DNA from: Candidatus Margulisiibacteriota bacterium | GTDB taxonomy: Bacteria > Margulisbacteria > WOR-1 > XYC2-FULL-46-14 > JAHJBW01 | Length of the DNA stretch: 27,507 bases | Assembly (NCBI GenBank): GCA_018813405.1 | Contig: JAHJBW010000082.1 | Coordinates: forward strand, 1 to 27,507 | Reading direction: 5' to 3' | Part shown: one piece after another, positions 1 through 27,507 of the stretch | Layout of the letters: every line of letters begins with the position of its first letter | Numbering within the stretch: the stretch's first letter is position 1 | Made by a program: the position numbers and the translations under genes | The notes under the pieces: generated by a model | The model's input: the letters and a program-made list of their open reading frames with translations, nothing else | What the model was told of the DNA's origin: nothing | Database searches by the model: none

Positions 1-2
1 GC

Positions 3-1445
3 GGCGTGAGAGGTCATGCCGCCCTTGGCGGTAAGGATTCCCTGCGCGACGTTCATGCCTCCAATATCTTCCGGCGAAGTCTCGATCCTGACAAGTATAA
101 CTTTCTTGCCGGACTTTACCCACTCTTCGGCATCGTCGGCATGGAATACCACCTGTCCAGAGGCCGCGCCCGGCGAGGCCGGCAATCCTTTGGCCAGCAC
201 TTTCTTTTGCGCCTTGGGATCGAACATGGGATGCAGCAGCTGATCAAGCTGAGGAGGGGCTATGCGCATGACAGCGGTCTCCTTGCTGATCAGTTTTTCG
301 CTTACCATGTCCACCGCGATCTTTAGCGCGGCAGCCGCGGTCCTTTTGCCGGTGCGGGTTTGCAGCATCCAGAGTTTGCCTTTTTGGATCGTGAACTCGA
401 TGTCCTGCATATCCTTGTAATGTTTCTCGAGTTTTTTGTAGATCTTCTCAAGGTCCTTATAGGGTTGAGGCAAAACCTCTTCCAGTGTCTCCTGCGAAGC
501 GTCTGTTTTGGTGGAAGTGTTGACCGGCTGAGGTGTCCTTGTGCCGGCGACAACGTCCTCGCCCTGCGCGTTGATCAGGTATTCGCCAAAGAATATCTTT
601 TTTCCGGTGGCAGGATCCCTGGTAAAGGCTACTCCGGTAGCGGAATCGTCGCCCATGTTACCGTAGACCATTGATTGCACATTTACCGCCGTGCCCCAGT
701 CACCCGGAATAGCGTTGATCTTCCTGTATTTAATGGCCCTGTCACCCATCCATGAACCAAACACCGCGTTGATAGCCCCCCAGAGCTGTTTCTTTGGATC
801 TTCGGGGAAGTCATGGCCAGTGCGTTTTTTAATGGCCGCCTTGAACTTTTTGACCAGATCTTTCAAGTCTTCAACATTGAGCTCCGTGTCAACCTTGATC
901 CCGCGTTCCTGCTTTTTAGCATGGATGATCACTTCAAAAGGGTCTTCTTCCGTCTTTGTCTGCGGCTTCATTCCCAGGACAACATCGCCATACATTTGCA
1001 CGAAGCGGCGATATGAATCCCAGGCAAACCTTTCGTTGCCGGACTGCGCGATCAGTCCTTTGACGGTAGTATCGTTCAGTCCCAGATTAAGCACCGTGTC
1101 CATCATTCCCGGCATGGAAACACGGGCGCCGGACCTTACGGATACCAACAGGGGATTTTTGCTGTCACCGAACCTGGCGCCCATTACGCTTTCCACTTTT
1201 TTCATGGCCGCGTCGATCTGCTTTTCAAGCTCCCTGGGATATTTCCTGTCCAGCTTATAATAGACCGTGCACATCTCTGTAGTAATAGTAAAACCCGCCG
1301 GGACCGGGATGCCTATCTTGGCCATTTCAGCCAGGTTGGCGCCTTTGCCCCCCAAAAGATTTTTCATTCCCGCCTTTCCGTCTGCCTTGCCACCCCCAAA
1401 AAAGTACACGTATTTCTTTCCCTTTGAACCGGTTGCCTTAGCCAT
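3..1445 (-). CDS. ppdK: Pyruvate, phosphate dikinase (5' part; runs off the left edge of the window)
   Basis: Hand translation from ATG 1445: [41 protein letters not shown]...[24 protein letters not shown]. The window edge reads [14 protein letters not shown] (phospho-His motif). AGGAGG SD at 1460-1455. Absent from the ORF track because it has no stop in the window. Confidence 0.97.
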
Positions 1446-1475
1446 TTATAAATTCCTCCTTTAAATTTAACTGGA

Positions 1476-1539
1476 CCATGAACCAATGCGCTTTGCCCGC
1501 CATGAACCTAAGTTGCCAGAGGCAACGCATGGTTCATGG
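1476..1539. repeat. Inverted/direct repeat cluster (CCATGAACC...TTGCC) in the tRNA 3' trailer
   Basis: CCATGAACC at 1476-1484 and 1500-1508, its reverse complement GGTTCATGG at 1531-1539, and inner GTTGCC-AGA-GGCAAC at 1512-1526. Confidence 0.8.
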
Positions 1540-1611
1540 TGGAGCTGAGGGGATTTGAACCCCTGACCTCTTGACTGCCAGTCAAGCGTTCTCCCACTGA
1601 ACTACAGCCCC
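1537..1611 (-). tRNA. tRNA-Ala (anticodon GGC), encoded CCA
   Basis: GGGGCTGTAGTTCAGTGGGAGAACGCTTGACTGGCAGTCAAGAGGTCAGGGGTTCAAATCCCCTCAGCTCCACCA. Cloverleaf with G3:U70 alanine identity pair, anticodon loop CTGGCAG (C32/G38) and GTTCAAAT T-loop. Confidence 0.97.
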
Positions 1612-1615
1612 ACAC

Positions 1616-1692
1616 CCGCCTTCGGCGGCAAATCCCAAATCCAAATCAATAAATCCAAAAAATTTGACATTTGATAATTAGTCATTTGCCAT
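1616..1692. repeat. CCGCC-TTC-GGCGG mini-hairpin followed by a low-complexity CAAAT(C)/ATTTG repeat tract
   Basis: Perfect 5-bp hairpin at 1616-1628, then CAAATCC CAAATC CAAATC ... and several ATTTG copies that are complementary to them. Confidence 0.6.
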
Positions 1693-1701
1693 TATCATTT
1701 T

Positions 1702-2052
1702 TCAGTAATGAAAAATGACGGCATCTTTGCCCCATAGCCCTTCCAGGTCATAATAATCCCTTTGTTCAGGGCTCATTACATGGATCACTATGCTGCCGGC
1801 ATCGAGTATCAACCAGCCGGACTTGGCCGCCCCCTCCCGGGAGCATTTCCTGCCAGAACCTTTCTGCAACTTATCTTCAATATGCGAGGCAATGGCCTCT
1901 AGCTGAACAGAGCTCTCTCCACTACATATTACCAGAAAATCGGCGATTCGTGAAATGTTTCCCAGTTTCAGGACCTTAATATCCAGCGCCTTTTTGTCGT
2001 CCGCCGCGTCGGTGATCTTTTCAACCAGTTTTTCCTCGTCAATTATGTTCAT
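1702..2052 (-). CDS. rsfS: Ribosome silencing factor RsfS (Iojap)
   Basis: DKKALDIKVL, IADFLVICSG, WLILDAGSIVIHVM, RDYYDLEGLW motifs; 116 aa. Confidence 0.95.
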   Translation of the reverse strand: MNIIDEEKLVEKITDAADDKKALDIKVLKLGNISRIADFLVICSGESSVQLEAIASHIEDKLQKGSGRKCSREGAAKSGWLILDAGSIVIHVMSPEQRDYYDLEGLWGKDAVIFHY

Positions 2053-3023
2053 TCCGTCAAGCTTTTTTCCTTCACCATTAATTTGGTCTTTACCAATTCA
2101 TTGATCTGGTCCTTGTTAGGCAGCATGTAATAGACCCCGTCGATCATTGAATCGTTCCCCTGCAAAGAGGTCATCTTTATGCTGCCCAGCTCGGAGATCT
2201 TTTTTAAGCCGAATGCCAGCCCGAATATTTCACGGGTATTGAGGTTGGTTTGCATATGAGACAAAAGTTTCATCACAAGATTCGGGGCTTTGAACATATT
2301 CTCGCGTTTGGACATCTGGTCCGCCAGGGCTTTGATGAACTTTTGCTGGCGTTGTATCCTTTTTAGATCGCCTCCGTCGCTGCGATACCTGAGATACGCA
2401 AGCGTGTTCCTTCCATTCAAGACCTGCGTTCCCGGCTTTAGGTCAACCCTCAGGTCCTGAGAATAGTCCATATAGTACATGCGACCCTCGACTTCTATTT
2501 TTACCCCCCCTATCTCGTCTATTAAAGAAGCTAATCCGCTCATATCAAACACAACATAATATGGTATCTTCAAGCCAAGGAAGTCTTCCACGGTTTCCCT
2601 GGCCATCGCAAGCCCGCCATAGGCATAGGCATGATTGATCTTGTCCTGCCCCCTTCTGGGAATGGATACCAGCGTGTCGCGGGGGATAGAAACAATGTCA
2701 GCCGTGAGATCATCGGGATTAATGTGGACAACCATTATGGTATCAGAGCGATGGCTTAGCCTGCCCGAATCAAGGCCCAGGATCAGCACGTTGGTTTCAG
2801 GGAAGAGTTGTTCTCCCGGCATCATGGTTACCAGGCTTTCAAGAAGAATGAAGCGGCTGAATATTGAAAAGCCAAAACCAAGAAATACCGCAAATATGAT
2901 CATGATGAACATCGCGAATGCCAGCAGCCAGGGAAAACCCCTGCGCCCGCCTTTTGGCTTCTCGACCTTCTTGACGGTCAGGCTTTTAAGATATTCACTT
3001 TCCCAGTTCTTTTTCTTGTCCAT
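2049..3023 (-). CDS. LCP (LytR-CpsA-Psr) family cell-envelope phosphotransferase
   Basis: N-terminal TM helix; NVLILGLD, RSDTIMVV, VSIPRDTLV, KINHAYAYGG, YLRYR, DLKRIQRQQ. Confidence 0.93.
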   Translation of the reverse strand: MDKKKNWESEYLKSLTVKKVEKPKGGRRGFPWLLAFAMFIMIIFAVFLGFGFSIFSRFILLESLVTMMPGEQLFPETNVLILGLDSGRLSHRSDTIMVVHINPDDLTADIVSIPRDTLVSIPRRGQDKINHAYAYGGLAMARETVEDFLGLKIPYYVVFDMSGLASLIDEIGGVKIEVEGRMYYMDYSQDLRVDLKPGTQVLNGRNTLAYLRYRSDGGDLKRIQRQQKFIKALADQMSKRENMFKAPNLVMKLLSHMQTNLNTREIFGLAFGLKKISELGSIKMTSLQGNDSMIDGVYYMLPNKDQINELVKTKLMVKEKSLTE

Positions 3024-3576
3024 GTTTCCTGATTAAAAATTCATTCCTGGTGCGGACCCCTTCTTCGGAGACCGGCAACCCTTTTTCCAGCAGGCTCGAT
3101 ATCATTGAAGCGCAGGAACATATTATAGCCTCATCCATGTCTTTATAGGCCAGCTCCCTTATTCTGTGCACCCCGGAATAATCGCGTTCTGATTCAATAT
3201 GATCGGCCAAATAGACTACTTTGTCCAACCCCGACATGTCGACCGATCCCAGCGTGTGTTTGCTAACGGCGGACAATATCTCAGGAACGCTCACGCCGTA
3301 TTCTTCCCGGCAGAAAAACGCGCTCAATTTGGCATGCAAAAGCTTTGGCTCAAATTCTTCAAGCGCCGATATGTCAAAGCCCAGTTCTCGCGCCCTGGCC
3401 AGCATGCCCTTGCGGTCCAGGAAGCGGGAACAATCGTGTAAAAGTCCTGCCAATTCGGCTTTTTTTGTATCCAGGCCATAGTGTTCCGCCAGTGACACGG
3501 CCTCTTCCGCCACCCGTTCGGAATGGGCAAATCGTTCGGGAGACAGCCTGCTCCTCAACTTTTCCCTGAGGTCCAT
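2995..3576 (-). CDS. yqeK: HD-domain symmetrical Ap4A hydrolase YqeK
   Basis: RFAHSERVA, AGLLHDCSR, LLHAKLSA, AVSKHTLG, VYLADHIE; lies next to LCP and rsfS as in the usual cluster. Confidence 0.88.
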   Translation of the reverse strand: MDLREKLRSRLSPERFAHSERVAEEAVSLAEHYGLDTKKAELAGLLHDCSRFLDRKGMLARARELGFDISALEEFEPKLLHAKLSAFFCREEYGVSVPEILSAVSKHTLGSVDMSGLDKVVYLADHIESERDYSGVHRIRELAYKDMDEAIICSCASMISSLLEKGLPVSEEGVRTRNEFLIRKHGQEKELGK

Positions 3577-3836
3577 TAAAACTTGCTCGTCTTTGGCTTG
3601 GCCTCGTTGACCACCAGTTTCCTTCCGGCCAATTCTGAACCGTTCATGGAACTGATAAGCTTTTCAGCGTTCTCGTCAGCCACCTCGACAAAACCGAAGC
3701 CGCGAGACCTGTTCGTTTCGCGCTCAATTATTATCCTCGCGGAAAGCACCGGGCATATCTGTTCAAAAGCCTGCACCAGTTCCGTGTCTTTCATTCCCCA
3801 GGGAAGATTGCCTACATACAACGTTTTCACTAACAC
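3576..3836 (-). CDS. Single-RRM RNA-binding protein (Rbp type)
   Basis: RNP2 LYVGNL, RNP1 RGFGFVEV, LAGRKLVVNEAKP. Its TAA overlaps the yqeK ATG (TAATG). The true start may be GTG 3830, given the SD spacing. Confidence 0.92.
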   Translation of the reverse strand: MLVKTLYVGNLPWGMKDTELVQAFEQICPVLSARIIIERETNRSRGFGFVEVADENAEKLISSMNGSELAGRKLVVNEAKPKTSKF

Positions 3837-3847
3837 ACCCCTTTTCT

Positions 3848-3889
3848 AAAAAAATAGCCAGAGCTGTTTTTTCAAAAAAACCCCCTGGC
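3848..3889 (-). terminator. Terminator-like hairpin plus U-tract in the 5' leader of the RRM operon
   Basis: Minus strand GCCAGGGGGTTTTTTTGAAAAAACAGCTCTGGC followed by TATTTTTTT; the stem is imperfect. Confidence 0.45.
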
Positions 3890-3956
3890 GATCTTAATGT
3901 AATGTATATTTGATGCTGGTTTCAAGAGAATCCTTTACCTTGGACGGGCCGCTTGA

Positions 3957-3985
3957 ATTATACTAAAATTGGCTTTTACTGTCAA
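3957..3985 (-). promoter_or_regulatory. Sigma70-type promoter for the RRM-yqeK-LCP-rsfS operon
   Basis: Perfect TTGACA (3985-3980), 17 nt, TATAAT (3962-3957). Confidence 0.75.
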
Positions 3986-4003
3986 CAAATTTTATGGTAT
4001 AAA
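3975..4003 (+). promoter_or_regulatory. Sigma70-type extended -10 promoter, probably leaderless, for the NIF3-like gene
   Basis: TTTACT (3975-3980), 17 nt, TG-G-TATAAA (3995-4003), then 7 nt to ATG 4011 with no SD. Confidence 0.6.
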
Positions 4004-4010
4004 TTATGTC

Positions 4011-4337
4011 ATGAGATCACAAAAATGCAAGCTGATCGTTTTTGTGCCGCAAACACATGTTGAACAGGTCAGGATAGCCGTTTGCAAGGCCGGAGCAGGC
4101 AAGATCGGAAAAAAATACGATAACTGCACTTTCATGTCGCCCGGCATCGGCACCTTCCGCCCGCTTAAGGGCGCAAAACCGGCTCTTGGCAGGGTCGGCA
4201 AGATCGAGAGGGTGGGTGAAGCCCGCCTTGAAACGATCGTCCTAAAAAAAGATCTCAAAAAAGTCATTGCCGCAATGAAGAAAGCACACCCGTATGAAGA
4301 GGTCGCTTATGAGGTTTATGCCCTTCTTGATGCCTAG
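4011..4337 (+). CDS. Stand-alone NIF3/YqfO PII-like domain protein
   Basis: KLIVFVP, AGAGKIG..YDNCTF, GIGTFRPLKGAKP, E.RLETIV, AHPYEEVAYEVY. Start ATG 4011 is preferred over TTG 3969. Confidence 0.85.
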   Translation: MRSQKCKLIVFVPQTHVEQVRIAVCKAGAGKIGKKYDNCTFMSPGIGTFRPLKGAKPALGRVGKIERVGEARLETIVLKKDLKKVIAAMKKAHPYEEVAYEVYALLDA

Positions 4338-5107
4338 GGCAGCAGTACCAGCCGCGAGTTCTTGTTCCTGATATTCTTCTGCACTTCGGCCTTCACCCTG
4401 TAAGTCTTCCAAATATTGGCGGCGGTCAAGACTTCTTCGGGGGTTCCCATCGCGACCAGCATTCCCTTGTGTACCAGTATCATGCGCTTGCAAAACCTTG
4501 CCGCCATATTAAGGTCGTGGAAGGTAGCGATGATAGTTCTTTGCTTGCGCAGTTTTCTTAACAGCCTTAATATCTTGACCTGATACCTTATATCAAGATG
4601 AGAGATTGGTTCGTCCAGCAAGAGTATCTTTGGTTCCTGCGCCAGCGCCCGGGCAATGGCCACGCGCTGGAATTCGCCGCCCGAAAGGTTGTTGACGGGT
4701 ATCTCCGCCAGGTCCTCTATCTTGACCTCTTCAAGCGCCCACTTTACCACTTCGCGGTCTTCATCACCTTCAAAAGAGAACCTTCGCATATAGGGCGTGC
4801 GGCCCAGCATGACCATTTCCCTGACGGTAAAACCGGAGACCGGCTCCATCAGCTGAGGCACCAGAGCGACTTTTTTGGCCAGCTCATTATGTTCGAGATT
4901 AAGGATGTTCTCTTCGTTCATTTTAATGAACCCGTGTTTGACCGGCAGCAGGCCGCACAGGGCGCGCAAAAGAGTGGTTTTGCCGCTGCCGTTGGGGCCG
5001 ACTATGCCTATGAACTCTCCCATGTTAACTTCAAAATTCACGCCCTGCAGTATCATCTGCTCATCAACATACCCTGCCATTACGTCTTTTACTTCTAGTG
5101 CTTTCAT
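4334..5107 (-). CDS. ABC transporter ATP-binding subunit (BtuD/FepC, cobalamin/iron-siderophore type)
   Basis: Walker A GPNGSGKT, signature LSGGEFQRV, Walker B LLLDEP, H-loop FHDLN. Confidence 0.93.
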   Translation of the reverse strand: MKALEVKDVMAGYVDEQMILQGVNFEVNMGEFIGIVGPNGSGKTTLLRALCGLLPVKHGFIKMNEENILNLEHNELAKKVALVPQLMEPVSGFTVREMVMLGRTPYMRRFSFEGDEDREVVKWALEEVKIEDLAEIPVNNLSGGEFQRVAIARALAQEPKILLLDEPISHLDIRYQVKILRLLRKLRKQRTIIATFHDLNMAARFCKRMILVHKGMLVAMGTPEEVLTAANIWKTYRVKAEVQKNIRNKNSRLVLLP

Positions 5108-6062
5108 TGCCTTTTTATGTTCCTTCTAAGTATGAATAGGAAAAACGGGGCGCCTACCAGCGACATTATAATGCCAATGGGTATTTCGATGGGGGAAAGA
5201 GCTGTCCTTGCGATAGTATCTGCTACCACCAAAAGGATTGCGCCGGCCAGGGCGGAAAAGGCACCAGGTACCGATGGTTGGCGCCCAGTATCATCCGCAC
5301 GAAATGAGGGATTATCAGCCCGACAAAGCCGACCAACCCCGACACCGAAACAGCCGCCGCGGTCACCAGCGTAGCGGTAGTGATGATCAATATCCTTAGT
5401 TTTTCGACATCCACGCCCAGCGTTTGCGCCATGTCCTCGCCCAAAAGCAGAGCGTTCAATTCTTTTGAATAGAAATAGGCGATCACCAGGCCGAATATCA
5501 TATAGGGAGTAACGGTTATCACGTCGCTCCACGAAGCCGAGGATAGCGATCCTAAAAGCCAGAAATAAATTGACTGCAGTTTGCCGGTGGTAATGATGAT
5601 GAGCGCCAGTATGGCGGCCGCAAAAGACGATACGGCCACGCCTGCCAGGATAAGGGTCTCGGTCGAGGTGCGCCCGGCAACTTTGGAAAGGTTATAAACC
5701 ACAAAGACAGCCAGCAGCGCGCCCATAAAAGCCAGGATGGGAGTAGAACTGAGGCCGAAAAGAGTAAGCGTCATGCCGGTGCCCAGCGCGATCGACGCTC
5801 CCACTCCGGCGCCCGCCGAAACACCAAGTATATAAGGGTCGGCCAGCGGGTTTCTAAGGATGGCCTGCAGCATGACCCCGGAAATGGCAAGCAGTACGCC
5901 CACCAGCACGGAAAGCAGGACTCTGGGCAAACGGATCTGCAGGAAAATGGGGCTTTCCATAAGATCGCCCGGGGACATCATTACGGGTCCCAGAAAAACA
6001 GAAATAACGGCCAAAAGCAAAAGCACCGAGCAAAGTATGATTAAGATTTGATTTTTATTCAT
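5104..6062 (-). pseudogene. FecCD/BtuC family ABC permease, split by a single-base frameshift at 5256-5259 (real or an assembly error)
   Basis: IRLPRVLL, RNPLADPYILGVSAGA, GLVGFVGLIIPH in one frame. The expected C-terminus SALAGAILLVVADTIART...GAPFFLFILRR is in the other frame, and adding one T to CCTTTTCC joins them. Confidence 0.85.
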
Positions 6063-6879
6063 GTAAAAACTCCGCAATTTTTTCTATGGCATAAACTACC
6101 CGCGGTCCGGGCCGCACCAGGATATCCTCGTCAATAAATAAGATTTTACCATTTTTTAGCGCGGAAATCTGCCTCCATCTAAGATCGCTTTTTACCTCGC
6201 TTTCCGAGATCAGGTTCTTGAGCACTATGATATGGGGGGGGTTCATATAAAGGAATTGCTCAAAGCTTAATTGCGGATAAGGATTTTGCGATTCGGCCAG
6301 CATGTTTATTCCCCCCGCGTATTCTATTATGCTGTTTATGAAACTGTCCTTTCCGACAGATACGATAGGCTTATAGCCCACCAGGACAAAGACCTTTTTT
6401 TTCGGCTTGTCCTTTACCCGCGCCTTTGCCGCCTCAATCCGCTCATACATTGCGCTTATAAGGTTGGCGGCGTTAACGTTCTCGCCGGTTATGCGGCCAA
6501 TTTCCATAATGGAATAAATAATGTCGCCGACACTGCGGGGATCGACCGTGTATATCGGGACATTAAATCTCCTTAGCTTGGGTATTTCAAGCTTCTGGGC
6601 TGTTTCATGCAATATAACCAGGTCCGGGTCCAGCGCTATGATCTTTTCAATATTAAGGGTCAGTCCGCCGATCCGCTCTTTCTTTTTTACTTCCAGAGGA
6701 AAGTTGTCGGTAGAACTGACGCCAACCACCCTGTCCTGTATTCCTATGCCGTAAAGGATCTCGGTGACAGATGGAATGCCGGAAACGATCCTCTGGGGAA
6801 AGGCTATGCTGGCTATTGCGGAATTAGAAAAAGCGAGCAGAAAAGCAACTATTATAATAGCGGTAAACTTTCGAAACAT
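6055..6879 (-). CDS. ABC substrate-binding protein, BtuF/Peripla_BP_2 class
   Basis: Signal peptide; PQRIVS, TEILYGIG, RVVGVS, NIEKIIALDPDLV, EQFLYMNPPHI, RPGPRV. Confidence 0.9.
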   Translation of the reverse strand: MFRKFTAIIIVAFLLAFSNSAIASIAFPQRIVSGIPSVTEILYGIGIQDRVVGVSSTDNFPLEVKKKERIGGLTLNIEKIIALDPDLVILHETAQKLEIPKLRRFNVPIYTVDPRSVGDIIYSIMEIGRITGENVNAANLISAMYERIEAAKARVKDKPKKKVFVLVGYKPIVSVGKDSFINSIIEYAGGINMLAESQNPYPQLSFEQFLYMNPPHIIVLKNLISESEVKSDLRWRQISALKNGKILFIDEDILVRPGPRVVYAIEKIAEFLHE

Positions 6880-6899
6880 GTCTAGTACATAATTATACT

Positions 6900-7760
6900 C
6901 TATTTTGCGGCTTTATTCCACAGCACCATGTCACCTGCTTTCAGGCCCGATGCCAGCGCCAAATGGGGACATTTGACCATCAACAAAAAGAACACCCCTG
7001 GATCCCTTTTTAGTGTCTCAAAGTTGCCCTGCCCTTTTGCGATCACCAGGTCGGCTTCGTTGAATATCTTTTTGAATTCACTGGCAGTATCCTCAAACAT
7101 TGTCCCGGCCGTCTCCGACCCTGATTTGATGATATTAACGCCCATTTGGTCCAGCCCGGCAGCTTTTGCGTCCGGCATGGTCACATCATTAAGTATAGGC
7201 TTGCTTTTTACGGCCACGACAACCGCGATCCCCCTGTCCAGCAGTTGTTGGATGAGCAGTTTATCAAAGACTATCTCCCCCGCGTTATCGGCAACGTATA
7301 AAACCTTTTTGGCATTACGCAGAGACTTGATGAACTTCTTATAATGGTCGCTCTTAAGCTCGGCCTTTAATACCCTGTCGATGGTCTGCATCACGTCCAT
7401 GCGGTGGGCAGGCCCATAATCAATTACATTGCCGGCAATGGCCAGTTTCATGGAAGTGAGCAATGGGTCCTTGGCGTTTTTGACGATCTTTTCAAGCCTG
7501 GGAAAAAGCTCAAGGGCCTCCCTGTTGGTCTGTTCTTTAATCTCTTTATAAAAGTCTTCTTTTGCAATGAACTTATGTAGTATCTTATGAGCTTGTTGCG
7601 TTAATTCTGGGGGAGAGAGCTTCGAGATCGGCTGTTTCTGCAGTTCCGCCATGACAGATTTAAGGATGGATTCTTTCCTGTCGAGAGACAAGGCTTGTCT
7701 TTGAATGACCTCGACCACTTGATTGAGCACACAGGGGACGCATTCAAGAAAGGCTTTCAT
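6900..7760 (-). CDS. DUF89/ARMT1-like damage-control phosphatase
   Basis: N-terminal ECVPC, AGNVIDYG, DNAGEIVFD, ILNDVT, IAKGQGNFETL. Confidence 0.88.
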   Translation of the reverse strand: MKAFLECVPCVLNQVVEVIQRQALSLDRKESILKSVMAELQKQPISKLSPPELTQQAHKILHKFIAKEDFYKEIKEQTNREALELFPRLEKIVKNAKDPLLTSMKLAIAGNVIDYGPAHRMDVMQTIDRVLKAELKSDHYKKFIKSLRNAKKVLYVADNAGEIVFDKLLIQQLLDRGIAVVVAVKSKPILNDVTMPDAKAAGLDQMGVNIIKSGSETAGTMFEDTASEFKKIFNEADLVIAKGQGNFETLKRDPGVFFLLMVKCPHLALASGLKAGDMVLWNKAAK

Positions 7761-7785
7761 AACATGATTATATCACCAAAAGTCT

Positions 7786-7814
7786 TTGACATTAAATGAA
7801 GGATATATTATATT
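7786..7814 (+). promoter_or_regulatory. Sigma70-type promoter, probably leaderless, for the response regulator
   Basis: TTGACA (7786-7791), 17 nt, TATATT (7809-7814), 6 nt, ATG 7821. A divergent TG-A-TATAAT (7775-7767) lies 6 nt before the DUF89 ATG. Confidence 0.65.
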
Positions 7815-7820
7815 CATACC

Positions 7821-8207
7821 ATGCCAAAGATACTGGTTGTTGACGATAATGCGGACATGATCGAACTGATGAAGACCCGGTTTGAAATGAAAGGCTTTGA
7901 TACCAGGATCGCCACCGACGGCGAAGAAGCCTGGAAGATCATCAAAGAATCCTCTCCCGATGTGGTGCTGGCGGATCACAATCTCCCTGGTATCAGCGGT
8001 TCCCAGCTGTGTGAAAAGATCAAGAACGATCCCAAACTGAAGAATATCGTGGTCATTCTGGCTTCCGCCAGTGTGGCGGACGAGATCGGCAGTATTTCCC
8101 GCCGGGTATCCGCCGACGACTACATTGCCAAAGGCGTGGATAATTTTGATTCGCTCTTTACCAAGGTGACCAACCTGCTCAAACAAAAAGGGAAAATGCC
8201 TTCCTAG
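7821..8207 (+). CDS. Single-domain (CheY-like) response regulator
   Basis: KILVVDDN, PDVVLADHNLPGISG (phospho-Asp), ILAS, ADDYIAK; no output domain. Confidence 0.92.
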   Translation: MPKILVVDDNADMIELMKTRFEMKGFDTRIATDGEEAWKIIKESSPDVVLADHNLPGISGSQLCEKIKNDPKLKNIVVILASASVADEIGSISRRVSADDYIAKGVDNFDSLFTKVTNLLKQKGKMPS

Positions 8208-10456
8208 TCGATCCCCAGGTTCTTAAGCGCCTCGAATGATGCGGTAATGCGACGGGCTTTGTTGTCCCCTTCCGGCTTTGATACCAGTCCCTCGGCCTCT
8301 ATTTCATCCATTAACCTTGCCGCGCGGTTGTAGCCTATGCGCATCTTTCTCTGCAGATAGGAAGTGGAAGCTATCTGGCTTTCCATGATAAGTTTGACCG
8401 CCTGATTAAAAAGGTCATCCCTGCCGTCTTTTGCCTTTTCCTCTTTAGAGTCGGTCTCCAGCGAAGACAGGGTCTGCACCTCGGCAATTCTTTCTTCGTA
8501 TTCGGGAGCCGCTTGCTTTTTGATGAACTTGATCACCCTTTCGGCCTCTGGATCAGTAACAAAGCATCCCTGCAGCCTTGTCGCTTTCATGGCGCCAACA
8601 GGGTTGTAGAGCATATCGCCCCGTCCCAACAGCTTCTCGGCGCCCGAAGAGTCGATTATAACGCGCGAGTCTATCTGTGTGGCCACGGCAAAAGCGATCC
8701 TGGAAGGGATGTTCGCCTTGATAAGCCCGGTGATTACATCGACAGAAGGCCTCTGCGTGGCAATAACAAGGTGTATGCCCGTGGCGCGCGCCATTTGCGC
8801 CAGCCGGCAAATGGTGGTCTCAACCTCTGCGGCGGCAATCATCATAAGGTCGGCCAGCTCGTCGACAATTACCACCAGTTGAGGCATTTTTTCTTGAGGC
8901 TCGACGCGCTTATTATACGAAGCCAGATTGCGCACGCCGACCTTATAGAATATCTGATAGCGCCGTTCCATCTCGCGCATAACCCACTCTTTTAGGGTCA
9001 GGGCGGCAGAGCGCGGTTCGGTAACCACGGGAGCAAGAAGATGAGGAATGCCGTCATAAAGTGTAAGCTCAACCATCTTCGGATCGATCATGATGAACTT
9101 GACCTCATCTGGTTTGGCGCGGTAAAGAATGCTCATTATCAAAGAATTGATGCACACACTCTTTCCCGAGCCGGTCGTGCCGGCTATCAATAAATGCGGC
9201 ATTTTTGCCAGGTCACCGTAGATCGGAGAGCCGGACAGGTCTTTGCCCAGCGCGATGAAAAGTTTGGAGGAGTTGTTTTTAAACTCGTTTTGTTTGATGA
9301 TGTCCTTGAGTCTGACCGTAGTAATAGTGGTGTTGGGGACTTCAATTCCAATAACGGCCTTGCCGGGAACGGGCGCTTCAATACGCACGCCGCCCGAGGC
9401 CAGGTTGAGGGCAATGTCATCCGCCAGGTTGGCGATCTTGCTGACCTTGACCCCGGGATCAGGCTGGAGCTCAAAGCGTGTGACAGCCGGACCCTGGTTG
9501 ACAGAAACGACCCGCGCGCCCACTCCAAAACTTGCCAGGACTTCTTCCAACAATTTCTTTCGCAGGTCGGTGGTTTCCTGCATCTTGGCGGCTTTTTTGA
9601 TCTCTTGCTTGGTCCTGTCTTCCAGCAGGTTCAAGGGTGGTAATTTGTAATCGGCGTAAGACTGGTGGCTTCGAGTGGCGTCAATATCTTCGACCACAAT
9701 AGTGGTCGACTCCTCCTCTTCCACATCCTCGGCATCCGTTTTCTCTTCTTCCATATGCTGAGGAAGGGGGAAGCTAACTACCGGTTTTCTTTCGACTTCA
9801 GACTTCTTTTCCTCTACCGGTCGCGTATCATCCTCTCCCTCATCCTCACCTTCTATTTCTGCCGGCGTTTTTCTAAGGCGTATCTTTCTTTCTTTTCTTT
9901 CAACAGCTTGAGGGAACAGGAAGGACGCCAGGAAAGAAAGCAATCCGCGGAAAGTAAGATTGGAGACCAACAGCAGTCCGATAAAACATACAGCCGACAA
10001 AATAATATAAGACCCTACCGGGCCCAGCACCCTTTCAAGAGAAAACCTGAACCCATAGCCAATCAAACCACCCGCCCCCTGAAGGAAGTAGTACTGTTCC
10101 ACGGGAGCAAAGTAGGAGCTGGAATAAAATTGGGCAAAGGTAATAAAATCAAGGAATAGCACGAGCAGTCCTACCAATCTTATGGCCAGTTCTCTGACCT
10201 CGTGCCTTAACAGCATGATGACCCCGTAGGAAGCGACAAAGAAGGGCAGTAGATAAACGCCTATCCCCATCACCGCCCGGAAAAAGGTCTTGACCAAATA
10301 CAGGCCAACTATGCCGGTGGATGAGGACAGGTTAGAAATAAAAATGAATATGCCCAGGGCGATCAGCAGAATTCCGCCTATGTCCTGCTTGAAATGGGAA
10401 AATTCCCAACCGGGCTTTTCATCATCAGTAGTAGTATTGGACTTTTTCCTGGCCAC
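8204..10456 (-). CDS. ftsK: DNA translocase FtsK/SpoIIIE
   Basis: N-terminal TM helices; GPAVTRFEL, HLLIAGTTGSGKS, IVDELADLM, HLVIATQRPSVDV, gamma domain IGYNRAARL. Confidence 0.97.
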   Translation of the reverse strand: MARKKSNTTTDDEKPGWEFSHFKQDIGGILLIALGIFIFISNLSSSTGIVGLYLVKTFFRAVMGIGVYLLPFFVASYGVIMLLRHEVRELAIRLVGLLVLFLDFITFAQFYSSSYFAPVEQYYFLQGAGGLIGYGFRFSLERVLGPVGSYIILSAVCFIGLLLVSNLTFRGLLSFLASFLFPQAVERKERKIRLRKTPAEIEGEDEGEDDTRPVEEKKSEVERKPVVSFPLPQHMEEEKTDAEDVEEEESTTIVVEDIDATRSHQSYADYKLPPLNLLEDRTKQEIKKAAKMQETTDLRKKLLEEVLASFGVGARVVSVNQGPAVTRFELQPDPGVKVSKIANLADDIALNLASGGVRIEAPVPGKAVIGIEVPNTTITTVRLKDIIKQNEFKNNSSKLFIALGKDLSGSPIYGDLAKMPHLLIAGTTGSGKSVCINSLIMSILYRAKPDEVKFIMIDPKMVELTLYDGIPHLLAPVVTEPRSAALTLKEWVMREMERRYQIFYKVGVRNLASYNKRVEPQEKMPQLVVIVDELADLMMIAAAEVETTICRLAQMARATGIHLVIATQRPSVDVITGLIKANIPSRIAFAVATQIDSRVIIDSSGAEKLLGRGDMLYNPVGAMKATRLQGCFVTDPEAERVIKFIKKQAAPEYEERIAEVQTLSSLETDSKEEKAKDGRDDLFNQAVKLIMESQIASTSYLQRKMRIGYNRAARLMDEIEAEGLVSKPEGDNKARRITASFEALKNLGID

Positions 10457-10495
10457 GTTGCGATTATAGCAAAATAAGCCGGGAAAACAAATACC

Positions 10496-10525
10496 CTGAA
10501 ATTATCTTATCCTGACTTCGATAAT
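10496..10525 (+). promoter_or_regulatory. Candidate sigma28-like promoter motif, copy 1
   Basis: CTGAAATT-N16-GATAAT, which reads as GAAA-N15-TTCGATAA, 6 nt before ATG 10531. Confidence 0.4.
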
Positions 10526-10530
10526 ATATT

Positions 10531-11271
10531 ATGAGAGTCGCCGGCGAATCCTATATCCGCCCTTTTTCATTCTTTCAACGTTTCCATGCGCTCCGCCACG
10601 TTCTTCGCGCTTCTGACAGATTTTTGAAAGGAAGGCCGGACGCCAGCCTGCCAGAGGATTGTATTTGGGATGTCACAAAGTGCGATCCGCATACAAAGAA
10701 ATTATTCCTGCCGAGATCAAATCGGGAAGGATTAGTGAAACTTTTGGGTTCAGCGCGACTCGCCGAAATAGCTGAATCCGCATCCATGCATCTGGCATAT
10801 AACGCGGAGCATGTTGCACCCTATCCAGTATTGACTTCATATTGTATCGTGGATAATCATCTTGTTGTCCAGACGCGTGACCTTGGGCAGGGCCTTGAAA
10901 GCTATCTTCTCCGCCCGGGACTTCCATATTCAACCCGGCCTTATTCAATAATGCTCCGTTTGCATCAAGAACAACAAGGCAATGGCATCATGCTTACGAT
11001 GAACCAAGTTTTGAATGGCTGTTCCGGGTCAATGGCAATAGAATCTTCTGGCCAAAAGATCCGCCTGCGCAATTATCGCGGGGAGATCGTGGCACAGAGG
11101 ATCTTTGGGTCCAAGATCATCGGGACCAGGTTTTTATTGTTCCTTCCCCTTCTGGCGGAATGGCACGCGGAAGAGCAGGGAGATGACCATTTTCATATGC
11201 CAGCCATGCTAAAAATACGCTTTCTGCCTGATCTGAAAATGCGTTTCTGGCATATCTGGAGCGTTGATTAA
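10531..11271 (+). CDS. Orphan protein with a GHKL/HATPase_c-like domain and no DHp domain
   Basis: N-box HLAYNAEH, G1 VVQTRDLGQG, F-box-like LPYST, G2 QGNGIML, terminal GTRFLLFLP; about 75-aa unrecognised N-terminal region. Confidence 0.65.
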   Translation: MRVAGESYIRPFSFFQRFHALRHVLRASDRFLKGRPDASLPEDCIWDVTKCDPHTKKLFLPRSNREGLVKLLGSARLAEIAESASMHLAYNAEHVAPYPVLTSYCIVDNHLVVQTRDLGQGLESYLLRPGLPYSTRPYSIMLRLHQEQQGNGIMLTMNQVLNGCSGSMAIESSGQKIRLRNYRGEIVAQRIFGSKIIGTRFLLFLPLLAEWHAEEQGDDHFHMPAMLKIRFLPDLKMRFWHIWSVD

Positions 11272-11277
11272 AATTAG

Positions 11278-11307
11278 CTGAAATTTTTTGGAAGAGTGGC
11301 AGATAAC
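11278..11307 (+). promoter_or_regulatory. Candidate sigma28-like promoter motif, copy 2
   Basis: CTGAAATT-N16-GATAAC, which reads as GAAA-N15-GCAGATAA (7/8 match to GCCGATAA). Confidence 0.45.
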
Positions 11308-11429
11308 TAACTGAGAAGGCATAGGCGGTTGGGAAGCACGAGAAGTAGCCAAGCCTATGTTCAATATAGGAGCGAAACTGCGATGACCTTCAGTAATATG
11401 AGGGTGAGTTATCCGGAGCTCTTAGTTAG
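11302..11429 (+). ncRNA. Unassigned structured leader/intergenic RNA candidate
   Basis: Complementary segments: CATAGGC(11320-26)/GCCTATG(11353-59) extended by GGTT/AGCC; ACCTTCA(11386-92)/TGAGGGT(11399-405); CTAACTGAGA(11307-16)/TCTTAGTTAG(11420-29); GATAACT(11302-08)/AGTTATC(11407-13). Confidence 0.35.
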
Positions 11430-11463
11430 AAAGAATTTTATAGATAATGGGAGGGGTAATTAA
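11383..11463 (+). CDS. Putative 26-aa upstream ORF (MTFSNMRVSYPELLVRKNFIDNGRGN)
   Basis: AGGAG at 11368-11372, 10 nt before the ATG; its TAA lies 1 nt before the ATG of the next gene. Confidence 0.3.
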   Translation: MTFSNMRVSYPELLVRKNFIDNGRGN

Positions 11464-11464
11464 T

Positions 11465-13090
11465 ATGGGATTTTTTACAAGAGTGGTTAAGCATAGTCCG
11501 CAGCTAACAACTTATGCTCAGGCTAAGCTTGGCGGGACCGGCCTATCAAAATTAAGACGAGTTCACCATCATTCAGGCTCAGATAAGATCGCGCAAGAGA
11601 AGCTAGCGTCGGCATTAAAACAATTGCCATGTTCCACCTTAGCCCGTTTGCGTGAAATGCAAAGCTCAGGCATATCCGATGGAGATTTCTACAGCGAGGA
11701 AGTTAGACCTGCTTTATTAAATGTCAACAGATATGGAGACAACGAAGTTGAGCATCTCCCTGTAAAAGACTTTCTTTCTCTTACCCCACATGTTCCTCAT
11801 CCCGAAGCCAAGGCAGGGGGAAGATGGGAGCAGGACCAAGTATTAATTCACGATACAGATGAGTTGGTTGAGGTTGCAGACGAGGGGGCGCAAATAATAT
11901 CTAATGGCCAATGCGCCATGGGAATTCCCGCTGCCGGAGTCGCTTCTCGCGCCGCCGATATTTTCCGCTCACGCGAAGACTTGGTTGGAATTATGACCTA
12001 TTTGATGGGGTACCTGGAAGGATTAAATGGACTATCAGAAAACACCTATCCTCCTCGGTTTCTTTATCCGGTTGCCTCAACACGTGGCATAATGACCTTG
12101 TTAGGGATGATGCTTGAAAACTTGCATATTGTTGGCACAGAACTTGGGACCGTAATTCCATCGTTACTAATGCTTCACCCTAACATGTCTGAATTTGTTT
12201 TAGCAAAACTTGCTGATCATATCAAAAAATGGGGGCCAGATTGGCAAGAAAGCATTCTTCTCTGGGCACAATCTATGTCCCAACGGTACTATTTAACTGA
12301 TCAACAACCTTTAAAAGATCTCTTCCCAAATGGTCATGGAGAACATCCTCGCATGCTGGCAGAACTAGACATGTTTAATTTCCTGAGAAGTAAGGGGATT
12401 AATTATTATTTCTTTGCCAACGCCGATGAAATTGTATTTGGTCCCAATCCAATCCTCGCTGGCGTTGCTGGACGATTGATCCAAATGGGTTACGCTCAGG
12501 TTGTTTTTGTAGTGGATAATCCGACAAATCAGGGTGGAGGCGGCCCCGTCCGGCACATTACCGTTCCCGAAAATACGCATCTTATCGAAAATCCAAGCAT
12601 GCCCACAAGCTTCATCACAGGTGGCAAATATCCGCGTTGCATTAACACACTTTCCATTGTTGGTTCTACCGATAAACTTGCTCAGGTAAGCCCTGGGCTG
12701 GCGGCCAAAACCACTTTGCTTTTAGAAGCCAAGGTTTGGGAAGGCAGAAATGGAGGGGTCGAGCTGATAGCCAGCGCAGAGGGACATGCGGGAACTGAAT
12801 TGACCAATCCCCACGGCAGAGATGCGGGGAGTTACAGGAATGCGTTTGTCTACGTCAACCGTCCTGGCTTTTTCATGGGCATCAAAACCCCGGCGCACGT
12901 CTATGATGGAAGCACTCCTCCAGAGCTTTTAGCTGACCCTATCTTCGGGCGAATGTCCTATGCCACCTATACGCGGCATATGTTTAACACCTTTCCAGCA
13001 ATATTGCGCGGCATGATCGAGCGCGATCGATCTGTTTTAGAACAAATTTTTAAGCGCGGAGGTAGCTATCTGCTTCCCATTGATGACTGA
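11465..13090 (+). CDS. Divergent UDPGP-family nucleotidyltransferase (UDP-sugar pyrophosphorylase-like) with an N-terminal extension
   Basis: Motifs in the order found in UGPase/UAP: IPAAGVASR, YPPRFLYPV, LFPNGHGE, YYFFANADE, NQGGGG, HLIENP, INTLSI, ELIASAEG, FFMGIK. GGAGGGG SD at 11449-11455 supports ATG 11465 over 11447. Confidence 0.6.
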   Translation: MGFFTRVVKHSPQLTTYAQAKLGGTGLSKLRRVHHHSGSDKIAQEKLASALKQLPCSTLARLREMQSSGISDGDFYSEEVRPALLNVNRYGDNEVEHLPVKDFLSLTPHVPHPEAKAGGRWEQDQVLIHDTDELVEVADEGAQIISNGQCAMGIPAAGVASRAADIFRSREDLVGIMTYLMGYLEGLNGLSENTYPPRFLYPVASTRGIMTLLGMMLENLHIVGTELGTVIPSLLMLHPNMSEFVLAKLADHIKKWGPDWQESILLWAQSMSQRYYLTDQQPLKDLFPNGHGEHPRMLAELDMFNFLRSKGINYYFFANADEIVFGPNPILAGVAGRLIQMGYAQVVFVVDNPTNQGGGGPVRHITVPENTHLIENPSMPTSFITGGKYPRCINTLSIVGSTDKLAQVSPGLAAKTTLLLEAKVWEGRNGGVELIASAEGHAGTELTNPHGRDAGSYRNAFVYVNRPGFFMGIKTPAHVYDGSTPPELLADPIFGRMSYATYTRHMFNTFPAILRGMIERDRSVLEQIFKRGGSYLLPIDD

Positions 13091-13129
13091 ACAAATCACA
13101 AAGCTATTTTGGTTTCACAATGAGTCGTT

Positions 13130-13159
13130 TTGACAACCGCTTCTCCTGCGCGCTATAAT
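13130..13159 (+). promoter_or_regulatory. Sigma70-type promoter of the leuC-leuD-archease-MgtC-miaA unit
   Basis: TTGACA (13130-13135), 18 nt, TATAAT (13154-13159), 8 nt, ATG 13168; no SD. Confidence 0.75.
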
Positions 13160-13167
13160 CAATCCAT

Positions 13168-14421
13168 ATGGGAAAAACCATCGCAGAAAAGATCCTCTCC
13201 AACCACAGCGGCAAGGACGCGCATGCCGGTGATATTGTCATAGCCGACCTGGATTTTATGATCGGCCAGGACGGGACCTCGGGCGTGGCCATTGATTCCT
13301 TCCGCAAAATGTCCGCCAAGAAAGTGGCCGATCCTTCCAAAATCGCCATAATAATTGACCACTCCTCCCCTTCTCCCAACCAGGGGGTTTCGGCTATCCA
13401 CAAAAAGATCCGCGAGTTCGCCGCCGAGCAAAAGATAAAACTCTACGATATCGGTTGCGGCGTGTGCCACCAGATCACCCCGGAGCAGGGCCATTGCGTC
13501 CCCGGCGACCTGGTCATCGGCGCGGATTCTCACACCTGCACCTACGGCGCGATCAATGTTTTCTCAACAGGCATCGGGTCAACCGACCTGGCGGCGGGCA
13601 TGATATCGGGCAAACTCTGGTTCAAAGTACCGGAAACGCTCAAGGTGGTATATAAAGGAAAACTTCCGAAAGGAATATACTCGAAAGATCTTATACTTAA
13701 CCTGATCGGCAAGATCGGCGCGGACGGCGCCACCTATATGGCACTTGAAATAGATGGAGATGCCATCAACGAAATGTCGGTCGATGCCCGCTTTACCATT
13801 TCTAACATGGCCATAGAGTGCGGCGCCAAATGCGGCATCATGAAAGCGGACAAAAAGGTGATGGATTGGGTGGCCAAACATTCCAAACGCAAGCCGGGCC
13901 CGATCGAAGCGGACAAGGATGCAAAATACAAACAAGTCATCGAGATCGACGCCGCCAAACTCGAGCCGCAGATCGCCAAACCGCATACAGTGGATAACAC
14001 CTGCGGGGTTTCCGAGGTTGTTGGCACCCCGATCCAACAAGGTTTCATTGGAACCTGCACAAACGGGCGGCTGGAAGATTTCCAGATCGCGGCAAATATC
14101 TTGAAGGGCAAAAAAGTGGCGGACGGCTGCCGCTTGATCATTGCCCCGGCTTCAAAAGACATTATGCTGGACATGATAAAAGACGGCGCTTATCAAACGC
14201 TGGTAGAAGCAGGCGCGGTAGCGGTAACCCCAGGCTGTGGCCCCTGTGTGGGAACGCACAACGGCGTGCCGTCTGACGGTGAAAATGTGATCTCAACCGC
14301 TAACCGCAATTTCAAAGGCAGGATGGGCAACCCCAACTCGTTTATCTATCTCGCTTCGCCAGCCACAGTGGCGGCTTCGGTAATAGAGGGGAAGATCGCG
14401 GATCCGAGGAAATACCTATGA
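13168..14421 (+). CDS. leuC: 3-isopropylmalate dehydratase/homoaconitase family large subunit (short HacA-like type)
   Basis: MGKTIAEKIL, IIDH, GADSHTCTYGA, [4Fe-4S] ligands GTCTNGR and PGCGPCVG, STANRNFKGRMG; 417 aa. Confidence 0.88.
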   Translation: MGKTIAEKILSNHSGKDAHAGDIVIADLDFMIGQDGTSGVAIDSFRKMSAKKVADPSKIAIIIDHSSPSPNQGVSAIHKKIREFAAEQKIKLYDIGCGVCHQITPEQGHCVPGDLVIGADSHTCTYGAINVFSTGIGSTDLAAGMISGKLWFKVPETLKVVYKGKLPKGIYSKDLILNLIGKIGADGATYMALEIDGDAINEMSVDARFTISNMAIECGAKCGIMKADKKVMDWVAKHSKRKPGPIEADKDAKYKQVIEIDAAKLEPQIAKPHTVDNTCGVSEVVGTPIQQGFIGTCTNGRLEDFQIAANILKGKKVADGCRLIIAPASKDIMLDMIKDGAYQTLVEAGAVAVTPGCGPCVGTHNGVPSDGENVISTANRNFKGRMGNPNSFIYLASPATVAASVIEGKIADPRKYL

Positions 14422-14924
14422 TACAAAAAGGCAAAGCTCGAACATTCCCAAATCATCCCAACGACATCAACACGGATTATATCATCTCCGGACGCTACAA
14501 GTTCAAGATCCAGGACCCGAATGAACTTGCTACACATGTAATGGAAGATCTCGATCCAAACTTTTTCAAGCGCGTTGAAAAAGGCGATTTTATCGTTGCC
14601 GGCAACAACTTTGGCTGCGGTTCTTCACGAGAGCAGGCCCCTATGGCTATCAAGTACGCCAACATCTCGGCGGTGATCGCCAACTCCTTTGCAAGAATTT
14701 TCTACCGCAACTGTTTTAACCTTGGACTGCCGGCTATCGAGGCTGACACTTCGGGGATCGAAGAAGGAGACGAGCTGGAGCTGGACATGGATGCCGGCAT
14801 CCTAAAGAATAAGACCAAAAACAAAGAAATAAAGATAGCACCGGTCCCAAAGACCATGCAGACCCTTCTTGCCGACGGCGGGCTGGTGGAGCACTTTAAA
14901 AAGCATGATGGATTCAAGGTTTGA
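14418..14924 (+). CDS. leuD: 3-isopropylmalate dehydratase/homoaconitase family small subunit
   Basis: INTDYII, AGNNFGCGSSREQAP, VIANSFARIFYRNCFNLGLP; ATGA overlap with the large subunit. Confidence 0.88.
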   Translation: MIQKGKARTFPNHPNDINTDYIISGRYKFKIQDPNELATHVMEDLDPNFFKRVEKGDFIVAGNNFGCGSSREQAPMAIKYANISAVIANSFARIFYRNCFNLGLPAIEADTSGIEEGDELELDMDAGILKNKTKNKEIKIAPVPKTMQTLLADGGLVEHFKKHDGFKV

Positions 14925-15315
14925 AATCATTGACCATCCCTCTGACATTGGCATAATCGCCTACGGCGACAACTACAAAGAGACCTTTGAGAACGCCGCG
15001 GCAGGAATGTTTTCAGTAATAGCCAAGATCCCGGAAGTTCCGGGCAAGCTTTCCTTTGATCTGCAAATCCAGGCCAATGACAGGGAAGAATTGCTGGTGG
15101 ATTGGCTCAATGAGCTGATCTACCTTGAAGAATCCCAAAAAGTGCTGTTAAACCGGTTTGTGATAACCCTGCTTAACGATAAAGAGCTCAAGGCGCATGT
15201 TGAAGGAATAAAGATCGATCCCCTGCTCCACAGCCTGCACAGATCTATTAAAGCCGCTACCTATAATATGTTAGAATTATCTGAAAAGAAAGCGAGGGTG
15301 ATCTTTGATGTTTAA
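14905..15315 (+). CDS. Archease (SHS2 fold, RtcB activator family)
   Basis: FEIIDHPSDIGI, FENAAAGMF, EELLVDWLNELIY, IKAATY, C-terminal VIFDV. Start is ATG 14905 or 14908. Confidence 0.9.
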   Translation: MMDSRFEIIDHPSDIGIIAYGDNYKETFENAAAGMFSVIAKIPEVPGKLSFDLQIQANDREELLVDWLNELIYLEESQKVLLNRFVITLLNDKELKAHVEGIKIDPLLHSLHRSIKAATYNMLELSEKKARVIFDV

Positions 15316-15739
15316 CCTTGGATGGGAAGCTGATGTCATATTGAAATTGATCCTGGCCTGTGTCTTTGGCGGCATGATCGGAGTGCTCAGGGAACAGGAA
15401 AAAAAGGCCGCGGGCCTGCGGACCCACATGCTGGTTTGCATGGGCGCCGCGCTGTTCGTGGTCATCTCTCTCTTTATCGAAAGCAAATATATTGGCGTTG
15501 ACGTGGGGCGCATTGCCTCCAATGTCGTCATCGGCATCGGCTTTATCGGGGCCGGCACCATAATACAATCACGCGAAGGCTCGGTGATCGGCATAACCAC
15601 CGCGGCCTCTATCTGGGTCACCGCCGCCATCGGTGTGGCACTGGGCTTTGGCATGTACATTACAGCCTTAACCGCTATGGTCCTCGCGGTGATCGCCCTA
15701 AAATTCCTTGGCCACATTGAAAAAAGGTTTTTCAAGTAA
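15308..15739 (+). CDS. MgtC/SapB family membrane protein
   Basis: GGMIGVLRE, AGLRTHMLV, GRIASNVVIGIGFIGAGTI, GITTAASIWVTAAIG. Confidence 0.92.
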   Translation: MFNLGWEADVILKLILACVFGGMIGVLREQEKKAAGLRTHMLVCMGAALFVVISLFIESKYIGVDVGRIASNVVIGIGFIGAGTIIQSREGSVIGITTAASIWVTAAIGVALGFGMYITALTAMVLAVIALKFLGHIEKRFFK

Positions 15740-15763
15740 ACAACTGCATGGACGCATAGAAAG

Positions 15764-16621
15764 ATGCATATTATCCTCGGCCAAACTGCCGTCGGCAAAA
15801 CCAAATACGCTATTGAACTAGCCAAAAAAGTGAGCGGCGAGATCCTTTCCGCCGACTCCATGCAGGTTTACCGCGGCATGGACATTGGCACGGCCAAGTC
15901 CACCAAAGAAGAAAGGCAGGACATCCCTCACCACCTGATCGACATCCGCGATCCCGATGAAGAATGGACCGTCTCGGATTTTGTGAAGGAGACCGAAAAA
16001 CTTGTGCCGCAGATTATCGCGAGAGGAAAAGCACCAATCATCGCCGGAGGGACGGGGCTGTACCTTTGGGCATTGCTCGAAGGATTTTCTTTCCCCATTG
16101 TTCCAGCCGATCCCGAGTTGCGCAAAAGGCTGGGGGCGGACCCCCTTGAAAAGCTTTTTGCGCAACTGAAAGAAGTTGACCCTCAAGCCGCCGCCAAGAT
16201 ACACCCCAACGACAAAAAGCGCATCGTAAGGGGGCTTGAGGTTTATGAACTGACGGGGAAACCGATATCATCATTCGCTATTGAAGGCAAGGTGACGTCA
16301 CCCCGCCTTAAATGGAATTGCAAAATTATTGGCCTCACTCTCCCCCGCGAGGAGCTCTACAGGCGCATTGAAGAACGCGTAGATAGGATGCTGGATAAAG
16401 GCCTGGTTAATGAGGTGAAGGGCTTACTGGCCAAAGGCTATTCGCGAGAGCTAAGCTCAATGCAGGCGCTGGGCTATAAGGAAACCATAGATCATCTTGA
16501 GGGTAAATATTCGTACGAGGAATATGTGAAGTATTTCAAGCAAAAATCACGTAATTTTGCGCGCAGGCAAATGACGTGGTTCAAGAGGTTTAAGGACGTT
16601 GCCTGGGAAACCGCGCCCTGA
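15764..16621 (+). CDS. miaA: tRNA dimethylallyltransferase
   Basis: GQTAVGKT, SADSMQVYRGMDIGTAK, GGTGLY, IHPNDKKRIVRGLEV, ALGYKE, RNFARRQMTWF. Confidence 0.96.
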   Translation: MHIILGQTAVGKTKYAIELAKKVSGEILSADSMQVYRGMDIGTAKSTKEERQDIPHHLIDIRDPDEEWTVSDFVKETEKLVPQIIARGKAPIIAGGTGLYLWALLEGFSFPIVPADPELRKRLGADPLEKLFAQLKEVDPQAAAKIHPNDKKRIVRGLEVYELTGKPISSFAIEGKVTSPRLKWNCKIIGLTLPREELYRRIEERVDRMLDKGLVNEVKGLLAKGYSRELSSMQALGYKETIDHLEGKYSYEEYVKYFKQKSRNFARRQMTWFKRFKDVAWETAP

Positions 16622-17873
16622 CGGATCTTGCGTGGGCATCAAGCCCTTCTATGCTTGCCAGCAGTTCAATATCTCCGGCTACCCTTGCGAGCGCGGCCTT
16701 ATTGTATTGTACATAGCTCTGCCGTTTTGTAAAATCATATACCCCCAGAGGCGAAGCATACCTGGCTGTGCCGCCAGTGGGAAGGACATGGTTGGTGCCC
16801 GCCATATAGTCCCCAAGCGCGACCGGCGTGTAAGGCCCTATGAATATCGCGCCGGCGTTCGTAAGCTCGCTTATCTCTTTCTTTGAAAGTTTGGCCATTA
16901 TCTCAAGGTGTTCTGGGGCGACCTTGTTCGATATCTCAATAGCCTGTTTCATGCTGTCAACCAAAAATATCTTGCCGTTATTGGCGGCCGAAAGCGCCAG
17001 AATATCCTTGCGGCCAAGCTCTTCCATCTGCTCTTCCGCGCTTTCCGAAACAGCCGCGGCCAGAGACCTTGATGTTGTAACAAGAACTGCGGAAGCGAAG
17101 CGATCGTGTTCAAGCTGGGCCAACATGTCCGCGGCTATGAACTGCGGAGAAGCCTTGCCATCAGCTATGATCAAGATATCTGACGGGCCCGCCAGGCTGT
17201 CTATGCCGACCGTCCCGTACAAAAGCTTTTTAGCCAGAACGACATAAATGTTGCCAGGCCCTACTATCTTGTCCACCTTTGGCACTGTTTCCGTGCCAAA
17301 AGCCAGCGCCGCCACTGCCTGCGCGCCGCCAACCCTGTATATCTCGCCTATCCCCGCCTCCGCCGCCGCCACCAGTATGTGCGGATCTATTTTGGGGGGC
17401 GATACCATAACAACGCGGCTAACCCCTGCCAGCTTTGCGGGTATGGCATTCATCAGTACTGAAGAAGGATAAGAAGCCACACCAGCCGGCACATATATCC
17501 CAACACTTGCCAGGGGCAGAACACGCATTCCGATATTTATCCCGCTCGATCGATCGTCAAATCCTTTGGATACCTGCCTCTGGTGGTAGGAGACAATGTG
17601 CTTGATAGATTTTCGCAGAGCCTTGAAAAAAGCCCCATCTACTTTTTTATACGCGTTACTGATGTCGCGCTGGCTTACCCGTAATTGTTTGGCGGAAAGC
17701 TCGACTCCGTCAAACTTTTCCGCGTACCTTAGTATGGCGGCATCACCGGACTTCCTGACATTTTCAACAATATGGCAGACCCGTTCCTGGACAAGGTTAT
17801 TGCCTACAAGCATATCGGCAAGCTTGTCTATCTCCTGTGCTATTTGAGATTTCTTGTCATAGGTCCTAAACAT
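16590..17873 (-). CDS. hisD: Histidinol dehydrogenase
   Basis: GIYVPAG, PSSVLMNAIPA, GGAQAVAALAFGT, KIVGPGNIYV, AGPSD, QLEHD, APEHL, GDYMAGTNHVLPT; convergent 32-nt overlap with miaA. Confidence 0.96.
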   Translation of the reverse strand: MFRTYDKKSQIAQEIDKLADMLVGNNLVQERVCHIVENVRKSGDAAILRYAEKFDGVELSAKQLRVSQRDISNAYKKVDGAFFKALRKSIKHIVSYHQRQVSKGFDDRSSGINIGMRVLPLASVGIYVPAGVASYPSSVLMNAIPAKLAGVSRVVMVSPPKIDPHILVAAAEAGIGEIYRVGGAQAVAALAFGTETVPKVDKIVGPGNIYVVLAKKLLYGTVGIDSLAGPSDILIIADGKASPQFIAADMLAQLEHDRFASAVLVTTSRSLAAAVSESAEEQMEELGRKDILALSAANNGKIFLVDSMKQAIEISNKVAPEHLEIMAKLSKKEISELTNAGAIFIGPYTPVALGDYMAGTNHVLPTGGTARYASPLGVYDFTKRQSYVQYNKAALARVAGDIELLASIEGLDAHARSVRARFPRQRP

Positions 17874-18939
17874 TTAAAACAGATCCCCTGGTTATTACGG
17901 TCTTATCACCAATGATAGCTCCGTCTATTCTGACCTCGTCCTCAATATGGCAGTTCCTGCCTATTATACTATTTTTTATTACAACATCCTTGCCTATCTG
18001 TGTCCCGCTCCATACAATGGTCCTCTCCAGGACCGATTTTTCGCCAACCCTTACCCTGTCGCCAAGAACGGTCAATTCATTTATGGCCGCGCCTTCCGCA
18101 ATAAGCGCCTGCTTCCCCAGAAGGCAGGGGCTGTATAATTTGGCCGCTTTATCTATCTCCGAACTATCGCCCACCCATATATCATCCCTTATCCTTCGTC
18201 CTTTAAGGTTGACCTGGACAGCGCCCCTTAAGATAGCCTCATGGACCTTGATGTACTTTGCGGGATTGCCAATGTCTATCCAGTATGAATTATCCTTGTA
18301 GCCAAACATCGGGGCCCCCTTTTCCAGCAAAGACGGGAACAGTCCGTTCTCGAACATATACGGCTTACCGGCAGGGACATCCTTAAAGACCGCGGGGTCC
18401 AGAATATAGGTGCCGGCATTGATAAAAAATTCCTTTATGCCCTCCAGCCTTATCCAGGCGGGCTTTTCAACAAACTCCCTGACCCTGCCTTTTTCGTCGG
18501 TCAGCACCAGGCCAAATGGAGTGGGGTCCTGTACTTGCGTCAGGGCCAGAGTTGCGGTTGCCTTGTTCTTCTTGTGGAAATCTATCAGCTTCCCAAGGTG
18601 CAAGCCGGTAATAACGTCCCCATTCAATACGATCAGGGGGTCTTTGTCAAAATATTTTTCCGCGTTCTTTACCGCGCCGGCCGTGCCAAGCGGGTCTTCT
18701 TCCAGCGAGAAATATATTTTGCAGCCAAGTTCTTTTTCCTCCAGCTTTACAAGTTTTTTTATATCATCAGACAGATAATGGAGGTTGAGGATTATTTCGC
18801 AAATGCCAAATTTCTTCAGCCATTCGATCTGGTGCAGCACGAGCGCAACATTCGCGACAGGGACAATGGGCTTGGGTATGTTATATGTCAGCGGCCTTAA
18901 ACGGGTGCCAAGTCCTCCGGCAATGATCACTGCTTTCAT
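17866..18939 (-). CDS. NDP-sugar pyrophosphorylase (mannose-1-phosphate guanylyltransferase/GCD1 type) with a left-handed beta-helix tail
   Basis: AGGLGTRLRPLT..IPKP, PLGTAGA, NGDV, FVEKP, INAGTY, WIDIG, C-terminal hexapeptide repeats. Confidence 0.9.
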   Translation of the reverse strand: MKAVIIAGGLGTRLRPLTYNIPKPIVPVANVALVLHQIEWLKKFGICEIILNLHYLSDDIKKLVKLEEKELGCKIYFSLEEDPLGTAGAVKNAEKYFDKDPLIVLNGDVITGLHLGKLIDFHKKNKATATLALTQVQDPTPFGLVLTDEKGRVREFVEKPAWIRLEGIKEFFINAGTYILDPAVFKDVPAGKPYMFENGLFPSLLEKGAPMFGYKDNSYWIDIGNPAKYIKVHEAILRGAVQVNLKGRRIRDDIWVGDSSEIDKAAKLYSPCLLGKQALIAEGAAINELTVLGDRVRVGEKSVLERTIVWSGTQIGKDVVIKNSIIGRNCHIEDEVRIDGAIIGDKTVITRGSVLNV

Positions 18940-19994
18940 CTTTTGAGCTCCCTTTTGAGCTTTTGTATCACATCAATTGGCGTGGGGTCAATATCCTTCA
19001 ATATGGCCAGATAAACAGACACCATATCCGTAATATATATCAACGAGAACAATCTCGCCAGCGGGGCAACGCCCTGGGACCAAACCTCGAGCGCCCCGTC
19101 AAAATGACGGCTGATCAGGGATTTTGTTACGTCGATCCTTTTCTTTACGCGTTCATTCTCTTTTTCGTCGCGCAGCAGGATCAGAGCAAAAGGGTGCTTT
19201 CCCTTGGCCAGGCTGGAAAATCCCACGATCTCGTTATGGTCCAGCTCGGTGAACAAAGAAAGATGAGCGACCGTTTTGCTGTTCTCGTTAAGCTGGTTCT
19301 TGAAACGCAGTCCAGCCGCGGAAGCCAGTTCATGTCCAGCCAAAATTATCGGAAATTTCTTGTATAGTTTTTCAGCCAGCTGTTTGGCGGGATTAGAAAA
19401 GATTTTTACGGGAGGCCCGATCTTTGCGTCCATAGACTGCAGGACAGACACTGTTTCATCTACCTGGGACATAAAGCCATTGGTCAGCTTTAACTGCTCA
19501 AGAACAAATAGAATTGGCAAAGTAAGATAAGCTATCGCCGCCCGCGGCTGCAGTCCTGGCCTTACCTTAATGAAAGGGATGTTTTTTTCTGCCGCCAGGG
19601 ACAACAGCGCCCCGGAAGAAGCGATACAAACCACCTTGGCCTTCCTCTGGACAGCTTCCTTGAAGCAATTCAGTGTTTCTTCGGTCTCTCCGGAATAGCT
19701 GACAATAAATACCAGGCTATCTTCAGCGACCGAAGCCGGGAGGGAATAGCTGCGGTTCACCATAAAGGGAATGTCCAGGCTTTGCTCAAGCAGAACGCGG
19801 CAGATGTCCCCTCCCATGGCCGACCCGCCAATGCCGCTTACCACCACCTGTCCGGTCCTGTCGGGAAGCAACACCTCCCCGCTTGGCCGCAGTTCCGAGG
19901 CTTCCGCAAGCATTTTCGGAATAGAGCACACGCTCTCCAGCATGCCCGAACGATCTATTGATCCAAACTTTTCTATTTCATCCAATCGAACCAC
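18936..19994 (-). CDS. Bifunctional phosphoglucose/phosphomannose isomerase (SIS domains)
   Basis: GIGGSAMGG, VSYSGETEET, QPRAA, RFKNQLNENSK, ELDHNEIVG, DMVSVYLA..DPTP. Confidence 0.9.
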   Translation of the reverse strand: MVRLDEIEKFGSIDRSGMLESVCSIPKMLAEASELRPSGEVLLPDRTGQVVVSGIGGSAMGGDICRVLLEQSLDIPFMVNRSYSLPASVAEDSLVFIVSYSGETEETLNCFKEAVQRKAKVVCIASSGALLSLAAEKNIPFIKVRPGLQPRAAIAYLTLPILFVLEQLKLTNGFMSQVDETVSVLQSMDAKIGPPVKIFSNPAKQLAEKLYKKFPIILAGHELASAAGLRFKNQLNENSKTVAHLSLFTELDHNEIVGFSSLAKGKHPFALILLRDEKENERVKKRIDVTKSLISRHFDGALEVWSQGVAPLARLFSLIYITDMVSVYLAILKDIDPTPIDVIQKLKRELKR

Positions 19995-21165
19995 GGATTT
20001 TCTCTTTTAACACGTCTATGGCTTTTTGCAACTGGATATCTTTCGCGTCATCACCGTTCAGCAGGGCATCAGCCTCTTCTGTCGGCAGCTCGATCGCATA
20101 ATCAGGCTCTATGCCTTTTTTGCTGATGTCTTCGCCTGAAGGAGTTAGATATTTTGCGATGGTAAGCAATACGGCTGAGCCATCCTGCAAAACTCGCACG
20201 CTCTGGACACTCGCCTTGCCAAAGGTCTTTGCCCCCACCAGCGGCGCGACATGGTTGTCGCGCAGGGCCCCTGCCAATATTTCAGACGCGGAAGCCGAAG
20301 CACCGTTAACCAGCACCACCAACGGCCTGTCCCAGATAAACTGCCCGTTCGAATACTGGACATCTCGCATGCCCTCGCGATCGACGGTCTGTACAATGGC
20401 GCCTTTTTTTATGAACATACTGCCAATATCTATGGCGTTGTCCAGCAGGCCGCCGCCATTGTTCCTGACATCAACTATCAAACCTTTTGCCCCCTTCTTC
20501 TTCGCCGCGTCAATGGCCGCCTTTACTTCTTTGGGGCTGTCCTTTTTCTCAAAGGTATTAAGTTTTATATAGGCAATGCTGTCACCTATCATCTTGTATT
20601 CGGTGCTTTTTATTTCGATCTTGTCCCTTACAATAGCATAATCTTTGGGATCTTTCGCGTCACCCCTTAAAATACCCAGTTTCACTTTTGTGCCGCGCGG
20701 CCCCCGTATAAGAGAGACCGCCTGCTCCAAAGCCATGTCCCTGGTGGGTTTGCCGTCAATTGTCGCGATCCTGTCTTTGGATTTCAACCCCATTTTGTGG
20801 GCCGGCGTCCCTTTGATGGGAGATATGACCATTAATTGCTTGTCCTTCATTCCAATATATATACCTATGCCGTTATAACTGCCCCTCAGGCGGACCTGCA
20901 TTTCCTTGTAGTCTTTTGGCTCCATAAATCTTGAATACGGATCATCGAGGGAATCAAGCAATCCCCTGATGGACCCGTAGACTATATTCGTGTTGTCAAC
21001 GTTCTTCTCAACATAGTTGTTCTTTACCAGGGACAATACCTGCAAATAAACTTCCAACTTGCTTTCCAGGTCTTCCTGCGCCTTCCCTTTGCCAAAAACA
21101 AATCCAAAACCGAAAACCAACAAGATCAACATTAATCCCACTAACGGCTTCTTATACTTTTGCAT
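19978..21165 (-). CDS. ctpA: C-terminal processing peptidase, S41 family with PDZ domain
   Basis: Signal/TM segment, LDDPYS, GIGIYI, DVRNNGGGLL, catalytic SASASEI and TFGKAS; GGAGGG SD. Confidence 0.9.
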   Translation of the reverse strand: MQKYKKPLVGLMLILLVFGFGFVFGKGKAQEDLESKLEVYLQVLSLVKNNYVEKNVDNTNIVYGSIRGLLDSLDDPYSRFMEPKDYKEMQVRLRGSYNGIGIYIGMKDKQLMVISPIKGTPAHKMGLKSKDRIATIDGKPTRDMALEQAVSLIRGPRGTKVKLGILRGDAKDPKDYAIVRDKIEIKSTEYKMIGDSIAYIKLNTFEKKDSPKEVKAAIDAAKKKGAKGLIVDVRNNGGGLLDNAIDIGSMFIKKGAIVQTVDREGMRDVQYSNGQFIWDRPLVVLVNGASASASEILAGALRDNHVAPLVGAKTFGKASVQSVRVLQDGSAVLLTIAKYLTPSGEDISKKGIEPDYAIELPTEEADALLNGDDAKDIQLQKAIDVLKEKIRGSIG

Positions 21166-21176
21166 CCTTTCCCTCC

Positions 21177-22301
21177 TTAAGGTAGAAAACTGATCGGGTT
21201 CTTGGGTTTGCCGCTTTTTCGCACTTCAAAGTGCAGGTGCGGTCCGGTAGAATATCCTGTACTGCCGACCAGCCCGATAATTTGTCCTTTCTCAATGACT
21301 TTTCCCTTATTGGCATATATTCTCGACATATGCCCGTAAACTGTGGTCGTATTATTCCCGTGATTAATTACCACAGCTTTACCATATCCGTTCCACCAGC
21401 CCGACATTATTACGGTCCCGCTGTCAGCCGCCCTGATGGGCGTCCCGTAAGCGGCGGCTATATCAAGCCCGGTATGAAAATTCTTGCCCCCCCAGACTGG
21501 ATGTCTTCGGTAGCCGAAATTGGAAGTTATCCTTCCCCTTAACGGCCAGGCCAGACTGCCGCTGCCTTTGCCATCGGTACCAGACTTTGTGGCGTCCGCC
21601 ACTGTCTTTTGAATCAGGGCTTCAAGTTCTTCAGAGCTGCGCTCCAGTTCGGCGATCCGGCGCTCGTACTCTTCCCTGCGCTTTTTAAGGTCGTTCAAGA
21701 CCTTTTTTTCTTCATGCGCCCTTTCGGTGATCTCTTCTTTCTTCTGCGCTATCTGACTGGCCAGGCTTTTTATTTCCTGGGTCGTCTTTTCCAGCACATC
21801 TTTCTTTTCCTGCCTGCGGCTGTAAACATCGAGCAGTTCATTGATCAGCTTTACGTCCTGGTCCAGCACTTTGGAAAAATAGTACGATCTATTTATAAAG
21901 TCTGACATGCTTTTGGCGCTCAGGAGCATGTCCAGATAATTGACCGAACTGTTCTTGTATATCTCGTTGATCCTTTTCTTAAGCTTGGTCCCCTTGTACA
22001 AAAGCTCAAGATTGGTATCCTTTATCTCTGAGGTCAGATCAGAGATCTTGCTCTCGTTCTCCCCAATTTTGCTGTGGGCGGTTTGGAGCTGGGCCCTGGT
22101 CCTGTCAAGCGTGCTCCTTATCTGGTACAACCGGGTCAAACTTTCCTTTTGTCGCTGTTTGGTCTTTTGCAGTTCTTGTTTTTCTTTCACCAGCTGGGCG
22201 TTGATCCTCTCCAGCTTCTCCGCGGCCGTTTCCGCAAAGGCCCCGGAAGATATTAGCAATAAAAAGAAAAGTAGCGTCGCAACGCACCGTTGGAGAGACA
22301 T
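21177..22301 (-). CDS. Coiled-coil plus M23 peptidase domain protein (EnvC/NlpD-like)
   Basis: Signal peptide, long coiled coil, FHTGLDI, YGHMS, STGPHLHFEVR (Zn ligands intact). Confidence 0.9.
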   Translation of the reverse strand: MSLQRCVATLLFFLLLISSGAFAETAAEKLERINAQLVKEKQELQKTKQRQKESLTRLYQIRSTLDRTRAQLQTAHSKIGENESKISDLTSEIKDTNLELLYKGTKLKKRINEIYKNSSVNYLDMLLSAKSMSDFINRSYYFSKVLDQDVKLINELLDVYSRRQEKKDVLEKTTQEIKSLASQIAQKKEEITERAHEEKKVLNDLKKRREEYERRIAELERSSEELEALIQKTVADATKSGTDGKGSGSLAWPLRGRITSNFGYRRHPVWGGKNFHTGLDIAAAYGTPIRAADSGTVIMSGWWNGYGKAVVINHGNNTTTVYGHMSRIYANKGKVIEKGQIIGLVGSTGYSTGPHLHFEVRKSGKPKNPISFLP

Positions 22302-22331
22302 TCTACAGATTTTACCATAAATGAAGAGCTA

Positions 22332-23576
22332 CTACAATTGCCCCAGACCCAAAGATTTTTTCCTTTTCGCGCGGTGGTAGGTTATGGCAAACCTGTGAGC
22401 TTCGTCTCTGGCAGCCCTTAAAAGCAATAAGGCGGGAGATTCCAGGGGCAGACGGATCGGCCTGCTTTTGTGCGGAGCAAAAAGCAGTTCTTCTTTTTTA
22501 GCCAGGCCAAAGATGGGGATGTCGTGAGGGAGCGCTCGTTTCGCGGCATTTACCTGAGGCTTCCCGCCGTCGATCAAGATCAGGTCAGGCAGCGGCAGTT
22601 TGTCCTTTAGTGTTTTAGTATATCGCCTTTTGACCACTTCATTTATCGCCGCCGCGTCATTGGGGCCCTCGGTCCCGCGTATCTTAAATCTCCGGTAATC
22701 CTTTTTCTTTGGTTCTCCATTTTCAAACACAACCATAGAGGCCACGCAGTCCTCACCCTGTATATTGGAAACATCAAAGGCCTCGACCCTGAAGGGTATT
22801 TTAGGCAGATGAAGCGTGTCCTTCAGTTCAAGCAGGGAGTTTTGGGCCTGTCTTACGATGCGCCTGGGTACCCACCGGGGCCTGGTGCGGGTCACCCTCT
22901 CCAGTTTATTGATCTGGTCCCTCAGTTTGGCGGCCAGCTCATATTTATGAGCGCCGGCGGCGGCGTCCATTTCTTTTTTAAGGGCTTCGGTCACATCGCT
23001 CATCCTGCCGCTTAGCAAAGAAGCTATGGCCTTGCAAAGGTTGCGATATTCTTGCTGGCTAATCTTACCTATGCACGGCCCGAGACAGTGCTTGATATGA
23101 TATTGAAGACAGGGCTGTTCTCTTGTTCGCATTGGAGAGCTTTTGCACCAGCGGATCGGGAAGAACTTCTTTATCAGGCGGATGGTCTCTTTTATGCCGC
23201 CCGCGTCGTAGCGGCCAAAATACAGGGCGCCGTCATCAAGTTTTTGCCTTACCATAAGCAGTCTTGGCCATTCTTCCTGCATGGTAAGCTTGATGTAAGG
23301 GTAGTTCTTGTCATCCCTGAGCATGATGTTGTACTTGGGCTGGTGTTTCTTGATAAGGCGGTTTTCCAGGAGCAGGGCTTCCAGTTCTGTCGCGGTGCAG
23401 ATGAACTCAATGGAGTGCAGGTGGTCAAGCAGGGCCTGCAGTTTGGGCGAATCTGCGGGCCGGTTAAAATAGGATGCTATCCTTCTTTTTAAGGACTTCG
23501 CTTTCCCTATATAAATGATCTCTCCGGCTTTGTCTTTAAAAAAATAAACCCCGGGTTGATCGGGAAATTTTTGCAT
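22332..23576 (-). CDS. uvrC: Excinuclease ABC subunit C, compact form (GIY-YIG, Cys-rich, UVR, RNase H-like; no HhH tail)
   Basis: PGVYFF..IIYIGKAK, PKYNIMLRDDKNYPY, FDVSN, LILIDGG, RDEAHRFAITYHR; 414 aa. Confidence 0.88.
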   Translation of the reverse strand: MQKFPDQPGVYFFKDKAGEIIYIGKAKSLKRRIASYFNRPADSPKLQALLDHLHSIEFICTATELEALLLENRLIKKHQPKYNIMLRDDKNYPYIKLTMQEEWPRLLMVRQKLDDGALYFGRYDAGGIKETIRLIKKFFPIRWCKSSPMRTREQPCLQYHIKHCLGPCIGKISQQEYRNLCKAIASLLSGRMSDVTEALKKEMDAAAGAHKYELAAKLRDQINKLERVTRTRPRWVPRRIVRQAQNSLLELKDTLHLPKIPFRVEAFDVSNIQGEDCVASMVVFENGEPKKKDYRRFKIRGTEGPNDAAAINEVVKRRYTKTLKDKLPLPDLILIDGGKPQVNAAKRALPHDIPIFGLAKKEELLFAPHKSRPIRLPLESPALLLLRAARDEAHRFAITYHRAKRKKSLGLGQL

Positions 23577-23579
23577 TGT

Positions 23580-24005
23580 CTATTTTGGTTCGACTACGAC
23601 CTTAACACGGGCGCTTACTTCCGGAAACAGCTTGACGCTCACTTCGGACTCGCCAACCACTTTGATGTGCCCGTCCATAATGATCTTGCGCTTGTCAATT
23701 TCCAGGCCCAGCAGGTCTTTTATGGCCTGCGCGATATCCAGGGAAGTTACCGACCCAAAAAGCTTGCCTTCTTCGCCCGCGTCAGCTTTAATGACCACCT
23801 TCGCGGCCTCTAGCTTTTCAGCCATCTCTTTGGCGGCGGCCTTATTGCTATCGATCACCGCCTGCCGTTTTGCTTTCTGCTTTTCGAACGCGGCCAGGTT
23901 GGCCTCGGTAGCAGGCGCGGCAAGTTTTTTGGGGAAAAGATAGTTGCGGGCGTATCCGTCCGCCACCTCCATGACCCTATTTTCTTCGTATAGAACAACC
24001 TTCAT
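23580..24005 (-). CDS. rplI: 50S ribosomal protein L9
   Basis: EVADGYARNYLFP, KLFGSVT, EIDKRKI; AAGGAG SD; located after rpsR. Confidence 0.95.
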   Translation of the reverse strand: MKVVLYEENRVMEVADGYARNYLFPKKLAAPATEANLAAFEKQKAKRQAVIDSNKAAAKEMAEKLEAAKVVIKADAGEEGKLFGSVTSLDIAQAIKDLLGLEIDKRKIIMDGHIKVVGESEVSVKLFPEVSARVKVVVEPK

Positions 24006-24018
24006 GTCATCTCTCCTT

Positions 24019-24285
24019 TTAGTCCAGAGTATATGGGACCAGGCCAGCTTCGCGGGCGCGCTTGATGGCTTTGGCCACCACCCGCTGGTGCAAAGCGCAG
24101 CAGCCGGTAGTGCGCGGGGGCAGTATCTTGCCGCGGTCGGAAACGAATTTCCTTACAAAAGATATGTCCAAATAATCCATGACCTTGCTTTTGTCAGCGC
24201 AAAATACGCATACCCTTCTTTTTTTCCGCCGCATCGGCCGACCTTTTTTTTCTTTGTCCCTGTCTCTTCTATCTCTTCTTTCCAT
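24019..24285 (-). CDS. rpsR: 30S ribosomal protein S18 (Zn-binding C+ type)
   Basis: CVFC...SDRGKILPPRTTGCCALHQR..AIKRAR. SD spacing favours ATG 24285 over TTG 24291. Confidence 0.96.
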   Translation of the reverse strand: MERRDRRDRDKEKKGRPMRRKKRRVCVFCADKSKVMDYLDISFVRKFVSDRGKILPPRTTGCCALHQRVVAKAIKRAREAGLVPYTLD

Positions 24286-24300
24286 TATCAAACTCTCCTT

Positions 24301-24705
24301 TTAAAATGGTATCTCTTCTTCCTTTTTTGGAGAAGAAGCTGCTTCGCTTTTTACTTCGACCGCGCCTGCCGGGGGCCCGTCACCGCGCCTGCCCAGCATC
24401 TGCATGCCGTCGGCCACAACCTCGGCCGCCATTCTCTTTTCCCCGTCCTTGCCGACATACGAGCGCACCTGCAGTCTTCCTTCAATAGCCACCGGCCTGC
24501 CCTTTTTTAAATATTCCCCGCATATCTCTGCCAGCCTTCTCCAGGCAACCACCGGGATAAAATCGACGGCGTTATTGCCCTCGGACCCTTTTTTTGTGAT
24601 CCTGTTAACGGCCAGGGTGAAACTGGCGACAGGGATACCGCTGGGAGTGTATCTCAGCTCCGGGTCCCTGGTCAAATTTCCAATTAAAAATGCTTTGTTA
24701 TACAT
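24301..24705 (-). CDS. ssb: Single-stranded DNA-binding protein, copy 2
   Basis: NKAFLIGNLTRDPELRYT, FTLAVNR, DFIPVVAWRRLAE, IEGRLQVRSY, tail EEEIPF. Confidence 0.93.
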   Translation of the reverse strand: MYNKAFLIGNLTRDPELRYTPSGIPVASFTLAVNRITKKGSEGNNAVDFIPVVAWRRLAEICGEYLKKGRPVAIEGRLQVRSYVGKDGEKRMAAEVVADGMQMLGRRGDGPPAGAVEVKSEAASSPKKEEEIPF

Positions 24706-24738
24706 TGTTTATAGTTTATAATTCCCAATTTATACTTT

Positions 24739-25170
24739 TCAAAAAGGAAGATCGTCGCCAGCCCGCGCGAACTCCTCGAATTCTTCTATCGGGGATTCGT
24801 CCCCCCCCTCTTCCACCGTCATATCCGGTTCAGGAGCGCTTTGTTCCGAGGCATCTTTACCGCGGCCAAGCATTTTCACCACGCGCGCGGCCACTTCGGT
24901 GACCCATTTTCTCTTGCCGCCCTGGTCATCGTACGAGCGCACCTGGATGCGGCCTTCTACCAGTACCAGCTGGCCTTTTTTTAGATATTGCCCGCAGACC
25001 TCGGCCACTTTTCGCCAGCTGACTATGTTAATAAAGTCGGCGGTTTGCTTGTCGCCAAAGCGGTTCACCGCCAGGCAAAATTTTGTTATCGGCAGGCCAT
25101 CCACGGAAAATCGGGCCTCGGGATCCGCGGTAAGCCGGCCCACAAGTATTATCTTATTTAGGTTCGCCAA
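24739..25170 (-). CDS. ssb: Single-stranded DNA-binding protein, copy 1
   Basis: LNKIILVGRLTADPE, FCLAVNR, DFINIVSW, VEGRIQVRSY, tail DDLPF; TTG start with GAGGAG SD. Confidence 0.92.
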   Translation of the reverse strand: MANLNKIILVGRLTADPEARFSVDGLPITKFCLAVNRFGDKQTADFINIVSWRKVAEVCGQYLKKGQLVLVEGRIQVRSYDDQGGKRKWVTEVAARVVKMLGRGKDASEQSAPEPDMTVEEGGDESPIEEFEEFARAGDDLPF

Positions 25171-25522
25171 CCGGTTTCTCCTCTGGGGCGGCAGGGAAGC
25201 TAATTTCTTCTGGTTCGGCAGCAGCTTTTAGAATGGTCCTGGTGATCATGAACCTGACAACATCTTCCTGCAGTCTGAGCGCCGAACGGAGCAGGTTGGC
25301 GGTCTTTCCTTCTCCCTTGAAGACCAGAAGAACATAAAAAGCTTCTCTAAGATTTTTGTGTTTTTGGAACCGGAAATTGAGCCTCTTTAACCCCCAGTTA
25401 TCGGTCTTTTCTATGGCTCCGCCGCCATCGGTTATGCGTTTCTCAAAACGCTTAAGGATAGCCAGCCTTTTTTCTTCAGTTGTTTGCGGATGGAACACTA
25501 TCAGGGCATCATACGAATGCAT
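25154..25522 (-). CDS. rpsF: 30S ribosomal protein S6
   Basis: YDALIVFHP, WGLKRLNF, FYVLL, VVRFMI; AGGAGG SD; heads the rpsF-ssb-rpsR-rplI operon. Confidence 0.93.
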   Translation of the reverse strand: MHSYDALIVFHPQTTEEKRLAILKRFEKRITDGGGAIEKTDNWGLKRLNFRFQKHKNLREAFYVLLVFKGEGKTANLLRSALRLQEDVVRFMITRTILKAAAEPEEISFPAAPEEKPVGEPK

Positions 25523-25548
25523 ACACTTCCTCCTTTGATCAAAGGTTA

Positions 25549-25577
25549 ATTATACCATAAATTGCGGCTCCCATCAA
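25549..25577 (-). promoter_or_regulatory. Sigma70-type promoter of the rpsF operon
   Basis: TTGATG (25577-25572), 17 nt, TG-G-TATAAT (25557-25549). Confidence 0.65.
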
Positions 25578-25587
25578 CAAAAAGGGG

Positions 25588-26304
25588 TTAATTGGAAATG
25601 GTGAAAGGATATTTCCTGATGTTATCGTCTTTATTGCGCTCTTTTTCCTGCGTAACAACTTTTACCACAAAATCGTTCCCGTCCTGAAAGCTTTCTTCAA
25701 GCCCTGTAAGGGGCTTGACCACGAACGGCACATCTATGGTCCTGCTGGTCCCGACTGTTTGATTGTTTACCGTCGCCTGGCCGAGTTTCACTTCCTTGTT
25801 ATCCCTGGATGCCGCACCCGCATAATAAGCCTGCCTGAATATTTCCACAGTATAAGGCAGATCGATGGGCTCACCTTCCAAATAAACCGACACTTTAGCA
25901 GCGTAAGAATTGCCCAGCACCACACTGGAAGGCAGCAGGGCCTGTTTTACTACAAGGTTTGGGGATGGGGTTTCAAACACGAAATCCTCGGAGGCAACAG
26001 CCTGTCCGCCTTTCTCGGTTGACATGACCATGTAATGATAAAGCGTGCCTCCCTCAAGGCCATCAAGCTTTACCTGGTGCTGCACACCGTCATCGCCAGT
26101 GGAAAATCGATCATAGTTCTTTGATTTCCCCCATTTGACCTTGGAAGTAGAGTAGTTGCTGGTTTGCCACACAATGGCGCATTTGTGCTTTGATATCCAC
26201 TGGGCGCGGGGCCCGTCAAGCATCCTTAGCCTGGCGTGGGAAGGCACAATAAATATAATAGAAAGAAGGGCCAGAATAGATGTCTTTAGAATATTCTTAT
26301 ACAT
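25588..26304 (-). CDS. Secreted protein with an FN3-like (purple acid phosphatase N-terminal type) domain and a second Ig-like (CARDB-like) domain
   Basis: Signal peptide ending PSHA; AIVWQT..STSKVKWG..HQVKLDGLEGGTLYHYMV; PNLVVKQ-type start of the second beta domain. Confidence 0.55.
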   Translation of the reverse strand: MYKNILKTSILALLSIIFIVPSHARLRMLDGPRAQWISKHKCAIVWQTSNYSTSKVKWGKSKNYDRFSTGDDGVQHQVKLDGLEGGTLYHYMVMSTEKGGQAVASEDFVFETPSPNLVVKQALLPSSVVLGNSYAAKVSVYLEGEPIDLPYTVEIFRQAYYAGAASRDNKEVKLGQATVNNQTVGTSRTIDVPFVVKPLTGLEESFQDGNDFVVKVVTQEKERNKDDNIRKYPFTISN

Positions 26305-27280
26305 TAAACCTTACCAGCACCAGGTCCCCGTCCTTGACCAGGTAATCCCGGCCTGAAAGATGGACCCTTCCAGTGTCCCTCAATTTAGCATAACTGCCCG
26401 CCGCCAGCAAGTCGTTATATGAAACGATCTCGGCGGAGATAAACCCGCGCTCCATGTCCGAATGCACTTTGCCCGCCGCTTTTTGCACCGGCGTCCCGGC
26501 AGGCACAGTCCACGCTCGAGTTTCTTTATTGTTGGAGGTATAAAATGTGATAAGTTCCAAAAGTTTATAACCTGCTTCAATTAACTCAGTTAAGCCTTGT
26601 TCCAGCGGGGCGCAAACCGAAATGGCTCCCGGAATTTTAGCCGCCTGATCGGGATTGCCCGTCTCATCTACGCTGGCAACAAAAAGGACGGGCTTGGACG
26701 TAAGCAGGGCTAGATCTTCGATTTCATCAAGCTGCCCAAAGTCGCGGGCGGTATTCCCCGCGTCCAAATGCTCGCGAAGTTTTTTGCAGGACTCAAATTC
26801 CTTAATGATCTTTTTATCGCCGGTTTTGACCGAGGAAGTTAGCTTTTCAAGCTTGCGGTCCAGGGTTTGGATGTCAGAGAGGATCAATTCAAGGTTTATG
26901 GTATCGATATCTTTTAGCGGATCGACACGGCCTTCTACATGCACGATATTCGGGTCTGGGAAACAGCGGACCACGTGGACAATGGCATCCACTTCGCGGA
27001 TGTGGGAAAGGAACTGATTGCCGAGCCCCTCCCCCTTGTGTGCGCCTTTGACCAGCCCGGCAATGTCGTAGAACTCGATGATTGTTGGAATGGCCTTGGC
27101 AGAGCCCATGATCTTTTGAATGTTGAGGAGCCGTTCATCGGGCACCGCAACTATGCCAACATTTTTGTCGATGGTACAAAATGGATAGTTGGAGACATTC
27201 ACGCTGTTTTTTGTGAGCGCGTTAAAGAGCGTTGATTTGCCCACATTGGGAAGCCCGACGATGCCCAAGGAAAAGCTCAT
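26297..27280 (-). CDS. ychF: Obg-family ATPase YchF (shortened)
   Basis: GIVGLPNVGKSTLFNALT, NYPFCTI, DIAGLVKGA, GEGLGNQFL, TGS domain RAWT...KDGD; 327 aa. Confidence 0.95.
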   Translation of the reverse strand: MSFSLGIVGLPNVGKSTLFNALTKNSVNVSNYPFCTIDKNVGIVAVPDERLLNIQKIMGSAKAIPTIIEFYDIAGLVKGAHKGEGLGNQFLSHIREVDAIVHVVRCFPDPNIVHVEGRVDPLKDIDTINLELILSDIQTLDRKLEKLTSSVKTGDKKIIKEFESCKKLREHLDAGNTARDFGQLDEIEDLALLTSKPVLFVASVDETGNPDQAAKIPGAISVCAPLEQGLTELIEAGYKLLELITFYTSNNKETRAWTVPAGTPVQKAAGKVHSDMERGFISAEIVSYNDLLAAGSYAKLRDTGRVHLSGRDYLVKDGDLVLVRFNV

Positions 27281-27435
27281 GATTTATTATAACATTAGTA
27301 TCCAAGCAGATATAACATATAGGTTATATATCATGGATGGAAATATAGCTTTTGTGTTATATCAGCTCTGGGAAAACCGCCTTCTAATACCCCGCCCAGG
27401 CACGAAGGGGTATATGGAAACATTAAAGCACCCGA

Positions 27436-27494
27436 TTGACATCTTTTTACGGTTTGCTATCATTACCTCAGCATCAAAGTAAGCTGGCCAGGAG
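27436..27494 (+). promoter_or_regulatory. Promoter and SD of a plus-strand gene starting at ATG 27502 (gene cut by the window edge)
   Basis: TTGACA (27436-27441), 16 nt, TATCAT (27458-27463) with upstream TG; AGGAG at 27490-27494; ATG 27502. Confidence 0.6.
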
Positions 27495-27507
27495 ACCTAT
27501 TATGACA

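Follow-up and report, generated by a model that had tools for sequence, protein, structure and literature searches.

The window, by which we mean the whole stretch of 27,507 nucleotides analysed here (contig JAHJBW010000082.1 of a Candidatus Saganbacteria genome), carries two orphan genes on its forward strand between ftsK and leuC. Gene 1 (P0001; 10531-11271, + strand) is an open reading frame for 246 amino acids, and gene 2 (11465-13090, + strand) encodes 541 amino acids from the ATG at 11465, not 11466. The first-pass annotation had described the region as an AT-richer insert; the AT-richness is borne out in part. Third-codon-position GC is low in gene 2 (0.43, 4th percentile) and in gene 1 (0.494, 11th percentile) against 0.60-0.66 in ftsK and leuC, but overall GC of 10490-13100 (0.466) lies no lower than the 17th percentile among windows of the genome. 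In 12 genomes from this order the sequence upstream of leuC was searched, to 1.5 kb at the 10 loci long enough, and no homologue of FtsK, gene 1 or gene 2 was found. Judged by this homology search, the leuC neighbourhood is not conserved within the order.

Gene 1 matches no Pfam or NCBIfam family, and a word-index search for homologues recovered only its own truncated gene call, the public calls being 68 codons too short. Its relatives amount to only 11 clusters with E-values up to 1e-10 among 1.84 billion representatives; they align from residue 15-25 on, so the N-terminus is coding. An AF2 model built from a two-sequence alignment was unusable (pLDDT 36.8), and the family profile found no match in the PDB. 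An Atlas feature search pointed to HATPase_c/anti-sigma regulatory factor clusters (0.96; 198 of 256 features shared), and in the family alignment an N-box-like NAEH, a G1-like D-x-G-x-G and a G2-like GNG, all read by eye, are conserved. From this language-model lead and these motifs we infer a small orphan family with GHKL/anti-sigma-kinase-like character. Like stand-alone GHKL anti-sigma kinases of the RsbW/SpoIIAB type, the predicted protein is small, lacks a histidine phosphoacceptor domain and shows N-box/G1/G2-like motifs; unlike them, it is about 80-100 residues longer, has an additional conserved N-terminal region and is matched by neither an HMM nor a PDB profile.

The assignment of gene 2 is firmer. 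As a single sequence it hits Pfam UDPGP (PF01704) at E = 0.017 with 14.3 bits, below the cut-off of 22, and a profile of 8 homologues matches UGPases in the PDB at E = 7.7e-10 over 260 residues. With its AF2 model (pLDDT 84.6, pTM 0.88), Foldseek retrieved UAP1/UGPase structures (E down to 4.7e-16, probability 1.0, about 430-520 columns), and the best 50 PDB matches were all UAP1/AGX/UGPase. The modelled structure is a divergent, eukaryote-type UDP-sugar pyrophosphorylase fold of full length. Its N-terminus, formerly taken for an extension ahead of the enzyme fold, is an integral part of it. The product is most likely a UDP-sugar pyrophosphorylase-like nucleotidyltransferase, predicted to be cytoplasmic. 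With the UDPGP family (UAP1/AGX, UGPase; PF01704) it has in common the whole three-domain fold and motifs of the GHGD and N-x-D-E/N type, but the identity is only 12-17% and the nucleotide-binding loop reads AG-x-x-SRA, not GG-x-GT-R/x-x-G.

Homologues of gene 1 adjoin or lie near UDPGP-like genes at two further loci, G034 and L114. The G034 neighbour is called UDPGP-like solely from an Atlas lead (0.89); hhalign found no relationship between it and the gene 2 family (probability 0.4), and a PDB sequence search with it gave nothing meaningful. Recurrence of relatives of both genes as neighbours suggests that genes 1 and 2 may form a small sugar-nucleotide module, one that would be switched on along with the rest of the regulon described below.

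Next, we examined the sequences upstream of both genes. The pattern CTGAAATT-N16-GATAA has exactly two copies in the window, both in + orientation (10496-10524 and 11278-11306); 0 of 100 shuffles matched it. Each copy directly precedes one open reading frame (10531-11271 and 11465-13090), which bears out the earlier observation of a shared motif with identical spacing before both orphan genes. The predicted gene 1 promoter (10497-10524, + strand) consists of a -35 box TGAAAT at 10497-10502 and a -10 box CGATAA at 10519-10524. That of gene 2 (11279-11306, + strand) begins 7 nt past the gene 1 stop codon and combines TGAAAT at 11279-11284 with the -10 variant AGATAA at 11301-11306. Both are exact pattern matches.

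This pair is an instance of a genome-wide bipartite motif, gTGAAATTTT-N12-CGATAA. Genome-wide, TGAAAT-N16-CGATAA occurs in 49 exact copies at spacer 16, compared with 0-2 copies at each of 21 other spacers (8-29). Scanning the genome with a weight matrix returned 131 sites against 6 in a reversed-sequence control, and 114 of the 131 lie outside genes although crude gene calls cover 83% of the genome. Within this set the window sites rank 82nd (gene 1, score 25.4) and 85th (gene 2, score 25.1). The -10 box is CGATAA or CGATAT in 79 of the 131 sites, and AGATAA is the third commonest variant (8 sites). While G, A, T and A of this box were fixed by the seed patterns used, the preceding C was seen in 86 of 106 seed sites. 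A chance origin of the window pair was rejected in view of these genome-wide counts.

The motif also carries a start signature. Counted from the end of CGATAA, 89 of 106 sites have a pyrimidine at +6 and 93 of 106 a purine at +7; an ATG stands exactly at +7 in 17 sites, where about 2 would be expected (an estimate, 131 sites x 1/64). Such a pyrimidine-purine step 7 nt after the -10 box, often at the ATG itself, implies leaderless mRNAs, and transcription would start 7 nt past the -10 box. By predicted start site, 40 of the 124 open reading frames downstream of motif sites are leaderless. Gene 1 would be among them, its predicted start at 10531 being the A of the ATG. Transcription of gene 2 would begin at about 11313 and give a leader of about 152 nt (11313-11464, + strand), in which a strong Shine-Dalgarno sequence (GGGAGGGG) occupies 11449-11456, as read from the sequence. 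The two genes would accordingly be separate transcription units, each with its own sigma-28-class promoter. A structured RNA in the gene 2 leader was also considered and is unsupported (folding z = -1.42, 23 of 200 shuffles folding equally well). Among the sequencing runs searched, only DNA metagenomes (groundwater, biofilm) contain the locus; both RNA runs of the same study lack it entirely.

A conserved bipartite sequence might instead be a repeat element or the operator of a transcription factor, the more so as its promoter role is here deduced from sequence. Spacer and flanks are unconserved, however, which excludes a mobile repeat; the motif points towards the downstream gene, keeps a fixed distance to leaderless start codons and carries the pyrimidine-purine start signature. 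We consider this reading hardly credible, and take the motif for a promoter in what follows.

Which sigma factor reads it? The consensus of sigma-28 (FliA/SigD/WhiG) is TAAA-N15-GCCGATAA. The register of GAAA-N17-CGATAA is identical, with G and not T as the first -35 base, and the genome motif does not conserve the GC dinucleotide of GCCGATAA. Throughout the genome each motif half-site has the other as its sole partner, and no combination with a TTGACA or TATAAT half occurs, whereas the sigma-70 consensus halves of the same genome pair at flexible spacers of 16-18. One sigma-70 promoter lies in the window itself: leuC has a perfect TTGACA-N18-TATAAT at 13130-13159 (+ strand), in keeping with the earlier remark that it differs from the orphan genes in this respect.

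These data bear on the possibility that the motif is a lineage-specific housekeeping promoter, gTGAAA-N18-GATAAt, read by RpoD. Site 1 scores as a 9/12 sigma-70 match, the 49 exact motif copies outnumber the 20 exact copies of TTGACA-N16-18-TATAAT, and housekeeping genes are found among the regulon members. Recognition by RpoD is nevertheless improbable: CG stands where sigma-70 needs T-12 (C in 86 of the 106 seed sites), the equivalent of T-7 is A or T, and neither the rigid spacing nor the complete absence of mixed half-sites fits the sigma-70 class as it appears in this very genome.

Candidates for a sigma-28-type reader are present. A 246-aa FliA/WhiG-type sigma factor on contig C59 adjoins flgB/flgC; its best family is TIGR02479 (E = 4.9e-42), with 144 bits, below the NCBIfam curated cut-off of 189.6. 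A second FliA-like sigma factor of 200 aa is encoded directly after flhA. The genome has these two FliA/WhiG-like sigma genes of the kind sought by the first-pass annotation, both within flagellar-type clusters, and the product of one of them is most likely the reader of the motif.

Both elements recur across the class. All 41 class genomes searched contain a FliA/WhiG-type sigma match, and all 41 contain the exact motif, with 4-74 matches each compared with 0-2 in controls. At gene 2 homologue loci the motif stands 35-50 nt before the start in 6 of 7 cases, so leaders there would be about 35-50 nt long. Gene 1 homologues at G034, L114 and L115 are likewise preceded by it. The regulon, as traced by its motif, is conserved throughout the class.

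The genome also has one ECF sigma gene (contig C12), and ECF promoters are likewise rigid with a CG-containing -10 box. The SigW promoter of B. subtilis, TGAAAC-N16-CGTA, resembles the motif in its -35 half, and the whole set could in principle be read by this single ECF sigma factor. The -10 box CGATAA, however, is the sigma-28 signature and neither CGTA nor CGTC. The motif is kept class-wide along with FliA-like sigmas, and ECF regulons are usually small and autoregulated, while the ECF gene itself showed no copy of the motif. We regard an ECF reader as quite improbable.

The explanation we favour, and hold to be probable though by no means certain, is that genes 1 and 2 are two sigma-28-class transcription units in a class-conserved global regulon that comprises about 130 promoters in this genome of 1.7 Mb and is read by a FliA/WhiG-like sigma factor with starts at +7. 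The motif would accordingly be a genuine sigma-28-type promoter, of which this Candidatus Saganbacteria genome employs about 130 copies. Motif statistics and sigma genes together lend strong support to the earlier idea that a sigma-28-like alternative sigma factor controls a regulon dispersed over the genome.

As for its content, motif-driven genes include rpoD, rpoN, topA, dxs, kinases, RelA/SpoT, aminotransferases and other metabolic enzymes, as well as at least 5 proteins with classical Sec signal peptides. Because such housekeeping genes and Sec-signal proteins belong to it, the predicted regulon is a global one, in which regulators and housekeeping genes stand beside envelope and sugar enzymes and numerous lineage-specific orphans, and is not an effector set.

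The genome further encodes flhA, flhB, fliP, fliQ, fliR, fliI, fliF, fliE, flgB, flgC, flgG, flgH, flgI, fliM, fliN and a fliK-like gene, so that the flagellar export apparatus looked for by the first-pass annotation is indeed there. Flagellin, FliS, FlgM, FliG_C and MotA were looked for in this genome and not found. The class as a whole retains flagellar basal-body and export genes, while searches for flagellin, FliG and MotA mostly came back empty; FlhA was detected in 39 of 41 genomes and flagellin in 1 of 41.

The first-pass annotation had gone further: in its proposal the two proteins are effector-like enzymes that leave the cell through the flagellar type III apparatus, targeted by a shared basic FFxR N-terminus, within a sigma-28 regulon of secreted proteins. 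The export gate, rod, rings, ATPase and FliK-like gene just listed, together with the undetected filament and motor genes here and the prevalence of FlhA over flagellin in the class, would suit such a role, and neither gene product has a Sec signal. Regulon N-termini are moreover biased, with more R, P, N, Q, T and S and less D, E, L and V than the background, although the background for this comparison is a crude set of open reading frames with uncertain starts. Ser is the commonest second residue, and many regulon proteins start with MSIKI, MSITI or MGITIN. An Atlas search with one of them, a 1056-aa protein with a flagellin-like N-terminus (MGITINSQ...), returned nothing informative. Against export, FF.R within the first 25 residues shows no enrichment (2 of 105 regulon proteins against 7 of 1180 background frames), and FFxR is unconserved in the homologues of either gene. 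The N-terminus of gene 2 belongs to the UAP/UGPase fold, both predicted folds (GHKL-like in gene 1) are typical of cytoplasmic enzymes or regulators, and rpoD, rpoN, topA, dxs, aminotransferases and signal-peptide proteins belong to the regulon. The shared N-terminus thus fails, and export of effector-like enzymes through it is very improbable. Both products are most likely cytoplasmic, a GHKL-type ATPase/kinase-like regulator and a UDP-sugar pyrophosphorylase-like enzyme.

A broader speculation can be attached to the regulon, although we consider it rather unlikely. The Saganbacteria 'flagellum', having mostly lost filament and motor and kept export gate, rod, L/P rings and a FliK-like ruler, might serve as a dedicated secretion or cell-contact organelle. 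Its FliA-type sigma factor would globally regulate about 130 promoters per genome, orphan regulon proteins with Ser/Thr/Asn/Pro/Arg-rich, acid-poor N-termini would be its cargo, and the whole would be tied to a developmental or lifestyle switch.

Saganbacteria are an uncultured sister lineage of Cyanobacteria whose transcription is, to our knowledge, undescribed, and a literature search revealed no paper connecting them substantively with sigma factors or flagella. A single rigid motif is now enough to predict some 130 transcription starts in each genome of the class, and it delimits a large, putatively co-regulated gene set rich in orphan proteins. It suggests that a flagellar-type sigma factor can persist in a global regulatory role in genomes whose filament and motor genes mostly escape detection. 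The motif also offers a handle for reading Saganbacteria metatranscriptomes and for approaching the role of the reduced flagellar apparatus, and it helps to annotate leaderless genes correctly, gene 1 with its 68 missing codons being an example.

Among known systems, the class-3 flagellar promoters of sigma-28 in E. coli, Salmonella and B. subtilis share with the motif the -10 core CGATAA, the rigid spacing with the same 17 nt between the -35 AAA and CGATAA, and a T-rich extension after the -35 box (TAAAGTTT vs GAAATTTT). Here as there, a FliA-family sigma factor is encoded inside flagellar gene clusters. The motif differs from these promoters in a -35 box starting with G rather than T and in the unconserved GC before CGATAA. 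Many of its targets are predicted to be leaderless, no recognisable flagellin, motAB or che was seen among them, and about 130 sites in 1.7 Mb contrast with sigma-28 regulons of a few dozen sites.

In Campylobacter, sigma-28-dependent non-flagellar proteins of the FspA/Cia type are exported by the flagellar T3SS. Here, too, non-flagellar genes are preceded by a sigma-28-type promoter and the genome encodes a flagellar export apparatus, but there is no shared N-terminal feature and the folds predicted for genes 1 and 2 are of cytoplasmic type.

As a precedent, the FliA regulon of Bdellovibrio bacteriovorus comes closest. There, 92 of the 140 promoters mapped in the attack phase carry TTAAG-N16-CCGATA (Karunker et al. 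2013, PMC3627812), and FliA has been co-opted as global regulator of a large, functionally mixed gene set (PMC3627812). Bdellovibrio is flagellated and its starts were mapped experimentally, whereas the Saganbacteria starts are predictions and the lineage is an unrelated one, sister to Cyanobacteria, in which most genomes have no detected flagellin or motor genes. In its sigma-28-like motif and its large, mixed gene set, the regulon described here would nevertheless be analogous to the FliA-driven attack-phase programme of Bdellovibrio.

A minus-strand ftsK (8204-10456) on one side and leuC (13168-14421) on the other flank the gene pair on contig C231 of a 1.69-Mb assembly in 253 contigs (GC 48.8%, completeness 89.6%). 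Both genes are on the plus strand: gene 1 is an ORF of 246 aa (10531-11271), and the ORF of gene 2 runs from 11447 or 11465 to 13090. As the first-pass annotation had noticed, CTGAAATT-N16-GATAA precedes both. Exactly two copies are present in the 27.5-kb window (10496 and 11278), one directly 5' of each gene, and no match arose in any of 100 shuffles.

Counted over the whole genome, TGAAAT-N16-CGATAA occurs 49 times, against zero to two copies at each other spacer length from 8 to 29. From 106 seed sites the consensus gTGAAATTTT-N12-CGATAA emerges; since the spacer is uninformative, the motif is not a repeat element. After CGATAA, position +6 is a pyrimidine in 89 and position +7 a purine in 93 of the 106 seed sites, and this pyrimidine-purine step 6-7 bases downstream is the classical -1/+1 signature of a putative start site. 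The genome scan suggested in the first-pass annotation, carried out with an iterated weight matrix at 14 bits or more, returned 131 sites versus 6 in the reversed sequence, the two window sites (25.4 and 25.1 bits) ranking in the middle. Crude ORF calls account for 83% of the genome, and 114 of the 131 sites fall outside them; at 124 sites a co-oriented ORF starts within 300 nt downstream.

The sigma-28 consensus is TAAA-N15-GCCGATAA. GAAA-N17-CGATAA of this genome stands in the same register, and the T-run 3' of the motif's -35 element resembles TAAAGTTT. Mixed half-sites (TGAAAT/TATAAT and TTGACA/CGATAA) occur in this genome at most twice at any spacer, and TTGACA/TATAAT pairs 7, 8 and 5 times at spacers 16, 17 and 18. 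Half-sites of each kind pair only together, which separates a rigid promoter class from a flexible one. The matching register, rigid spacer and unmixed half-sites strongly support the sigma28-like reading of these promoters.

Five sigma-70-family genes are present in the genome. Besides RpoD and one ECF sigma, there is a 246-aa protein with FliA/WhiG as its best-matching family (E = 4.9e-42, short of the curated cut-off); a 200-aa FliA-like sigma lies immediately 3' of flhA, and a near-copy of the latter is on a different contig. Sigma factors of the fliA/whiG type, a predicted component of the system, are thus among them. We conclude from sequence that the motif is a predicted sigma-28-class promoter, its reader presumably being one of two candidate FliA-like sigmas. 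The two small copies (L004, 202-804 on contig C28; L005, 3-506 on contig C110) are clearly similar, not identical, and are either genuine paralogues or variants from different strains that were binned together.

In 40 of the 124 downstream ORFs the start codon is no more than 3 nt away from the predicted start site. ATG stands exactly at +7 at 17 sites, versus about 2 expected by chance (our estimate, 131 x 1/64). Leaders are longer at 72 ORFs, 51 of which have a Shine-Dalgarno-like sequence. For gene 1 the predicted +1 coincides with the A of the ATG, which would make the mRNA leaderless. Public gene calls start this gene 68 codons too late, at GTG 10735 (178 aa), which is preceded by a Shine-Dalgarno-like GGAAGGA. 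The 246-aa protein is favoured as the real form, since homologues align from residue 15-25 and an ATG lies at the predicted +1. Leaderless genes are probably mis-called systematically in this lineage. For gene 2 the most likely start codon is ATG 11465, 8 nt 3' of GGGAGGGG; its long predicted leader (11313-11464) folds no more stably than shuffled versions (z = -1.42) and is absent from homologues, whose leaders measure 35-50 nt.

Exact motif copies are present in all 41 genomes of the Saganbacteria class sample (4-74 per genome versus 0-2 in the reversed control), as is a FliA/WhiG-type match. The phylum's other classes mostly contain fewer exact copies, many nonetheless above control, one family reaching 73. 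Three genomes of this family, f33, have 73, 32 and 25 copies (G077, G089 and G115), and most other families of the phylum 0-20. At gene-2 homologue loci in other families of the class, TGAAAT-N16-CGATAT lies 35-50 nt before the start codon in six of seven cases. The gene-1 homologue in genome G034 carries the motif with GTG exactly at +7, and those on two metagenomic contigs carry it with ATG at +10, 3 nt past the predicted start (L114), and with a 35-nt leader (L115). The motif is kept before homologues, and both families are therefore conserved regulon members. In G034, the TGA stop of the gene-1 homologue is at the same time the initial TGA of the next TGAAAT.

Upstream of leuC in 12 genomes of the order, no FtsK, gene-1 or gene-2 homologue was found, 1.5 kb being compared in the 10 loci reaching that far. 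In one genome of the order the motif (L118, 186-213; G001, contig C73) stands before a different, 416-aa ORF upstream of leuC; several other relatives have an RNase III-like gene and a conserved gene of about 350 aa at that side. The proposed AT-richness holds in part: GC3 is low (4th percentile for gene 2, 11th for gene 1), but regional GC of the pair is unremarkable (17th percentile). GC3 of regulon genes in general is 0.53 versus 0.57 for the rest (Mann-Whitney p = 7e-8).

Gene 1 has no family match in Pfam or NCBIfam, and out of 1.84 billion representatives only 11 related clusters reach an E-value of 1e-10. Conserved within the family are H-x3-NAEH-x-AP, RD-x-G-x-G-x-G, GNG, NQ-x-L-x-GC-x-G, ES and GT. 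Its profile matched nothing in the PDB and its AF2 model failed; a score of 0.96 with HATPase_c / 'anti-sigma regulatory factor (Ser/Thr kinase)' clusters in Atlas, a language-model feature search, offers a lead to a HATPase_c or anti-sigma-kinase relationship. The gene 2 family profile matches solved UTP-glucose-1-phosphate uridylyltransferases (E = 7.7e-10), and its AF2 model is confident (pLDDT 84.6, pTM 0.88), the best 50 PDB matches all being UAP1/AGX/UGPase over about 430-520 columns (E down to 4.7e-16). What had been taken for an unassigned N-terminal extension of gene 2 is thus the N-terminal domain that this fold normally has. Among neighbourhoods of gene-1 homologues (L030, 3-1415, minus strand; L114, 2161-5613), the next gene 3' in G034 has its own motif and is UDPGP-like by Atlas (0.89), and in L114 the homologue is followed by a 982-aa GT5-domain gene and by a UDPGP + Hexapep_UGP3_C gene that carries a motif copy of its own. 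Such UDPGP-like neighbours make it plausible that the two families function as a pair.

Pfam scans of all 124 downstream ORFs, in two batches, matched 45 and 50 families; by our estimate from these counts, roughly half of the ORFs or more have no match at 1e-4. Represented are four Ser/Thr kinases, RpoD, an RpoN DNA-binding domain, two RelA/SpoT proteins, topoisomerase I, DEAD helicase, DXP synthase, QueD, aminotransferases, adenosine deaminase, radical-SAM enzymes, glycoside hydrolases (GH8, GH94, GH116), SLT, YkuD, solute-binding and MFS proteins and ADP-ribosylglycohydrolase. Paralogy is minimal, and in several members a Sec or lipoprotein signal peptide is obvious. The regulon is global and mixed, not an effector set. 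Since the rpoD, sigma-54-domain, RelA/SpoT and kinase genes are motif-driven, it stands high in the regulatory hierarchy. The motif before rpoD and the sigma-54 DNA-binding-domain gene is seen in L093 (contig C174, 2623-3657) and alignment A2. Another motif-driven gene encodes a 249-aa orphan, MSIKISRYKPTNG... (L075, contig C115, 1-747), weakly matching Tox-ART-HYD1 (E = 0.0034, below cut-off), an ADP-ribosyltransferase toxin domain.

Flagellar type III genes, another predicted component, were found at two loci. One (L007, contig C28, 202-9907) contains flhA, flhB, fliR, fliQ, fliP, fliN, fliM, a short (266-aa) FlgE/F/G-like gene and a FliK-like gene, then the 200-aa FliA-like sigma; the other (L008, contig C59, 3454-13644) contains flgG, flgA, flgH, flgI and the 246-aa FliA-like sigma gene, adjoining flgB, flgC, fliE, fliF and fliI. 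The search of this genome found no flagellin, FliG_C, MotA, FliS or FlgM. Its only Flagellin_N matches, sub-threshold (E about 0.006-0.01), are in a motif-driven 1240-aa coiled-coil protein with intermediate-filament and crescentin-like matches (L077, contig C119, 1-3720). In the class sample, FlhA is matched in 39 of 41 genomes, Flagellin_N above cut-off in one, FliG_C in three and MotA in five. FliG_C and MotA are adjacent in three genomes, and in G021 at least, flhA shares their contig; none of the three has a flagellin match, so a divergent filament protein may have gone unnoticed.

The first-pass annotation suggested that both proteins may be secreted, effector-like enzymes with a shared basic FFxR N-terminus. 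FFxR is conserved in neither family's homologue alignments and is not enriched in the regulon (2/105 proteins versus 7/1180 background ORFs). Compared with a crude background ORF set, the N-termini of regulon proteins contain more R, P, N, Q, T and S and less D, E, L and V. Neither the flagellar genes nor this composition shows export, and the fold of gene 2 and the putative one of gene 1 argue against it, leaving the effector reading unsupported.

The promoter observation itself is real and points to a class-wide sigma-28-type global regulon, of which our literature searches found no published description. In attack-phase Bdellovibrio, TTAAG-N16-CCGATA is present at 92 of 140 mapped promoters and FliA was inferred to be a global regulator (PMC3627812). 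That FliA regulon is the closest precedent for the global, mixed regulon described here.
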